Below, piece by piece: positions 1 to 64,000 of a stretch of 64,000 nt of DNA. Source of the DNA: Candidatus Paceibacter sp. GTDB lineage: Bacteria; Patescibacteriota; Minisyncoccia; UBA9983. Made by a program: the position numbers and the translations under genes. Below the pieces are notes generated by a model that was not told where the DNA came from, did no database searches, and worked only from the letters and a program-made list of their open reading frames with translations. The stretch is taken from assembly GCA_013360865.1 (NCBI GenBank), contig JABWAS010000005.1, positions 507-64,506 on the forward strand, read 5' to 3'. Position 1 is the stretch's first letter. The number at the start of each line of letters is the position of its first letter.

Positions 1-54
1 AAAAGGCCGTGGTTTACCTGAAAAAGGGGGAGAAAATAAATATCGCGTAATAAA

Positions 55-888
55 ATGAAATTTTTTAAGCCGACAACTCCATCAAGAAGGCAAATGTCAG
101 TGATATCTTATCGCGATGTTTTGACTCGTTCCAAACCGGAAAAAAGCCTGACGAAAGGATTTAAAAGAGGAACCGGCAGAAATTCCGCCGGCAGGATAAC
201 GGTAAGGCACAAGGGCGGCGGCGTTAAAAGGTGCTACCGCGAAATTGATTTCCGGCTGAACAAGAAAGAAATTCCCGCCGTGGTAAAATCCGTGGAATAC
301 GATCCGAACAGAAGCGGTTTCATCGGCCTGGTTACTTACGCCGACGGAGAGAAGAGATACGCTTTATTGCCGGTAGGATTGAGGCCGGGGGAGAAAATAA
401 TCGCTTCGGAAAACGCCGAGGTAAAATCGGGAAACCGTCTCCCGCTTAAAAAAATACCGGTCGGAACTTTCATATATAATATAGAAATATTGCCCAATTC
501 CGGCGCCAAACTGGTCCGGTCGGCCGGCAGTTTCGCCGAACTTTTGGCGCACGACGGCGGCTACGCTCTTTTGAAGATGCCTTCAACCGAAGTAAGGAAA
601 ATACCGGATTCCGCGTGGGCCAGCATCGGCCAGGTTTCCAACGAGGAATATAAGCTTAGAAATTTCGGAAAAGCCGGCCGCTCCAGGTGGCTTGGCATGA
701 GGCCGAAGGTCAGAGGCACCGCCATGAACCCGGTGGATCACCCGCTGGGCGGAGGAGAAGGCAGACAGCCGGCCGGCATGAGCAGGGTAAAGAACATGTG
801 GGGCAAGGGCATAAGAGGGGTAAAGACCAGAACGCCCAAAAAATATTCCAACGTATTCGTGGTTTCCAGAAGAAAGAAAAAGAAATAG
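55..888 (+). CDS. rplB: 50S ribosomal protein L2
   Basis: 277 aa; conserved L2 motifs (VRHKGGG, GRNxxGRIT); first gene of the r-protein run. Confidence 0.95.
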   Translation: MKFFKPTTPSRRQMSVISYRDVLTRSKPEKSLTKGFKRGTGRNSAGRITVRHKGGGVKRCYREIDFRLNKKEIPAVVKSVEYDPNRSGFIGLVTYADGEKRYALLPVGLRPGEKIIASENAEVKSGNRLPLKKIPVGTFIYNIEILPNSGAKLVRSAGSFAELLAHDGGYALLKMPSTEVRKIPDSAWASIGQVSNEEYKLRNFGKAGRSRWLGMRPKVRGTAMNPVDHPLGGGEGRQPAGMSRVKNMWGKGIRGVKTRTPKKYSNVFVVSRRKKKK

Positions 889-952
889 TAATGGCTTGGC
901 CTGAATTTTACGAGTTTTGCGAAGTAAAATTTAGTCGCCAAACATTACCCCG
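889..952 (+). repeat. ~64-bp intergenic repeat element, copy 1; starts at the stop codon of rplB
   Basis: TAATGGCTTGGCCTGAATTTTACGAGTTTTGCGAAGTAAAATTTAGTCGCCAAACATTACC recurs at 1378-1442 (about 97% identical) and in part on the minus strand at 58186-58224. Confidence 0.8.
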
Positions 953-1038
953 CACATAATTTATTAATATAGTTGCGTTGCGGGTAATTAAAAGATAAGG
1001 TAATATTTTGAAAATTATACAGAATTATTAGGCAAACA

Positions 1039-1380
1039 ATGAGCAGAAGTCTTAAAAAAGGTCCGTATATAGATCCCAAATTGCTTAAAAAAATAAGCGT
1101 TCTTAAACCTATGGACGGAACCGTCGTCAAAACCTGGTCGCGGGATTCCCAAATATCGCCGGAAATGATAGGTTTTACTTTCGGCGTTCATAACGGCAAA
1201 GACTTCATCCCCGTCACCATAACCGAAGAAATGATCGGCCACCGGCTCGGTGAGTTCAGTCCGACCAGGAAGTTCGTCAAGCACGGCGGCAAGATGCAGA
1301 GGGAAATAGAAGCCAAGAAAAAAGAGTCGGAAATAGCCGCGGCGCAAGCGGCCAAGGCGGCGCCGGCGGAAAAGAAGTAA
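1039..1380 (+). CDS. rpsS: 30S ribosomal protein S19 with Lys/Ala-rich C-terminal extension
   Basis: [12 protein letters not shown]... typical S19 N-terminus; 113 aa with [20 protein letters not shown] tail. Confidence 0.9.
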
Positions 1381-1442
1381 TGGCTTGGCCTAAATTTTAC
1401 GAGTTTTGCGAAGTAAAATTTAGTCGCCAAACATTACCCGCC
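1378..1442 (+). repeat. ~64-bp intergenic repeat element, copy 2; starts at the stop codon of rpsS
   Basis: 62/64 identical to 889-952; followed by hairpin CCGCCTAAGTTTTTAGGCGG (1436-1458). Confidence 0.8.
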
Positions 1443-1579
1443 TAAGTTTTTAGGCGGATTGACAAAAGAAAAGTTTACAAGCGTTAAAAATTAAGTAGTA
1501 TATTAGAGTTATATTTAAACAAAAACTTGGGCGGGTGCGCAATTTTATAATTGCTCGCAGACTCGCAAACAAAATTGGC

Positions 1580-1915
1580 ATGAAAGAAGTAAAAGCACAA
1601 TTGAATAATTACCGCGCTTCTCCGAGAAAGGTGAGGGTTGTCGCCAATCTCGTCGCCGGCAAAAAAGTCAAAGACGCTCTGACGCAGCTTGCTTTTTTGG
1701 CCAAAAAATCATCAACTCCCGTTGCCAAGCTTATAAAATCTGCTATAAATAACGCGAAGAATAATTTTAAAGTCCAGAACGAAGACTCCTTAAGAGTCAA
1801 AAAGATAACCGTTGACCCCGGCCCGATTCTCAAGAGGATAAGACCCCGGTCAAGAGGCATGGCCAACAGAATCAACAAAAGAACAAGCCGGATAACAGTC
1901 GTTCTTTCCGAATAA
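1580..1915 (+). CDS. rplV: 50S ribosomal protein L22
   Basis: MKEVKAQLNNYRASPRKVRVVANLVAG matches L22 N-terminal region; the start was chosen at the internal Met of the tracked ORF 1535-1915. Confidence 0.85.
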   Translation: MKEVKAQLNNYRASPRKVRVVANLVAGKKVKDALTQLAFLAKKSSTPVAKLIKSAINNAKNNFKVQNEDSLRVKKITVDPGPILKRIRPRSRGMANRINKRTSRITVVLSE

Positions 1916-1920
1916 TTACC

Positions 1921-2577
1921 ATGAGTAAAACAGTCCATCCATATTCATTCAGGCTCGGCATATTGCGAAATTGGAGGTCGCGCTGGTTCAGTCCGGGCAA
2001 ATATCGCTTCTTGCTCAAAGCGGACGTCTTGGTGCGGGAGAGTTTGGAAAAATCATTGAGAGGAATGTTCGTTGAGGGCATAGAAATAGAAAGGACCCCG
2101 GCGGTGTTCCACGTGATAATCAAAACTTCCCGACCCGGTTTGCTCATCGGCAGAAAAGGCGAGGGAACGGAAAAGATAAAGGCCCAAATACTGAAAATGG
2201 TAAAAAAAATCGGCGGCGAGATGCCCAAAGAGCTGAAGCTTACCGTGGAGGAAGTTCCGCATCCTGATTCCAGCGCCAAGATTTTGTCCCAGATGGCCGC
2301 GGAAAGCCTTGAGAAAAGAACGCCGTTCCGCCGGGTGATGAAGCAGACAATTGAGAAAGGAATGGCCAGCCCCGCGGTCAAGGGCGTCAAGGTGGCGATG
2401 TCAGGCCGGTTGGACGGTTCCGAAATGGGCCGGCGGGAGTGGTTGCGCAAAGGCAGGATACCGCTTCAGACGCTCCGCGCGGACATAGATTTCGCCAGAG
2501 AAAAAGCCCATTTGCCTTACGGCGACATCGGCATAAAGGTCTGGGTTTATAAGGGCGAGAAATTTGCCGAAAAATAA
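1921..2577 (+). CDS. rpsC: 30S ribosomal protein S3
   Basis: 218 aa; KH domain-like region GLLIGRKGEG; position after rplV. Confidence 0.95.
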   Translation: MSKTVHPYSFRLGILRNWRSRWFSPGKYRFLLKADVLVRESLEKSLRGMFVEGIEIERTPAVFHVIIKTSRPGLLIGRKGEGTEKIKAQILKMVKKIGGEMPKELKLTVEEVPHPDSSAKILSQMAAESLEKRTPFRRVMKQTIEKGMASPAVKGVKVAMSGRLDGSEMGRREWLRKGRIPLQTLRADIDFAREKAHLPYGDIGIKVWVYKGEKFAEK

Positions 2578-2579
2578 CC

Positions 2580-2996
2580 ATGTATTTTCCCAAAAAAGTA
2601 AAATATAGAAAATGGCACCGGATGAGGGAGAACCCTCTGAAGAAAAAACTGGCCACCAGGGGAAACGAACTTGATTTCGGCTCTTTCGGACTGATGGCGC
2701 AGGAAGCCCAGGAGATAAAGTCCAACCAGCTGGAGGCCGCCAGGAAGACGATGGCCCGTTTTACCCAAAATGCCGGAAAAATCTGGATCAGAATTTTCGC
2801 CGACATGCCCATTACCAGAAAACCGCTTGAAGTGGGTATGGGTAAAGGCAAAGGAGATCCGGCGTTCTTCGTTTCCAGGGTCAGGCCGGGCACGGTGATA
2901 TTTGAGATTGACGGTCTGGGCGAGGAGCAAAGCCGCGAAGCTTTGAGAAAAGGAGCTTCAAAATTGCCGGTGAAAACAAAAATTATCAGTAGATAA
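2580..2996 (+). CDS. rplP: 50S ribosomal protein L16
   Basis: 138 aa; MYFPKKVKYRK... L16 start; conserved GKGKGDPAFFV. Confidence 0.95.
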   Translation: MYFPKKVKYRKWHRMRENPLKKKLATRGNELDFGSFGLMAQEAQEIKSNQLEAARKTMARFTQNAGKIWIRIFADMPITRKPLEVGMGKGKGDPAFFVSRVRPGTVIFEIDGLGEEQSREALRKGASKLPVKTKIISR

Positions 2997-3121
2997 TTTT
3001 TGTAAATCCGAAACAATATCAAAAATTAAAATCCAAATGACAAAAAGTTTAAAATTTAAAATTTAAAAAATTAGAATTTGTTTCGAATTTCGATATTAGG
3101 ATTTAGAATTTAATTAAAGTT

Positions 3122-3355
3122 ATGCCAAAGAAAAAATTAAAAGGAATAGTGGTATCCGACGCGATGGAAAAGACCGTGGTTGTTTCCGTTGACCGCTACG
3201 TCAAACATCCCAAATACAAAAAATATCTGAAAAGAAGCAAAAGATACAAAGCCCACGATGAGAAGGAACAATACAACGTCGGGGACAAGGTCGTAATTCA
3301 GGAATGCAGACCGCTTTCAAAAGACAAACACTTTGAAGTGACGGGAAAAATTTAA
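3122..3355 (+). CDS. rpsQ: 30S ribosomal protein S17
   Basis: 77 aa; LKGIVVSDAMEKTVVVSVDRYVKHPKYKKY typical S17. No L29 ORF fits in the 125-bp gap upstream. Confidence 0.9.
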   Translation: MPKKKLKGIVVSDAMEKTVVVSVDRYVKHPKYKKYLKRSKRYKAHDEKEQYNVGDKVVIQECRPLSKDKHFEVTGKI

Positions 3356-3359
3356 TTTT

Positions 3360-3731
3360 ATGATCCAACTTAGAACAATGGTGAATATCGCCGACAATAC
3401 CGGAGCGAAACTGGCCCAGGTATTTCAGGTATTGGGCGGCAGCAAAAGAAGATACGCCCGGATAGGGGATATCGTCGTCGTTTCCATAAAAGCCGCCGAG
3501 CCGCGCAAACAGGTCAAGAAAAAAGAAGTTCATCACGCTCTGGTCGTGCGCCAGAGAAACCCGTATCGCAGAAAAGACGGCTCTTACGTCCGCTTTGACG
3601 ACAACGCCATTGTTATTTTGGACAAAGCCAAGCACGAGCCGCTGGGAGGGAGAGTTTTCGGGCCCATTCCGAGAGAAATCCAGGAAAGGGGCTACTCCCA
3701 AATTATTTCTTTGGCGCCGGAAGTGGTGTAA
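3360..3731 (+). CDS. rplN: 50S ribosomal protein L14
   Basis: 123 aa; MIQLRTMVNIADNTGAK typical L14. Confidence 0.95.
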   Translation: MIQLRTMVNIADNTGAKLAQVFQVLGGSKRRYARIGDIVVVSIKAAEPRKQVKKKEVHHALVVRQRNPYRRKDGSYVRFDDNAIVILDKAKHEPLGGRVFGPIPREIQERGYSQIISLAPEVV

Positions 3732-3837
3732 GTTCCCGCGCTTCGCTTGGTCAAAATAAAAAATTAAAAATAAAATCTAAAAATAGATAAGGAAAAATAA
3801 GATTTTAAATTTTAGATATAAGATTTTAGATCGAAAC

Positions 3838-4143
3838 ATGATTATTAAAAAAGGAGATACGGTAAAAATATTGTCCGGAAAAGACCGGGGTAAAACGGGG
3901 AAAGTTTCTTCCGCCTTGCCCAAATACGGAAAAATACTGGTTGAGGGCGTCAATATCCGGAAGAAGCATTTAAGGCCGAGAAAGCAAGGGCAGAAAGGAC
4001 AGGTCGCCCAGATTGCTTTCCCCATTTCCGCGTCCGCGGCCATGATTGTCTGCAAAGCCTGCGGCAAACCGGCCAGAGCCGGCCAGAAAATGATCGGCGC
4101 CAAGAAAGTCAGGGTTTGCAAGAAGTGCGGAGGCGAGATGTAG
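3838..4143 (+). CDS. rplX: 50S ribosomal protein L24 with C-terminal CxxC..CxxC zinc-ribbon-like extension
   Basis: KOW motif GDTVKILSGKDRGKTGKV; C-terminus CKACGKP...VCKKCGG. Confidence 0.85.
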   Translation: MIIKKGDTVKILSGKDRGKTGKVSSALPKYGKILVEGVNIRKKHLRPRKQGQKGQVAQIAFPISASAAMIVCKACGKPARAGQKMIGAKKVRVCKKCGGEM

Positions 4144-4235
4144 AAAGGCGGGCGAAAGTTGCAAAAAAGCCGGAATTATGTTAGTTAAATAGGGTTGCCG
4201 AAACAAAATTAAGGCCGTTGAAGTTGAATTTTAAA

Positions 4236-4772
4236 ATGAAAAACATCAAAGAAAAATACGAAAAGAACGCCGTTCCGGAGCTGAAGAAAAAATTCGGCTA
4301 TAAAAACATACTTGCCGTTCCCAAAATAAAGAAAGTGGTGGTCAGCGCCGGCGTCGGCTCCTACAAGGATGAAACAAAAAAAGAACTGACCGGAAAATCT
4401 TTGGCGACCATAACCGGGCAGAAGCCGCTCGTCAACAAAGCCAAGAAGTCAATCGCTTCCTTCAAGCTGAGGCAGGGGATGCCGATAGGCTACTCCGTCA
4501 CCCTGCGCGGCAATAGAATGTATGATTTTTTGGAGAAGCTTGTAAACGTGGCGGTGCCCAGAATCAGGGACTTCCGCGGGCTTGATCCGAAAGCGATAGA
4601 CCACAAAGGTTCGATGACGATAGGCTTCAAAGAGCACATCGCTTTTCCGGAAACAGCCGGGGAAGACGTGCGGTCGGCGTTCGGGCTGGGAGTAACGGTG
4701 GTGTCCAGCGCCAAAAGCAAAGAAGAAGCGGCGGAATTATTTAAACTCGTAGGTTTTCCGTTTAAGGTATAA
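4236..4772 (+). CDS. rplE: 50S ribosomal protein L5
   Basis: [37 protein letters not shown] matches L5. Start chosen at the internal Met; the tracked ORF begins at 4218. Confidence 0.9.
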
Positions 4773-4786
4773 TATATATCAACGAC

Positions 4787-4972
4787 ATGGCAAAAACATC
4801 AGTAATAGCAAGATCAAAAAAAGCGCCCAAATACAAATCCCGAGTGGTCAGACGGTGTTTCCGCTGCGGCAGAAAAAGGGGTTATATGAGGGATTTTGAC
4901 TTGTGCAGAATCTGCTTCCGCGAACTGGCCAACGAAGGCATGATCCCCGGAGTTAAGAAATCATCGTGGTAA
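4787..4972 (+). CDS. rpsZ: 30S ribosomal protein S14, zinc-binding type Z
   Basis: 61 aa with CFRCGRK...CRIC four-cysteine motif; position between rplE and rpsH. Confidence 0.9.
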
Positions 4973-4976
4973 AAAT

Positions 4977-5366
4977 ATGGATACAATAGCTAACATGTTG
5001 ACTTTAATAAGAAACGCCCAGACAGCCGGCAAACATACGGTTTCTGTTCCTTATTCCAAAATAAAAATGGCCATAGCCGAAATTTTGACGAAAGAGAATT
5101 TCATCAAAGAAGCCGACCATAAGGGCAAGAAAACGAAAAAGACCATAGATATAATTTTAAATTACGGCGATTCCGGCAAGCCCGCCATCAACAGCATTAA
5201 AAGGGTGTCAAAACCGTCCAGGAGGATTTACGTTCCGGCTGGGAAAATAAGGCCGGTCAGAAACGGTCTGGGAATCCAGATATTGTCCACCTCCGGCGGA
5301 GTTATGACCGGCAAAGAGGCGAAGGAGAAGAAGGTCGGGGGCGAAGTTTTGTGCGAAGTTTTTTAA
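4977..5366 (+). CDS. rpsH: 30S ribosomal protein S8
   Basis: MDTIANMLTLIRNA typical S8 N-terminus; 129 aa. Confidence 0.95.
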   Translation: MDTIANMLTLIRNAQTAGKHTVSVPYSKIKMAIAEILTKENFIKEADHKGKKTKKTIDIILNYGDSGKPAINSIKRVSKPSRRIYVPAGKIRPVRNGLGIQILSTSGGVMTGKEAKEKKVGGEVLCEVF

Positions 5367-5374
5367 TTTATAAC

Positions 5375-5920
5375 ATGAGCCACATAGGAAAAAAAGAAAT
5401 AATAATACCGGAAAAAGTGGAAATGTCTTTGAAAGACGGGGTTGTTTCCGTTAAGGGTCCGCTTGGGGAGATAAAAAAAGATTTTAAAACCGATGACGTG
5501 ACCATCGCGATTGAAAATAAGACCGTTTCCTTCAAACTCAAGAAAAATCCCAAAAATAAAGCCATGTGGGGGACCTGCGCGGCTTATGTAAATAACATGA
5601 TAAAAGGTGTCACGGCCGGTTTTGAGAAAAAACTGACCATAGAAGGTATAGGCTATAAGGCACAGACGGAAGGCAACAAACTTTCTTTGACTGTCGGATT
5701 GTCGCACCCTGTAAAATTGGATATCCCGGAAGGCGTAAAGGTGAAAGTGGAGAAAAACCTTATAAGCGTAACCGGTTTTGACAAGGATAAGGTCGGGCAG
5801 TTTTCCGCCGATGTCAGGGCAGTCAAAAAACCGGAGCCGTACAAAGGGACCGGCATCAAATACGAAAACGAAGTTATCAGAAGAAAGGCCGGCAAGAAGG
5901 CGGCCACGGCGGCAGCGTAG
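5375..5920 (+). CDS. rplF: 50S ribosomal protein L6
   Basis: MSHIGKKEIIIPEKVE... L6-like start (internal Met of tracked ORF 5351-5920); two L6 repeats. Confidence 0.9.
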   Translation: MSHIGKKEIIIPEKVEMSLKDGVVSVKGPLGEIKKDFKTDDVTIAIENKTVSFKLKKNPKNKAMWGTCAAYVNNMIKGVTAGFEKKLTIEGIGYKAQTEGNKLSLTVGLSHPVKLDIPEGVKVKVEKNLISVTGFDKDKVGQFSADVRAVKKPEPYKGTGIKYENEVIRRKAGKKAATAAA

Positions 5921-5963
5921 TAATAGGAGTCAGTGGTTAGCCACTAGCCACTAGTAAAAATTC

Positions 5964-6308
5964 ATGAAAAGATTAATTTCAAAAAAAGAAATAAGGCACA
6001 AAAGAATAAGGGCTAAAATCGCCGGAACGGCGGCTAAGCCCCGCCTTTCCGTTTTCCGTTCCAACAGGCATATTTTCGCCCAGCTTATAGACGACGAAAA
6101 GGGCGTCACTTTGGTTTCGGCGGGCGATTTAAAGAAGGGAAGCAAGGTCAAAAAAACCGATTCGGCTAAAAACGTCGGTCTGGAACTGGCCAAAGCGGCC
6201 AAGGCCAAAAAAATAGAAGCGGTTATGTTTGACAGGGGCGGTTTCAGATACCACGGCAGGGTCAGAGCCGTGGCCGAAGGAGCCCGCGAAGGCGGATTGA
6301 AGTTTTAA
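5964..6308 (+). CDS. rplR: 50S ribosomal protein L18
   Basis: 114 aa; [18 protein letters not shown] typical L18. Confidence 0.9.
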
Positions 6309-6320
6309 TTTTATAAAAAA

Positions 6321-6791
6321 ATGAGCAGACCAAGCAAATTCGGCAGAATGGGCGAAAGAGCGAAAAGCGATTTTGACCAAAAAATAATAGACATAAGGCG
6401 CGTGGCCAGAGTCACCAAAGGAGGAAAGCGGTTTAATTTCCGCGTCACCATCGTGGCCGGCAACAGGAAAGGGGAAGTGGGTGTGGGCATGGGCAAAGGA
6501 TCGGACACCTCCATGGCCATAGAAAAAGCTTTCCGCGTGGCCAAGAAGAATATCATCAAGCCTAAGCTTACGAAAGAATTTTCCATCCCTTGCGAGCTTG
6601 AGAACAAATACGCCAGCAGCCGCGTGGTTGTCCGGCCGGCGAAAGGCCGGGGACTGGTGGCCGGAAGCTCAGCCCGGACGGTGCTGGAGTTGGCGGGGAT
6701 AAAAGACGTCAACGCCAAGTTTTATTCCCGAAGCAAAAACAAGGTCAACAACGCCATGGCGGTGCTCGGAGCGCTGGGCAAGCTTTCCTAA
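6321..6791 (+). CDS. rpsE: 30S ribosomal protein S5
   Basis: 156 aa; RVARVTKGGKRFNFRVTIVAGN and GRGLVAG motifs. rplO follows 5 bp later, so no rpmD (L30). Confidence 0.95.
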   Translation: MSRPSKFGRMGERAKSDFDQKIIDIRRVARVTKGGKRFNFRVTIVAGNRKGEVGVGMGKGSDTSMAIEKAFRVAKKNIIKPKLTKEFSIPCELENKYASSRVVVRPAKGRGLVAGSSARTVLELAGIKDVNAKFYSRSKNKVNNAMAVLGALGKLS

Positions 6792-6795
6792 AAAT

Positions 6796-7233
6796 ATGCA
6801 AACAAACCAATTAAAACCGAATACAAGAAACAAGAAGGCCAAATACATCGGGCGCGGCGGCAAAAGGGGTACCTACTCCGGCCGGGGCATCAAAGGCCAG
6901 AAAGCCAGAGCCGGCAGAAAGTTGCGTCCGGAAATAAGGGACCTGATTAAAAAGCTGCCTAAGAAAAGAGGTTATAGATTTACGGTTTTTCAGGAAAAAC
7001 CGGCGGTGCTGAACCTGGAAGTCGTCAATAAGTTTTTCAACGACAACGATCAGGTTAATCCTCAAGCCATGGCGGACAAAGGATTGATTAGGAACATCGG
7101 AGGAAAAATTCCTGCGGTAAAGATTCTCGGCAAGGGAGAAATAACCAAAAAAGTTTCCGTATCCGGTTGTCTGATTTCGGAATCGGCCAAAGCTAAACTG
7201 GAAAAAGCCGGCGCCAAGTATTCCAATGCTTAA
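6796..7233 (+). CDS. rplO: 50S ribosomal protein L15
   Basis: 145 aa; glycine/arginine-rich N-terminus GRGGKRGTYSGRG typical L15. Confidence 0.9.
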   Translation: MQTNQLKPNTRNKKAKYIGRGGKRGTYSGRGIKGQKARAGRKLRPEIRDLIKKLPKKRGYRFTVFQEKPAVLNLEVVNKFFNDNDQVNPQAMADKGLIRNIGGKIPAVKILGKGEITKKVSVSGCLISESAKAKLEKAGAKYSNA

Positions 7234-8488
7234 CAGAATAAAAATAATCCTGAAAGACAAAGAATTGCGCAAAAAGATTTTGTTCGTTCTTTTTATGCTC
7301 GCGCTGTTCAGAATCGGCTCCAACATCCCCCTTCCGGGAGTGGACCAGGAAAGGTTGAGCGCGTTTTTGTCCGGCAACCAGTTCTTCGGTTTGCTGGATG
7401 TTTTTTCCGGAGGAGGACTTTCCAATCTTTCCATACTAATGCTGGGCGTGGCGCCTTACATCACCGCTTCCATCATAATGCAGCTGTTTACCATGATTTT
7501 CCCCAAACTCAAAGCGTTGTATCAGGAGGAAGGGGAGGCGGGTAGACAGAAGTTCAACCAGTACTCCAGGCTGCTGGCGGTGCCGCTGGGATTTTTGCAG
7601 GGTTTTGGTCTTCTGGCGATGCTGCAGAATCAGGGCGTGCTTACCGGCCTTACTTTTATGGATAAATTTACCAATATTTCCGTGATGATAGCCGGCAGTA
7701 TGGTGTTGTTGTGGCTGGGCGAGCTTATTTCGGAAAAAGGCATAGGCAACGGAGTTTCGCTTATAATATTTGCCGGAATCGTGTCGTCTTTGCCGCAAAG
7801 CATCAGAAACGCGCTGTATACGTTTGACCCGTCCCAGTTGCCGATGTACGTCATGTTTTTGGCCGCCGCGTTCGCTGTAGTCGCCGGAGTGGTGTTTATA
7901 ACCGAGGCGGAAAGGCCGGTGCCCGTTTCTTACGCCAAGCAAGTAAGAGGCGCGCGAATGTATGGCGGAGGCTCAACCAGAATACCATTGAGAGTCAATC
8001 AGGCGGGTGTTATACCCATAATCTTTGCCATCTCCATACTTCTTTTCCCGCAGATGATCGTTAACATGTTGGCGGGGTTGGGCGGCGGACAGGTCGCGGC
8101 TTTGGCCGGGCAGGTGGTTAATTTCATCAACAGCCCCTGGGTTTACGGAACGCTTTATTTTATCCTGGTTTTCTTCTTCACTTATTTTTACACCGCCGTC
8201 ACTTTTGATCCGCACATGATTTCTGAAAATTTACAGAAGGGAGGCGCTTTCGTGCCGGGCATTCGGCCGGGTCGGCCGACGGCGGAATTTCTGGGCAGGA
8301 TAATCACCAGAATCACCCTTGTCGGCGCCGTGTTTCTGGGAATAATCGCCATCCTTCCATTGGCGGTGAAATCTTTGACGGGAATCGCGTCGCTGGCCAT
8401 AGGCGGCACCGCGTTGCTGATCGTGGTTTCCGTTGTTCTGGAAACGGCCAAACAGATAGAAGCCCAGGTGGTGATGAAGGAATACTAA
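7226..8488 (+). CDS. secY: preprotein translocase subunit SecY
   Basis: 420 aa polytopic membrane protein; SecY signature regions (GISLIIFAGIV, TRIPLRVNQAGVIPIIFA). Confidence 0.95.
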   Translation: MLNRIKIILKDKELRKKILFVLFMLALFRIGSNIPLPGVDQERLSAFLSGNQFFGLLDVFSGGGLSNLSILMLGVAPYITASIIMQLFTMIFPKLKALYQEEGEAGRQKFNQYSRLLAVPLGFLQGFGLLAMLQNQGVLTGLTFMDKFTNISVMIAGSMVLLWLGELISEKGIGNGVSLIIFAGIVSSLPQSIRNALYTFDPSQLPMYVMFLAAAFAVVAGVVFITEAERPVPVSYAKQVRGARMYGGGSTRIPLRVNQAGVIPIIFAISILLFPQMIVNMLAGLGGGQVAALAGQVVNFINSPWVYGTLYFILVFFFTYFYTAVTFDPHMISENLQKGGAFVPGIRPGRPTAEFLGRIITRITLVGAVFLGIIAILPLAVKSLTGIASLAIGGTALLIVVSVVLETAKQIEAQVVMKEY

Positions 8489-8502
8489 GAAAACTCAAAA
8501 TT

Positions 8503-8532
8503 TTGGAAATCCGCCTTAAGGCGGATTTTGTG
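8503..8532 (+). terminator. rho-independent terminator after secY
   Basis: GGAAATCCGCCTTAAGGCGGATTTTGTG: 9-bp stem hairpin followed by a T-run. Confidence 0.6.
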
Positions 8533-8665
8533 TTAAAAGTTGCGTTGATATTAGTTGAAATGTTAAAATGGAAAAAACGAAAGGCAAGCGCCGTTTAATA
8601 AAAAATTAACGAAACGGGTGGGGTAAGAATAGCCTATTAGGAGAAAAATAAACCAAAAATAAATT

Positions 8666-9040
8666 ATGACGAAACAAAATCAAATTTACAAATGCGAAGT
8701 TTGCGGCGGATTGCTGGAAGTGCTGGTTTCCGGCGGGGAAGACCTGATTTGTTGCGGAGAAAAAATGAAGCTGCTTGAAGAGAAAACCGAAGACGTCGGC
8801 AGAGAAAAGCACGTGCCGGTGATAGAAAAAACCGCCAACGGAATCAAGGTCAAAGTGGGCGCGGCTCCGCATCCTATGGAGGAAAAGCATTACATCCAGT
8901 TTATAGAGGTTATTTACAACGGCAGAAGCTATAAGAAGTTTTTGAAGCCGGGCGACAAACCGGAAGCGGAGTTTGAAGTTCCGGCCGAAGGCGTCGTCGC
9001 CAGGGAACATTGCAACATCCACGGGCTTTGGAAATCATAA
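8666..9040 (+). CDS. dfx: desulfoferrodoxin (2Fe superoxide reductase)
   Basis: N-terminal desulforedoxin Cys4 site (CEVCGG...LICCG). C-terminal neelaredoxin His4Cys ligands ([24 protein letters not shown]). 124 aa. Confidence 0.8.
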
Positions 9041-9634
9041 ATGAAAGAACCAAGAAATTTTCTTCTGATAGGCAGAGCCGGCTGCGGCAAAGGAACGCAG
9101 GCAGAATTACTTTTAAAGTACATGGAAAAGAATTGTTATGGAAAAACCTCGTACATTTACGTCGGCAGCGCCTTAAGGAGTTTTATTAACGATAACAATT
9201 CTTTAACTTCAAAATTAGCCGGCAAAATAATGGAAAAAGGGGACATGGAGCCAAGTTTTCTTGCCGTATGGGCGTTAGCCAATAATTTCATAGAAAAAAT
9301 AAACGAAAACGCGAATATTATAAGCGACGGTTTCCCAAGAAACTTGACGGAAGCAACTATCATTGATGAGGCTATTTTGTTTTACGACCTAAAAAACGTG
9401 TTTCCTGTTTTTATAGAAACAAGCCGAGATTGGTCAAAAGAAAAACTTTTGAAAAGAAAAAGAAACGACGACACGGAAGAAGCGATTAAAAGAAGGCTGG
9501 ATTATTTTGAAGAATTTGTAACACCAGTCATTGATTATTATCAAAATAAAAGTAAATATAAACTGGTAAGAGTGAACGGAGAACAGGGTATAGAAAAAGT
9601 CCACGAAGAAATTATAGACAAGTGTTTTAAATGA
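9041..9634 (+). CDS. adk: adenylate kinase (divergent P-loop GRAGCGKGTQ)
   Basis: DGFPRNLTEA (NMP-binding) and KRKRNDDTEEAIKRRL (lid/R-x-DD) motifs; position between secY region and map. AT-rich compared with neighbouring genes. Confidence 0.7.
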   Translation: MKEPRNFLLIGRAGCGKGTQAELLLKYMEKNCYGKTSYIYVGSALRSFINDNNSLTSKLAGKIMEKGDMEPSFLAVWALANNFIEKINENANIISDGFPRNLTEATIIDEAILFYDLKNVFPVFIETSRDWSKEKLLKRKRNDDTEEAIKRRLDYFEEFVTPVIDYYQNKSKYKLVRVNGEQGIEKVHEEIIDKCFK

Positions 9635-10395
9635 CAATTCTGGAATCGGAAAAGGACATAGCGGCTTTGAGGGAAGGAGGCAAAATACTTGCCTCCGTTT
9701 TAAACGAAGTCGCCAGAAGAGTCGCGCCCGGGGTTGCCGCGGCCGACTTGGACGCGTTGGCGGAAAAACTTATCAGAGAGGCGGGCGCCGAGCCGTCGTT
9801 TAAAAACTACAAAACTCCGGACGATAAAATTCCTTATCCGGCTTCGCTGTGCGTTTCCGTCAACGACGAAGTGGTGCACGGGATACCGGACCAAAAAATA
9901 TTCCAAGAGGGCGATGTTGTCGGGCTTGATTTGGGCTTAAAATACAAAGGCTTTTACACCGACTCCGCTGTAACGGCGCTTGCCGGAAAGGCCGACACGG
10001 AATCGCTAAGGCTGGTTGAGACGGCCAAAAAATCTCTGGCCAAAGGCATAAGTGTGGTAAAAGACGGGGCGAGGATAGGCGACATCGGATTTGCCGTGCA
10101 ATCCCGCGCCGAGAAAGACGGCTTCGGCGTGGTGAGAAAACTGGTCGGCCATGGCTTGGGGCGTAAAGTCCACGAAGGTCCGCAGGTGCCGAACTTCGGC
10201 TCCAGAGGCTCGGGGATGGCGCTGAAAAAAGGTCTGGTGCTGGCCATTGAGCCGATGATAACCGCCGGCGACTCGGATGTTTATCTGGACGACGATCTGT
10301 GGACGTGGAAAACAAAAGACCGTTCTTTGGCAGCCCATTTTGAGCATACGGTTATAGTCACCGAAAACGGGGCGGAAATAATAACCAAACTCTGA
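9631..10395 (+). CDS. map: type I methionine aminopeptidase
   Basis: 254 aa; conserved metal-ligand regions (DxVHGIP, GHGLGRKVHE, EHTVIVTENG). Confidence 0.9.
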   Translation: MTILESEKDIAALREGGKILASVLNEVARRVAPGVAAADLDALAEKLIREAGAEPSFKNYKTPDDKIPYPASLCVSVNDEVVHGIPDQKIFQEGDVVGLDLGLKYKGFYTDSAVTALAGKADTESLRLVETAKKSLAKGISVVKDGARIGDIGFAVQSRAEKDGFGVVRKLVGHGLGRKVHEGPQVPNFGSRGSGMALKKGLVLAIEPMITAGDSDVYLDDDLWTWKTKDRSLAAHFEHTVIVTENGAEIITKL

Positions 10396-10401
10396 AGCTT
10401 T

Positions 10402-10851
10402 ATGCGTTTTTTGGGTATTGATTACGGTACGAAAAGAATCGGTCTTGCTCTTTCCGACGAAAAAGGAAAGATGGCTTTTGCTTATAAAATCATCGGCAAT
10501 TACGGCGCGGAAAAAGTTTTGGCGGAGCTTAAAAAAATCTGCGAAGAAAATTCGGTCGGAAAAATTATTTTAGGGGAGTCTTTAAATTACAGAGGCGAAC
10601 CGAATCCGGTAATGGCCGAAATTGAGCCGTTTAAAAAGGCGATGGAAAAGGAAACCGGCCTGCCGGTTGAATACGAGAAAGAAATTTTAACCTCGGCCGA
10701 AGCCCGAAGGCCGCTGGACGGTCCAAGAAAGCGCCCGCCCGTTTTAAGCGGGAGAAAATCGCCGCAAAAAGAAAAAAAGCTAAGAAGAAAAATTGACGCC
10801 GCCGCCGCCGCGCTTATCCTGCGGAGATATCTGGACAGGAGTGTGGTATAA
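10402..10851 (+). CDS. ruvX: Holliday junction resolvase-like RuvX/YqgF with basic C-terminal extension
   Basis: MRFLGIDYGTKRIGLALSD... canonical YqgF N-terminus; 149 aa. Confidence 0.8.
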   Translation: MRFLGIDYGTKRIGLALSDEKGKMAFAYKIIGNYGAEKVLAELKKICEENSVGKIILGESLNYRGEPNPVMAEIEPFKKAMEKETGLPVEYEKEILTSAEARRPLDGPRKRPPVLSGRKSPQKEKKLRRKIDAAAAALILRRYLDRSVV

Positions 10852-10860
10852 TCTTTAATC

Positions 10861-11463
10861 GTGAAGTTATTTTTTCTAAACAGTCTGCAAAAGCTCCGTT
10901 TTTGGACGTTGAAGTGGGCCGATTCCAAGAATTCCGCTTTGGCGCTCTTTATACTGGCTTTCGCCGAAGCGTCTTTTTTCCCCATACCGCCGGATGTCTT
11001 GCTTATCGGAATATTGGCCATAAACTCAACCAAGTGGCTGAAGTATGCCATTATCTGTACCGCTGGTTCCGTTTTGGGCGGGCTGTTCGGTTATCTCATC
11101 GGCTGGGGATTCTATGAGGCCGTCGGCCAGCGCATCGTTGATTTTTACGGGCTGCAGGCGACGGTGGATGCTATTGGTTTAAAGTATTCCCAGCACGCTT
11201 TTTGGACGGTTTTTACCGCGGCGTTTACGCCGATACCGTTTAAGGTAATAACAATTACCGCCGGCTTGTTTAAAATTTCCTTAATTCAATTAGTAGCGGC
11301 TTCCGTTGTGGGAAGGGCGGCCAGATTTTTCATGGTGGCGCTTATCCTTAAATTTTTTGGCAAAAGAGTGAATAATCTGGTGATAAAATATTTTGACATC
11401 CTCTCTTTGGCGGCCGTTGTCGTGGTTATCTTGAGTTTTGTGGCGATAAAATATGTTTTTTAA
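10861..11463 (+). CDS. DedA/VTT-domain family membrane protein
   Basis: Multi-pass membrane protein; FTPIPFKVITITAGL and GYLIGW resemble VTT/DedA signature. GTG start predicted by the track. Confidence 0.55.
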   Translation: MKLFFLNSLQKLRFWTLKWADSKNSALALFILAFAEASFFPIPPDVLLIGILAINSTKWLKYAIICTAGSVLGGLFGYLIGWGFYEAVGQRIVDFYGLQATVDAIGLKYSQHAFWTVFTAAFTPIPFKVITITAGLFKISLIQLVAASVVGRAARFFMVALILKFFGKRVNNLVIKYFDILSLAAVVVVILSFVAIKYVF

Positions 11464-11526
11464 ATACAAAAGTTCTTCACTTGTCGTCGTTGCCGCTAAT
11501 CGTAACGGTGATAAAATAGAAATAAA

Positions 11527-12630
11527 GTGAAGACGGATAATTTTTTCTTCAAATTATTCCCGCCGCCGGACTATCTTAAGATGCCGGCTCTTTGTCTGGA
11601 CATCTCCGATCGCTCGCTGAAGTACATGGAATTCGCCGGCGGCAGCGGCGGAATTTCCCTGAAAAAATACGGGCTGTTCCCGATACCGGAAGGGGTCATA
11701 GAAAGAGGGGAAATAAAGCAGAAAGAAAAACTGGCCGAAGTTTTAAGACCTATTCAAAAGAAGCTTAAAAACAGACTGGTCATGGCTTCTTTGCCGGAAG
11801 AAAAAGCGTTCCTAAGCAGGGTCAAGTTTCCCCTGATGCCGGAAAAGGAAATAAGAGGCTCCATAGAGCTCCAGCTGGATGAGTGCGTGCCGCTTAGCGC
11901 CGCCGAAGCCATATTTGATTTTGACGTGATCAGCCGCTCGGATGAGGAAGGGCATATGGACATCAACATCATCGCTTTTTCCAAGACTTTCGTGGAGCAA
12001 TACCGGGACGTTTTAAGGGAGTCCGGCTATATTCCCGCCGCGTTTGAAATGGAAGCGCACGCCTTCGCGCGGTCGGTGGTGCCATGGGGCGAGAGAGGCA
12101 ACGTCATCGTGGTTGACTTTGGCCGGACCAGAGCGACGTTTGCCATCGTTGCCGAAGGCAAGGTGCAGTTCGCCACGACCGTGGGCGTCGCCGGACAGGA
12201 CGTGGAGAACGCCATTGTCTCCAATCTCAAAGTCGGCAAAGAAGACGTGGAGAAAATAAAAAGGGAGGTCGGTTTTTACAAAACCAAAAACAACGAAGAT
12301 GTGTTTAACGCCATGCTCCCGATAATTTCCGTTATCAAGGATGAGATAAAAAAGCAGATTGATTATTGGGTTTCCCACTATGACGAGCATGCCAAAGACG
12401 GGCGGAAGGGCAGGGATAAGGCGAAAATCCAGAAGGTCATACTTTGCGGCGGGGAATCCACCCTGGCCGGCCTGCCGGAATATTTATCGTACGAGCTTAA
12501 ACTTAAAGTGGAGCTGGGCAACCCCTGGGTCAACGTCTGTTCCTTTGACGATTATATACCGGAAATAGAGAGGGGGGATTCTTTGGCTTACGCCACGGTG
12601 ATAGGCCTGGCTTTGCGCCAATGGCAATAA
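11527..12630 (+). CDS. pilM: type IV pilus assembly protein PilM-like (actin-like ATPase fold)
   Basis: LCLDISDRSLKYMEF... and GG/ATP-fold regions typical of PilM; followed by PilN/PilO-like single-pass proteins. Confidence 0.7.
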   Translation: MKTDNFFFKLFPPPDYLKMPALCLDISDRSLKYMEFAGGSGGISLKKYGLFPIPEGVIERGEIKQKEKLAEVLRPIQKKLKNRLVMASLPEEKAFLSRVKFPLMPEKEIRGSIELQLDECVPLSAAEAIFDFDVISRSDEEGHMDINIIAFSKTFVEQYRDVLRESGYIPAAFEMEAHAFARSVVPWGERGNVIVVDFGRTRATFAIVAEGKVQFATTVGVAGQDVENAIVSNLKVGKEDVEKIKREVGFYKTKNNEDVFNAMLPIISVIKDEIKKQIDYWVSHYDEHAKDGRKGRDKAKIQKVILCGGESTLAGLPEYLSYELKLKVELGNPWVNVCSFDDYIPEIERGDSLAYATVIGLALRQWQ

Positions 12631-12634
12631 AATT

Positions 12635-13192
12635 ATGATAAACTTGCTTCCGCCGGAAGATAAAAAATCAATAAGGAAAGAATATCTGGGCAGGCTTGCC
12701 GCTGTCTGGGGCGCGTTTTTTACTTTCGCTTTTTTTGCCGGGGCAACAGTGCTGCTTCCCAACTTTTTTCTATTTTCAAGCCAAAGCGGCGATTTAGCCG
12801 CGCAAATCTCCGCCGCCGAAGAAAAAATTAAAAAACTGGACGCCGAAAAAAGCGCCGGCGAAATAAAAAAAATAAACGAGCGGCTGGCCATGATAAACTC
12901 GCCCAAATTTGACTACCGGTTAAGCGAACTGTTCCAAGAAATTATCGGGCTGAAAAGCGCCGGAGTAAAAATAACGGCCATAAATTTTGACGTCCAGAAA
13001 ACCAAAAGCTCAACCGAAGCCAGAGTGTCGCTTTCCGGCAAGGCATCCGCCAGAGACGGCCTGCTTGATTTTATCAGCAAGCTGAAAAGGAGTTACGGGG
13101 ACCAAAGAGTCAGCTCGCCCATAACCAACCTGATAAGCGACAAGGACGCCGCCTTTTCTTTGACGATAACTTTGCCTTATGAAAAGCAATAA
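12635..13192 (+). CDS. pilN: PilN-like pilus assembly protein
   Basis: N-terminal TM helix plus coiled-coil; gene order after pilM. Confidence 0.5.
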   Translation: MINLLPPEDKKSIRKEYLGRLAAVWGAFFTFAFFAGATVLLPNFFLFSSQSGDLAAQISAAEEKIKKLDAEKSAGEIKKINERLAMINSPKFDYRLSELFQEIIGLKSAGVKITAINFDVQKTKSSTEARVSLSGKASARDGLLDFISKLKRSYGDQRVSSPITNLISDKDAAFSLTITLPYEKQ

Positions 13193-13730
13193 TTTTTTCA
13201 TCAAAACATTTTTATCCTTTGCCGCCGCGGCCGCCGCGTTGGGGGTCTGGCTGTTTGTTCTAAATTACATAGAGAACGGGAAAACCGATTTGGCCGTTCA
13301 GCGAGGCAAGCTGGCTGAAAACGAAGAAAGACTGGCCGGCCTCAAGTCCGCCATGGACTCGCTTAATTCGTTTAAAAAAGAGAGCGACATCATAGAATCG
13401 GTTTTTTTGACCGAGGACGAAATGATAAGAGTGATAGAAGGCCTGGAGTCCATCAGCGCCAACTCCGGAGTCAAACTGAAAATAAACTCGGTCAGCGCCG
13501 ACGGGGCGAAAAACTTAAAACCCAGTTTTTCTTTTTCCGTTGACGGGCCGTTTGAGAGCATAATCCGGTACCTTTATTCCTTGGAAAATCTGCCGTATCT
13601 TATAAACATCACCAGAGCGTCAATTATCAAAAAAGGAACATCCGCCTCCGCGGACGCCGGCGAGGAAGCCGTTGCTGGCGGCTGGCAGGGAGTTTTTACC
13701 ATAGAATTGGAAAGCTATGAAAAAAGTTGA
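13179..13730 (+). CDS. pilO: PilO-like pilus assembly protein
   Basis: N-terminal TM helix, coiled-coil, overlaps pilN end; gene order. Confidence 0.45.
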   Translation: MKSNNFFIKTFLSFAAAAAALGVWLFVLNYIENGKTDLAVQRGKLAENEERLAGLKSAMDSLNSFKKESDIIESVFLTEDEMIRVIEGLESISANSGVKLKINSVSADGAKNLKPSFSFSVDGPFESIIRYLYSLENLPYLINITRASIIKKGTSASADAGEEAVAGGWQGVFTIELESYEKS

Positions 13731-14043
13731 TTTTAAGTCAATTATAGGATATTTTAATTTCCGTGGCGGCTCAAGCGGTACGGGAGGGAGCGTCTGCCGG
13801 GATTGGGCCATCGCGTTAATTTGCTCCTCTTTTGTTTTGGCGGCAGTTCTGGCCGTTGACGGCTATGTCATCTGGAGAGGTTTGGGCGCGGAGAAAGAGG
13901 TTCCCGCCGCCGAATCCGGCAAGCAGAAATTTTCCGGAATAAGCAAAACCGCGCTGGACAGCGCCGTGGAAAAAATAGCGGATAAAGAAAAGCGGTTCAA
14001 AAACAGCTCCGCCGCGCCGAAAGTGGCCGACCCATCGCTGTGA
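13717..14043 (+). CDS. hypothetical membrane-anchored protein
   Basis: 108 aa ORF overlapping pilO end; one TM helix; no recognisable motif. Confidence 0.3.
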   Translation: MKKVDFKSIIGYFNFRGGSSGTGGSVCRDWAIALICSSFVLAAVLAVDGYVIWRGLGAEKEVPAAESGKQKFSGISKTALDSAVEKIADKEKRFKNSSAAPKVADPSL

Positions 14044-14047
14044 TTTT

Positions 14048-14118
14048 GCCCTCGTAGTTCAAAGCCGACGCTCTGGTCGGCTCCCCGACAACAAAGTTCG
14101 TCGGGGTGGATAGAATAC
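14048..14118 (+). repeat. partial duplicate of tRNA-Arg 5' end (positions 1-15 plus D-loop GGATAGAA) interrupted by a 47-nt hairpin insert
   Basis: GCCCTCGTAGTTCAA at 14048-14062 and GGATAGAA at 14108-14115 match the tRNA at 14403-14475. Between them lies the hairpin CCGACG...CGTCGG. Confidence 0.7.
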
Positions 14119-14120
14119 CT

Positions 14121-14396
14121 ATGGATACAAGTAAAAATGGGTATGTTTATATACTGAAAGACAAAAATGGGAAATTTTATGTTGGAAGCACCGATAATTT
14201 AGATAGAAGGCTGAAGCAGCATAAAAATGGCCACACTCAAACAACTAGAAAGATGAATGATTTCATGTTAGTTTTAATGCAAAAGTATGAATCATTAGAT
14301 TTGGCGCGTAAAGTAGAAAGAAGAATTAAAGATCTAAAACGCAAAGATTATATTGAAAAAATAGTTAATGACGGGTATATCAATATAAAAATTTGA
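14121..14396 (+). CDS. small GIY-YIG nuclease family protein
   Basis: GYVYILKDKNGKFYVGSTDNLDRRLKQHKNG = GIY-YIG motif (GIY...YVG...R...QH). ATG at 14121; the track starts at an upstream GTG (14106). Confidence 0.75.
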   Translation: MDTSKNGYVYILKDKNGKFYVGSTDNLDRRLKQHKNGHTQTTRKMNDFMLVLMQKYESLDLARKVERRIKDLKRKDYIEKIVNDGYINIKI

Positions 14397-14402
14397 TGTT
14401 GC

Positions 14403-14475
14403 GCCCTCGTAGTTCAATGGATAGAACTGGAGACTTCTAATCTCCCGATCGAGGTTCGATTCCTCGCGAGGGCAC
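14403..14475 (+). tRNA. tRNA-Arg (anticodon TCT)
   Basis: Cloverleaf folds by hand: acceptor GCCCTCG/CGAGGGC, anticodon stem GGAGA/TCTCC with loop CTTCTAA, T-arm CGAGGTTCGATTCCTCG. Confidence 0.75.
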
Positions 14476-14539
14476 ATAGTAGTGAGACCTACCGAAAGGC
14501 CTCAGTAGAGCAATATTTCAGATGAGTCAAGACAAAAAA

Positions 14540-14566
14540 CCAGGTTCGAGTCCTGGTGGGTTTTTG
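14540..14566 (+). repeat. tRNA 3'-end-like fragment (T-arm CCAGGTTCGAGTCCTGG plus TGGGTTT)
   Basis: Perfect T-stem/loop with the GGTTCGAGTCC consensus, but no upstream tRNA body. Resembles an attachment-site remnant at the island border. Confidence 0.45.
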
Positions 14567-14780
14567 CTCGCAGTAATAAAAATTCTTTTTGTGTTTTCAG
14601 ATAAAGCAAATTCATAATCAAAAATTGCTTCTGATTTCAAACCCCATCCTCGGCGAAAAACAGTGTGTGGCAGTGCGCTAAAATTCCGAATTCGTTTGGA
14701 AAATTCGGAGAAATCAGTTGGGCACGATGTATTTAATTCTCTTTTGAAATGCAATCCTGTAACATACATAGGGCGATCTT

Positions 14781-14875
14781 GCATAAAGCACAATTTGTGT
14801 TAAAAGAACGATAGAAGAAATCCTGGTGGATTTCTGAAAATTGCACATTTACAACCCAAAAGGAGGTGAATTATG
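14781..14875 (+). repeat. left ~97-bp inverted repeat carrying 5'UTR hairpin, RBS (AAGGAGGTG) and ATG of the radical SAM gene
   Basis: Reverse complement of 20717-20815 is about 97% identical (2 substitutions, 2 single-nt indels). Contains hairpin GAAATCCTGGTGGATTTC. Confidence 0.85.
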
Positions 14876-16096
14876 GAATTCAAGAAGGAATACTTCGCGG
14901 TAGCCAATTCGGAACCACGTGTCACGATCAACGGTATGACTACGGGACGAGAATTTTCTGTGCGCGAATATACATTCGGAGTTCTTGTGCCGGATAGCAA
15001 TCATCCGCTCTCATGCGTCAGTGTGTCTAATAGCTCGCTGAGCATTGATTTGTGGATTGGATGTTCTTGGCAGTGCAGATACTGCCACGTTCAAGACACC
15101 AATCAAGATCTTGCCGATCAGGGCATGATGCCGAAAAAACCACGACGGCGCAATCAGTTTACCGTGGACCAAATCCTCGATGAACTGGTCAAGCATCCGT
15201 TCTTCATCGCTGATGAGACAATCATCAGCATCGGAACGGCAAGCACCGAGCCATTCGCCCCTGCTGTCGTAGACAGCACGTTCGAGATTATGGACGGATT
15301 CGTCCGGCGCGGTCTGCGGAATCCTTTCTGGATCGTCACTAAGGGTGGCGTTCCTAAAGGGAGAAAACTTGACTTCGCCCGCATCTCGAATGCGACGCGC
15401 GGCTTGATGCTGTCGCTGTGCTGGGCAGACAATCCTGACACGATTGAGCCAGCGCATAACAACCGCTTTCTCAATGCTGAGGAAGCCAAGGAAGCAGGAG
15501 CCACCATTGCGTGGTACATGCGACCGATCGTTCCTGAGTGGAGCGGTAATCGGGACAGAATTGAGATGATGATGCTGTGGGTGAAAAAACACTACGGCGA
15601 AGTCATCGATATGATCGTTCCGGGTGGTCTGCGCTGGACGGAAGGTATCGAGAACGGACTGGCGGAGATTCACAAGCTCCCCATGCCTGACATCCCTCGG
15701 GATGACAATGTGAAATCGTTGCCGCAGGAGTTGGTGGATTCCATCTTCTCACTGAGCGCCGAACACTTTCCTGGTATCCCCGTCTATCTCAAGTCATCAT
15801 GCGCCCTTACTCGGATGCTCAGGATCCCGAGCATCACTTCAGTGCAGGTTTTCGCACGGCCAGGATGCGAGGCATCTCGCTGTCCTCTGACCCAACGGAG
15901 AATCTGCGCTCAGGGTTCGGCTTACAACATGACGGCCGAACGAGTACAGGGCATCTTGGATGACCTCGGGATTCCGGCTCATGTAGTGAGTTGGGATATC
16001 AACCACGGACTTGTTACTCACCCCGAGATGAGCAAGTTCACCTACGCAGTCAGGCAGACTGTATTCAAACATCTGGCAATGGGAGGTCCCACATGA
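14873..16096 (+). CDS. radical SAM protein, SplB/COG1533-like
   Basis: CX3CX2C motif in context IGCSWQCRYCHV near the N-terminus. 407 aa; more GC-rich (by eye) than the flanking genome. Stop overlaps the next ATG (ATGA). Confidence 0.65.
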   Translation: MEFKKEYFAVANSEPRVTINGMTTGREFSVREYTFGVLVPDSNHPLSCVSVSNSSLSIDLWIGCSWQCRYCHVQDTNQDLADQGMMPKKPRRRNQFTVDQILDELVKHPFFIADETIISIGTASTEPFAPAVVDSTFEIMDGFVRRGLRNPFWIVTKGGVPKGRKLDFARISNATRGLMLSLCWADNPDTIEPAHNNRFLNAEEAKEAGATIAWYMRPIVPEWSGNRDRIEMMMLWVKKHYGEVIDMIVPGGLRWTEGIENGLAEIHKLPMPDIPRDDNVKSLPQELVDSIFSLSAEHFPGIPVYLKSSCALTRMLRIPSITSVQVFARPGCEASRCPLTQRRICAQGSAYNMTAERVQGILDDLGIPAHVVSWDINHGLVTHPEMSKFTYAVRQTVFKHLAMGGPT

Positions 16097-17211
16097 AGAC
16101 GTATGATGAAATCAAACGCCACTTCGGGACCTTTGGTTTCCAGTGGCAAGAAAGTGTTCCGATTGTAAGCACCAATCCTAAGCTCCTGTTCAACATCTCT
16201 GGCGGTGTCGTGTTTGAGGATACGATCTCTCATGGAGTAATCCCTGAAAAGACCCGTGTCGTTTCGGTTCAGACATGCCTGCGAACGGACGGGTGGGAGA
16301 AGATTGGTTTGTCGGGAAGGCACCACCTTGCATTCGACATGCTCGGCCACTTCTCCCTCTACGAGGGCAAGGAGCAAGAGGTTAAGGAAGCAATAATCGA
16401 GAGTGCCTGGCGTTATCTGACGGTGTGTGTGGGGATCAGTCCTGCCACGCTGTCAGCAACAGTGCATCCGCAAGATGCAACATCGCAGAGAATCTGGGAA
16501 AGGTTGGGTGCCAAAACTGTCAGCAATGACGGAAATGTCACTTTTACTCCGACTCGGAACCGATGCGGTGTTCGCACGGAGATCGTCTGGAGAAATCCGG
16601 ACACGAGTAAGTCAATCGAGCTTTGGAACTTGGTCTTTACCGAGTTTCTGGGCGAGACGCTTTTCGAGTCTCCTCTGGAGAAGATTGCCGCCGATTCTGG
16701 TGCAAGTATTGATCGTATCGTCACGGCAGTCGAATGCTGTAGTAGCGATTATGAAAACACCAATTGGAAAGGCGTGATCGAATCTATCAGTGAGCGATCC
16801 GAGGTAAAGGATCGAGCCATCATGTGCCGCCTCGCAGATCTCGGCAAAGCGGCGGTGCTTCTGGTATCGCAAGGACTTCGACCTGGAAACAAAGCGGCGG
16901 ATTATGTCCTTCGGAAACTCATCCGAGAGGCTTTCATCCTCTGCCGACAGATCTCCATCTCATTTGATGAATTTGTCGTGATATCAGGAAATCAATGGGC
17001 CTCGGTTGATGCGGTGCAAACTGTGTTTGCCGAGGAGGTGTCAAAGTTCGAGAAAGGGCTTGAGCGCGGGAGAAAGGAATATACAAAATTCGTCTCTCGC
17101 AGGAATGGTCGCTTGACTGAATCAGACATCAAGTATCTAACATCCACATTCGGATTTCCGAAGGCTCTTATCGAGCTTGAGGAGTCGAAACGGAACAAGG
17201 AGGCACTATGA
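16093..17211 (+). CDS. alanyl-tRNA synthetase catalytic-domain paralog 1 (truncated, no editing/C-Ala domains)
   Basis: NPKLLFNISGGVVFED, VQTCLRTDGWEKIGLSGRHHLAFDMLGHFSLYEG and C-terminal TSTFGFPKALIE parallel AlaRS class II catalytic-core motifs. ATGA overlap with upstream rSAM gene and downstream ORF. Confidence 0.6.
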   Translation: MKTYDEIKRHFGTFGFQWQESVPIVSTNPKLLFNISGGVVFEDTISHGVIPEKTRVVSVQTCLRTDGWEKIGLSGRHHLAFDMLGHFSLYEGKEQEVKEAIIESAWRYLTVCVGISPATLSATVHPQDATSQRIWERLGAKTVSNDGNVTFTPTRNRCGVRTEIVWRNPDTSKSIELWNLVFTEFLGETLFESPLEKIAADSGASIDRIVTAVECCSSDYENTNWKGVIESISERSEVKDRAIMCRLADLGKAAVLLVSQGLRPGNKAADYVLRKLIREAFILCRQISISFDEFVVISGNQWASVDAVQTVFAEEVSKFEKGLERGRKEYTKFVSRRNGRLTESDIKYLTSTFGFPKALIELEESKRNKEAL

Positions 17212-17963
17212 AAAATAGTTTAGTCTCCAATCTGACTCACGTACTTTGTGAGTTACAAGGCATGAGAGTGCTCTTGCACGTCGGACTGAAGAGGAACTCC
17301 CCCAAAGGCAAGATCGATCTTTTGGCGGGCTGCGACGACGGGGGTATTGAAAAATATTCCCCTCTCATCAAGGCTTTGCTTGAGGATCGGTGGCCAACCG
17401 GAAACTTCTTTGTGTGCGATGACAGTGTTCGCTTTGATCTGCCGACAGGTTCTGGAGGTGTCGCAGTTTGCGACGCAGCCTTGCTTGTTCGGCAGGTTGA
17501 AGGGTGGATCGAGGGTAAGAATCTGGGTGGTCAACATCGCCCATGGGCTACAGGGTACTGGTTGCCAGAAGCGCTGTGCAGAGACTTGGCAACTGCCAAG
17601 ACCTTGTACGATGTTACGGATATCGGTGTCCGACTTAGGGAGCTACTAATTCCATACCCTGTTTCGCTCTCGGAATCTATCGTTGAGCTGTGTACTGATG
17701 AGATCAGGCAGAAACTCTCAATGCTTGAGAAGTTGCACGAAAATGCAACTATCGAACGGGAACTATGCCTATCGGATGTTACGGCCTCGATGGTTCGGCT
17801 CGCATTCGCGCGCAGTCGAAGATACTTCCGTGGATTCCGATCGCTTGAACAACAAGCGAAGCTCCTTGGGTTTTCGGACATGCTCATCTATGAACTCGCC
17901 CTGAAACTCTCAAAGAGAGAAAGGGTGGCGGATGTGGTGAGTGAAATCAAAAGGTTGCTCTAA
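17208..17963 (+). CDS. hypothetical protein, possible nucleotidyltransferase-fold (low confidence)
   Basis: 251 aa; Gly/Asp-rich N-terminal region (LLAGCDDGG, FFVCDDSVRFD) followed by a helical C-terminus. No firm motif assignment. Confidence 0.3.
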   Translation: MKNSLVSNLTHVLCELQGMRVLLHVGLKRNSPKGKIDLLAGCDDGGIEKYSPLIKALLEDRWPTGNFFVCDDSVRFDLPTGSGGVAVCDAALLVRQVEGWIEGKNLGGQHRPWATGYWLPEALCRDLATAKTLYDVTDIGVRLRELLIPYPVSLSESIVELCTDEIRQKLSMLEKLHENATIERELCLSDVTASMVRLAFARSRRYFRGFRSLEQQAKLLGFSDMLIYELALKLSKRERVADVVSEIKRLL

Positions 17964-17993
17964 CTGGAGGCATACGAAAGTGTGCCTCCTTTT

Positions 17994-18602
17994 TTATTCG
18001 ATGATAGTTTTCTCTCCATTTTCAATAAGAGCAGCCTGAGAATTGTTCAAACGCTCCACAGTGACTCTATTTTTTGCTTCAAAAGCCTTTGTTTCTTCTT
18101 CAATTTCTGGAGAATAGTGTGGCAATATAATAAAATTTGTTATTCCGAATCCTGTAAAATCTTCTAGACCAACTTCATTTTTATCTGCAGCAACTTCTCC
18201 TGCAATTTCGATTGACGGACCAATAATGATGCTTCCTGCACTTACGCCTATATATACTCCATTTCGTTTAAGGAGACTTTCGATTGATGCTTTAAAATTT
18301 GATTCTCGAGCAAATTTAAGAAGTTTGAAAGTATTGCCTCCGCAAACATAAATAACATCGTATTCAGCAAAGTCCTTATCGGGTTCGGTTTCTAGGTCTA
18401 TAAAATCAATACGTAAAAATCCCATTTCACTAAATTGTTTCTTGGCGAGTTGGGCGTATTTATTATTTTCTTTTTCTTCTGCAGCTGTCGTTACTATAGC
18501 AACGGCATAATTTTTATAATCAGAAAATAAGCCCTTGAACCTTTCGGTAACTGGCCCAGAAGAAAGTCCTGTTGATGTGAGAAATATAAAACCTTTACTC
18601 AT
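17994..18602 (-). CDS. peptidase S51 family protein (dipeptidase E / cyanophycinase-like)
   Basis: VCGGNTFKLL and GVSAGSII (Ser nucleophile) motifs typical of PepE/S51. Conspicuously AT-rich relative to the rest of the cassette. Confidence 0.65.
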   Translation of the reverse strand: MSKGFIFLTSTGLSSGPVTERFKGLFSDYKNYAVAIVTTAAEEKENNKYAQLAKKQFSEMGFLRIDFIDLETEPDKDFAEYDVIYVCGGNTFKLLKFARESNFKASIESLLKRNGVYIGVSAGSIIIGPSIEIAGEVAADKNEVGLEDFTGFGITNFIILPHYSPEIEEETKAFEAKNRVTVERLNNSQAALIENGEKTIIE

Positions 18603-18624
18603 GCCTTCATTCTATATGATTTTT

Positions 18625-18665
18625 GTAATTTTTTCAAAAAAATAACCCGCCTCGTGGTTTACACA
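18625..18665 (-). terminator. probable rho-independent terminator after AlaRS-like paralog 2 (minus strand)
   Basis: Minus-strand reading ACCCGTCTTGTGTAAACCACGAGGCGGGT followed by TATTTTTTTG. Confidence 0.4.
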
Positions 18666-18686
18666 AGACGGGTCAGTGTTTGTTGA

Positions 18687-19979
18687 TCACTTCTTCGGTC
18701 GGCGTGATACATCCCGATGTTCCTCGATGAGTTTGAGAAACTCAGCCTTCGGAAAAGGGACGCCGTGACGAGCACAGAATTCCTCCAGAAGGTCTTCGGG
18801 AATGCCCATGCCGGTTTTCAAAGTGAATGCGTGTTGTGCATCCAACTCCTTGGCCGCGACGATCTTGTCGAGATACTTTCTGCTGCGATGCATCAGCTTT
18901 TCGAAGCCTTCACGCTCCTCGCTGAGCCAGTGTGCGATAACAGATTTCTGACGAAAGGTCATGTCCTTGTTATCGATCACTTCACTGAGAGAGTCTGCCC
19001 ATTCTTGAAGAATAGTCAGATTGATCCCTCGCAGGAAGATGCCGATCATCGCTCGCCGAAGCGCGCGACGGAGAAGGTATCCCTCCCGAGTATTGCTCGG
19101 AACAATACCCTCTCGAATCATCAGGATTGAGGTCTTGATGTGGTCGAGAATGACCCTTGTCCATGCTGTATCACCAATCCGCTGATTGATGAGTTGATAG
19201 GACGGGTCGTACTGATCGATCTCGTGGATTGAAGCGCGGTCTTGCAGGATCATGGCGAAGCGCTCAAGACCTGCGCCCGTATCCACACACTTCATCGGGA
19301 GAGGGGAAAAAAATCCCTGCTCGTCTTTGTAGTATTGCATGAACACTCCGGCATTCCAGATCTCGATATGCCGCCCAGGTACCAGCACGTCGTCCGTTTC
19401 TTTCTCGGCGAATTCCTCGCCTCGATCGAAGAAAACCTCCGTGCAGGGACCGCATGGGCCACTGGTTCCCGCCGGACCCCAGAAGTTGTCTACTGGCGGT
19501 CGGCCAATGATTCGATCTCGTGGCAGGAATTTCTCCCAGATGCGAGCCGATTCTTCGTCGCTTGGCACACCCGGCAGACTTTCGTCAGCCATGAATACCG
19601 TAGCAGAGAGGCGGTCGACTGGAATCCCGAAACCCTCGGTGATGAGTTCAAAGGCGAGTTCGATAGCTCGTTCCTTAAAATAATCTCCGAATGACCACGA
19701 CCCCATCATACGGAAGTTTGTTCCGTGATAGGAATCGCCGACGCTTTCGACGTCCACGAACCTGATACAGTCCTGCATGTTCGTCAGACGCGGGTATGGA
19801 GGCTTCGCCTGGCCCGTGAAGCAGGGCTTGAGCGGAGCCATGCCCGAGTTGATGAACATGAGGGTCGGATCATTCCTTGGAATAATCCCAGACGGCTGGA
19901 TGAATTGATGATCGTGGTTGAGGAAATGTTCCAGAAATGTCTGGCGTACCTCCTCGGTGGTTTTGTACGGTGGTGTCAC
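18687..19979 (-). CDS. alanyl-tRNA synthetase catalytic-domain paralog 2 (truncated, 430 aa)
   Basis: RNDPTLMFINSGMAPLKP, WSFGDYFKERAIELAFE, GPCGPCTEVFFDRGEE, IEIWNAGVFMQYY and TGAGLERFAMILQ reproduce the AlaRS aminoacylation-core motifs. Lacks editing and C-Ala domains. Confidence 0.75.
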   Translation of the reverse strand: MTPPYKTTEEVRQTFLEHFLNHDHQFIQPSGIIPRNDPTLMFINSGMAPLKPCFTGQAKPPYPRLTNMQDCIRFVDVESVGDSYHGTNFRMMGSWSFGDYFKERAIELAFELITEGFGIPVDRLSATVFMADESLPGVPSDEESARIWEKFLPRDRIIGRPPVDNFWGPAGTSGPCGPCTEVFFDRGEEFAEKETDDVLVPGRHIEIWNAGVFMQYYKDEQGFFSPLPMKCVDTGAGLERFAMILQDRASIHEIDQYDPSYQLINQRIGDTAWTRVILDHIKTSILMIREGIVPSNTREGYLLRRALRRAMIGIFLRGINLTILQEWADSLSEVIDNKDMTFRQKSVIAHWLSEEREGFEKLMHRSRKYLDKIVAAKELDAQHAFTLKTGMGIPEDLLEEFCARHGVPFPKAEFLKLIEEHRDVSRRPKK

Positions 19980-19981
19980 TG

Positions 19982-20719
19982 TTAGCCTCCTTTTTTGAGA
20001 TAGTGAATGTTTTGTGTTATCTGATCTTCTGTTGTCATACCAATAACAACAGATGTGCCGAGAGTAAGTGCGTTTTGTGTAATCATCTCGGCCGAGTGCG
20101 GGCCAGTGAGCAACTTCCCCTGTTTAAACAAACTTCTCAAGAGAATCTCCTTTTTAAGATCGAGTAGATATGGGAGCTGTTGAAGCACCCAAGTTTGCTC
20201 AGTGTTGAAAGGAGCCGCAATCACGTCGATGTGCGACAAAACCGTTTCAGCGACGGAACATGAGAAATTGTCGGGCAGGGAAATTCCTACGCGCTTGACT
20301 ATGCCTTCATACTTAAGCCCGTTAAGGCATTCAAGGATTGCTATTGATTCTGACGACCACGTGGGTAGCCAGTTGTGCAGAAGTACCGCGTCGATAGAAG
20401 ATCGCCGTAGCCTTTCCAATGATTCGTACACGCTTTGATAGATACCATCTCGTGAGTAGAATCTTTGGATCAGTTCAGGTGCTTCCAGATTCGGTTTTGA
20501 TGCTGCCGGAATTTTGGTCACAATGACCGCATCTTCCGGTAGACATGTACCAAGCATCTCCTCGACTTTGCCTCCACCATAGACGGCCGCCGTATCGAAA
20601 CGACGAATACCGGAGCTGATGGCGAAAAGCAGAAGCGATTCAATGTAGGCGGGGGACAAGTTTTTGAACTGCCCTCCAAGTTGCCACGTACCGAAGTAGA
20701 GGCGATTAAACCATGCCAT
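19982..20719 (-). CDS. aldo/keto reductase family oxidoreductase
   Basis: FGTWQLGG and FDTAAVYGGGKVEEMLG motifs; 245 aa. Start codon lies inside the right inverted repeat. 2-nt gap to the downstream AlaRS-like gene. Confidence 0.7.
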   Translation of the reverse strand: MAWFNRLYFGTWQLGGQFKNLSPAYIESLLLFAISSGIRRFDTAAVYGGGKVEEMLGTCLPEDAVIVTKIPAASKPNLEAPELIQRFYSRDGIYQSVYESLERLRRSSIDAVLLHNWLPTWSSESIAILECLNGLKYEGIVKRVGISLPDNFSCSVAETVLSHIDVIAAPFNTEQTWVLQQLPYLLDLKKEILLRSLFKQGKLLTGPHSAEMITQNALTLGTSVVIGMTTEDQITQNIHYLKKGG

Positions 20720-20815
20720 AATTCACCTCCTTTTGGGGTTGTAAATGTGCAATTTTCAGAAATCCACCAGGATTTCTTCTATTGTTCTTTTAACACAAAT
20801 TTGTACTTTATGCAA
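20717..20815 (-). repeat. right ~97-bp inverted repeat carrying RBS and ATG of the aldo/keto reductase gene
   Basis: Reverse complement matches 14781-14875 at about 97% identity. Confidence 0.85.
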
Positions 20816-20837
20816 GATTGCACACTTGGGCCGACAG

Positions 20838-21296
20838 ATGGAGTCTGTCCTAACTAAGCAAGTAGGTGATGCCTTCAGAGAGTTTATTTCTAAAGAAGGT
20901 ATCTCATATGAAACCACTGGAGATGCCACGCTGGGTGACGAGAACATAATTCATGCGCACTGGTCGTGTGTTATTGGCGGAAAATTCGGTCCATCCGTCA
21001 CGCTTTATAGCTTGGTCATGTGGGGAAAATCACTTTCGGAATATCTTGACGATCGAAAGAACGACCCCGAGTTGCCAAATGCAAAAGTCACGGATTTGAA
21101 GTTTTCTATGCACAATACCAGTGGGGGTATAAAAATTGTATTGAATCAGGGGCAGTCCGAAAAACTTTTATCAAGGATTGAGGAGGAGATAAAGAAAAAT
21201 AAGGAGCTTGAGGAATATAGGAAGAAATGGCAAGAACTCTACCACAACGGCTCACTCCTTATTGGGAAGATAGATTCTTGGCTTTCTTCAGAATAA
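20838..21296 (+). CDS. hypothetical protein
   Basis: ~152 aa ORF (internal Met of tracked ORF 20745-21296) immediately outside the right inverted repeat; no recognisable motif. Confidence 0.4.
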   Translation: MESVLTKQVGDAFREFISKEGISYETTGDATLGDENIIHAHWSCVIGGKFGPSVTLYSLVMWGKSLSEYLDDRKNDPELPNAKVTDLKFSMHNTSGGIKIVLNQGQSEKLLSRIEEEIKKNKELEEYRKKWQELYHNGSLLIGKIDSWLSSE

Positions 21297-21298
21297 AT

Positions 21299-21745
21299 AT
21301 GGAAGAAAATATCATTATTGAAAAAATAGAATGCGTGGTGCGCGATTCCGCAACCGAACAAATCGACCACCTAAGAAGGGGTCGGGTTGAACGTAATTTT
21401 ACGACATACTTGGCAAATAAACTTAAACCAATTTTTGAGGATGGAACTATTACTGTTGACCCCTTTTATAACAGGCATGGGGATGCGGCGAAAAGATTGA
21501 ACGGCAGTTTGATTGAACTTGATATCGCGATTCATGAACAAGGGGTTGATCACAATAATCTAGTCGCCATTGAACTCGAAACTAACAATAAGCCGACACG
21601 TGATGATCTGTGGAAAATAGAAAGACTGACCAAAGAACTTGATGGCTATGGTTACAAGCTCGGGTTATTTGTGGTCTCTGGAATAAATGATAAGGCTGGA
21701 GAAGTTATCGCGATGGAGTGGTATAAAAATGGTAAACCTTTGTAA
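21299..21745 (+). CDS. hypothetical protein
   Basis: ~148 aa; starts 2 nt after the previous stop; no recognisable motif. Confidence 0.4.
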   Translation: MEENIIIEKIECVVRDSATEQIDHLRRGRVERNFTTYLANKLKPIFEDGTITVDPFYNRHGDAAKRLNGSLIELDIAIHEQGVDHNNLVAIELETNNKPTRDDLWKIERLTKELDGYGYKLGLFVVSGINDKAGEVIAMEWYKNGKPL

Positions 21746-21911
21746 GTGAGACAGTCCCGAGATGCCGTTTTGGTGTCTCATTTGTCTCATTCTCAAAAAC
21801 AATGCCTCTACCGAGAGGCCTAAATCTGGTATACTTGAAAGTACCAAAGAACCCTTACACGGCCTCACCCCAAAAGTTCCGAGACCGTGAGGGGGCATTT
21901 TAAAAATTTTA

Positions 21912-21985
21912 GGGCGCTTAGCTCAGTTGGTTAGAGCGTCTCGTTTACACCGAGAAGGCCGGGGGTTCGAATCCCTCAGCGCCCA
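21912..21985 (+). tRNA. tRNA-Val (anticodon TAC)
   Basis: Acceptor GGGCGCT/AGCGCCC, D-arm AGCTCAGTTGGTTAGAGC, anticodon stem TCTCG/CGAGA with loop TTTACAC, T-loop GGTTCGAATCC. Confidence 0.8.
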
Positions 21986-22067
21986 CAGAATTTAAGTTTG
22001 GGGGTACCCTTGTGGCACTTTTGCCGTTTCTATATCATCACTTTTGCGGGCTATAACCAAGAAATAT

Positions 22068-22883
22068 TTATAAATTGTCTTTTGTTTCGTTTTCCGCAGT
22101 TTCTTGAATGTGGCGCAATAATGTTTTTACTGATTCCGAACACCCCGCAAAGCCATTTTCCGGTTCATAAGGAAGTTTGAATGAAACATTGTCTTGCAGT
22201 TTGTCGTCCCACCACCATATCGTTACGATCTTTTCAAATTGATTCAGTGATGTATCATCAATATTTTCGCGCGGAATATCTTTTGCACAATTTTCAAAAA
22301 GTGCTTCTCGATTTATTCCTTTATTGGGATATATTACTTCGCACTTATTATTTACGCAGTCATATCCGGCAAGCTCAACGCAACTATATATGCATGTACT
22401 CTCATACGAATCTATAAATGCCTGTATTCTGTCCGCATCTTTTTTATTTACAAACGTATAACATCCAAAAGGACATTTAGATTGAACTTGCGCGCAATCG
22501 CTTTTAACTTCGCAATATTGTGTTTCTTTTATCGCTCGCTTTATGCCTTCTTGTGTTTGCGGAATTTTATATGAAGGACCGCTATCACAATATACAACTG
22601 ATTCGCCAATAGGAATACGAAAGAGAGTATACGCTTTTATGCGCAGTGCGCTGCTTACTTTTTCCTCAACAATAGTACTGCCAAAAACCCGAATACCGAG
22701 TTGCTCAATGGGATTGTCATATAGAATTGACCAACCCGCATGCTTGCATTCAATTTCCGCTTCGCTTAAATCCACCTGATTGCGGACGGTCAGCTTCGTT
22801 GTTGCGACACCGCTAATAAGAAAAAGAATGATCCCCAGAAAAACATATTTTCCAAGATTAAACATTTTTTTATTGTAGCTCAA
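22068..22883 (-). CDS. secreted cysteine-rich hypothetical protein
   Basis: N-terminal signal/TM segment (KYVFLGIILFLISGV); 14+ Cys in the mature part; AT-rich. Confidence 0.5.
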   Translation of the reverse strand: MSYNKKMFNLGKYVFLGIILFLISGVATTKLTVRNQVDLSEAEIECKHAGWSILYDNPIEQLGIRVFGSTIVEEKVSSALRIKAYTLFRIPIGESVVYCDSGPSYKIPQTQEGIKRAIKETQYCEVKSDCAQVQSKCPFGCYTFVNKKDADRIQAFIDSYESTCIYSCVELAGYDCVNNKCEVIYPNKGINREALFENCAKDIPRENIDDTSLNQFEKIVTIWWWDDKLQDNVSFKLPYEPENGFAGCSESVKTLLRHIQETAENETKDNL

Positions 22884-23222
22884 ACTTTATAATTTTATAA
22901 GATCGAACATATACTACGTATGTTATGCACGTTGTGTATGTCCTCAGTGGTGCCTGCCGAAACTCATCATTTGAGCGAGGCTCTAACACTGGATGGGATT
23001 TTACCCCCCCCCACACCAAAAACTTTGGTGTGGGGGTTTGCCGAAGTTTTGAAAAAAGTGCTCCGAAGCAGCGTCTTGGAGTTACCTACACGGGTAAAAT
23101 AAGGCAAAAGATGCTACAACATTAATCATAAACGGCTCTTTTAGAGCCTGGAGAGAGGTTCTAACCTGTTGTTCTTCTAAAGTGCACAACTTAAAACCAT
23201 CGGTAAAAAATCAGCTATAATA

Positions 23223-25925
23223 TTGAGCATGGATTTGACCGCTAAAAACAACTGGCATAAACGAGATGTTTTTGAAGTCCTTAGTGCGCTGGGTTCCGGC
23301 CAAAACGGTTTAAGCGAACAAGAGGCTAGGGAAAGGCTTTTAAAACAAGGGCGCAACGTTATTCCGGAGATTAAACCGCCGGGTATTTTTCTTATTTTCC
23401 TAAGGCAGTTTCAAAGTCCTCTGATTTACATATTGCTTGCCGCCAGTCTGGTTGTTTTTTTAATGGGGGAAGCGGTTGACAGCCTCATCATAGCTTTCGT
23501 CCTTTTGTTTAACGCGGGCATGGGAACGGTTCAGGAGGGCAAGTCGCAAAACACCCTGGCGGCTTTGAAAAAGTTTACAGAAACGGGAGCTGTTGTCGTC
23601 CGCGGCGGGGAGGAAATGATTGTTCCGGACAGCGAAGTGGTCGACGGGGACGTTTTGATTTTGCGCGAAGGAGACAAGATTCCCGCCGATGCCAGAATAA
23701 TTTTTTCCAGCTCCTTAAAAGTTGACGAAGCCAGCATAACCGGAGAATCGGAACCTGTTTATAAAACGGCGGATATTATGGCCGGGAATTCCGGACACGT
23801 TGTCGTCGCCGACAGAATGAACATGGTTTTTAAAGGAAGTCATGTCGTGTCCGGCGGCGGGAAAGCCGTGGTTACCGCGACAGGCTTGAAAACCGTAATA
23901 GGCGGCATCTCCAAAAAAATAATCGGGATTGATTCGGAAATGCCGCTCAAGAAAAATATCAGGTATTTGTCCCGAGCTATCATAATTGCCGTTGCCTTAA
24001 TCAGCGGTTTGATTTTTTGGGGCGGGGTGAGTATGGGAAAGGCGGCGGGAGAGATGTTCGCGGTCGTTGTTTCTCTTTCCGTTTCCATCATTCCCGAAGG
24101 GTTGCCGGTGGTTATTACTCTTGTTTTGGCCACCGGAGTCTGGAGAATGGCGAAAAGCAACGCTTTGGTCAAGAGGCTCCAGGCCGTTGAGGCTCTTGGC
24201 CAGGCGAAAGTGATAGCCGTGGACAAGACCGGCACCATAACCAAAAACGAAATGGCCGTTCAGAAGTTTTTCATTGCTGGGAAATTTTTTGAAGTCGGGG
24301 GTTCCGGCTATGTTCCGAAAGGGGAGATAAAGGAAAACGGCGCCGCTATTGAACCACTGAATCACAAGGAGATTATTCTCGCTGGAAAAATCGCCGCTTT
24401 TTGCGCAAACGCCAGGATAAAATATTCAAAAGAAAAAAAAGAATGGTCCGCCATCGGCGACCCGACGGAGGCCGCTTTGTTTGTTTTTTCGGAAAAAGTC
24501 GGATTCAGCAAGGAAAAAATTGAAAAAGAATCGCCATTGGTTTCAGAAATACCTTTTAATTTTGAAAACAAATACCACGCGACTCTGCACGGCAACGTGG
24601 AGGGAAGCGGATTTTTAACCGTAGTCGGAGCTCCGGAAACCGTAGTTTCTTTGTCCGGCGAAATATTTGACGGGCAGAATTTCACGCGTCTAAACGCGGA
24701 GGAAAAAGAAAAAATGGAGAATGTGGTTGCCGAAATGTCCCGCGAGGGGTTGAGAGTCCTCGCTTTTGCCGTCAAAAAAATTCCGGAGAAAAAACTGGAA
24801 CAAGAAGACATCGCCGATGTTTGCCTTGTCGGATTTTTCGGAATAAAAGACACGCTTCGTCTGGAGGCGGTGGAGTCCATAAAAAAGGCCAAAGACGCGG
24901 GCATAAAAGTCATAATGATTACGGGCGACCACAAAATCACGGCAGCGGCCATCGCCAGAGAGGCCGGTATTTATAAAGAGGGGGATGCCGTGATGACGGG
25001 CCGCCAGATTGACGAAATTGATGAAAAAGAATTTTTAGGCCAACTGAACTCCGTTTCCGTTTTCGCCAGGGTTACGCCCGACCATAAACTGAAGATAATA
25101 AACGCTTATAAAAAGCAGGGCGACATTATAGCGATGACAGGGGACGGCGTAAATGACGCGCCGTCGCTTGTGGCCGCTGATCTCGGGGTGGCTATGGGAA
25201 AGATAGGCACGGAGGTGGCAAAGGAAGCCTCGGATATCGTTCTGCTGGACGATAATTTATCCAGCGTCGTCGCGGCCATTGAGGAAGGAAGAAGCATTTA
25301 TAAAACCATCAAGAAAGTAACTCTTTACCTTTTCTCAACCAGTCTGGGTGAGGTTTTGACGGTGGCGGGTGCGCTGTTCTTCGGTTTGCCGCTGCCGATT
25401 CTGGCCTCGCAGATAATATGGCTGAACTTTGTCACGGACGGTTTCTTGGTTGTCGCATTGGCGATGGAACCGAAGGAAAGCAAATTGCTCAATGGCGGTT
25501 TCAAAAAGCCGGGCAAACTGATAGTTGATTTTTTGATGTTGCAAAGAATGGCGGTGATGGCTTTGCCGATGGCACTGGGCGCTCTGGTTTTGTTTTTGAT
25601 GCATCTGGGCGACGGGATGGATAAGGCGAGAACGGCGGCTCTTACCGCCTTGGCGGTGTTCCAGTGGTTTAACGCCTGGAACTGCCGGAGCGAAAAAGAG
25701 TCCGTTTTCGGCAAAGGAATTTTGGGTAACAAGATTTTAATCGCCTTGACTTTTGTGGTGATTTTCTTGCAGGGGTTGGCCGTTTATAATCCGTTTATGC
25801 GGAAAATATTGCATACTGTTCCTCTTGATTTGGGCGACTGGATGTTGATAGCCGCGACGGCTTTTGCCATTATTATCGTGGAAGAGGTTCGCAAACTGAT
25901 TCACCGGAAAATAAGCGCGATATGA
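23223..25925 (+). CDS. P-type cation-transporting ATPase (P2-type, Ca2+/Mg2+-ATPase-like)
   Basis: 900 aa; phosphorylation motif DKTGTIT, TGES, MITGDH, GDGVNDAPSL hinge motif, ten predicted TM segments. Confidence 0.9.
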   Translation: MSMDLTAKNNWHKRDVFEVLSALGSGQNGLSEQEARERLLKQGRNVIPEIKPPGIFLIFLRQFQSPLIYILLAASLVVFLMGEAVDSLIIAFVLLFNAGMGTVQEGKSQNTLAALKKFTETGAVVVRGGEEMIVPDSEVVDGDVLILREGDKIPADARIIFSSSLKVDEASITGESEPVYKTADIMAGNSGHVVVADRMNMVFKGSHVVSGGGKAVVTATGLKTVIGGISKKIIGIDSEMPLKKNIRYLSRAIIIAVALISGLIFWGGVSMGKAAGEMFAVVVSLSVSIIPEGLPVVITLVLATGVWRMAKSNALVKRLQAVEALGQAKVIAVDKTGTITKNEMAVQKFFIAGKFFEVGGSGYVPKGEIKENGAAIEPLNHKEIILAGKIAAFCANARIKYSKEKKEWSAIGDPTEAALFVFSEKVGFSKEKIEKESPLVSEIPFNFENKYHATLHGNVEGSGFLTVVGAPETVVSLSGEIFDGQNFTRLNAEEKEKMENVVAEMSREGLRVLAFAVKKIPEKKLEQEDIADVCLVGFFGIKDTLRLEAVESIKKAKDAGIKVIMITGDHKITAAAIAREAGIYKEGDAVMTGRQIDEIDEKEFLGQLNSVSVFARVTPDHKLKIINAYKKQGDIIAMTGDGVNDAPSLVAADLGVAMGKIGTEVAKEASDIVLLDDNLSSVVAAIEEGRSIYKTIKKVTLYLFSTSLGEVLTVAGALFFGLPLPILASQIIWLNFVTDGFLVVALAMEPKESKLLNGGFKKPGKLIVDFLMLQRMAVMALPMALGALVLFLMHLGDGMDKARTAALTALAVFQWFNAWNCRSEKESVFGKGILGNKILIALTFVVIFLQGLAVYNPFMRKILHTVPLDLGDWMLIAATAFAIIIVEEVRKLIHRKISAI

Positions 25926-25932
25926 AGTTTTT

Positions 25933-26679
25933 ATGTTTTCAAAATCGGATATAAAAATCATTTATCAAGATAACGACGTAATCGCCGTCAATAAGCCGGC
26001 GGGAATCGTGGCGCATCGCGCCAATCTTAAATCTAAAATCTTAAACCTAAAAAACGAAAAGGAAGATGTTTTTTTAACCGACTGGCTGGTGGAAAAATTT
26101 CCGGAAATAAAAAGAGTGGGCGATAAGCCGGAGTTGCGTCCGGGAATAGTACATCGCTTGGACAAAGACACTTCCGGAGTTTTAGTCGTGGCCAAAAATC
26201 AAAAAGCGTTTGAGTATTTGAAATCTTTGTTTCAAAAAAAAGAAATTGTCAAAAAATACGTTGCCTTAGTGGAAGGAAATTTAAAAAAAGACAAAGGAAT
26301 TATTGATTTGCCCATCGGCAGAAGCAAGAGCGATTTCAGAAAGAAACTGGCGTCGGAAGAGGCGAGGGGAGAATTGCGGGAGGCCATTACGGAATATAAA
26401 GTTTTGGAAAAATTTCCCGATTACACCCTGGTTGAGGCTTATCCAAAAACCGGCCGCACCCACCAGATAAGGGTTCATTTTAAAGCTATCGGCCATCCGG
26501 TGGCCTGCGATTCGCTGTATGGTGGTAGAAAATCAAAATGTCCCGAAGGTTTGAACCGGCATTTTTTGCACGCCAATTTTTTGGAGTTGAACCTGCCGTC
26601 TGGCGCCAGGATAAAACTGGAAGCCGATTTGCCGCCGGATCTGGAAAACGCGCTGGCGATATTGCGTCAAAACAAATAA
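25933..26679 (+). CDS. RluA-family pseudouridine synthase (RluD/RluC-like)
   Basis: Catalytic-Asp motif HRLDKDTSGVLVVAKN; 248 aa. Confidence 0.8.
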   Translation: MFSKSDIKIIYQDNDVIAVNKPAGIVAHRANLKSKILNLKNEKEDVFLTDWLVEKFPEIKRVGDKPELRPGIVHRLDKDTSGVLVVAKNQKAFEYLKSLFQKKEIVKKYVALVEGNLKKDKGIIDLPIGRSKSDFRKKLASEEARGELREAITEYKVLEKFPDYTLVEAYPKTGRTHQIRVHFKAIGHPVACDSLYGGRKSKCPEGLNRHFLHANFLELNLPSGARIKLEADLPPDLENALAILRQNK

Positions 26680-26688
26680 TGTGCTAAA

Positions 26689-27096
26689 TTGCCATTTATG
26701 AGCGTAAACGTTGAACAGAGGAAAAATTGGAATTTAAAGCCCGGCAACACGGTAAAAGTTTGGCAGAAAATCAAGGAAGGAGAGAAATTCAGGCTCCAGG
26801 CTTTTGAGGGTATGATTATCGCCCACAAACACGGCGCTGAATCAGGGGCGACTTTCACGGTGCGCAAAATTTCCGACGGCGTGGGCGTGGAAAGAATATT
26901 CCCCCTATTTTCCCCGAACATAGAAAAAGTTGACCTGGTGCGGGAATCCAAAGCCAGAAGGGCGAAACTTTATTACGTCCGGACCAAGGCCGCCAAAGAC
27001 ATCCGCAAGAAAATGAAGCATCTGAAAGCGGAAGGGAAGAAAAAAACGGAAGCGGAGCCACTCAAGGCGACGCAAGAACCGGCCGCGAAAGAATAA
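26689..27096 (+). CDS. rplS: 50S ribosomal protein L19 with Lys-rich C-terminal extension
   Basis: [29 protein letters not shown] and [18 protein letters not shown] typical L19. Confidence 0.85.
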
Positions 27097-27189
27097 TTTA
27101 TCAAGAGCTAAAAGCCGTCCCGTCAATGGGCGGTTTTTGTTTGACGATTGAAAAAAAGACGGTTATTGGGCATAATGGGCGAGTAGAAA

Positions 27190-27271
27190 GGGCGTGTGGT
27201 GGAATTGGTATACACGTACGCTTGAGGTGCGTATGCCTTACGGCTTGGAGGTTCGAGTCCTCTCACGCCCA
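27190..27271 (+). tRNA. tRNA-Leu (anticodon GAG), long variable arm
   Basis: Acceptor GGGCGTG/CACGCCC, anticodon stem TACGC/GCGTA with loop TTGAGGT, extra arm, T-loop GGTTCGAGTCC. Confidence 0.6.
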
Positions 27272-27376
27272 CAGCTGGTTCGCCGTTGGCGGATAAGCAA
27301 AATGGTGGCTATAGCTTAGTGGTAAAGCTCCGCTCTGTGGGTTTTTCCACAGTCTTACCCTTTACCTTTATGATAT

Positions 27377-27892
27377 TTGCCCTATTATAAAAACATGCCG
27401 CAGGTAAATTGCAGGATATGCGATGAAGAATTTTATGCCAAGCCAAGCTGGATCAAAAGAGGGCATGGAATATATTGTTCCCGCGTTTGTCAGCATAAAG
27501 GGATGAAGAATGGCAAATTGGTAAATTGTTTTATTTGCAATAAAGAAGTTTATAAGCCGCAAAAAGCCCTAAAACATTCTAAGAGTAAGAAATTTTTTTG
27601 CGGTAAATCTTGCCAAACTGTCTGGAGGAACACAATGGTCTTTGTCGGCTCAAACCATTTCAATTGGAAAGGAGGAGAATTTTCTTATAAAAGCAATTTA
27701 ATAAAAGGCAAACTTCCAAAAATATGCAAAATATGCCACATTAAAGACTTAAGGGTTTTGGCGGTGCATCATGTTGATCATAACAGGAAGAACAATAGAA
27801 TAAAAAACTTGATTACGCTTTGTCATAATTGTCACTTTTTAGTGCATCGTTATAAAGAAGAAGAGAAAAAATTTATGGAGACATTGGTGTAG
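27377..27892 (+). CDS. HNH endonuclease
   Basis: HNH motif HHVDHNRKNNRIKNLITLCHNCH plus several CxxC pairs; 3' end overlaps tRNA-His by 16 nt. The true start may be the internal ATG at 27395. Confidence 0.8.
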   Translation: MPYYKNMPQVNCRICDEEFYAKPSWIKRGHGIYCSRVCQHKGMKNGKLVNCFICNKEVYKPQKALKHSKSKKFFCGKSCQTVWRNTMVFVGSNHFNWKGGEFSYKSNLIKGKLPKICKICHIKDLRVLAVHHVDHNRKNNRIKNLITLCHNCHFLVHRYKEEEKKFMETLV

Positions 27893-27948
27893 CAGTAGCA
27901 CTGCACTCTGTGAAAGTGCCAGCGAGGGTGCGAATCCCTCATGTCTCC
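27877..27948 (+). tRNA. tRNA-His (anticodon GTG) with encoded G-1
   Basis: Hand fold: G-1:C73, acceptor GAGACAT/ATGTCTC, D-stem GTGT/GCAC, anticodon stem GCACT/AGTGC with loop CTGTGAA, T-arm GAGGGTGCGAATCCCTC. Confidence 0.65.
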
Positions 27949-27966
27949 CCGATAAAATAAAAACAT

Positions 27967-28566
27967 ATGCCCGTTTTGCGAAAAATTCTGGATATTCTTT
28001 TGCCCACAACAAGGCTTAATAACAGCCTAAGGGTGCTCGTGGCCACCAACACCGTCATGGTGTTCGCCATCGGCCTGTTCGCGCCTTTCTACGCCGTTTT
28101 CGTCAAAAACATCGGCGGCGGGCTGGCTTTCGCCGGTTTTTCCTGGTCGCTGTTGTACATCGTTTCCGGAATTTTGATTTTGCTTTTTACTAAATGGGAG
28201 CTAAGGGTCAAAGAACAGGAATTGCTGCTGGCGCTGGGGTATGTTTTAAGGGGTTTTGTTTTTTTGAGCTACGCTTTTATGGACAATATGCCGCAGCTTA
28301 TTTTAACCCAGGTTGTTTGGGGAATTGCCGCCGCTATTGGCACGCCGGCCTTTGATTCCGTCTACAGCAGTCACGTCAGCCAGGACAAATCCATAATGCA
28401 GTGGGGCCAGTGGGAAGGGCTGGCCGCCATAGCGACGGGCGCGGCCGCGCTAATCGGAGGAGTTTTGATTGAGAACTTTGGATACGGAATAATTTTTATG
28501 GTTATGGCCGGAATCTCATTTTTGCTCGGTGCTTACATCTGGCGGTTGCCGAGAGAAGTTTTGTAG
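27967..28566 (+). CDS. hypothetical polytopic membrane protein
   Basis: 199 aa, about six hydrophobic helices; no motif assigned. Confidence 0.45.
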   Translation: MPVLRKILDILLPTTRLNNSLRVLVATNTVMVFAIGLFAPFYAVFVKNIGGGLAFAGFSWSLLYIVSGILILLFTKWELRVKEQELLLALGYVLRGFVFLSYAFMDNMPQLILTQVVWGIAAAIGTPAFDSVYSSHVSQDKSIMQWGQWEGLAAIATGAAALIGGVLIENFGYGIIFMVMAGISFLLGAYIWRLPREVL

Positions 28567-28618
28567 ATCGCGTTAAAAGTTGTCTAAAACAATAATTCAG
28601 CTTATACTCCTTACTGTG

Positions 28619-28689
28619 CGGGCTGTCGTATACCGGTAGTACACACGCTTCGGGTGCGTGTTGACTGGGTTCGATTCCCAGCAGCCCGA
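28619..28689 (+). tRNA. tRNA-Pro (anticodon CGG)
   Basis: Acceptor CGGGCTG/CAGCCCG, anticodon stem CACGC/GCGTG with loop TTCGGGT, T-arm CTGGGTTCGATTCCCAG. Confidence 0.6.
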
Positions 28690-28740
28690 ATAAAATGAGG
28701 GATGAGCAAGACAACTGCTTGATAATTTATTGCTTGAGGT

Positions 28741-29598
28741 ATGCAGAATTTTATTCAAAAAATTATCACTAACACGGCTCCCTGGTTTTTGGACCACGGA
28801 GTTAAAATTATTGTTGTTCTTGTCGCGGCCTGGCTCATCCGTAGATTCGGCGGGGTTTTTATAGGAAGGGTTGTGCGAAAAATTGTCGTATCAGACCGTT
28901 TCCTCGCAAAAGAAGCAGAAGAAAAAAGAGAAGAAACTTTAATTCGTATTTTCGCGGGTAGTCTTGGTCTGGTTGTATGGATTCTTGCCGGACTCGTAAT
29001 TTTGCAAGAGGCCGGTTTCGCCATAGGACCGCTTCTTGCGGCCGCCGGCATTGCCGGGCTCGCTTTCGGCTTTGGCGGCCAATATCTTATACGGGATCTC
29101 ATCAGCGGACTTTTCATCATTATGGAAAATCAATATCGCGTTAATGATGTGGTTTGTTCTGACGGAACTTGCGGCTTAGTGGAAGACATCTCTCTGCGAA
29201 TGACAACTTTGCGGGATTTAGACGGGGTGGTGCATCATATACCGCACGGAGAAATCAAAAAGGTTTCCAATCTTACCAAGCATTTCGCGAGAGTAAATCT
29301 CAACATCGGTATTGCCTACAGCTCCGATATTGAACATGTTATTTCGGTGGTGAATAAAGTTGGCAACGAACTTGCCGCGGATGCCAACTGGAAAGAATTC
29401 ATTATCAAGCCGCCGCAATTTTTGCGCGTTGATGATTTTGGCGATTCGGCTATCATCATTAAAATTCTTGGCGAAACAAAACCAATTAAACAATGGGATG
29501 TTGCCGGCGAACTGCGCAAGAGGTTGAAAGTTGCTTTTGATAAAGAGAATATTGAAATTCCGTTTCCGCAAAGAGTTATTCATAAAGCTAAGCCATAA
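28741..29598 (+). CDS. mechanosensitive ion channel, MscS family
   Basis: Three N-terminal TM helices then the MscS beta-domain (LISGLFIIMENQYRVNDVV...GTCGLVEDISLRMTTLRD). Confidence 0.8.
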   Translation: MQNFIQKIITNTAPWFLDHGVKIIVVLVAAWLIRRFGGVFIGRVVRKIVVSDRFLAKEAEEKREETLIRIFAGSLGLVVWILAGLVILQEAGFAIGPLLAAAGIAGLAFGFGGQYLIRDLISGLFIIMENQYRVNDVVCSDGTCGLVEDISLRMTTLRDLDGVVHHIPHGEIKKVSNLTKHFARVNLNIGIAYSSDIEHVISVVNKVGNELAADANWKEFIIKPPQFLRVDDFGDSAIIIKILGETKPIKQWDVAGELRKRLKVAFDKENIEIPFPQRVIHKAKP

Positions 29599-29653
29599 GT
29601 GGCGCGCCGGCTTTATTGGCGCAAAATTCGGCGTACAATTTATTTTTTTATTT

Positions 29654-29688
29654 GACTTATTCCGCACGGAGTGTAGTATATTAACCAT
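29654..29688 (+). promoter_or_regulatory. sigma70-like promoter upstream of secE (TTGACT-16-TAGTAT)
   Basis: Good -35/-10 match with 16-nt spacer. Followed by hairpin GCCCGCAGTCGGGGC plus T-run (29690-29713) just before the secE start. Confidence 0.4.
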
Positions 29689-29718
29689 AAGCCCGCAGTC
29701 GGGGCTTTTTTAAGAAGA

Positions 29719-29904
29719 ATGATAAATAAAGCCATAAATTACGTCAAAGAAACGAAAGCCGAACTGAAAGGCGTCATTTGGCCGTCGCGAAGGCAAACCA
29801 TTACCTACACTTTGCTCGTTGTCGGCGCTTCTTTGGCAGTGGCGGTTTTGCTTGGTTTTTTTGACATGATTTCTGCTTATTTATTGGAAAAATTCGTTTT
29901 GTAA
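29719..29904 (+). CDS. secE: preprotein translocase subunit SecE
   Basis: 61 aa, single C-terminal TM helix; conserved position upstream of nusG. Confidence 0.8.
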   Translation: MINKAINYVKETKAELKGVIWPSRRQTITYTLLVVGASLAVAVLLGFFDMISAYLLEKFVL

Positions 29905-29909
29905 TTTTT

Positions 29910-30446
29910 ATGTTAAAGCAAAAAGTTCAAGCGGGCAGAAACTGGTACGCCATCCATACCTACGCTGGTTACGAGGACGCCGTGGTCAGAAACTTGAAGC
30001 AAAGAATAGAATCCCTGGGCATGGAAAATCTTATTTTTGACGCCATCGTTCCCACCGAGAAGAAAATAAAAATAGTGGGGGGCAAGAGAAAGACGGTGGA
30101 GGAGAAGATATATCCCGGGGTGGACATGATTGTCACCGACAACTCCTGGTATGTGGTCCGCAACACGCCCAGAGTCACCGGATTCGTCGGGGCGGGCACC
30201 ACGCCGGTGCCGTTGGTAAAGACGGAGGTGGATACGCTGTTTGAGAGAATGGGCATGGCCGAGCCGAAGTACAAGATGGATGTCAAAGAAGGCGACGTGG
30301 TAAGAATAACGGACGGGCCGTTCAAAGAGTTTGAAGGAACGGTCAACGAGGTTGACGAAGAGAGAGGGAAGATTAAAATCCTTATATCCATGTTCGGCAG
30401 GGAAACGCCGGTAGAAATAGATTACTTGCAGGTTAAAAAAATTTAA
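29910..30446 (+). CDS. nusG: transcription termination/antitermination factor NusG
   Basis: NGN domain (WYAIHTYAGYEDAV) plus KOW domain (GDVVRITDGPFKEFEGTV). Confidence 0.9.
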   Translation: MLKQKVQAGRNWYAIHTYAGYEDAVVRNLKQRIESLGMENLIFDAIVPTEKKIKIVGGKRKTVEEKIYPGVDMIVTDNSWYVVRNTPRVTGFVGAGTTPVPLVKTEVDTLFERMGMAEPKYKMDVKEGDVVRITDGPFKEFEGTVNEVDEERGKIKILISMFGRETPVEIDYLQVKKI

Positions 30447-30516
30447 GGTATGGCATCCCGACAGGTCGGGATTGCTCATATTTTAAAAATTTTTTAAAAT
30501 CAAAAAATTAAAAAAT

Positions 30517-30939
30517 ATGGCAAAAAACATAAAAACAATAGTAAAATTGCAGATTCCGGCTGGCAAAGCCAATCCGGCTCCTCCGGTCGGTCCGGCGCTC
30601 GGTCAACACGGCGTCAATATCGGCGACTTCGTCAGTAAGTTCAACGAAGCGACGAGAGAAAAAATGGGGGACATTATTCCGGTGGAGATAAGCATCTACG
30701 ACGACCGAACCTTCACTTTCAAAATGAAGACTCCGCCCGCCTCGGACTTGCTCCGCAAGGCCGCCGGCGTGGAAAAAGGCTCCGGCAAAAACGTCGCCAG
30801 CAAAGTCGGCAAAATAACCAAAGTCAAACTTAAAGAAGTGGCCGAAAGAAAGATGGAAGACCTAAACGCCAACGACGTGGACGCCGCGATGAACATAATC
30901 GCCGGCACCGCCCGCAGCATGGGTATAACGATAGAGTAA
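30517..30939 (+). CDS. rplK: 50S ribosomal protein L11
   Basis: [27 protein letters not shown] typical L11; 140 aa. Confidence 0.95.
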
Positions 30940-30964
30940 TTTTTGGAAGACGAGTAACTCACAA

Positions 30965-31010
30965 AAACAATCCCGTCCGCCAGCTGGCGGACGGGATTGT
31001 TTTTGTTTTT
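30965..31010 (+). terminator. rho-independent terminator directly after rplK
   Basis: AAAAACAATCCCGTCCGCCAGCTGGCGGACGGGATTGTTTTTGTTTTT: 16-bp stem, T-run. No rplA follows. Confidence 0.8.
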
Positions 31011-31449
31011 AGATTGTTATATTATTTAATTAAACCGTATCTTAACTTAGATATTTTTATAAATAAGAAAGGGGGATTTATGCCAAGTTGCCACAGGGCA
31101 TTGGTTATCGCAAGCGCCATTGTTATAACATGCGACAGTAAAGAAAGGTATGACGGAAAAGGGAACAGGATTAATCCGGAAACAGGCCTTCCGACCAGGC
31201 CGAAACCGAATATTTTTAAAAAAGTTTTTTCCGCCTTTAAAAAGGCGGGGTCAAAAAGAAATACGCCCCATAATAACCCGTATTGTCCACTACCATCCTG
31301 ATTTTTTTTCCTTTCCTTTCCTTTCTTAAAATTTTACAGCCACCATGGAGGGGTGGCTTTTATTTATTATCGCGCTAGTTCTATTTTTATCCCGACAACT
31401 CCGTATTTTTTTTGTTCCTCTTTCGGGTAAAAAGTTTCAATTTCTTTGA

Positions 31450-31704
31450 TTAGTTCGTCTTTTGAATTTCCGCCGAAGTACTCGGAAGGAAAGTCAGAAA
31501 ACCTTCAAATGTTGCGTATCTGTAAAACGCTTTTACTATTGTAATAACTTTTTCGTCCGGTTTGTCGTTGCGAGAAAACTCAATATGGTCTCCGATATTT
31601 ATCAGCTGACGTTTTTCGTCATATAGCCTTGATTCAATAATTTTTTTACCGCTGGCTATTTTTTCAAAAGGATTGGCTGATAATTTCATTTTATGAATAG
31701 TCAT
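31450..31704 (-). CDS. ASCH (PUA-like) domain protein
   Basis: 84 aa; KKIIESRLYDEKRQLINIGDHIEF pattern typical of ASCH domain. Confidence 0.5.
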   Translation of the reverse strand: MTIHKMKLSANPFEKIASGKKIIESRLYDEKRQLINIGDHIEFSRNDKPDEKVITIVKAFYRYATFEGFLTFLPSTSAEIQKTN

Positions 31705-31772
31705 AAAATTTAATATGTTTGAAAGTTAAAAAGTGTATTTTTCCAAGCATCCAAGGACCGTCCTTGGATAGA

Positions 31773-32786
31773 TTACGCGGCTGCTTCTTTTACCGCGGTT
31801 TTTATTTTACCCTCCAGATCATGAATGGTTTTCGGGTTTTCGCCTAAAAATTGACGGGCGTTGTCGTAGCCGCGGCCGAGGCTCTGGCCGTCGTAGGAGT
31901 ACGACGCGCCGGATTTTTTGATGATCCCGTATTTTTCCGCCAGATTTAAAACGTCGCCGGTGTAGGAGATGCCCTCGTTGTACAAAATGTCAAACTCGGC
32001 CGTTTTAAACGGCGCCGCCACTTTATTTTTGACCACTTTGGCTTTGACGCGGTTGCCGATGACGTCTTCGCCTTTCTTTATCTGGGCGGCTCGTCTTACT
32101 TCAACTCTGACGGAGGCGTAGAATTTGAGCGCTTTGCCGCCCGGGGTCGTTTCCGGATTGCCGAACATTATACCTATCTGCATTCTGATTTGGTTGATGA
32201 AGATAACCACGGTTTTTGATCTGGCGGTAATGGCCGTCAATTTCCTTAAGGCCTGCGACATCAGTCTGGCCTGCAAACCGACATGGGCTTGGCCCATCTC
32301 GCCCTCAATTTCCGCCTTGGGAGTCAGCGCGGCTACGGAATCAACCACAATAACATCTATGCCGCCGGAGCGGACTAGGCTTTCCGTTATTTCCAGAGCC
32401 TGCTCGCCGGTGTCGGGCTGGGAGATAAGGAGATCGTCTATTTTGACCCCCAATTTTTTAGCGTATTCGGGGTCCAGAGCGTGCTCGGCGTCTATGAAGG
32501 CGCACACCCCGCCCTTTTTTTGGGCTTGGGCCACTACGTTGAGAGCCAGAGTGGTTTTTCCGGAAGATTCCGGGCCGTAGATTTCTATTATTCTGCCGCG
32601 GGGCATTCCGCCCACGCCTAACGCGATATCCAGACTTAAAGAACCGGTGGGGATGACATCCACGTTTACTCTCGGCGCTTCGCCCAGCTTCATTATGGAG
32701 CCGTCGCCGTATTTTGTTTTTATCTCATGAAGGGCGTTTTCCACCCCGATATTTTTTTCTTTCGCCGGTTGATCTTTTTTTACCAT
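31773..32786 (-). CDS. recA: recombinase RecA
   Basis: Walker [14 protein letters not shown]1/L2 loops, 337 aa. Confidence 0.95.
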
Positions 32787-32796
32787 AATTTTTTAC

Positions 32797-33150
32797 TTAT
32801 TCTTTATAAACCACTTCCAGTTTTTCTTTGGTTTCTCTGCCGAACTTATCGTTGCCTTTTATCTCCATTATATTATAGCCGGGCGCCAGCAGCAACGAAT
32901 CGCTGAAGTTGCCTTCCTTGTCCGCGAATATCTGCCGGCCGTTTACGAAAAGGGAAGCGACGTTGACGGCTTTGCCGGAAATTTTAAGCAACTGCTCGCC
33001 TATAACCTCCCCGTTTAGCGGCGACACAATCGCTATTTCTGGCCCCTCCAGATAAGCCTTGGCTTTGTATAACCCATAACTGCCGAAAATGGCAAGAAGA
33101 AGCACGACCGCGCTTAAGCTTGTTAATATTTTTGGTTTTACCGCCGTCAT
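32797..33150 (-). CDS. hypothetical membrane-anchored/secreted protein
   Basis: 117 aa with N-terminal TM segment; upstream partner of recA in the same orientation. Confidence 0.4.
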   Translation of the reverse strand: MTAVKPKILTSLSAVVLLLAIFGSYGLYKAKAYLEGPEIAIVSPLNGEVIGEQLLKISGKAVNVASLFVNGRQIFADKEGNFSDSLLLAPGYNIMEIKGNDKFGRETKEKLEVVYKE

Positions 33151-35460
33151 TTAATTTATTGTTTCTTTGGCGTTGCCCGTCTGGGTGTTGTCCGCCTCCG
33201 TTAATTCCGGCCCATCTTCGCCGGGGAAATAATCCTCTTCGTTTTCTTGTTCCTTGTTTGATGTTTCATCCGTGTCCGCGCCCACCCCCTCAAATTCGTT
33301 TTCGTTTCTTATTAAAACCTGGCGGGCCTTGGCGCCTTCGCCCGGACCGACGACGCCTCTTTCTTCCAGCATATCAATCAGCCGGGCGGCTCGGGCGTAG
33401 CCGATCTTCAGTTTTCTTTGAAGATACGAAGTAGAGGCTTTCCCGGACTCTATCACCGTCTGGCGGGCATCCTCGTAAAGCTCGTCCAGGTCTTCCGCGC
33501 CTTCGTCCAGGTTCATCGCAAAGGCGGGCTGGATTTTTGTCCCTTCGCCGCCTTGCTCGGTGGCGGGGATGGCGCTTTCAAAATCAACATTCTTGTACTG
33601 GTCGGCCAGATAATCAACCACTTTTTTAACCTCGTTTTCGGAGATAAACGGCCCTTGGATTCTTTTGGGTTTTGCCGTGTCACCGGCCAGAAAGAGCATA
33701 TCGCCCTTGCCCAGGAGCTTTTCCGCTCCGGCCATGTCCAAAATGGTGCGGGAGTCTATCTGCGAAGCCACTTGGAGCGCCACGCGGCAGGTGATGTTGG
33801 CTTTAATTAGCCCGGTAATGACTTCCACCGACGGCCTCTGTGTGGACAAGACTAAATGGATGCCCACCGCCCGCGACATTTGCGCCAGCCGGACGATGGA
33901 CGCCTCCATTTCCCGCGGATAGGTGCTCATCAGGTCGGCCAATTCGTCTATCACCACCACCAGATAGGGCATCAGGCCGTCGCCGCCCTTTTTCTCGTGG
34001 TAAGAGCCGATGTCGCGCACTCCGGCGGAAAGCAGGACTTCGTATCTTCTTTCCATTTCCTTGCACAGCCACTTGAGCGTCATGATGGCTTTTTTGGTTT
34101 CCGTTATCACCGGAGCCAGCATGTGGGGAATCTGGTTGTAAACGGTCAGCTCCACGCGCTTCGGGTCAACCATGATAAATCGCAAAATTTCGGGAGAATT
34201 CCGGTAGAGCAAGCTGGTGATAAGGGTGTGAATGAAAATTGACTTGCCGCTGCCGGTGGCTCCCGCCACGAGCAGATGAGGCATCTTGGCGATGCTGGAA
34301 TAAACCGCCTTGCCCGCGACGTCTTTGCCCATGGCGATAAGCAGTGATTGTTTGGAGGCTTGATATTCCTCCTCGGAGAAAAGGGAAGCCAATCCGATGG
34401 TGGTTTTGGTGCTGTTGGGTATCTCTATGCCCACCAGCGAACGCCCCGGAATGGGCGCTTCTATTCTTAAGGGGTGGGCGGCCAGAGACAGAGCCAGGTC
34501 GTTTTGCAAAGCCAGGATGCGGGCGAGCTTTACTCCTTCGGCCGGTTTAAGAGTGTACTGGGTGACGGAGGGGCCGATGTTTATCTCCGCCATCTCCACG
34601 TCTATGCCGAAGTTTTGGAGAGTTCTTTTGATGATGTTGGCGTTGGCCTTGATGTCGCCGCTGGACGGCTTGCCACGATCTCCTTCAAGCAAAGAAAGCG
34701 GGGGAGGGACGAACGCCGTTTTCTGATGTTGCTCGTAAGAGCCGATGTCGTAATTTTCTTCCTCTTCTTTCGCTTTCTCGGCCGCCGGTTTTTTGGCTCG
34801 GTTTTTTTCTTTCGCCGCGCTTCTTGTCTCTTCCTCGTCGGCTTGGGCCGCTTTCGGCTCGTTTACTACTATCTCTTCGGCCGAATTTTCTTCCCCGTCG
34901 TCCGCGTCTTCATCGGTTTCTTTTTTCTTAAAAAAGTTCAGAGCGGACAGCGGGATATTGGCCATCAGCAGAATGGAAACCACCGACACGGCGCCGAGCA
35001 TCAAAAGAGTGGCGGAGAGGTCAAAAAATTTCATGAAAGGGTAGGAGGCAAAATATCCGACATAGCCGCCGGCTTTCATTCCCCATACCGCCGAGAGGGA
35101 ACCGAGGGCGCTGAAGAGAAAAAGCGTCGCCCCGATGGCGGCGTGTTTTACCAGATTGGGCCGGATGGAGCGGAAGAATAAAAAGGAGGAGAAAAAGAGA
35201 ATGGTCGGCACAAGGACGGAGCCCTTGCCGAACAGGACGTCTAAAATTTTGTTGGCGTAGCGGCCGGCCGTTCCGGCTTTGTCAAAGTAAGAAAGGATGA
35301 ACACCAATGCCAGAACGAACGCCCCCACCGCTAGTATTGAATACTTCGTTTCCCGTTTCAGCTCGCCGAGAAGGTTGCCCATGCGGTTTTCTTTTTCTTC
35401 GCGGGAGTTTGTCGCCCGCTTTTTACCTTCTTTCCCGTTGGAGATTTTTTTCCTGGCCAT
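33151..35460 (-). CDS. ftsK: DNA translocase FtsK/SpoIIIE
   Basis: N-terminal TM helices, acidic linker, motor domain with Walker A GATGSGKS and FtsK-gamma-like winged-helix C-terminus. Confidence 0.9.
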   Translation of the reverse strand: MARKKISNGKEGKKRATNSREEKENRMGNLLGELKRETKYSILAVGAFVLALVFILSYFDKAGTAGRYANKILDVLFGKGSVLVPTILFFSSFLFFRSIRPNLVKHAAIGATLFLFSALGSLSAVWGMKAGGYVGYFASYPFMKFFDLSATLLMLGAVSVVSILLMANIPLSALNFFKKKETDEDADDGEENSAEEIVVNEPKAAQADEEETRSAAKEKNRAKKPAAEKAKEEEENYDIGSYEQHQKTAFVPPPLSLLEGDRGKPSSGDIKANANIIKRTLQNFGIDVEMAEINIGPSVTQYTLKPAEGVKLARILALQNDLALSLAAHPLRIEAPIPGRSLVGIEIPNSTKTTIGLASLFSEEEYQASKQSLLIAMGKDVAGKAVYSSIAKMPHLLVAGATGSGKSIFIHTLITSLLYRNSPEILRFIMVDPKRVELTVYNQIPHMLAPVITETKKAIMTLKWLCKEMERRYEVLLSAGVRDIGSYHEKKGGDGLMPYLVVVIDELADLMSTYPREMEASIVRLAQMSRAVGIHLVLSTQRPSVEVITGLIKANITCRVALQVASQIDSRTILDMAGAEKLLGKGDMLFLAGDTAKPKRIQGPFISENEVKKVVDYLADQYKNVDFESAIPATEQGGEGTKIQPAFAMNLDEGAEDLDELYEDARQTVIESGKASTSYLQRKLKIGYARAARLIDMLEERGVVGPGEGAKARQVLIRNENEFEGVGADTDETSNKEQENEEDYFPGEDGPELTEADNTQTGNAKETIN

Positions 35461-35561
35461 CTTGTTGATTATTATACTCCAAAAGAAACGTAAAAACCAA
35501 AAACCGCTTATTTTGATTTGATTTTTAAGCAGACGTCCTTTAAAATGTCCAATAAGATTTA

Positions 35562-36311
35562 GTGGGTCAAAACCCTATCGGTCAGTTGAAAATCATCATG
35601 GACAACATAAGAGATATTTACGGACACATTACGGACAGAATCCAAAAGCTAACCTCTGCTTTATACAGAGTTACTGACCTTATGTCCGATAAAGAACCTC
35701 TCAAATGGACACTAAGGGAAACATCTCTTGCCGTTCACGATCTGATTGTGTCCATTAAGCTTGCCAAAGACAAAGACAGAGTTTTGACTGAAACTCTTAA
35801 TTTGTCTTATCGGATTATTAAAACACTGGAATTGGTTTCTTCCGGCGCCGGAATAGCCAGCCTTAATTTTGAGATATTGAAGAGGGAATACATCTACGTA
35901 AAAAATTTTCTGGAGGGCAAAAAAACGGAATTCGCCTACGACCCGAAGATGCTTCCAGAATTTGTTTTAAATCAAAAAAAGACAAGAGAATTTTCTGGCA
36001 GAACCCCGGAAACTCCCATAGCTTTTCCGGAGCAGATAATCGCCGGTTTAAAGCTGCCTGAAGGCGCGCCCGGCGCCGCAACGGCAAAGGCGGAAGAACA
36101 GGATGTGGAACCCCAAAGCCGCAAAGGTAAAATCCTTAATTTTCTAAAAGACGGGGAGGCCCGCTCGGTGGGCGAGGTGGCCGCTATCTTCAACGGGGGA
36201 GCCAGCGACAAGGCCGTCCAGAGGGACTTATTTGACCTGGTGAGAATGGGAAAAGTTGAGGCCAAAGGCGACAAAAGATGGCGGAAATACGAAATATTAA
36301 AAAACGGCTGA
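35562..36311 (+). CDS. hypothetical protein with C-terminal winged-helix-like domain
   Basis: 249 aa; C-terminal ILNFLKDGEARSVGEVAAIF...DLVRMGKV resembles a winged-helix DNA-binding module. Confidence 0.4.
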   Translation: MGQNPIGQLKIIMDNIRDIYGHITDRIQKLTSALYRVTDLMSDKEPLKWTLRETSLAVHDLIVSIKLAKDKDRVLTETLNLSYRIIKTLELVSSGAGIASLNFEILKREYIYVKNFLEGKKTEFAYDPKMLPEFVLNQKKTREFSGRTPETPIAFPEQIIAGLKLPEGAPGAATAKAEEQDVEPQSRKGKILNFLKDGEARSVGEVAAIFNGGASDKAVQRDLFDLVRMGKVEAKGDKRWRKYEILKNG

Positions 36312-36466
36312 AACAAAAGGAGTTTTATCTTGTTGACAGTACTGATATTCTATTGTCTTAGTTTTTAAAAAGATTGACCCCCGCCTTATTTTTTGCCATA
36401 ATCCCTATCAGATTAAACCGCCGCTTTCGAGCTCTTAACAATGCGGCTCCGGCTAAAACGCTGGAG

Positions 36467-36487
36467 TTATCCACATTGTTATCCACA
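36467..36487 (+). promoter_or_regulatory. two tandem perfect DnaA boxes (TTATCCACA x2, 12-bp phasing)
   Basis: GTTATCCACATTGTTATCCACATTT seen directly; a one-mismatch reverse box (TGTGAAAAA) lies in the AT-rich stretch downstream. Confidence 0.6.
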
Positions 36488-36822
36488 TTTTTGTTTGCAG
36501 AGTTGTCGGCGCGGTTTATAATGATTTGATAGAACGCAGTCGTGGCTATTTTCATCGTCGGAAGTTCCGTCCTGTTAGAACTTTAAAAAAAGAATAATTA
36601 AGAAAGCGCAAGACGCACGAAAGTCATTCAGAAAAAATTGTTGTGAAAAATTAATTTCGCAATTCGATAGTTTGGAAAAAAGAGATTATAAGTTTAATTG
36701 CGCGAAGTTTTTGGTTTTGTCGAAATCAAATGGATTCGCGCAAAAGAATAATTCATTCTTCGCCGTCGCCGCCAAACGGAACGGGGGAGGGTGAGATTAT
36801 TATTAAAAGGTTTAAAAACATT

Positions 36823-39800
36823 ATGGATAAATTTAAGACGACTAAAGTCGGTAAAGCGACTTCAGTTATCGTTGGCTTGGCCACCGCGGCCTGGTTGTCT
36901 GTTGGATCGCTTGCCGTTCCGATGACGACCTACGCTCAAACGACAGATGAGACAATTGCTCTGTTGTTGGCGCAGATCGCTAAGTTGCAAGCCGACCTTG
37001 CTGCTCTTCAGGCTGGCGCCACGACGGGAACAGCCGAGAAATGCAGTTTCACCAGATCGCTTACGGTTGGTTCGCAGGGCAGTGATGTCACCTGCTTGCA
37101 GGATTATTTGAGAAGCGGCGGATACTTTAACAGGGCGTCCACCGGCTACTTCGGTTCAATCACCAGGTCGGCCGTCGCCGCCTGGCAAGCCGCTAACGGA
37201 GTTTCTCCGGCGGCCGGATACTTCGGTCCTATTTCAAGGGCCAAGTACGACAGCCTGGTTTCTGTTGTAGTTCCTCCGGCTTCATCGGCTGGAGTCGGAG
37301 CTTCATCAGCCAGCTCGGTTGCCGTCGGCACCGGTGGCTTGACGATATCAGCGGCCACGCAGCCGTTAGTAACATTTGCGGTTGAAAGAGCCACTAGGGT
37401 TCCTTTCACCAATTTTACTTTAACCGCAGGTTCCCAGGATGTCACAATCACGGGAGTTAATGTGGAAAGAACTGGTTTAGCCGCAGACGGAGTCTTTGCG
37501 GGTATTGTTCTCTTGGATGAAAGCGGCAGTCAGCTTGGCATTGCCAAGACATTCAATTCTGAGCATAAAGCTACGATAGGAGACGCTGTTACAATCAAGG
37601 CTGGGCAATCAAAAACTTTCACAGTGGCTGGGAATATGAACACTGATGCCAGCGGATACTTGAATAGTAATAATGGTCTTACCGCTTATCTTTCCGTAAC
37701 GGGAGTGGTTACTTCCGCGACGGTCAGCGGGCTGCTTCCTATAAGCGGAGCTGGCCATTCAATCAATGGCAATCTTACAATTGGAAACGTTACCAATGAT
37801 AGGGGCTCTTTGGATCCTAACAGCAGCACTGGCGCGGTCATAACCAAGAATATTGGTACAACTAACTACACTTTCGCGGCTGTTAAATTCACCCCTGATT
37901 CAGTTGAAAAAATAAGAGTTAAATCAATCAGATGGAATCAGTCCGGTTCAGCCGGAGCTTCCGATTTGGCCAATATCAAGACTTACATTGACGGCGCGGC
38001 TTACGACACAGTTGTTTCCTCTGACGGTAAGTATTACACTTCCACTTTTGGAGACGGTATTGTCGTTGATAAAGGAGGAAACATTGAAATCTCTGTGAAA
38101 GGAGACATTGTCGGCGGTTCGGGCAGAACGATTGACTTTGACATCTATAGAAATACAGATGTCTACATGGTAGGAGAAACCAATAAATACGGTATAACTC
38201 CTCCGAATGGATCCAGCGATCCGACGGACGACAGTTCTAATTTCAGCAGCGGCAATCCTTGGTATGACGCCTCGCAGATTTCTGTCTCCGCTGGAACCAT
38301 CACTGTGACCAAAGCAACCTCGGTTGCTTCGCAGAACATTGCCGAGAACGTTCTTAATCAACCGCTGGGCGGAATTGTGGTAGAAGTCAAGGGTGAGCCG
38401 ATTTCGGCCAATAACCTGATTTTCCACTTCCAGCTTTCAAGCGGGGACGGAGACGTTGAAGACTTGACCAATATTACCTTGGTTGACGAAAACGGAACGG
38501 TCGCAGCCGGACCGGCTGACGGTTCAGGCGCTGATGTTGATTATGGCACCGTTACTTTCAGTGACACTGTTACATTCCCGGTTGGAACGAAGACCTACAC
38601 TCTGAAGGGTAAACTTGGCACCAATTTTGCCAACAATCAGACCGTAGTCGCTTCCACGACTCCTTCATCTGACTGGTCCAACGTGACCGGACAAACGACC
38701 GGCAACACCATTTCAGGAAGCTCAATCACTTCTTCAGTTATTACGGGCAACACGATGACGGTCAAGAGCGCGGTGGTTACTTTAAGCGTTTCCACCAACC
38801 CGGTGGCTCAAACGGTTGTTTCTGGAGCCCAGGGCTTCACTTTCGCCAACTATCTATTTGACGCGACCGCCTCGGGAGAAGACATCAAGTTCGGCTCTTT
38901 GCCGCTTGAGTACAACACCGGCGGAGCAACGGCGACTAACATTAACAACTGTATTTTGTACGATGGAGAAACTGCTTTGAACACCGGTTCAAACGTCGTT
39001 AATCCGACAGCCGCCGGTTCTTCTACGACTTTCACGCTTGATAGTGCCGGATTGGTTATCCCCAAGGGAACCACCAAGACAGTTGCTCTTAAGTGCAACA
39101 TTGTCGCGGGAGGCACCGGCACTTACCGATGGGGTTATGATAGCGGCTCGTCTCCTTCGGCTACGGGCGTGACTTCAGGACAGTCGGCCACTATTACGGA
39201 AAATGATTCGGCTGGTCAAGCGATGGCGCTTACCAGTGGCGGAACGCTTACCGTTGAGGAAGATTCTTCGCAGCCCAACTATGCCGCCGTTAACGCTAAC
39301 AGTAGCGTGGAAATCGGTGTTATTAAATTCACTGCGGCCAATGAAGCCATCAATCTTAGGAAACTTGGTCTTCAGTTGACCAACACTGCTTCCAGCTCTG
39401 TTTCCGATCTTACCCAACTCACTTTGTGGGATGGTTCAACCCAGGTTGGTTCGTTGGTCCTTACCGGCAGCACCGGAACGTCAACTTTGACTTCAGACTT
39501 TATCGTTCCCAAGGACGGTTCCAAGCTTATGAAGATCAAAGCTGATTTGGCCGCCGTAGGTACGGCATTGGCTGGCACGCAAGGCGCCTTCATCGCTGTT
39601 GATTACATCGGAGCCGGAAACGCTGAAGGTGTCGGACAATCCAGCGGCACGACCATTAACTCCACATCGGGCGCTACGTCGTTTGCCGGCGTGAGAATGT
39701 TCCGCTCAACTCCGATAGTCGCTCAGTTAACGGTTCCTTCTCAGACGTTGGTAACTCAAAGCGAAACGAACGTTTACAGGTTCAGTGTTAAAGCTGACCC

Positions 39801-40317
39801 GAGTACAAGTAACGGCATCGGTCTTTATAAGATCACCGTTAACGTCGCTACTTCGTCCGCTTCTGCGGTTTCCGGTACCACGACCCTTACGAACTTGAAG
39901 GTATTTGCCTACACCGATTCAGGCTTCAGTTCGCCGGTAACCGGCTTTACCAACGGTCAGGTTGTGAGCACTATCGCTGGTTTGATTAACGGAGACAACG
40001 ACGCGGTCTTGTCGTCAATTCTGCAGATACCGGCTGGTTCTACCTACTACTTCAAAGTAGTCGGAGACACCACATTGACCGCCGGCACGGGCACGTTCTC
40101 TGGTTCGGTAACGACAAAAGTTACCACCGACACGGCTCATCCGTCATTGGCCACTTATCTGGGCAATGCCGCCGGAGTTGACGCCGATGCCAGCGCGGAC
40201 GCTTTCATCTGGTCGGCTAACGCGACAACAACGTCCAACGCCAATCATCTTGACTGGTCTAACGGCCACGGAGTCTCAGGTTTGTCAGGCTTGACCTCAG
40301 TTACCATTTCCAAGTAA
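36823..40317 (+). CDS. large secreted/surface protein with N-terminal peptidoglycan-binding (PG_binding_1-like) domain and ~1000 aa Ser/Thr/Gly-rich beta-rich region
   Basis: Signal peptide; SFTRSLTVGSQGSDVTCLQDYLRSGGY...ITRSAVAAWQAANGV resembles PG-binding domain 1; long low-complexity T/S/G/V repeats. The tracked ORF starts at 36730; start here chosen at internal Met. Confidence 0.6.
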   Translation: MDKFKTTKVGKATSVIVGLATAAWLSVGSLAVPMTTYAQTTDETIALLLAQIAKLQADLAALQAGATTGTAEKCSFTRSLTVGSQGSDVTCLQDYLRSGGYFNRASTGYFGSITRSAVAAWQAANGVSPAAGYFGPISRAKYDSLVSVVVPPASSAGVGASSASSVAVGTGGLTISAATQPLVTFAVERATRVPFTNFTLTAGSQDVTITGVNVERTGLAADGVFAGIVLLDESGSQLGIAKTFNSEHKATIGDAVTIKAGQSKTFTVAGNMNTDASGYLNSNNGLTAYLSVTGVVTSATVSGLLPISGAGHSINGNLTIGNVTNDRGSLDPNSSTGAVITKNIGTTNYTFAAVKFTPDSVEKIRVKSIRWNQSGSAGASDLANIKTYIDGAAYDTVVSSDGKYYTSTFGDGIVVDKGGNIEISVKGDIVGGSGRTIDFDIYRNTDVYMVGETNKYGITPPNGSSDPTDDSSNFSSGNPWYDASQISVSAGTITVTKATSVASQNIAENVLNQPLGGIVVEVKGEPISANNLIFHFQLSSGDGDVEDLTNITLVDENGTVAAGPADGSGADVDYGTVTFSDTVTFPVGTKTYTLKGKLGTNFANNQTVVASTTPSSDWSNVTGQTTGNTISGSSITSSVITGNTMTVKSAVVTLSVSTNPVAQTVVSGAQGFTFANYLFDATASGEDIKFGSLPLEYNTGGATATNINNCILYDGETALNTGSNVVNPTAAGSSTTFTLDSAGLVIPKGTTKTVALKCNIVAGGTGTYRWGYDSGSSPSATGVTSGQSATITENDSAGQAMALTSGGTLTVEEDSSQPNYAAVNANSSVEIGVIKFTAANEAINLRKLGLQLTNTASSSVSDLTQLTLWDGSTQVGSLVLTGSTGTSTLTSDFIVPKDGSKLMKIKADLAAVGTALAGTQGAFIAVDYIGAGNAEGVGQSSGTTINSTSGATSFAGVRMFRSTPIVAQLTVPSQTLVTQSETNVYRFSVKADPSTSNGIGLYKITVNVATSSASAVSGTTTLTNLKVFAYTDSGFSSPVTGFTNGQVVSTIAGLINGDNDAVLSSILQIPAGSTYYFKVVGDTTLTAGTGTFSGSVTTKVTTDTAHPSLATYLGNAAGVDADASADAFIWSANATTTSNANHLDWSNGHGVSGLSGLTSVTISK

Positions 40318-40406
40318 TCTAGTTTCCTTGTGACTAGTCCAAACCCCCCCGAAAAATCGGGGGGTTTTGTGTTGCATAAAAAACTTATAATTGTTAAAAT
40401 TTTTCT

Positions 40407-41000
40407 ATGAAAAAAATAGTTTTAGCGATCCTTTCTTTACTGGTTTTATTTGCCGGATATGTTTTTTATAAAAACAATTTTAAGACGCACTTGTCGTTTG
40501 AGTCATTCGGCTTAGCAAAAAAAATAACACCAGCGCCCGAGTTGGGCAGGCCGTTAAAAATAAACGTCGTTTTGGAAGAAAATGTGGAAAAATTATTGGT
40601 TGAAAAAATACACGAAGTGGAATCAAACTTAAAATCAAACGACAAATCCATTGACGACTGGCTTGCTCTGGGAATTTACAGAAAAATGGCGGGCGACTAC
40701 GAGGGCGCGAGGGAAATATGGGAATATGCGAGTTTTATAAGCCCGGGCAATATCACGTCTTTTAATAATCTAGGTGAACTTTACGCTTATTATCTTAAAA
40801 ATAATAAAAAAGCGGAGGAAAATTACAAACAAGCCGTAAAAAATGGACCCGCCTCCATTTACATTTACAGAAATTTCCACTTCTTTTACAAAGATGTGTT
40901 AAAAAATAACACTAAAGCCAAGGCTGTCTTGGAACAGGGCATCGCCGCCAACCCGGGCGAAGCCTCCCTTGACCTCCAAAACCTCCTCAAAAACTACTAA
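40407..41000 (+). CDS. TPR-repeat protein with N-terminal TM anchor
   Basis: 197 aa; repeated Ala/Tyr/Gly TPR-like helices (WLALGIYRKMAGDYEGAREIWEYA...). Confidence 0.55.
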   Translation: MKKIVLAILSLLVLFAGYVFYKNNFKTHLSFESFGLAKKITPAPELGRPLKINVVLEENVEKLLVEKIHEVESNLKSNDKSIDDWLALGIYRKMAGDYEGAREIWEYASFISPGNITSFNNLGELYAYYLKNNKKAEENYKQAVKNGPASIYIYRNFHFFYKDVLKNNTKAKAVLEQGIAANPGEASLDLQNLLKNY

Positions 41001-41012
41001 ACTAAAGGGTGT

Positions 41013-41049
41013 GCCGCCATTATCAAGGTCGGACCTTGATAATGGCGGC
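41013..41049 (+). repeat. REP-like perfect palindrome, family 1, copy 1 (18-bp stem)
   Basis: GCCGCCATTATCAAGGTC-G-GACCTTGATAATGGCGGC; core ATCAAGGTCGGACCTTGAT recurs at 41233-41253 and 41745-41765. Confidence 0.85.
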
Positions 41050-41071
41050 AAAGGGTTTAAAATAATAGGTA

Positions 41072-41761
41072 ATGCAAAGAAGATCAGCTTTTTCCGTTGG
41101 TGAGTATTACCATATCTATAATCGCGGCACAGACAAAAGAGAAATTTTTCTGGATAAGCCCGATTATTTAAGGTTTATTGTTCTGCTCTATATTTCTAAT
41201 AACGTTGACGCTGTGCACGTCAGCAATCTTAAATATCAAGGTCGGACCTTGATGGGAATTTTAAATATAGATAAAAAAGACTCTCTTGTTGATATTGGCG
41301 CCTATTGCCTCATGCCAAACCATTTTCATATTCTTATTAAAGAAAAAATAGATAATGGAATTAGCCAGTTTATCAGAAAGTTATCTACCGGTTACTCAAT
41401 GTATTTTAACAAAAGGTATGAAAGAACGGGGAACTTGTTTCAGGGTAAATTTAAATCTATGCATGTTGATAATGACCAGTATCTTAAGTATCTATTTGCT
41501 TATATACACCTTAACCCAATTAAAATAATTGAACCTGGGTGGAAAGAGTTAGGAATTAGAGAAAAAGACAAGGCAGAATCATTTTTAAAAGATTATGAAT
41601 TTTCAAGCTATATGGATTATGACGGCAACGGCACGGAAAGGGTAGAAGCTAAAATAGTAAAAAAAGAATCTTTTCCCGAATATTTTTTAACGGCAAAAGA
41701 TTTTAATGACATGATAAAAGATTGGTTGTATTATAAAGATACTATCAAGGTCGGACCTTGA
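41072..41761 (+). mobile_element. IS200/IS605-family Y1 (HUH) transposase, REP-associated tyrosine transposase (RAYT)-like
   Basis: HUH motif CLMPNHFHILIKE and downstream catalytic Tyr region (YSMYFNKRYERTGNLFQGKF). The gene is flanked by, and internally contains, the family-1 palindrome. Confidence 0.7.
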
Positions 41762-41765
41762 TAAG
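41745..41765 (+). repeat. REP-like palindrome, family 1, copy 3, overlapping the RAYT stop codon
   Basis: TATCAAGGTCGGACCTTGATA; codes the C-terminal IKVGP-stop. Confidence 0.8.
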
Positions 41766-41807
41766 GCTTGATGAAGAAATTGAGGGTGTTATAATAAAAG
41801 TGATTTT

Positions 41808-42287
41808 ATGAGGTTTTTGAAGGCTAATTACAGGTATTTTTTTATTATTGTCGGGTTTTTGGTGTTTGGTTTTTATGTAACGGCGTTTATTTGGCCGGAG
41901 TATCGCGATTGGAAGTTTTGGCGGGACATACGGCGTGAGGCGGCCAAGTTTGAAAAAATAAGGGAGGACAGGGAAAAAGCGATAGCGGCCGACGCTTACG
42001 GCGGCAAAACACCGCAGGAAACGCTGGATATGTTTATCGCGGCGGTAGAAAAAGGCGACTACGAACTGGCCAGCAAGTATTTTGTGGTGGAAAGGCAGGA
42101 GGAACAACTGAAAGAAATGAAGGAATATGAAAAAGACAATGTTGATTTTCTGCTAGGGGTTATTAAACAATCACGAAAATCACAAGGATATTATTCATCA
42201 GACAAAAAGGTTTTTACGGTTGAAAAACCAGTTTATATTGACTTTACTCTTTATCCAAATAATAACTGGAAGATAAATGAAATCTAG
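41808..42287 (+). CDS. hypothetical membrane-anchored protein
   Basis: 159 aa; N-terminal TM helix; no motif. Confidence 0.4.
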   Translation: MRFLKANYRYFFIIVGFLVFGFYVTAFIWPEYRDWKFWRDIRREAAKFEKIREDREKAIAADAYGGKTPQETLDMFIAAVEKGDYELASKYFVVERQEEQLKEMKEYEKDNVDFLLGVIKQSRKSQGYYSSDKKVFTVEKPVYIDFTLYPNNNWKINEI

Positions 42288-43404
42288 TTTTTTCAAAATT
42301 TCTCTAATCCCGCTGGCTCTGGCGGGATTATTTTTAAACCAAAACGCCTTCGCCTTTGACGACCTGACCACTCATCCAGCGCTGACCGACGAAGTGATTG
42401 ATTTTTACAATTTATTCGCCGGGGAGAAAATAAACAACGAAGATAAGGAAACTATAATCCAAGGCGCCCAAGACGAAGACATCCCGCCGAGGTGGATAAA
42501 CCACTTTTACGACCCTGTGCGCAATCTTGGCTGGTCGGGCCGGAACACAGGTGTCTGGCCGCAAATGCTGGTCCATTATTTTTCCGGCACCGTGCTATCC
42601 AGCGAGTATCCAGTTTCCTCGCTGAACTGGCTGCACAATCAGGAGTTGCAATCAAAGTATTCTCGCTACAAAGGCAACCGCACCTGGGAAAAAGCGCTGT
42701 ATGAATACGCCAAAGGCAATAAAAAGGAAGCTTATTACACTTTGGGCTATATTTTGCACCTGATAGAAGACGCTTCGGTGCCCGACCATACCCGCGACGA
42801 CCCGCACGCCCACGAGATGAGATACGCTACCGGCGATTATGGCAGCCCACTGGAAGAATACGCCAAAAACTTCAACCGCGACAACTTAAACATCGCCAGT
42901 GAGTTAAAAGAGAAAAATTTTAAACCGGCGGAATTTGATTCGGTAGATAAATATTTGACGGCCTTGGCCGAATATTCCAATGGCCGCTTCTTCAGCAAAG
43001 ACACCATCAACGACCCGCTTTATGCTAACCCGAAAATTGTCAGGGAGGATGATAATTTTGGCTATGGTTTGGATAAAAACGGAGAAGAGTTTGAATTGGT
43101 AAAGTTAAGATATGACTTGGATGTAAAAAATAAAGTTATCTTGAAGGAATATTTTTTGCCAACAACTGATATAAATATAAACAACGAAGTACTCAATCAA
43201 TACTTCTCCCGCCTTTCGCGCGAGGCGGTTATTCACGGGGCGGGGGTTATAGAACTGTTTTTCCGCGAAGCCAAGGCCATCAAAAGCGGCCAAAGGCCGG
43301 CGCCGGAAATATTCCGGGAAATGCCTCCGGATCCGGCCAAAGCTCTGATGTTATTTTACATAAATCCGGTGCTGGGCATTATGGCTTACCGGAGAATTCT
43401 TTAA
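42277..43404 (+). CDS. secreted zinc-dependent phospholipase C / S1-P1 nuclease-like family protein
   Basis: Signal peptide; HLIEDASVPDHTRDDPHAHE His/Asp cluster characteristic of the PLC-Zn/S1-P1 fold. Confidence 0.5.
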   Translation: MKSSFFKISLIPLALAGLFLNQNAFAFDDLTTHPALTDEVIDFYNLFAGEKINNEDKETIIQGAQDEDIPPRWINHFYDPVRNLGWSGRNTGVWPQMLVHYFSGTVLSSEYPVSSLNWLHNQELQSKYSRYKGNRTWEKALYEYAKGNKKEAYYTLGYILHLIEDASVPDHTRDDPHAHEMRYATGDYGSPLEEYAKNFNRDNLNIASELKEKNFKPAEFDSVDKYLTALAEYSNGRFFSKDTINDPLYANPKIVREDDNFGYGLDKNGEEFELVKLRYDLDVKNKVILKEYFLPTTDININNEVLNQYFSRLSREAVIHGAGVIELFFREAKAIKSGQRPAPEIFREMPPDPAKALMLFYINPVLGIMAYRRIL

Positions 43405-43513
43405 GGTCGTTTCTCTCACAAACTCAACCAAAGAAATCATCCAAAACTTTATTCCCGTCGTCGCGAAAGGGATAAAGGAACTATTCACGCAAGATCAACC
43501 GCCGGAACTGCTT

Positions 43514-45598
43514 TTGGCCGGAGCCGCTGGCGCTACACCAAGCGCGGAAAATGTTGAACATCCGGAACCCGGCATTTTCGGCATTACTAATATTGCCGAA
43601 AATACTGATTCTTCAGTAGATGAATCATCAGATCAAGACAACATAATCTACATCCAAAATTCGCTGGAAGAGATGCGGCGGCAGATTGAAGAATTGGCAA
43701 AAAATCAAAATAATTTACCCGAGCCGCGCTTATCTTTGGCGCCGGAAGCGTCTGTTCCTGTGCCATTGGCGGAGGAAAACAAAACAGCGACGGCTGAAAA
43801 CCGGCCAAAAATTTTTCTTGTAAGCCTGGTTTATCCCGGCTTTGGCGGGGGAGGGGGAGCCCCGACGCCGGAGTCGGGGCAGGGTGGAAGCGCGCCGCAA
43901 TCGCAGACGGAACAGACACAAGAGGAGCAAGCGCCAGAAGACCTTAATCTCGTCGGTGAACCGGAAAATGAACCGGAAGCGGGAGACGAGGAGCAGGAGT
44001 CAGCCGCGTTTTTGCCACCGAACCTTAGCGCGCCGCAATGCGCGGATTCGCTGGCAACGGACGGTTGTCTTTTAGCCACCACGACCGTAAATTTCGTCTG
44101 GCCGGCCGTCTCGGGAGCGTCATATTACGGCATAAATAAAAACGGCGATTACGCCACGACAACGGAGCTGTCTTTTGCCACCATTGTTCCTGATTTTTCC
44201 GATTATAATTTTTCCATTTCAGCCATTGCCATTAATAACGGGGTTGCCACCACTAGTGCCACCAGCACCCAAACGGTTTCCGTCGCCACCATTCCCATCG
44301 CTATCAACGAAGTTGCCTGGATGGGCACCGGCGCTTCCGTCCATGACGAATGGCTGGAGCTCAAGAATAACACCGCGCGTACTTTGGACCTATCGCGGTG
44401 GGCGATAGAGTCAAAAGACGGCGCGCCTTACATCGCCCTTTCTGGCCAAATGGCGCCGAGAGAATATCGCGTTCTCCAGCGCCGAGAAAACGCCCTCGTT
44501 ATCAACGCCCCCATAGAAACTTACGGCAACGGCTCGCCCCAATGGGCGCTCGGCAACAACGGCGAAGAGCTTGTCCTGTACTTCGCCTCCACCACTTTGG
44601 ACAAAACACCAGCTATAACTGGCGGCAAATGGGTTGCTGGAGATAATTCCAACGCCTCCGGCAGAAAATCAATGGAAAGAATTGACTCCCGCCAGTCTGG
44701 CGCGACTTCTACCAACTGGGCGACGTGGGGAACAAATGTTGATTTTATAAAAAACGGAACCGACAGCGACGGCAACCCGATTCTCGGCACGCCCGGAGAA
44801 TGTAACTCGGCCAGCTACGCCAGCGTCAACAATGGCGAAGAAATTGAAGACAACCTCACTTTGGCCGCGAATGGTTGTTACTATGCTTCTTTTGGAGAAA
44901 TGGTTGTCGCCTCAAGCACGCTGACAATTGAAGCCGGTGCCAGAATAAACCTGACCGAAAGCGACCTGGAGGTGGAAGGAGTTTTAAAAGTGCAGGGTGA
45001 GAAAGGCAATCCGGTTGTCTTTAGCACTTTTTCCGGAGAACAAACCTGGAACGGCATCCAGATTTACGGCGGCGCCGGAACAAGCACGATAAACCATACC
45101 ATAATTAAAAATATCAGTGGAGTTGTTCTTGACGAAGGGGCAACCGCTGAAATCACCAACTCGGAATTTATAAACAACAGAACGGGCGTGGAATTGTATG
45201 ACGAAAGCAGCGTCGTCATTGAAAACATAAATTTTGCCAGCACGACTAACGAGGCGGTAGCGGCCTACGACGGCAGCAACGCGACCGCCGCTTCTTCAAC
45301 GATTATCAATTCCATCAATAATGGCGCGATTAGCGTTTACGAATCCAGCCTTTCAATTTCTTCAACAACTATAGACACGGTGTACAACGGCGACGGCATC
45401 GGCGTTTACGATTCTGTCGTGTCCATCGCCAATACAGCGGTAAGTAATGTTTTGTCCGGTGATGGCATCGCCCTGTACGATTCCGAAGCCGCGCTAGAAA
45501 ATGTAAAAGTGGCAAACGTTTCCGGCGAAGGTGTTGCCGTTTACGACAGCAACGTCTCCGGCATCGCGACGGTGGACGGAGAAGAGGTTGAATTTTAA
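43514..45598 (+). CDS. secreted lamin-tail-domain plus parallel beta-helix repeat protein
   Basis: INEVAWMGTGASVHDEWLELKNNTARTLDLSRWAIESKDG resembles a lamin-tail domain (LTD). C-terminal NxxGxxxxDxS-type right-handed beta-helix repeats. Pro/Glu-rich linker. Confidence 0.55.
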   Translation: MAGAAGATPSAENVEHPEPGIFGITNIAENTDSSVDESSDQDNIIYIQNSLEEMRRQIEELAKNQNNLPEPRLSLAPEASVPVPLAEENKTATAENRPKIFLVSLVYPGFGGGGGAPTPESGQGGSAPQSQTEQTQEEQAPEDLNLVGEPENEPEAGDEEQESAAFLPPNLSAPQCADSLATDGCLLATTTVNFVWPAVSGASYYGINKNGDYATTTELSFATIVPDFSDYNFSISAIAINNGVATTSATSTQTVSVATIPIAINEVAWMGTGASVHDEWLELKNNTARTLDLSRWAIESKDGAPYIALSGQMAPREYRVLQRRENALVINAPIETYGNGSPQWALGNNGEELVLYFASTTLDKTPAITGGKWVAGDNSNASGRKSMERIDSRQSGATSTNWATWGTNVDFIKNGTDSDGNPILGTPGECNSASYASVNNGEEIEDNLTLAANGCYYASFGEMVVASSTLTIEAGARINLTESDLEVEGVLKVQGEKGNPVVFSTFSGEQTWNGIQIYGGAGTSTINHTIIKNISGVVLDEGATAEITNSEFINNRTGVELYDESSVVIENINFASTTNEAVAAYDGSNATAASSTIINSINNGAISVYESSLSISSTTIDTVYNGDGIGVYDSVVSIANTAVSNVLSGDGIALYDSEAALENVKVANVSGEGVAVYDSNVSGIATVDGEEVEF

Positions 45599-45603
45599 CA
45601 GAG

Positions 45604-45631
45604 TTGACAGTTTTCCCCCAAATGCTACACT
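45604..45631 (+). promoter_or_regulatory. sigma70-like promoter (TTGACA-16-TACACT) ahead of the ~200-nt rplJ leader
   Basis: Consensus -35 with a good -10. GC-rich structured leader 45640-45830 where the L10-L12 autoregulatory leader is expected. Confidence 0.45.
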
Positions 45632-45830
45632 GGCAACAATCAAATACAGTCAGTCGCAGAAAGCGGGCGGCGAGCCGGAAGGCCAGCCTTAATTTCCCGC
45701 CGAGACTTATCAAACATTCATTTTCTGCGGCTTTTAGGCCGTTTTTTTAATTAAAAATTAAAGAGCGAAGCGATTATAATTTTCTTAATCCGCCTCTGGC
45801 GGAACACAATTAATAGGTAAAGTTAATTTT

Positions 45831-46382
45831 ATGGCTATTACAAAACAGCAAAAAAGCGAAGCGATAAACAGCCTTAAAAAGGACATCAAAGATTCCAATA
45901 TTGTGATGTTCGTCAACTTCCACGGCCTGAACGTCAAACTGGCCAGCGAGTTGAGAAAGAGTTTGAGGAAAATCGGCGCGGGCTACACTGTCGCCAAAAA
46001 AACTTTGGTGAAAAAAGCTCTGGAGTCGCTCGGTTACGAAGGCGAACTCCCGAATCTGGAAGGGGAGGTGGCGATGGCTTATGGCAGTACCGACCCGCTC
46101 GCTTCCGCCAAAGAGGTGCATCAGTTCGCGAAGAAGAACAAATTTTTGAAGATTCTGGGAGGAATTTTTGAAAGCAAGTACGTGGGGGCCGAGAGAATCG
46201 TGGCGTTGGCCAGCATACCGTCAAGAGAAGTACTGCTCGCCCAGTTCGTCCAGATTATCAATTCGCCGAGGAAAGGAGTGGTCGTGGCCTTGTCGGAAAT
46301 AGCCAAAAAGAAGGGCGCGGCCATGCCCGCCGGACAGACGGGCGAGCCCGCCGCGGAGGCGGTAGCGGAAGTAAAAGCGTAA
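45831..46382 (+). CDS. rplJ: 50S ribosomal protein L10
   Basis: MAITKQQKSEAINSLKKDIKDSNIVMFVNFHGLNV typical L10; 183 aa. Confidence 0.9.
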   Translation: MAITKQQKSEAINSLKKDIKDSNIVMFVNFHGLNVKLASELRKSLRKIGAGYTVAKKTLVKKALESLGYEGELPNLEGEVAMAYGSTDPLASAKEVHQFAKKNKFLKILGGIFESKYVGAERIVALASIPSREVLLAQFVQIINSPRKGVVVALSEIAKKKGAAMPAGQTGEPAAEAVAEVKA

Positions 46383-46414
46383 ATTATCAATTAATTATTA
46401 ATTAAAACAAACAT

Positions 46415-46798
46415 ATGGAAATACCATCAAAATTTAAAGACATCGTGGAGAAAATAGAATCAATGAGTGTTATGGATTTGTCCGAGCTCGTTAAATTATT
46501 GGAAGAAAAATTCGGCGTTTCCGCCCAGGCTGTCGCCATGATGGCGCCCGTCGCCGGAGGAGCGGCTGCCGGAGGAGCCGAGGAGAAGTCCTCGTTCAAC
46601 ATTGAGCTCAAGGAAGCCGGAGCGCAGAAAATCCAGGTCATCAAGGTTCTAAGAGAAGCTCTCGGTTTGGGCTTGAAGGAAGCCAAAGACTTCACGGATA
46701 AGACTCCGGTCGTGGTCAAGGAAGGCGTGGACAAGAAAGCCGCCGACGAACTCAAAGCCAAACTGGAGGCCGCCGGAGCCGTTGTTAACTTAAAATAA
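46415..46798 (+). CDS. rplL: 50S ribosomal protein L7/L12
   Basis: Ala-rich hinge plus [22 protein letters not shown]...[12 protein letters not shown]-terminal domain. Confidence 0.9.
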
Positions 46799-46817
46799 CG
46801 GTGCTAGAATAAGCGCG

Positions 46818-47405
46818 ATGAACGGTGTTCTGGAAAAACTTTTAGGCTCGGCTTCCCGGGTAAAAATCATCCGCCTGTTTCTGGCCAATCCGGAAGGATT
46901 CTTCACGCTGGAAGACGTCTCCCGTCGCGCGAAAGTGGCCATGCCGCTGACGCGTCGGGAGATTTCTCTTTTTAAGTCAATAGACCTGATAAAACAAAGA
47001 GAGGAAACGGTGGAGGAAACGATTAAACTCAAAAGCGGAGAAACCAAAACCAAGAAAAAGAAAGTGGTGGGCTATTCGCTCAACGCCGCTTTCCCGTTCC
47101 TCCATCCGCTGAAAAATCTTTTCGCCAACGTGGCGCCGGTGGACAAAGAAAAAGTCGTCAAAGAGCTCGGTTCCGTCGGCAAAATCAAACTGGTAATTTT
47201 TTCCGGCGTGTTCATCCAGTCCGACGGCAGCCGGGTTGATTTGCTTTTGGTCGGCGACGCCATCAGAGAAACGAAACTGGATAAAGTGTTGAAAAACATT
47301 GAGGCCGAGATCGGGCGGGAGATAACTTACACCGTGTTTAAAACGGAAGACTTTTTGTACCGCCTCGGAATGTACGAAAAAGCTTTGAACAAGATAAATG
47401 TGTAA
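46818..47405 (+). CDS. hypothetical protein with N-terminal winged-HTH
   Basis: SRVKIIRLFLANPEGFFTLEDVSRRAKV resembles ArsR/MarR-type wHTH; 195 aa. Confidence 0.4.
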   Translation: MNGVLEKLLGSASRVKIIRLFLANPEGFFTLEDVSRRAKVAMPLTRREISLFKSIDLIKQREETVEETIKLKSGETKTKKKKVVGYSLNAAFPFLHPLKNLFANVAPVDKEKVVKELGSVGKIKLVIFSGVFIQSDGSRVDLLLVGDAIRETKLDKVLKNIEAEIGREITYTVFKTEDFLYRLGMYEKALNKINV

Positions 47406-47412
47406 TTTTGAC

Positions 47413-47484
47413 GGACGATTAGCTCAATGGTAGAGCGCTACATTCACACTGTAGAGGCTAGAGGTTCGATCCCTCTATCGTCCA
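47413..47484 (+). tRNA. tRNA-Val (anticodon CAC)
   Basis: Acceptor GGACGAT/ATCGTCC, D-arm AGCTCAATGGTAGAGC, anticodon stem CTACA/TGTAG with loop TTCACAC, T-loop GGTTCGATCC. Confidence 0.65.
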
Positions 47485-47644
47485 CTTATCGAAGCAAAGG
47501 CCGTAGGCTTGCCCCGTACTTCCGCCGCAGGCGGATAGTAAGGGGTTCAATCCCTACATCGCGCACTAAAATCTTACTTTTGAGCCAGTAAAGAAAATTG
47601 CGGACGTGCTTGGCGTGGCGTTTGATGATTTAATTAAGTAAATT

Positions 47645-48745
47645 ATGGCAAATAAAAATCTTACAAACGCAAAACGGGCAAAGAACGACGAGTTTTATAC
47701 CCAATACGGCGATATTCAGAAAGAGATTGCGGCGTATCTGGAATACAACCCCGATGTGTTTCGGGGCAAAGTGGTGTATTGCAACTGCGACGATCCGTTT
47801 GAAAGCAATTTTTTTCGCTATTTTGTCCTCAATTTCAATAAGATTGGATTAAAACAGCTTATCACCACCAGCTACAAACCTTCGCCCGTAGCCAACACGC
47901 AACTGGGATTATTTGGCGACGACAAAACTCTCACGAAAGCAAAAGGACGCCCCAAAATAACGGCCAACAAATTTATTATCAACGAAGCGCGCGACATAAA
48001 CGGCGACGGCGAGTTTAACTTGAAGGATATTGCCCAACAGTTAAAGGCAAACAAACATAATGAATGGGCGCCACTGGAAGGCGACGGCGATTTCCGCAGC
48101 GATGAATGCATAAATCTGCTCAAACAATCTGACATTGTGATAACAAATCCGCCATTTTCTCTGTTTCGCGAATATGTTAAGCAGCTTTTTGATTATGATA
48201 AAAAATTTTTGATTATTGGCAATATGAATGCAATTACATATAAAGAGGTTTTCCCAAAAATTAAAGAAAACAAGATGTGGCTTGGGGCAACGAATTTTAA
48301 TACCGGCATGTATTTTCAAGTTTCTAATGATTTCGTTTATGCTGATACATATAAATTTGAACGTGAACAAAATGGCGTAAAAGTAAATCGCGTTCCTGGT
48401 GTTTGTTGGTTTACCAACCTAGACCATGGGCGCCGTCATCAACCATTGCCGCTTATGACAATGGAAGAAAATTTAAAATACAGCAAACACAAAGAAATCA
48501 AAGGCAAAAAGGCGTATGATAAATATGACAACTACGATGCCATAGAAGTGCCGTTCACCGACTCCATCCCGAGTGATTATAACGGCGTAATAGGCGTGCC
48601 GATTAGTTTTTTGGATAAATATAATCCTGACCAGTTTGAAATTGTTAAATTTAGACACGGAAGCGATGACAAGGATTTAAGATTAAAAAATGGAACATGC
48701 CCGTATTTTAGAATTTTGATTAAACATAAGAGAGTGGGGAAGTAA
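47645..48745 (+). CDS. N6-adenine DNA methyltransferase, EcoRI-methylase-like family
   Basis: Catalytic motif IV VITNPPFSLF; N-terminal KNDEFYTQYGDIQKE segment characteristic of EcoRI-family (gamma-class) adenine methyltransferases. Confidence 0.65.
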   Translation: MANKNLTNAKRAKNDEFYTQYGDIQKEIAAYLEYNPDVFRGKVVYCNCDDPFESNFFRYFVLNFNKIGLKQLITTSYKPSPVANTQLGLFGDDKTLTKAKGRPKITANKFIINEARDINGDGEFNLKDIAQQLKANKHNEWAPLEGDGDFRSDECINLLKQSDIVITNPPFSLFREYVKQLFDYDKKFLIIGNMNAITYKEVFPKIKENKMWLGATNFNTGMYFQVSNDFVYADTYKFEREQNGVKVNRVPGVCWFTNLDHGRRHQPLPLMTMEENLKYSKHKEIKGKKAYDKYDNYDAIEVPFTDSIPSDYNGVIGVPISFLDKYNPDQFEIVKFRHGSDDKDLRLKNGTCPYFRILIKHKRVGK

Positions 48746-48788
48746 TATGAAAGTAGCAGATAAAAACAAAAATGAAAGAAGGGTTTAT

Positions 48789-49373
48789 ATGAAAAAAATA
48801 GCAAATAAGCAACTTGCCAATTTATTGGGTGCTTCTGAGGATGTGAAGCGCGCTACTGTTATTTTTAAGAGCCTGAAAAATAATGAATTTACAACAGGAA
48901 CGACCAAAAAAGATAATTGGCTAAGAGAAATTCTTTTGACATTTATTGTTATCAAGCTGTATACACTTTTTGATAGTCATAATAACGCATTGAGTTTAGA
49001 AAAATTTTTGAAACACAATGCTTGCCATGTTACAAATAGTGAAAATATAAAGGATATTAGGGGTAGATTAGACAATATAAAAAAGTGCAATCAATTACTT
49101 ATTACACAGATTGAAAATAATAGGCACGAAAAAGGACATATTCCCCAAAAATCGGAACTTGGTGTAACAAAAGAGGTTGCAGATAAAATAAGAGAGTTTG
49201 GAAAAATGACTGGGAATGAGGAATACAAGAACCAGAAATCAGTTACTGATGAATATATGAGATTTTCTGTTGGAAACTTTCCGGCAGATAAAGCTAGTAA
49301 ATTGGCAGAGGAATTACAAAAATTAATAATGGGTATTGGGTATCCAAAGACATTAGAAAGTCGTAATTCTTAA
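48789..49373 (+). CDS. hypothetical protein with HEPN-like Rx4H motif (Abi-like)
   Basis: NNRHEKGH contains R-x4-H; all-helical. Start chosen at the internal Met of tracked ORF 48747-49373; sits directly after the methyltransferase gene. Confidence 0.35.
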   Translation: MKKIANKQLANLLGASEDVKRATVIFKSLKNNEFTTGTTKKDNWLREILLTFIVIKLYTLFDSHNNALSLEKFLKHNACHVTNSENIKDIRGRLDNIKKCNQLLITQIENNRHEKGHIPQKSELGVTKEVADKIREFGKMTGNEEYKNQKSVTDEYMRFSVGNFPADKASKLAEELQKLIMGIGYPKTLESRNS

Positions 49374-49690
49374 CGCAAAACTTTATGAAACAATCCCATG
49401 CCCAACCAAGACAAAAACAACTAAATTATTATTTATAACACTGTAGACGGCGAATGTTTAGTTGCCGTTGCTCTTGCAAAAGTCAACTAAATGGCATAAA
49501 ACGTTGACATTGGCATTATAGATATAAACAAACTGAAAACGTAAATATTGCTTGTTTTAACCCAAGATTTACGTTTTTCTGTGCAGTGATACATCTTGTT
49601 TTATTTATTGATACATATTACAATTTGATTGTAGTCGAAAAGCTCTTAAATTCAGCCCTTTTTGCTGTTTGAATGATACATGTTTAAAAA

Positions 49691-50842
49691 ATGAATGATA
49701 CATACAAAAAACTTGAATTGGTAACTCCCGATTTTGATTCAAGGCTGGCAAGTTTGATTATTGAATTGGAAAGAATGAGGGAGAAAAAACTCGGTGGAAC
49801 AACAGAGGCATCCACCTTTTTTCAATTGAAAAAAATCTTTCATATCTTTGAAAGCGTTGGTTCGGCGCGGATAGAGGGGAATAATACGACCGTTGCCGAA
49901 TACATAGAAATTACGATTGAAGACGGCAATAAAGAAAAAGATGAAAACATCGTGGAAATTGAAAATTCCGAAAGGGCGATGGATTTTATAGACAATGCCT
50001 TGATTAGTCGTCATAAAAAGATAGACCGCGCTTTTATAAGCGATATACACAAAATCGTAACCAAAGATCTTTCGGCATCAAAAGAGGGGAGCAAGACGCC
50101 GGGCGATTATAGAAAAGTTCCAGTTGTGATTAAAAATTCAAAACATAAGCCGGCAGATTACATAAAAGTTCCCGATTTAATGGAAGAATTAATTGATTTT
50201 ATAAACGTGGAAAATGAACCAAAGTATGATTTGTTAAAAACAGCTATCGCTCATCATCGTTTTGCGTGGATACACCCTTTTGATAACGGGAACGGAAGGT
50301 CTGTCCGACTTTTTACTTACGCAATGCTGGTAAATTATGGTTTTAACGTTGAGGTTGGAAGAATTATAAATCCAACCGCGGTTTTTTGTATTGATAGAAA
50401 TAAGTATTATGACGCGCTTGCGAAAGCGGATGATTTTTCAAAAGAAGGGCTGTTGTCTTGGTGCGAATATTTTTTGTCCGGATTGAAACGAGAAATTGAA
50501 AAGATATACAAGTTGGCGGATTATCAGTTTTTGAAAACCAAGATATTGTTACCCGCTCTGGATATGTCTTTAAATAGAAAAGTTATTAATGATGAAGAAT
50601 ATAAAATTCTGAAAGTTGCCGTTGAAAAACAAGTTTTCCAGTTCTCAGATATTTCCCCTGTTTTCGCTGACATGCCGAGAGTAACATTGTCTAGAAAAAT
50701 ATCAGCATTAAAAAAGAAAGAGATGATAATGCCCCAAGGGAAAAGTTCCATTAAATATGTTTTATGTTTTGGCAATAAATATTTAAGAAGGGACGTTGTA
50801 GAGATGTTGGATAAGAACGGGTTTCTTCCTGCTAATACATAA
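49691..50842 (+). CDS. Fic/DOC family protein (AMPylator-type)
   Basis: Canonical Fic motif [12 protein letters not shown]; 383 aa with C-terminal wHTH-like region. Confidence 0.85.
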
Positions 50843-50847
50843 ACACC

Positions 50848-52017
50848 ATGAAAACAACTCTAAAAACTAACATTACCGTCAAAGATATTTGCGAAGGGTT
50901 CGTCTATAACGAACTTGAGGGCAAAGGTTTATTTGGCTTATCTGGCAAGTTGACCATTCAGCCGGAATATCAACGCAATTATATCTACGCTTCCGACGGC
51001 GGTAAAAGAGAAATGGCCGTCATTGAATCAGTTTTGAAAGGATATCCAATTGGCTTGATTTATTTCAATAAAGTTAGCGAATATAATTTGGAGGTTTTGG
51101 ACGGACAGCAACGCATCACCAGCCTCGGACGTTTTATTACCGACAAATTTGCCATCAAAGACGAAAACGGCATGGAGCAATATTTTGGCGGCATGGCGAA
51201 AGACAAGAAAGTGAAAATTTTGGAAACTAAACTGCTCATTTATGAATGCGAGGGGACGGAAAGCCAGATAAAGGAGTGGTTTAAAACGATTAACATTGCC
51301 GGAGTTCCGCTCGTTCCTCAAGAATTGTTAAACGCAATCTATTCCGGACCGTTCGTTACGCTGGGCAAAGAGGAGTTCAGTAACAGCCAAAATGCCAATA
51401 TTCAAAAATGGAGCGCGTACATAAAAGGCAGCGCGAACCGACAGGCATTTTTTGAGAGAGCCTTAGACTGGGTAAGCAAAGGAAATATTGATGATTACAT
51501 GAGTATTCATCGCTATGACAAAAATATCAATGAGTTAAAAAAATATTTCAACAGCGTGATTGATTGGATCTCCAGTGTATTTACCGATGTAGAAAGCGAG
51601 ATGTGCGGGCTTGAGTGGGGACGGCTGCATGAGGAATATCACAAAAAAGCTTATAATCCGGCAAAAGTATCCGTTGAATTAAAAAAGCTTTATGCTGATC
51701 CTTATGTTAAAAACCGCAAAGGCATTTTTGAGTATATTCTCGGCGGCTCTGTTGATACAAAATTGATTGAAGTCCGAGTCTTTGATGAGGCAATTAAAAA
51801 GTCGGTTTACGCAACACAAACAGCTAAAGCAGAGAAAAAAGGCGAATCAAACTGTCCGCATTGCGCCATGGGGCATGACGCCAACAAGAGTAAAGTTTGG
51901 AGTTTTGGCGAAATGGACGCCGATCATGTGTCGGCTTGGAGTAAGGGCGGTAAAAGCGATATTAAGAATTGCCAAATGTTGTGCAAGACACATAATCGGG
52001 CGAAAGGTAATAGGTAA
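50848..52017 (+). CDS. DUF262 (ParB-like DGQQR) plus C-terminal HNH fusion: GmrSD-family type IV restriction endonuclease-like
   Basis: DGQQRITSL motif in the N-terminal half; C-terminal HNH (CPHC...[10 protein letters not shown]...[15 protein letters not shown]). Confidence 0.7.
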
Positions 52018-52091
52018 ACAATATGGCTGAACCAAATCGGGGAAATAAAGAAAAAAAGAACGAGTTGCGGTCTCGTTCTTTTTTGAGCTAT

Positions 52092-52271
52092 TTATTCCTT
52101 CTGTTGTATGGTTAAGCCAAGTTTGATGGCTATTGCCCTAATAGCATTTTCGGTCCTACCAAGTTTGAATCCGACTACTCGTGTTGGTGTATTTTGACGA
52201 ACCAGCTGTTTTAGTTGTGATACGTCTTTTTGTTGCCATGACTTGCCGGTATTGCGAGTATAATAAGGCAT
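52092..52271 (-). CDS. small (59 aa) HTH-like protein (below ORF-track threshold)
   Basis: Hand translation of the minus strand: MPYYTRNTGKSWQQKDVSQLKQLVRQNTPTRVVGFKLGRTENAIRAIAIKLGLTIQQKE, ATG to TAA; helix-turn-helix-like segment. Confidence 0.3.
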   Translation of the reverse strand: MPYYTRNTGKSWQQKDVSQLKQLVRQNTPTRVVGFKLGRTENAIRAIAIKLGLTIQQKE

Positions 52272-52511
52272 TTGTTTGAACTGTTAATACCCTTGTTTGT
52301 TAAATGACCTAAATCTGATAAGATAAAAGTGTTGAGTTTTTACTTCGAGTTTTAGCCGAAATGCCCCAAAGGGCTAAAAAAGACATTTCTGATTGGTGGG
52401 GGTGTCATTGCCGCAAACAATGACTGCTCCTTATTTTATTTTAGTCCTTTTATCTTTCTTGTCAAACTTATTCACATCTCTATTGACAAATAATTTTACA
52501 GGGATTAGTCT

Positions 52512-53303
52512 ATGAATGACAATATGCTTGGTAAATTTATTTTAGAACAGCGTAAAAAACACAACCTAACGCAGGATTTTTTGGCGTCTAAGATTGGCGT
52601 TTCCCGTCCGACCTACATTCAAATAGAACAAGGCGAGCGGGACTTAACTATCACTGAAGCAAGAAAATTGGCGGATATTTTTGGTATTGTTTTTGACGAT
52701 TTTGTTCAAGGAAAAGATACTTCTGCCATAGTAGAAGTTAAAAAGAGTGTCAAAAAAATAAAAGAAGAAAAGCAAGAAATGAGAATAAGCGTTCCGCAAA
52801 AAAATCTGGAAAAATTTAAGGAAGTTCTGCTTTATGTCTTATCAAAAGTCGGCGGCAAGCCGAATGTCGGCGAAGCGGTGGTTTATAAATTGCTTTATTT
52901 TATTGATTTTGATTTTTATGAAAAATTTGAAGAACAGCTTGTCGGCGCGACATATATTAAAAATCACTATGGACCTACGCCGGTTGAGTTCAAAACTATC
53001 GTTGATGACATGATTAAAAATGGCGAGATCGTCAAAGTAGAGGGAAAATATTTTAATTATCCACAAAGAAAATATTTGCCAATTCGCGAACCCGATTTAA
53101 CGAAATTAAAGGACGCGCGCGAGTTGCGCCATATTGATGAAGTAATAGCAAGACTGGGCGATAAAAATGCCACAGAATTAAGCGAATACTCTCACGAGGA
53201 CACTCCCTGGATTATCGCGAAAGAAAACCAGCCGCTTGATTACGAGGCCGTATTTTACCGCACCCCAAAAACTTCCGTGAGAAATTATGACGTTCAAGAT
53301 TAA
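52512..53303 (+). CDS. HTH-XRE plus Panacea/DUF4065 (SocA-like) domain protein, putative antitoxin
   Basis: N-terminal Cro/C1 HTH (LTQDFLASKIGVSRPTYIQIEQGER). C-terminal domain with KLLYFIDFDFY...HYGPTPVEF matches the Panacea/DUF4065 fold. Confidence 0.6.
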   Translation: MNDNMLGKFILEQRKKHNLTQDFLASKIGVSRPTYIQIEQGERDLTITEARKLADIFGIVFDDFVQGKDTSAIVEVKKSVKKIKEEKQEMRISVPQKNLEKFKEVLLYVLSKVGGKPNVGEAVVYKLLYFIDFDFYEKFEEQLVGATYIKNHYGPTPVEFKTIVDDMIKNGEIVKVEGKYFNYPQRKYLPIREPDLTKLKDARELRHIDEVIARLGDKNATELSEYSHEDTPWIIAKENQPLDYEAVFYRTPKTSVRNYDVQD

Positions 53304-53661
53304 TTATGGCGAAACGCCGGAATTTCAAAAAGATTTCAAAAGATTACTCAAAAAATTCAAATCGCTTGAGGACGATTTAGAGTTAGCAAAAGTCGCGGTG
53401 ATTGAGCTTTTTCATGTTCAGAAAGTAAATAATTTAAGCACTTTTCCGATTCAGGGTTTTTGCACGGAAAAGATACAAGTTTGTAAAATTAAAAAATTCG
53501 CTTGCAAAGCGTTGAAAGGGCGAGGTTCAAAAAGCGGAATAAGGGTTATTTATGCTTTTCATTGCGAAAACTGCACAGTTGATTTTATTGAGATATATTT
53601 TAAGGGTGAGAAAGAAAATGAAGATAGGGACAGAATTAAGGAATATTTAAAAAATTTTTGA
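53287..53661 (+). CDS. RelE/ParE-superfamily toxin-like protein
   Basis: 124 aa; GSKSGIRVIYAF...VDFIEIYFKGEKENEDRDRI resembles RelE/HigB/YafQ-type toxins; overlaps the upstream gene by 17 nt. Confidence 0.5.
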   Translation: MTFKINYGETPEFQKDFKRLLKKFKSLEDDLELAKVAVIELFHVQKVNNLSTFPIQGFCTEKIQVCKIKKFACKALKGRGSKSGIRVIYAFHCENCTVDFIEIYFKGEKENEDRDRIKEYLKNF

Positions 53662-53663
53662 GG

Positions 53664-53691
53664 TTGAAATCGCAACTCAAGGAGGTATAAT
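53664..53691 (+). promoter_or_regulatory. near-consensus sigma70 promoter (TTGAAA-17-TATAAT) driving an ORF-free region
   Basis: Seen directly; no ORF of at least 60 aa between 53692 and 54003. Confidence 0.5.
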
Positions 53692-53697
53692 ATAAGT

Positions 53698-54003
53698 GGT
53701 CATTGGGGTAAACTTCCTAGATTGAGTTACTTCAATCGGGAGCCTTATATCCGGTTATGGCCTCGCGCCATGACTATGCGGGCACCCACCTAGCTTACGC
53801 TGGGAGAGTTTACTCCCGGTGGCCATCGTCCGAATGAGCCTAAAAGATTCATGATTTGTTTAAAGCGGGATGCCCGGTAGTACAAAATATGATGGTTTTT
53901 GCTGGGCAGACCGATGTTGCTAGTTTAAAAGTAAAATGATTGTTTGATTGTTATTAGGTTATTTAACCAAAAACGATAAGCAATCATATTTTGTACTACC
54001 GGG
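53698..54003 (+). ncRNA. candidate structured non-coding RNA (unclassified)
   Basis: GC-rich ORF-free stretch with nested complementary segments (ATGGCC...GGCCAT; GGGAGAGTTTACTCCC). A 22-bp long-range inverted repeat at 53873-53895 / 53982-54004. GGGGTAAAC and CCCACC words. Confidence 0.3.
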
Positions 54004-54426
54004 ATGATTTTCGGGAAAAATTTTTCCAAAATATTAGTCGTTTTTCTGGTTTTGTTTTTTATCGGCCAAATGGTCGCCACTTTTTATTCCGTTTACTGGA
54101 GGTGGCCGTGGTTTGATAATCTGATGCATTTTCTGGGCGGGGCGTTTATCGCCATGGCCATGATTTGGTGGTCATCCAAAAGAATTCCGCTTAATTTTTT
54201 GCCGCCGGTTTACACCGCCATCGTTATTTTGGGCTTTGTGGCGCTTGTCGGCGTTGTTTGGGAATTTTACGAATTAGCCGTGGACCGCCTGATAACGAAA
54301 AACAATTACATCCAGCTTTTGGAACAGGGCGGCTTGCTGGACACGCTCAAGGATTTGCTGGTGGATTTGCTGGGCGGTCTGACAATATCGCTGAAATTTT
54401 TATATGAAAGAAAAAAAAGACAATAA
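54004..54426 (+). CDS. hypothetical membrane protein
   Basis: 140 aa, four hydrophobic segments. Confidence 0.45.
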   Translation: MIFGKNFSKILVVFLVLFFIGQMVATFYSVYWRWPWFDNLMHFLGGAFIAMAMIWWSSKRIPLNFLPPVYTAIVILGFVALVGVVWEFYELAVDRLITKNNYIQLLEQGGLLDTLKDLLVDLLGGLTISLKFLYERKKRQ

Positions 54427-55813
54427 GCGTAAAGTAAAAATAAGTTTCTTCGGCGGAACGGGGGAGGTGACCGGTTCAAATTACGTGGTGGAATCGGTTT
54501 CCGGTCCGGGCGGCTCCAAAATAGCCGTTGACTGCGGTCTGTTCCAGGGGACGAAAATCGGGGAGGAAAGGAATAACGAGCCGTTTCCTTACGAGCCGCA
54601 ATCGCTGAACGCGCTTATCGTCACTCACGCCCACTTGGACCACATCGGCAGAATTCCCAAACTGGTCAGAGACGGATTTAAAGGCGAGATATATTCCACC
54701 GCGCCCACCAGGGACTTTGCCAGGCTGATGCTGGTAGACAGCATCGGAGTTTTAAGCAAGGAGGCCAAACATAACGGCAAAAACAGCCTTATTTACACCG
54801 AAGCGGACGTGGAAAACGCGATGGCTTTATGGAAAACGAAAAATTACGGGGAAGATTTCGCGGTCGGAGAATTTTCCATCAAACTCAAAGACGCCGGACA
54901 TATCCTGGGTTCGGCTTTCGTGGAAATTTCCGGCGCAGGAAACCCTGAATCTAAAAAAATAATTTTCAGCGGCGATTTGGGCAATTCTCCCGAACCGCTG
55001 CTTAACCCGACGGAAGAAGCCAAAAACGCGGCCTACATGGTGGTGGAAAGCACTTACGGAGACAGACTGCACGAAGATTCCTCGGAGGCCGACATCAAGC
55101 TGGAAAGAATGATTGAGGAGACGGTGAAGAACAACGGCGTTCTGATGATCCCCGCTTTTTCTCTGGAGAGAACGCAAAGACTGCTTTACCAGATGAATAA
55201 TTTAGTGGAAAACGGCCGGGTGCCGAAGCTTTCCATTTTTCTGGACAGCCCGCTTTCAATCGGCGCCACCGGAGTTTACAAAAATCACGTCAATTTTTAC
55301 AGCGGCGAAGCGAAGAATGAAATTTTAAAAGGCGACGACTTGTTCAACTTTCCCGGCCTTAAAATGACCTTGTCCACCGAGGAATCAAAAAACATTTCCG
55401 GCGTTCCGGCGCCGAAAGTGATTATCGCCGGAGCGGGCATGTGCAACGGCGGCAGGATTCTGCATCACCTTAAAAATTATCTGCCCCATAAAAACAACTT
55501 TTTGCTGCTGGTGAGCTATCAGGCCGCCGGGTCTTTGGGCAGGATGCTGCAGGACGGGGCGAGACTGGTAAAAATTATGGGCGAGGAAGTGCCGGTGGAA
55601 GCCAGTGTGGAGAAAATCGGCGGTTATTCTTCCCACGCCGACGCCAACGGCCTCTTGGATTTCGTCGGCAAGTCGGTTGACACGCTCAAGAAAGTTTTTG
55701 TGGCCCACGGCGAGCCTAAATCAAGCCTTTTTCTGACCCAGCGGATAAGAGATTACCTGGGAGTGGACGCTGTTGCTCCGCAGATTGGAGAATCTTTCAC
55801 GGTTGAGATATAA
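54404..55813 (+). CDS. metallo-beta-lactamase/beta-CASP ribonuclease (RNase J-like)
   Basis: HAHLDHIGRIP motif 2, beta-CASP motifs, C-terminal HADANGLLDF; 469 aa. Confidence 0.75.
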   Translation: MKEKKDNKRKVKISFFGGTGEVTGSNYVVESVSGPGGSKIAVDCGLFQGTKIGEERNNEPFPYEPQSLNALIVTHAHLDHIGRIPKLVRDGFKGEIYSTAPTRDFARLMLVDSIGVLSKEAKHNGKNSLIYTEADVENAMALWKTKNYGEDFAVGEFSIKLKDAGHILGSAFVEISGAGNPESKKIIFSGDLGNSPEPLLNPTEEAKNAAYMVVESTYGDRLHEDSSEADIKLERMIEETVKNNGVLMIPAFSLERTQRLLYQMNNLVENGRVPKLSIFLDSPLSIGATGVYKNHVNFYSGEAKNEILKGDDLFNFPGLKMTLSTEESKNISGVPAPKVIIAGAGMCNGGRILHHLKNYLPHKNNFLLLVSYQAAGSLGRMLQDGARLVKIMGEEVPVEASVEKIGGYSSHADANGLLDFVGKSVDTLKKVFVAHGEPKSSLFLTQRIRDYLGVDAVAPQIGESFTVEI

Positions 55814-55879
55814 TAAAGAAATTCAAAAATCAAAATTAAGGAAAAAAGAGTTAAAAACACTAATTAAATTTTAATTTTT

Positions 55880-56473
55880 ATGAATGAAACACGACATCCT
55901 CATCTTAAGATAAAAATTTGCGTTTCCGGAGCGGCGGAAACGGGCCATTGCGGCATGGACGCTTTGGAATTGGGCCAGGACGTGGGGAAAGAAATAGTAA
56001 GTCAGGGAGCCGTCCTGGTGACCGGCGCCACCACCGGATTTCCGTTTTGGTCGGCCAAGGGAGCCAAAGAAGCGGGCGGCGTTTCCATCGGCATTTCTCC
56101 GGCCGAAACGGAGAAAGAGCACGTGGAGAAATACGGCCTGCCGCTGGAATTCATGGACCTGATAATTTTTACCGGCACCGGTTACGCCGGGCGCAACCTT
56201 TTGCTTACCCGTTCCACCGACGCCGTCATCGTCGGTTGCGGCAGAATCGGCACGCTCAACGAGTTCACCATCGCCTTTGAGGACAACAAGCCGATAGGAG
56301 TTTTGCAGGGCGACTGGGAGACCGACGAGCTCATCCAAAAAATATTGAACGAATCGCACCGCGGCAACGGCAAAGTTATATACGACAAGGACCCCAAAAA
56401 ACTGGTGGCAAGAATAATAGAAATGGTCAAAAAAGAAAAAGACTCTACCGCCCAATGCCCAGGCTGTATATAA
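55880..56473 (+). CDS. TIGR00725/LOG-like Rossmann-fold protein
   Basis: KICVSGAAETG...AVLVTGATTGFP pattern typical of the LOG/DprA-like (SLOG) family. Confidence 0.55.
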   Translation: MNETRHPHLKIKICVSGAAETGHCGMDALELGQDVGKEIVSQGAVLVTGATTGFPFWSAKGAKEAGGVSIGISPAETEKEHVEKYGLPLEFMDLIIFTGTGYAGRNLLLTRSTDAVIVGCGRIGTLNEFTIAFEDNKPIGVLQGDWETDELIQKILNESHRGNGKVIYDKDPKKLVARIIEMVKKEKDSTAQCPGCI

Positions 56474-57651
56474 AAGGAATAGGTTTGATGGTCGGAATGA
56501 TCGTGGGGGCGGGCATGTTCGGCCTCCCTTACGCTTTTTCCAAAGCCGGACTGTTCTGGGGCAATTTCCAGCTCGTCGTTTCTTTTCTTATAATCCTGCT
56601 TCTGCACCTTTGGTACGGCGAGGTTTCTTATTACACCAAAGGAGTTCACCGCATCACCGGCTACACCCGGATGTATCTGGGTAAAAAAGCCGAGAAGCTG
56701 GCGTTTATAACCACGCTTGGCGCCGCTTACGGTTCCTTGCTTGTTTACGGACTTCTTGGAGGAATTTTCCTGGGTAATTTTTTTGACTTGTTCAACGGCC
56801 GGACGGACGAGTTTTTCTCCATATTCTTTTTTATCGTCGGGGGCGTTTTGGCTTCCTTGAGTTTAAGCAAAATAGGGGAGATAAACTTTATCCTCACCGT
56901 ACCCGTTTTCGGCTTTATCGCTTATCTTTTATACGTGGCCGCGCCGGAAATAAGGCTGGATAATTTCTTTAACGGAACGCCTTATCTTTTAAACAAAAAC
57001 TGGCTGTTGCCGTACGGCGTGTGGCTTTTCTCTTTAAGCGGATTTTCCGTCATACCGGCGGTGCGGGACATATTTTCCGGCCAACCGATAAGCAAATACA
57101 AAAAGGTGATAATCGTCAGCCTGTTTCTGGCGGCGTTTTTTTACCTGATTTTCGTGGCCGCGGTGCTGGGCGTCAATGGGGGCATGGTCAGCCAGGACGC
57201 TTTATCCGGCATGGTGTCTGTTTTGGGCGGCAAGGCGCTGGCCATTGGCTCAATTATCGGTTTCTTCGCCGTGTTCACTTCTTATATCGCCCTGGCCATA
57301 GACGTAAAAAATATCTTTATGTACGACTACAAAATGCCCCAATTCGCGGCTCTTCTGGCGGCGGCGGTTCCTCCTGTGATTTTATATTACATCGGAAGGG
57401 AAGGAGGTTTGGTGATGATGCTTAGTATCATCGGCTCTTTGGGCATGGGAGCTCTGGGAATATTTATAACCCTTATCAGGAGAAAGATGGTAAAGATTCT
57501 CAAAGACGGAGACAAAAGCGACCTCATCGCGGAGATAGACTATAAGAAAATAAAGTTAAGACGGGGTTGGGAGATGGCGGTGCTTGCCGGCATCATCGCG
57601 GCGGTGGCTTATAATATCTGGGATATTGTTGCGGGGTTTGCGGGTAAATAA
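56455..57651 (+). CDS. amino-acid permease-like polytopic transporter (aromatic/hydroxy amino acid permease family-like)
   Basis: 398 aa, about 11 TM helices; N-terminal GxxVGAGMFGLPYAF motif. Confidence 0.55.
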   Translation: MPRLYIKGIGLMVGMIVGAGMFGLPYAFSKAGLFWGNFQLVVSFLIILLLHLWYGEVSYYTKGVHRITGYTRMYLGKKAEKLAFITTLGAAYGSLLVYGLLGGIFLGNFFDLFNGRTDEFFSIFFFIVGGVLASLSLSKIGEINFILTVPVFGFIAYLLYVAAPEIRLDNFFNGTPYLLNKNWLLPYGVWLFSLSGFSVIPAVRDIFSGQPISKYKKVIIVSLFLAAFFYLIFVAAVLGVNGGMVSQDALSGMVSVLGGKALAIGSIIGFFAVFTSYIALAIDVKNIFMYDYKMPQFAALLAAAVPPVILYYIGREGGLVMMLSIIGSLGMGALGIFITLIRRKMVKILKDGDKSDLIAEIDYKKIKLRRGWEMAVLAGIIAAVAYNIWDIVAGFAGK

Positions 57652-57656
57652 AAAAA

Positions 57657-57683
57657 CGACCCCGATTGGCGGGGTCGTTTTTT
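57657..57683 (+). terminator. bidirectional rho-independent terminator
   Basis: AAAAAACGACCCCGATTGGCGGGGTCGTTTTTTAA between convergent permease and rplT. Confidence 0.75.
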
Positions 57684-57749
57684 AAGGTGATTGTTGCCGG
57701 AAACTTGGAAGCTAAACTTCCAATTGGAAGTTTAGCTTCCAAGTTTGAA

Positions 57750-58088
57750 TTACATAGCCGCGATTTTGGAAAATATTTGAGGGTGATACTCGGCCAACTG
57801 GGCCAAGATTTTTCTGTCCAAAGCCACTTCCGATTTCTTGAGCTTGCTGATGAGTTTGCTGTAGGACAATCCGCCTGTTCTGGCGGCGGCGTTTATCTTC
57901 ACCTGCCACAGCGCCCGCATGTTCCTCTTCTTTTTTCTCCGGTCGTGGAAAGCGTGCTTGCCGGCGTGCAGCAAAGCGTCTTTGGCCATCCTTTCTTTGG
58001 ATTTGCGGCCATGCCTAAAACCCTTTGTTTGCTTCAATATTTTTCTCCTTCTTTTTAAGGCGTGAACGCCTTTTTTTACTCTTGTCAT
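57750..58088 (-). CDS. rplT: 50S ribosomal protein L20
   Basis: MTRVKKGVHALKRRRKILKQTKGFRHGRKS... typical L20; start chosen at the internal Met of tracked ORF 57750-58145. Confidence 0.9.
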   Translation of the reverse strand: MTRVKKGVHALKRRRKILKQTKGFRHGRKSKERMAKDALLHAGKHAFHDRRKKKRNMRALWQVKINAAARTGGLSYSKLISKLKKSEVALDRKILAQLAEYHPQIFSKIAAM

Positions 58089-58185
58089 ATGCCAATTTTG
58101 TTTGCGAGTCTGCGAGCAATTTACAAAATTGCGCACCCCGCACATAATCTGCTAATAATTCTGTATAATTTTCAAAATATTACCT

Positions 58186-58224
58186 TAACTTCGCAAAACT
58201 CGTAAAATTCAGGCCAAGCCATTA
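58186..58224 (-). repeat. partial third copy of the ribosomal-intergenic repeat element (minus strand), beginning at the rpmI stop codon
   Basis: Minus-strand TAATGGCTTGGCCTGAATTTTACGAGTTTTGCGAAGT identical to the first 37 nt of copies at 889 and 1378. Confidence 0.75.
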
Positions 58225-58413
58225 ATTATGCGGCAGATATGTGCCGATGTCTTTTCTGTCCATCTGGAATGGCTGCAGCTTTTTTTGCTTCAGCTGGTTT
58301 TTTCTTCTTTGCTTGGCGTTGAAGTGGTCGTGGCCGGCTTTTCTACCCAGGATTTTTCCGTTCCTGGTTATCTTCAGCCTTTTTGCGTATGATTTGTTTG
58401 TTTTAAATGCCAT
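58222..58413 (-). CDS. rpmI: 50S ribosomal protein L35
   Basis: 63 aa, MAFKTNKSYAKRLKITRNGKI typical L35. Confidence 0.85.
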   Translation of the reverse strand: MAFKTNKSYAKRLKITRNGKILGRKAGHDHFNAKQRRKNQLKQKKLQPFQMDRKDIGTYLPHN

Positions 58414-58423
58414 ATTGGTGTTG

Positions 58424-58932
58424 TTATTTTGAAACTTCTATCGTGGCCGTCATGCCGCGGGGACTCTTCTTCGGACCGTCGGCCATTTTATACTTTTCGC
58501 TTATTAAATTCAATATCCGGGTCATTCTTTCGCCGATGAAATTCTTGTCCAGATATTTTTCCCGCCCGCGCAGGATAAGGTCTATCTTGACGCGGTTGCC
58601 TTCCTTAAGAAACTCGTCTATTTTCTTGGCCCGCATCTCCAGGTCGTGGAGCGACGTGCCCAAACCTATCTGAATTCCTTTTATTTCCACCTCGTGCGCT
58701 TTTTTGGCCGCTTCTTTCTGTTTCTTCTGCTGCTGGTAAAGGTATTTGCCGAAGTCCATTATCCTGGCCACCGGCGGATTGGCCGTGGGCGATATTTCTA
58801 TCAAGTCCAGGCCGGCTTCTCTGGCTTTGTCCAGCGCTTCGGCGAGGCTTATAACGCCTAAATTTTCATTGTCGTTGCCAATGACCCTTAATTGGGAAGC
58901 GGTTATTTGATTATTTACGCGCGGTTTCTTAA
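58424..58932 (-). CDS. infC: translation initiation factor IF-3 (probable non-ATG ATT start)
   Basis: Hand translation upstream of the tracked ORF gives IKKPRVNNQITASQLRVIGNDNENLGVISLAEALDKAREAGLDLIEISPTANPPVARIMDFGKY... IF-3 commonly uses AUU/AUA starts. Confidence 0.7.
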
Positions 58933-58997
58933 TAAAGAGTATTCTACTTATTTTTTAATATTTTGCAAGCTCCCAGAGGTTGATAAAGACAATAGCC

Positions 58998-59024
58998 CAA
59001 TGTCAAGGTTGAACCTTGACATTG
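58998..59024 (+). repeat. REP-like perfect palindrome, family 2, copy 1
   Basis: CAATGTCAAGGTT-G-AACCTTGACATTG; shares the CAAGGT..ACCTTG core with family 1. Confidence 0.8.
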
Positions 59025-59078
59025 TAAACAAAAGGACTTTGCGATAGCATCAAGAAGTTCTCTTCTTTTTAGATTTAA

Positions 59079-59870
59079 CTATTGACGTCGAATGTCAATA
59101 GAATCTTTTATATCAAACTTGCCCACCTTTGTACGCTTAAGTCCCAGTAAAACCGCTCCGGTTTTTAGGTTTTGTCCCAGTTTGTGAGCGATGGATCGGA
59201 CATATGTTCCGCTGGAGCATTTTATTTTTATTCTCGCCACCCAAAATCCTTCTTGTTTTAAGCGATAGCAAATTTTAGGAAGGATTTTTTCTTGCCATTG
59301 TGAGAGTATTTTTTCCTGACGGAAGTCGCCTTGGACGACTTTTATTTTTTTGATAATTTTTTCCAGAAGCTTTTCCGAGCCGACTTTCTTCAGCTCCAGC
59401 AACTTAATTTCATAAATCTCAATCTCTTTTTCCGGGATTTTTATTTCTTTGAGCTTTCCTTTCCGCGCCCATTCAAAAAGCGGCTTGCCTTTGATTTTGT
59501 AAGAGGAGTAGGGCGGAAGCGGCATTTTATTTTTTCCCAGAAATTTTCCCAACCCAATGTCAAGGTTGAACCTTGACATTGGCAGCGGCTGGCGAATTTT
59601 TTGAGGCAGTCCTAAAATGTCGTAAGTATCCGTTTTAAAGCCGAACAAAATTTCGGCTTCGTATTCTTTATCCAGTTTGAGGTATTTTTCTTTTTGCTGG
59701 ATGGCGTCGCCGACCAGCAAAATCAAAACACCTTCCGCCAAAGGGTCCAGCCGTCCGGCGTAAGTTACTTTTTCTTTTTCCGTTTCCGGATGTTTTTGCC
59801 TCAAAATTTTTACCGCGTCCAAAGGCGAAATTCCGACCGGTTTATAGACATTGAAATTTTTTCCCTTCAT
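59079..59870 (-). CDS. truB: tRNA pseudouridine(55) synthase TruB
   Basis: YAGRLDPLAEGVLILLVGDA catalytic-Asp motif. Start chosen at MKGKNF; the upstream part of the tracked 392-aa ORF overlaps obg and is spurious. Carries an in-frame family-2 palindrome at 59555-59581. Confidence 0.8.
   Translation of the reverse strand: MKGKNFNVYKPVGISPLDAVKILRQKHPETEKEKVTYAGRLDPLAEGVLILLVGDAIQQKEKYLKLDKEYEAEILFGFKTDTYDILGLPQKIRQPLPMSRFNLDIGLGKFLGKNKMPLPPYSSYKIKGKPLFEWARKGKLKEIKIPEKEIEIYEIKLLELKKVGSEKLLEKIIKKIKVVQGDFRQEKILSQWQEKILPKICYRLKQEGFWVARIKIKCSSGTYVRSIAHKLGQNLKTGAVLLGLKRTKVGKFDIKDSIDIRRQ
59555..59581 (+). repeat. REP-like palindrome, family 2, copy 2, inside the truB coding sequence
   Basis: Identical 29-nt CCCAATGTCAAGGTTGAACCTTGACATTG; on the truB strand it encodes MSRFNLDIG in frame. 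Confidence 0.8.
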
Positions 59871-59882
59871 AATGCGAGTATT

Positions 59883-60863
59883 ATGCTTATAGACGATGTT
59901 ACAATCAAAGTCAAAGCTGGCAAGGGCGGCAAGGGCGGGGTTTACTTCAACAAAAACCTGATGACGCTGGGGCCGACGGGCGGCAGGGGAGGCAACGGCG
60001 GCAGCGTATATATGGAAGGCGTGTCCGACCTGGGCGCGCTCAAGCAATTTCGCTACAAAAAAGACATTGTCGCCAAAGACGGCGAGAACGGCAAGAAACA
60101 GCTCAACGACGGCACCGCCGCCGAGGATGTTGTTTTGAAAGTTCCCGTCGGAACGGTGATTCATAATCTGGATAAAGGCGCTGACCAGGAAATAACGAAA
60201 ATCGGAGAAAGGGTTTTGGTGGCCGAGGGCGGATTCGGCGGGCATGGCAATTGGCATTTCCGCGGCAGCAAAAATACCAGTCCGAGGCAGTGCCAGCCAG
60301 GATTGCCCGGAGAAGGTTTTACTTTGCGGCTGGAGCTAAAGCTCATCGCTGACGTGGGCTTGATCGGTTTTCCCAACGCCGGAAAGTCCAGTCTGCTCAA
60401 TGAACTGACTGCCGCCAAGAGCAAGGTGGCCAATTATGACTTCACCACTCTGGAGCCGCACCTCGGAGTCTATTACGATCTGGTTTTGGCCGACATCCCC
60501 GGACTTATTGAAGGCGCTTCCGCCGGAAAAGGGCTAGGTATAAAATTCCTGCGCCATGTTGAGCGCACCAAAGTTTTGTTCCACCTCATCTCGGCGGAAT
60601 CGGAGGATCCGCTTAAAGATTATTACATCGTCGTCAAAGAACTGATGACCTACAACGAGGCGCTTGTTAAAAAACCGGAATATATTTTCCTGGCCAAAAG
60701 CGACTTGGTTGACGAGAAAACTTTAAAGCAAAAAATGATGGAGCTTAGAAAGGCCGGCAAGCCGGTCAAAGCCGTCTCCATCCACGATCCGGCCAGCATG
60801 GAGGAGGTGAAGAAAATTCTGAATAAGTTGATGGAAGAGAAAACAAGTTCAGCGAATATTTAA
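59883..60863 (+). CDS. obg: GTPase Obg
   Basis: N-terminal Gly-rich Obg fold (KAGKGGKGGV, GGRGGNGG) and G-domain GFPNAGKSSLLN, DIPGLIEGAS. Confidence 0.9.
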   Translation: MLIDDVTIKVKAGKGGKGGVYFNKNLMTLGPTGGRGGNGGSVYMEGVSDLGALKQFRYKKDIVAKDGENGKKQLNDGTAAEDVVLKVPVGTVIHNLDKGADQEITKIGERVLVAEGGFGGHGNWHFRGSKNTSPRQCQPGLPGEGFTLRLELKLIADVGLIGFPNAGKSSLLNELTAAKSKVANYDFTTLEPHLGVYYDLVLADIPGLIEGASAGKGLGIKFLRHVERTKVLFHLISAESEDPLKDYYIVVKELMTYNEALVKKPEYIFLAKSDLVDEKTLKQKMMELRKAGKPVKAVSIHDPASMEEVKKILNKLMEEKTSSANI

Positions 60864-60962
60864 CAAGGTTGATAATTGACGCTGCCGATGCTAATTTGAA
60901 CTAAGAAAAATTAAGCGTGTGCTTATATTTTGTTGTTTGAAAATTTTTTAGGAGGGTTGGAT

Positions 60963-61625
60963 ATGCGATACTATCGTCCTTACGTTTTTAATAGATTCGC
61001 TAATTTGTTAAAAAAATTGAATGACAGGATGGGCGCTTATGGGTCTTTGGTAAAACTTGGAAAATCAACTGCCGTTGAAGACCGATATATAGATGTTTAT
61101 ACAAAAGGAATGGTTGCTTTGAAACAGAGATATTTCTTCTATAAAGGAATTGTTGCCGGCAGAATAGAATATTCTCCAGAAATGGGGACCGCCAGTAATT
61201 ATAAGGACAGGGCGTTAAGCGCGCTGCAAACATGCCACCGGCGAGCCGTTGAAATAAAGGAAAAAATCAACAGGTTGGTTAGCGTTGAAATTCCCGAAAG
61301 ATACAAAAGAGATTTTGAGACGCTTTTGTATTATCAAGACCGTAAGGAGAAAGAGGAAAGTAGTTTTATGAAAGAATTCTGCGATATTGGTGTTTCTCAA
61401 AGACATGTTTTTGACAAGATAGACAATGGAATCGTTTCCGACTGTGAAATACTTGGGTTTTGCGTATGTCGTTTTGGTAACGCGTCACCATATATGGGCG
61501 GCTGCGTAAGGAGTAATGTTGATATGCTTGATGATGGTGAGGCTATGAAAAGGTTTAAAGAAGGGTCTAAGTTGTTCGCAAGGTGGTTAGGCGAAACTTT
61601 TGGTCCTCAAGCCAAGCCAAGTTAA
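60963..61625 (+). CDS. hypothetical protein (Cys-rich C-terminus)
   Basis: ~220 aa AT-rich ORF; no recognisable motif. Confidence 0.35.
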   Translation: MRYYRPYVFNRFANLLKKLNDRMGAYGSLVKLGKSTAVEDRYIDVYTKGMVALKQRYFFYKGIVAGRIEYSPEMGTASNYKDRALSALQTCHRRAVEIKEKINRLVSVEIPERYKRDFETLLYYQDRKEKEESSFMKEFCDIGVSQRHVFDKIDNGIVSDCEILGFCVCRFGNASPYMGGCVRSNVDMLDDGEAMKRFKEGSKLFARWLGETFGPQAKPS

Positions 61626-61674
61626 GTGCCGTTAAACCAATATCCTCCAACGCAAAAACAGGGCGCTGTTTAAA

Positions 61675-62835
61675 TTAAAATGAAAACGGCGCCCTTTTGT
61701 TTTTCAAAACCACCTCAACCTCTTTCGCGTTTTTGCAGGCCATTAGCTTGATTCGTAATTCTTTAGCGCCGATGAAGCCGGAGACGTATGATTTGAAGTG
61801 CTTTTTCATCACGTCAAAATTTTTATTTTTATTTAATTTTTCAAATAATTTAGTGTGTTCAAGAAGGACAGATATCCGTGTCGAAAATTTTGCCGACCTT
61901 CCAGGATGAAAACAACCAGGCAGGACTGCAAAATTTTCGGCATTGGAAAACCGACCTGCCATGGTGACCGGCTTTGCGGGCTCCTGGCACGGTCGGTTTT
62001 CTGCAAACAGCCACGGATTGCCGAAAACCGCCCGGCCGATCATTACTCCGTCAGTGCCGTATTGTTCCGCTTTTTCATAAGCTTCCGCGACGCTTTGGAC
62101 ATCGCCGTTGCCCAGTATCAAAGTTTTGTCCGGTTTTGAACCGCAAAATTCATCTCTGATTTTCACCGCTTCGGCGACGATGTCCCATCGGGCTGGGACA
62201 AGCGACATTTCTTTTTTTGTCCGGGCGTGGATGGTGATGGCCGCCGGCTCGCATTCTAGAAGAGCAATCAGCCATTTTTTTAATTCTTTTTTGTCGTATC
62301 GGTTGTAGCCGATTCTGGTTTTGACGGAAACGGGCAAACGGCCCGCTCCACGCTTCGTCTCCAAAATAATTTTTTGCGCCAGTCGGGGGTTATTTATTAA
62401 AGATGCCCCGGCACTCTGCTTGATAACTTTTTTGTCCGGGCAACCCATGTTGATATCTATGCCGTCAAAACCGAGTTTTTTTATCAGCTTGGCTGACTCG
62501 TAAAAATTTTCCGGTTTGGCGCCGAAAATTTGCGCCACTATCGGCTTTTCTTTTTTAGAAAATTTCAACAGTGGCAGGAGATTTTTTCTGCCTTCAGAGC
62601 ACAGCCCATCGCAGGAAACAAATTCCGTAAAAGTGATGTAGGGCGCGCCATTTTTTGTTTTACTGTACTTCGCGATAATCCGGCGGAATGCCGCGTCGGT
62701 GACGTCCGCCATCGGCGCCAACGCCAAAATCGGCCACTTTGGCGGATTGTTTTTACGCTGAGCTTGTCGAATTGTTTTCCAGAAACCTTTTGTCATAACG
62801 TCCTTAAAAATATAGTTAATTTGGCATTTTGGCAA
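61675..62835 (-). CDS. tRNA-dihydrouridine synthase (Dus family)
   Basis: LAPMADVTDAAFR FMN-binding N-terminal motif and TIM-barrel pattern (ITIHARTK); 386 aa as tracked. Confidence 0.8.
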   Translation of the reverse strand: MPKCQINYIFKDVMTKGFWKTIRQAQRKNNPPKWPILALAPMADVTDAAFRRIIAKYSKTKNGAPYITFTEFVSCDGLCSEGRKNLLPLLKFSKKEKPIVAQIFGAKPENFYESAKLIKKLGFDGIDINMGCPDKKVIKQSAGASLINNPRLAQKIILETKRGAGRLPVSVKTRIGYNRYDKKELKKWLIALLECEPAAITIHARTKKEMSLVPARWDIVAEAVKIRDEFCGSKPDKTLILGNGDVQSVAEAYEKAEQYGTDGVMIGRAVFGNPWLFAENRPCQEPAKPVTMAGRFSNAENFAVLPGCFHPGRSAKFSTRISVLLEHTKLFEKLNKNKNFDVMKKHFKSYVSGFIGAKELRIKLMACKNAKEVEVVLKNKRAPFSF

Positions 62836-62860
62836 GAATATGAGAAAATAAGGGCGACTT

Positions 62861-64000
62861 ATGAAAACTTTTCTCGTTTTTTACTCGTTTATATGGAAAT
62901 ATAAATGGTACTTTATCCCCGCTGTTATAAGCGCTTTTCTCTCCACGTTGTTGGCCAGTTTTATGCCGTTTATTTACCGCTATATAGTGGATAATTTTTA
63001 CAATCTTACTTTGTCCGTTTTTCTCACGGTGGCGGGGGTCTACGGGGCGACCAGAATAGGGATGATTTTTTTCGGCAATCTGTCCGGATTTTTTGGCGGA
63101 GAATATTTCATACCGGCGCTTGCCGACTCCAAAATGAAGATATTCCGCCATTTGCAGAATCTTGATTTTGCCTTTCATTCCACCAAAAAATCGGGTGAGT
63201 TGATAAGCAAGTTCAAAAGAGGCGACGGCGCTTTTTCTAACATGGACCAGGATCTGAACGGAGAATTCATTGACGACTTTGTGAGGCTGATCGTCGCCGC
63301 TCTAGCCTTCTCTCTTATAAGCCCGAAGCTGCTTGCCGTGTTTTTCGCCGGCATCGTCTTTATCATTTTGTCTTCAATTTATTTCATAAGAAAAAACATG
63401 GTGATGAGGGCTGAACATATCAAAGACGATGACAACATATCACATCTTATCGCCGACAATCTGGTAAATTACGAAACAGTAAAATATTTCGCTAATGAAA
63501 GGAAGGAAACAGCCAACCTGGAAAAAGCTTTTGAACGATGGCGGTCTTCGTTGTGGAATCTTTATCTGTCGTTTCGGAAAATGAACTTCTCTGTCCGCAT
63601 GATCTCCGCTGCCGCCATTATCGCAATGCTGGCGTTTCTCGGCCGGGATGTGGCGGACAAGAAAATATCAGTCGGCGACTTCGTGTTGGTGTTCACTTTT
63701 ATGTCTCAGATTTTTCCCAATATAGAAAAAATAATGTTCAGGTTCAGGGGGATTTTGAGAAACTACGTTGACCTCAAAGATTACTTTGCCATTCTGGATT
63801 ATCCGTTGGTGGTGCTTGAGCCGGAAAAGCCGCTGGAATTCTCCTGCCGAAAAGGCGAGGTACAATTTAAAAATATTTATTTTTCTTACCCCGACGGGCA
63901 GGAAGCATTGAAAAATATTTCTTTAACCGTTACAGGCGGTTCTTCTGCCGCTTTGGTGGGGCGTTCCGGTTCCGGAAAGACGACGCTTACAAAATTGCTT
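62861..64000 (+). CDS. ABC transporter permease/ATPase fusion (MsbA-like exporter), 3' end beyond window
   Basis: Six-TM exporter domain then Walker A GRSGSGKTT at the window edge; no stop codon within the window. Confidence 0.7.
   Translation, partial: MKTFLVFYSFIWKYKWYFIPAVISAFLSTLLASFMPFIYRYIVDNFYNLTLSVFLTVAGVYGATRIGMIFFGNLSGFFGGEYFIPALADSKMKIFRHLQNLDFAFHSTKKSGELISKFKRGDGAFSNMDQDLNGEFIDDFVRLIVAALAFSLISPKLLAVFFAGIVFIILSSIYFIRKNMVMRAEHIKDDDNISHLIADNLVNYETVKYFANERKETANLEKAFERWRSSLWNLYLSFRKMNFSVRMISAAAIIAMLAFLGRDVADKKISVGDFVLVFTFMSQIFPNIEKIMFRFRGILRNYVDLKDYFAILDYPLVVLEPEKPLEFSCRKGEVQFKNIYFSYPDGQEALKNISLTVTGGSSAALVGRSGSGKTTLTKLL

Follow-up and report, generated by a model that had tools for sequence, protein, structure and literature searches.

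Three copies of one palindrome accompany a transposase-like gene in this stretch of DNA, one upstream of the gene, one inside its reading frame and one at its stop codon, raising the question whether gene and repeat form a mobile element, a repeat-spreading pair or a resident host system. We consider it probable, at roughly 0.6, that the gene encodes a domesticated, single-copy and vertically inherited Y1/HUH ssDNA nuclease of the TIRYT or 'TIRtron' type, putatively autoregulated through its own hairpins, whose copies it would keep homogenised. Genes of this type, similar to subclass 2.1 of TnpA_Y1, are widespread in Patescibacteria, and the version in these bacteria (CPR) has self-complementary palindromes as its flanking repeats and a third, in-frame copy inside the gene.

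The palindrome is the 19-nt sequence ATCAAGGTCGGACCTTGAT, composed of 9-bp arms around a central G (ATCAAGGTC-G-GACCTTGAT). It occurs exactly three times in the window, that is, the whole 64-kb stretch of DNA that was analysed (Table 1), as an earlier sequence-only reading had counted, and no further exact copy was found in the other 62.7 kb. For its 15-nt core, with up to two mismatches allowed, 0.13 matches are expected by chance, and the observed count was reached in none of 100 shuffles. The upstream copy is the centre of a longer palindrome that folds as ssDNA into a hairpin with an 18-bp stem and a 3-nt loop (-22 kcal/mol, z = -8.7), in agreement with the perfect 18-bp stem proposed earlier; the placing of the second copy within the ORF, encoding YQGRTLM, and of the third over the stop codon, encoding IKVGP, was likewise correct. 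Positions 41020-41041 and 41743-41764 are 95% complementary over 22 nt. The bases beside the three copies are GGGTG/AAAGG, AAATA/GGGAA and ATACT/AGGCT, and a GT[AG]G foot (GTAG or GTGG) was found beside none of the three hairpin copies. Both copies in the ORF are 100% identical between the window and a 61%-identical homolog (L022), in which third codon positions are 53% identical overall, and all codons of copy 2 are the same. An Rfam search (maximum E-value 1) over positions 40000-43000 gave no relevant RNA family. The 3′ copy was also considered as a terminator and rejected, as the scan flagged the minus strand only, with a poor T tail. Comparison of G·T with A·C mismatches in the palindromes, as a test of function at the DNA or RNA level, yielded just four mismatches, and since the palindromes are perfect, wobble pairs are unable to separate the two levels.

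Table 1. Features of the Y1 locus and related palindromes, in positions of the window.
Feature	Position	Strand	Remarks
Third family member, ATCCAAGGACCGTCCTTGGAT	31749..31769		immediately after the stop codon of recA
Upstream hairpin, 39-nt perfect palindrome, 19-nt arms	41012..41050		centre is copy 1 (41022-41040), at -41 from the ATG
Promoter-like site	41036..41063	+	-35 TTGATA 41036-41041, 16-nt spacer, -10 TAAAAT 41058-41063; consensus match only
Y1/HUH nuclease gene, 229 aa	41072..41761	+	TnpA_Y1 class 2, subclass 2.1-like
Copy 2, internal, in frame	41235..41253		TAT CAA GGT CGG ACC TTG ATG = YQGRTLM (Y55-QGRTL-M61)
HUH motif H84-F-H86	41321-41329	+	within the Y1 gene
Catalytic-Tyr motif Y144-IHLNP	41501-41518	+	within the Y1 gene
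Copy 3, 3′ end, 10-bp arms	41743..41763		exact palindrome 41744-41762; codes IKVGP; supplies the TGA stop 41759-41761
Second truB-type palindrome	58998..59024		55 nt downstream of the truB stop codon
Palindrome CCAATGTCAAGGTTGAACCTTGACATTGG in truB	59554..59582		truB on the minus strand; +288 from its ATG; codes PMSRFNLDIG

The 229-aa product had been described as Y1/HUH transposase-like, and the HMM check suggested for it was run: Pfam Y1_Tnp (PF01797) is matched with 42.7 bits, against a gathering score of 23, as it is by 60 of 60 aligned homologs, in which H84, H86, Y144, N148 and P149 are invariant. Its motifs are N83-HFH, F123-Q124, Y144-IHLNP and S178-S179. A PDB search with a 20-sequence profile of the family gave no match, and the single sequence retrieved 4er8 alone (E 0.38), so that fold comparison was needed. 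Foldseek analysis of an AF2 model (pLDDT 85.8) against the PDB placed 4er8, the E. coli TnpA_REP with a REP hairpin, at the top (E 4e-6, probability 1.0), followed by the TnpA structures of IS608, ISDra2 and IS200; the HmH and YinP motifs of 4er8 align with the HUH and Tyr motifs of the Y1 protein. Compared to 4er8, the protein has two extra parts: an insert of ~25 aa between helix alphaA and strand beta2, in which copy 2 sits and which is missing in a 37%-identical protein (L026), and a C-terminal tail of ~80 aa. The closest homologs have a C-terminal peptide IK[VAGD]xP in common with the window protein. At 90% identity the family numbers over 6,700 protein clusters. A relative outside the CPR, from Clostridia and 28% identical, has perfect terminal inverted repeats of 25 nt on either side, as in a TIRtron.

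The three-copy arrangement was then compared across ~80 homologous CPR loci, individual counts being made on 59, 73 or 78 of them. The shared layout comprises a palindrome centred near -40, an in-frame copy at +155 to +170 and a copy at or just after the stop codon. Perfect palindromes of at least 8 bp lie between -70 and 0 in 70% of loci (0-5% elsewhere), at or just after the stop in ~50-55% (background 0-5%) and at the internal position in 30%, again against a background of 0-5%. The upstream and stop regions have an identical word of at least 12 nt in 89% of 73 loci, compared to 4% of cross-locus pairings, and a word common to the upstream and internal regions was found in 47% of loci and 1% of controls. 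A cognate copy with up to two mismatches is present at +135 to +210 in 26 of 59 loci (44%), and in 0 of 354 control windows from the same ORFs. The internal copy is thus no peculiarity of this locus but is conserved in the family at a fixed position.

Within a locus the copies are alike, and they are unlike between loci and between paralogs: 36 different inner stems occur among 59 loci, paralogs in one locus have their own palindrome each, and a 34%-identical paralog with an unrelated palindrome has its internal copy at +165. Common to the family across CPR classes is the core AAGG-N5-CCTT. Part of this co-variation could reflect shared descent and gene conversion. In the related loci, 31 cognate 15-mers were found in 483 kb outside the genes, ~1 per 15 kb, compared to ~0.04 estimated by chance, and in the MAG H41-bin038_1 the same 19-mer lies on three contigs, two of them besides the contig of the Y1 locus. 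The word-sharing within loci, the paralog-specific palindromes and these copies on other contigs bear out the earlier claim that the palindrome is cognate to the gene.

The window holds further palindromes of the family away from the Y1 gene. One in truB belongs to the same xCAAGG-N5-CCTTGx family as the gene's own and is of a different type, with the arms AATGTCAAGG...CCTTGACATT; the type of the recA-adjacent member is cognate, elsewhere, to other Y1 homologs (L046/L048). As both differ in type from the Y1 cognate, one enzyme is not obviously the source of all.

The sequence-only reading saw here the classic REP/RAYT arrangement, in which flanking REPs populate the genome in high copy as REP, REPIN or BIME and are mobilised by the RAYT. 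Several features would fit such a system, namely the fold closest to E. coli TnpA_REP, the Y-x-x-x-N-P motif, a single-copy and vertically inherited gene, a palindrome of its own for each paralog and the dispersal of some copies. The protein scores only 48.7 bits with NCBIfam REP_Tyr_transpos (NF047646), however, below the cut-off of 80, and its motifs point to subclass 2.1 rather than 2.2 or 2.5. None of the three copies has the GT[AG]G foot, and few copies were seen, with none added in the rest of the window and ~1 per 15 kb in related loci; REP-rich genomes hold one REP per few kb. The AAGG-N5-CCTT core is common to several CPR classes, whereas REPs are described as species-specific. The classic label is not supported, and this explanation appears unlikely.

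A second alternative takes its strength from the region upstream of the gene. The -35 box TTGATA of a promoter-like site with 10 of 12 consensus matches is the right arm of the upstream hairpin, and the -10 box ends 8 nt before the ATG (7-8 nt in the general layout), so near that the Y1 mRNA is predicted to be leaderless or nearly so. Among the homolog loci, 45 of 78 have a TATAAT-like hexamer beginning at -13/-12, CCTTG of the right arm lies at -37 to -33, and the centre of the upstream palindrome has its mode at -39 to -41 (~40% of loci), the others being spread from -18 to -95. That the upstream copy is part of the predicted Y1 promoter had been missed by the earlier reading.

With its right arm serving as -35 box at canonical spacing to a conserved -10 box, a conserved distance to the ATG and a 3′ copy at the gene end, the palindrome might act purely in cis, upstream as promoter/operator or supercoil-sensitive cruciform, internally as attenuator or RNA stem, and at the 3′ end as terminator or mRNA stabiliser. 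The palindrome would then be read as RNA, or else by RNA polymerase or a further factor, the likeness of the copies would result from local gene conversion, and the Y1 enzyme would have other substrates. Against this, the sense strand of the 3′ copies has no T tracts, and cognate copies are also found far away from the gene and within ORFs unrelated to it. Moreover, one sequence is kept at three sites of different function and changes at all three together from lineage to lineage and paralog to paralog, which is hard to account for unless a sequence-specific reader is encoded close by. We regard a purely cis-acting role as improbable.

The genomic context bears on mobility. The window has one Y1 gene. 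On the 23 contigs read for the identical protein (10 places listed) its surroundings are always the same, and no empty site was found on the 23 contigs read (10 listed) that carry the neighbouring TPR gene. Synteny is kept in 14-17 loci, with the same neighbourhood across homologs of 53-72% identity, and the order of the Y1 and TPR genes differs in a few loci (L049, L092). There are no near-identical multicopy genes, and paralogs in one locus share only 34-55% identity with the window protein. The Y1 gene is single-copy and vertically inherited. PADLOC gave no defence-system match for the Y1 protein or for either of its neighbours. A phage collection held one partial match to it and a plasmid collection only relatives at 21-35% identity, which speaks against an origin in plasmids or phages. 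An active minimal IS200-like element, whose left- and right-end subterminal hairpins these would be and whose ~750-bp unit would move as ssDNA, is very improbable: although IS200 resembles the Y1 unit in hairpin-gene-hairpin layout and size, the fold matches TnpA of IS608 and ISDra2 and the Y1/TPR order varies in a few loci, the gene is single in the window, kept in one context on all contigs read, with no empty sites found, syntenic down to ~53% identity, devoid of near-identical copies, and has Y-x-x-x-N-P in place of the Y-x-x-x-Q of IS200 transposases.

For the preferred reading, a domesticated TIRYT-type nuclease, a course of events can be proposed. Judging from 4er8 and from the co-variation of the copies, the Y1 protein may recognise the hairpin cognate to it in the way that the TnpA_REP of E. 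coli recognises REP. The upstream copy, when bound or extruded as a hairpin, would switch the leaderless promoter off, resulting in negative autoregulation, in which the internal and 3′ copies may serve as auxiliary sites. The copies of one locus would be kept identical, while the palindrome sequence drifts between lineages, through cutting and religation or recombination at the hairpins or through gene conversion from one to another. The same hairpin process may occasionally seed or update copies elsewhere.

Across their palindromes, truB and purD align colinearly with homologs and Pfam domains, and no insertion could be detected; in a tyrS with a palindrome the matched stretch is up to three residues longer than the Pfam profile. 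We put forward, as a tentative minority view, that the palindromes in the Y1 gene itself and in housekeeping genes (truB here; murD, purD, tyrS, leuS and priA in other CPR genomes) are colinear, having overwritten the sequence there instead of being inserted, by a templated, hairpin-directed conversion dependent on the Y1 enzyme, with positions inherited and the sequence periodically replaced by the current cognate type of the genome. If true, a domesticated HUH enzyme would have a sequence-conversion activity, and a new form of concerted evolution would reach into the coding DNA of minimal genomes. The colinear palindromes in truB and other essential genes in any case raise the question of how repeats enter coding DNA at unchanged length.

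The family bears on what domesticated Y1 transposases (RAYTs and TIRYTs) do for their hosts. Its large size and its conserved synteny, in bacteria whose genomes are among the smallest known, suggest that it serves the host, and the compact layout leads to predictions, namely that the protein binds its own hairpin, that it represses its own promoter and that a swap of hairpin type abolishes both. A literature search combining CPR or Patescibacteria with RAYT, REPIN, IS200 or palindromic repeats found nothing relevant, and a text search of the classification paper (PMC6006769) gave no mention of either.

Among known systems, E. coli TnpA_REP (4er8) is the best fold match, with HUH and a single catalytic Tyr in a Y-x-x-x-N-P helix, and its REPtron is likewise a single-copy domesticated gene flanked by cognate hairpins. 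In E. coli the hairpin is the recognised substrate, and for the CPR protein we infer such recognition. Unlike the E. coli system, the CPR hairpins have no GTAG guide at the foot and, in the window and related loci, a far lower copy number, and the CPR protein lies under the RAYT equivalog HMM cut-off and has the extra insert and tail.

The IS200/IS605 elements (IS200, IS608, ISDra2) share the Y1 fold and subterminal hairpins on both sides of tnpA, and IS200 left-end structures also limit tnpA expression. By contrast, the CPR gene is neither multicopy nor mobile, its synteny is conserved, and its hairpins are perfect palindromes, which leaves strand and orientation undefined, unlike in IS200/IS605. 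The motifs also differ, YIHLNP and HFH in place of Y-x-x-x-Q and H[VI]H (subclass 1.1, PMC6006769).

In-frame repeats have precedents of two kinds. In TnpA_Y1 subclass 2.4, from Cyanobacteria and Bacteroidetes, REPs are inserted in frame inside tnpA_REP (PMC6006769), so that here too a cognate repeat lies inside a transposase-like gene with the reading frame intact; the CPR copy differs in lying N-terminal to the HuH motif at one fixed codon position family-wide, in being free of length variation and in being still matched to the flanking copies. Rickettsia palindromic elements (RPE) and intragenic REPs are found in frame in intact housekeeping genes (reviewed in PMC3733652), like the CPR palindromes in such genes. 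Those elements add 20-80 residues, whereas the CPR palindromes of truB and purD are colinear and tyrS is at most three residues longer.

The closest counterpart is the TIRYT or TIRtron class (Di Nocera et al. 2013, PMC3733652), which is the same as TnpA_Y1 subclass 2.1 (Quentin et al. 2018, PMC6006769) and RAYT Group 1 (Bertels et al. 2017, PMC5581495). By comparison with Table 1 of PMC6006769, both share the motifs NH[YF]H, FQ and Y[IV]HLNP, the 'SS' of the proximal tail and a length of ~230-240 aa (subclass ~238 aa, window protein 229 aa). A single or low-copy gene bordered by matching inverted repeats, which lie at fixed distances and can extend into the gene ends, is likewise common to both; some described TIRs are self-complementary, and TIR families have low to moderate copy number. 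A distal HTH or DnaA_C-like domain, in contrast, is not detectable in the CPR protein (no Bac_DnaA_C, HTH_23 or HTH_28-like C-terminal HTH by Pfam at E <= 1 in the window protein and 60 homologs). The CPR repeats are perfect palindromes with AAGG-N5-CCTT, in place of GGGGWSAS, the consensus of most described TIRs; ~45% of members of the CPR family have a third copy, in frame at a fixed ORF position; and the upstream copy provides the -35 box of the predicted leaderless promoter. The CPR version is further set apart by its host range, CPR/Patescibacteria. Subclass 2.1 has been reported without REPs or REP-like partners (Quentin et al. 2018, PMC6006769), and its CPR branch at least has cognate hairpins. 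New compared to the known TIRYT class is thus the CPR layout, with a copy in frame and a hairpin both at the promoter and at the stop codon, each relative having its own hairpin.

The 19-mer ATCAAGGTCGGACCTTGAT occurs exactly three times in the whole window, upstream of, within and at the 3' end of the Y1 gene, and nowhere besides (see table); the chance expectation for its 15-nt core with up to two mismatches is 0.13 matches. The sequence-only reading had placed three palindrome copies around and inside this ORF, the upstream one as an 18-bp-stem hairpin, the inner one coding YQGRTLM and the third coding IKVGP and the stop codon, and all of this was confirmed. Folded as ssDNA, the 39-nt perfect palindrome around the upstream copy gives an 18-bp stem with a 3-nt loop (-22 kcal/mol, z = -8.7). 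A 7-nt direct repeat, AAAGGGT, lies on either side of it (41004-41010 and 41050-41056), which resembles a target-site duplication and could be chance.

Palindromes, predicted promoter boxes and related repeats in the window and in loci outside it (L-numbers)
Feature	Location	Position	Remarks
Copy 1	window	41022-41040	centre of 39-nt perfect palindrome 41012-41050
Copy 2	window	41235-41253	in frame within ORF 41072-41761 (229 aa, +)
Copy 3	window	41744-41762	supplies TGA stop codon
-35 box TTGATA	window	41036-41041	consensus match
-10 box TAAAAT	window	41058-41063	consensus match; 16-nt spacer from TTGATA
truB palindrome CCAATGTCAAGGTTGAACCTTGACATTGG	window	59554-59582	29 nt, perfect; +288 from ATG of truB (minus strand, 59082-59870); codes PMSRFNLDIG
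Second CCAATGTCAAGGTTGAACCTTGACATTGG-type palindrome	window	58998-59024	55 nt beyond truB stop
recA palindrome ATCCAAGGACCGTCCTTGGAT	window	31749-31769	directly 3' of recA stop codon; AAGG-N5-CCTT family
truB palindrome	L133	825-859	+285; 17-bp stem
truB palindrome CATCAAGGACGGTCCTTGATG	L132	1814-1834	+313
19-mer in murD	L019	5550-5568	
19-mer in purD	L028	2870-2888	no insertion by Pfam domain coordinates
19-mer in tyrS	L035	1775-1793	matched stretch up to 3 residues longer than Pfam profile
19-mer in leuS	L027	228-246	
19-mer in priA	L012	236-254	
Terminal inverted repeats AATCATTAGGGACGGTTCTTTTTGA	L119	509-533 and 1389-1413	25 nt, perfect, non-self-complementary

As the sequence-only reading had expected, the ORF matched Pfam Y1_Tnp (42.7 bits, gathering score 23), and the catalytic residues H84, H86, Y144, N148 and P149 are invariant among 60 homologs. 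An AlphaFold model (pLDDT 85.8) gave 4er8, E. coli TnpA_REP with its REP hairpin, as the top structural match (E 4e-6), followed by the IS608, ISDra2 and IS200 transposases. The homologs fill more than 6,700 protein clusters, and those that bear names belong to the Patescibacteria (Paceibacteria, Yonathbacteria and Campbellbacteria). The motifs NHFH, FQ, YIHLNP and SSY and the length of 229 aa match the signature of TnpA_Y1 subclass 2.1 of Quentin et al. 2018 (PMC6006769), which corresponds to Bertels' RAYT Group 1 (PMC5581495) and most TIRYTs of Di Nocera et al. (PMC3733652). Quentin et al. report subclass 2.1 genes to be without adjacent REP-like sequences, and the distal HTH domain that they describe was undetected by Pfam in the Y1 protein and the 60 homologs. 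Copy 2 falls in an insert of about 25 aa between helix alphaA and strand beta2, modelled with lower confidence, which is missing from a 37%-identical relative with flanking palindromes only.

The arrangement of three palindromes is a trait of the Y1 family. When perfect palindromes of at least 8 bp were counted by position relative to the ATG of the homologs, they were found in 70% of loci at -70 to 0, in 30% at +140 to +210 and in 50-55% at +630 to +735 (at the stop codon or just beyond), with 0-5% in most other position windows. Positions are fixed and sequences differ between loci, with 36 distinct inner stems among 59 loci, of which 45 contain AAGG in their palindromes. Within a locus the copies co-vary: an identical word of at least 12 nt is shared by the upstream and stop regions in 89% of 73 loci (cross-locus control 4%) and by the upstream and internal regions in 47% (control 1%), as exemplified by GACAAGGTTTAACCTTGTC, CCGAAGGGTTACCCTTCGG and CCCAAGGGCGGCCCTTGGG, each present three times at its own locus (L052, L076 and L078, respectively). 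A cognate internal copy (≤2 mismatches) was detected in 26/59 loci, compared to 0/354 control windows in the same ORFs. Even Y1 paralogs within one locus differ in their palindromes; the second paralog of L101 (34% identical) carries CTGTTGAG..CTCAACAG in the same upstream, +165 and 3' layout. In L071, too, the two paralogs (10001-10672 and 11563-12231) lie a few kb apart at most and differ in palindrome type; they are convergent, on either side of a ksgA/rsmA-like gene. L101 (6470-7021) and L105 (2689-3111) are further loci of this kind.

Comparison with L022, the same three-copy locus in the MAG H41-bin038_1, revealed 61% protein identity and 53% identity at third codon positions, and both in-ORF copies are identical at every base. 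This pattern suggests that the in-ORF copies are under DNA-level constraint. The family's palindromes are perfect, and wobble pairs give no information to separate DNA from RNA function. Read in frame, xAA GGx xxx xCC TTx gives [QEK]-G-x-[STPA]-[LF], which accounts for the conservation of G57, invariant in a 20-sequence alignment and at least 90% conserved in the 60 homologs. The 5-nt loop is flipped between very close relatives (L085, L074 and L099 versus L091), compatible with recombination or template switching within palindromes.

When one genome per GTDB species was scanned, the exact 19-mer turned up in 28 stretches, mostly Patescibacteria, Saccharibacteria among them, where only a few were estimated by chance. 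H41-bin038_1 carries it on two other contigs besides L022, which has a perfect inverted palindrome doublet directly 5' of the ATG and an extra copy ~260 nt upstream; in H41-bin002_1, three contigs hold copies. Of the CPR copies, about half fall between genes and the rest inside murD, purD, tyrS, leuS and priA, and the non-CPR matches (an EF-Tu-like gene, dnaX and nuoF) are probably coding-sequence coincidence. Dispersal is low-copy: the flanks of 80 metagenomic homolog loci hold 31 cognate 15-mers in 483 kb, about one per 15 kb (estimated chance ~0.04). The window has three same-family palindromes besides the exact copies, two at truB and one after recA, all of other types than the cognate of its Y1 gene; elsewhere, in L046 and L048, Y1 homologs have the recA type as their cognate. 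The truB segment aligns colinearly with TruB of T. maritima and with 15 CPR TruB homologs and is therefore no insertion, and other CPR truB genes carry a different AAGG-N5-CCTT palindrome at the same place. The truB and recA palindromes of the window would reflect either a second paralog elsewhere in the genome, as in L071, or relics. The classic REP/RAYT arrangement proposed by the sequence-only reading is unlikely, as the low copy number in the window and in the flanks of the 80 loci, the lack of a GTAG foot and the score against the NCBIfam REP-associated tyrosine transposase model (48.7, under the cut-off of 80) all speak against it.

Of 78 loci, 45 have a TATAAT-like hexamer with its first base at -13 or -12, CCTTG of the palindrome right arm lies at -37 to -33, and 24/59 loci have the palindrome centred at -39 to -41, indicating that the right arm (TTGATA, TTGACA etc.) would serve as the -35 box. 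In the family it stands 17 nt from the -10 box, which ends 7-8 nt 5' of the ATG, so that the predicted promoter appears leaderless or nearly so. Binding to the upstream palindrome, or its extrusion as a hairpin, would block this predicted promoter. That the palindromes are purely cis-regulatory is an unlikely reading, given that it leaves both the paralog-specific sequences and the distant copies unexplained.

A DnaA-box-like AGTTATCCACAG was observed on the + strand 12-50 nt 3' of the Y1 3' hairpin in ~22 of the homolog loci L039-L118 (about a quarter), ~6-fold enriched over flanks; the window has GTTATAAT at this place, and in L054, L060 and L061 the unit of hairpin plus CAGTTATCCAC recurs on either side of the Y1 gene. 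In the window, a pair of perfect DnaA boxes (TTATCCACA; 36467-36475 and 36479-36487), separated by 3 nt, lies upstream of a 1195-aa PG_binding gene. Two 46-nt perfect palindromes (23-bp arms, no loop; 30961-31006 and 57701-57746; see also 57651-57683) bear no sequence relationship to the Y1 palindrome; the second is directly 3' of rplT and adjoins a canonical bidirectional terminator-like hairpin.

The evidence is against mobility of the Y1 gene, and the pattern is that of a domesticated, vertically inherited gene. The window has one Y1 gene, and the identical protein was found in one and the same context on 23/23 contigs examined from many samples, with 900 bp around it identical in ten of them. 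No empty site was found among the 23 contigs examined that carry the identical upstream neighbour, since every one of these also has the gene. Among the 80 loci, encoding Y1 homologs 50-72% identical, the neighbourhood recurs in 14-17, in the order ~1,100-aa PG_binding protein, optional TPR protein, Y1 gene, ~205-aa membrane protein and ~1,050-aa beta-helix protein. Several syntenic loci (L039, L045 and L048) have a further cognate palindrome 5' of the TPR gene (~-830 to -865 from the Y1 ATG), so that this gene too is bracketed by palindromes. The TPR/Y1 order occasionally changes (L049 and L092 are examples), suggestive of local rearrangement between palindromes. An active IS200-like element is most improbable, given that the context is fixed, the synteny conserved and the motif YxxxNP.

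We favour, with a probability of roughly 0.6, a model combining cognate-hairpin binding, autorepression and copy homogenisation. By analogy with TnpA_REP, the Y1 enzyme would bind its cognate hairpin and, through the upstream copy, repress its own predicted leaderless promoter, possibly assisted by the internal and 3' copies. Y1 strand transfer, or recombination between copies, may keep the copies identical and occasionally create or update copies elsewhere.

Our literature search yielded no report of such elements from CPR bacteria. Outside the CPR, a relative in Acetoanaerobium noterae (L119, NZ_CP154629.1; 28% identity), unannotated in the record, has the plain layout of a TIRtron (Di Nocera et al., PMC3733652). 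Subclass 2.4 is the only one for which in-frame REPs within tnpA_REP have been described; those are of variable length and located between the HuH motif and the Tyr motif (PMC6006769). We regard the CPR arrangement as, at best description, a variant of the TIRtron/REPtron, distinguished in that its repeats are palindromic, that one of them doubles as a predicted promoter, and that a third is kept in frame within the gene.
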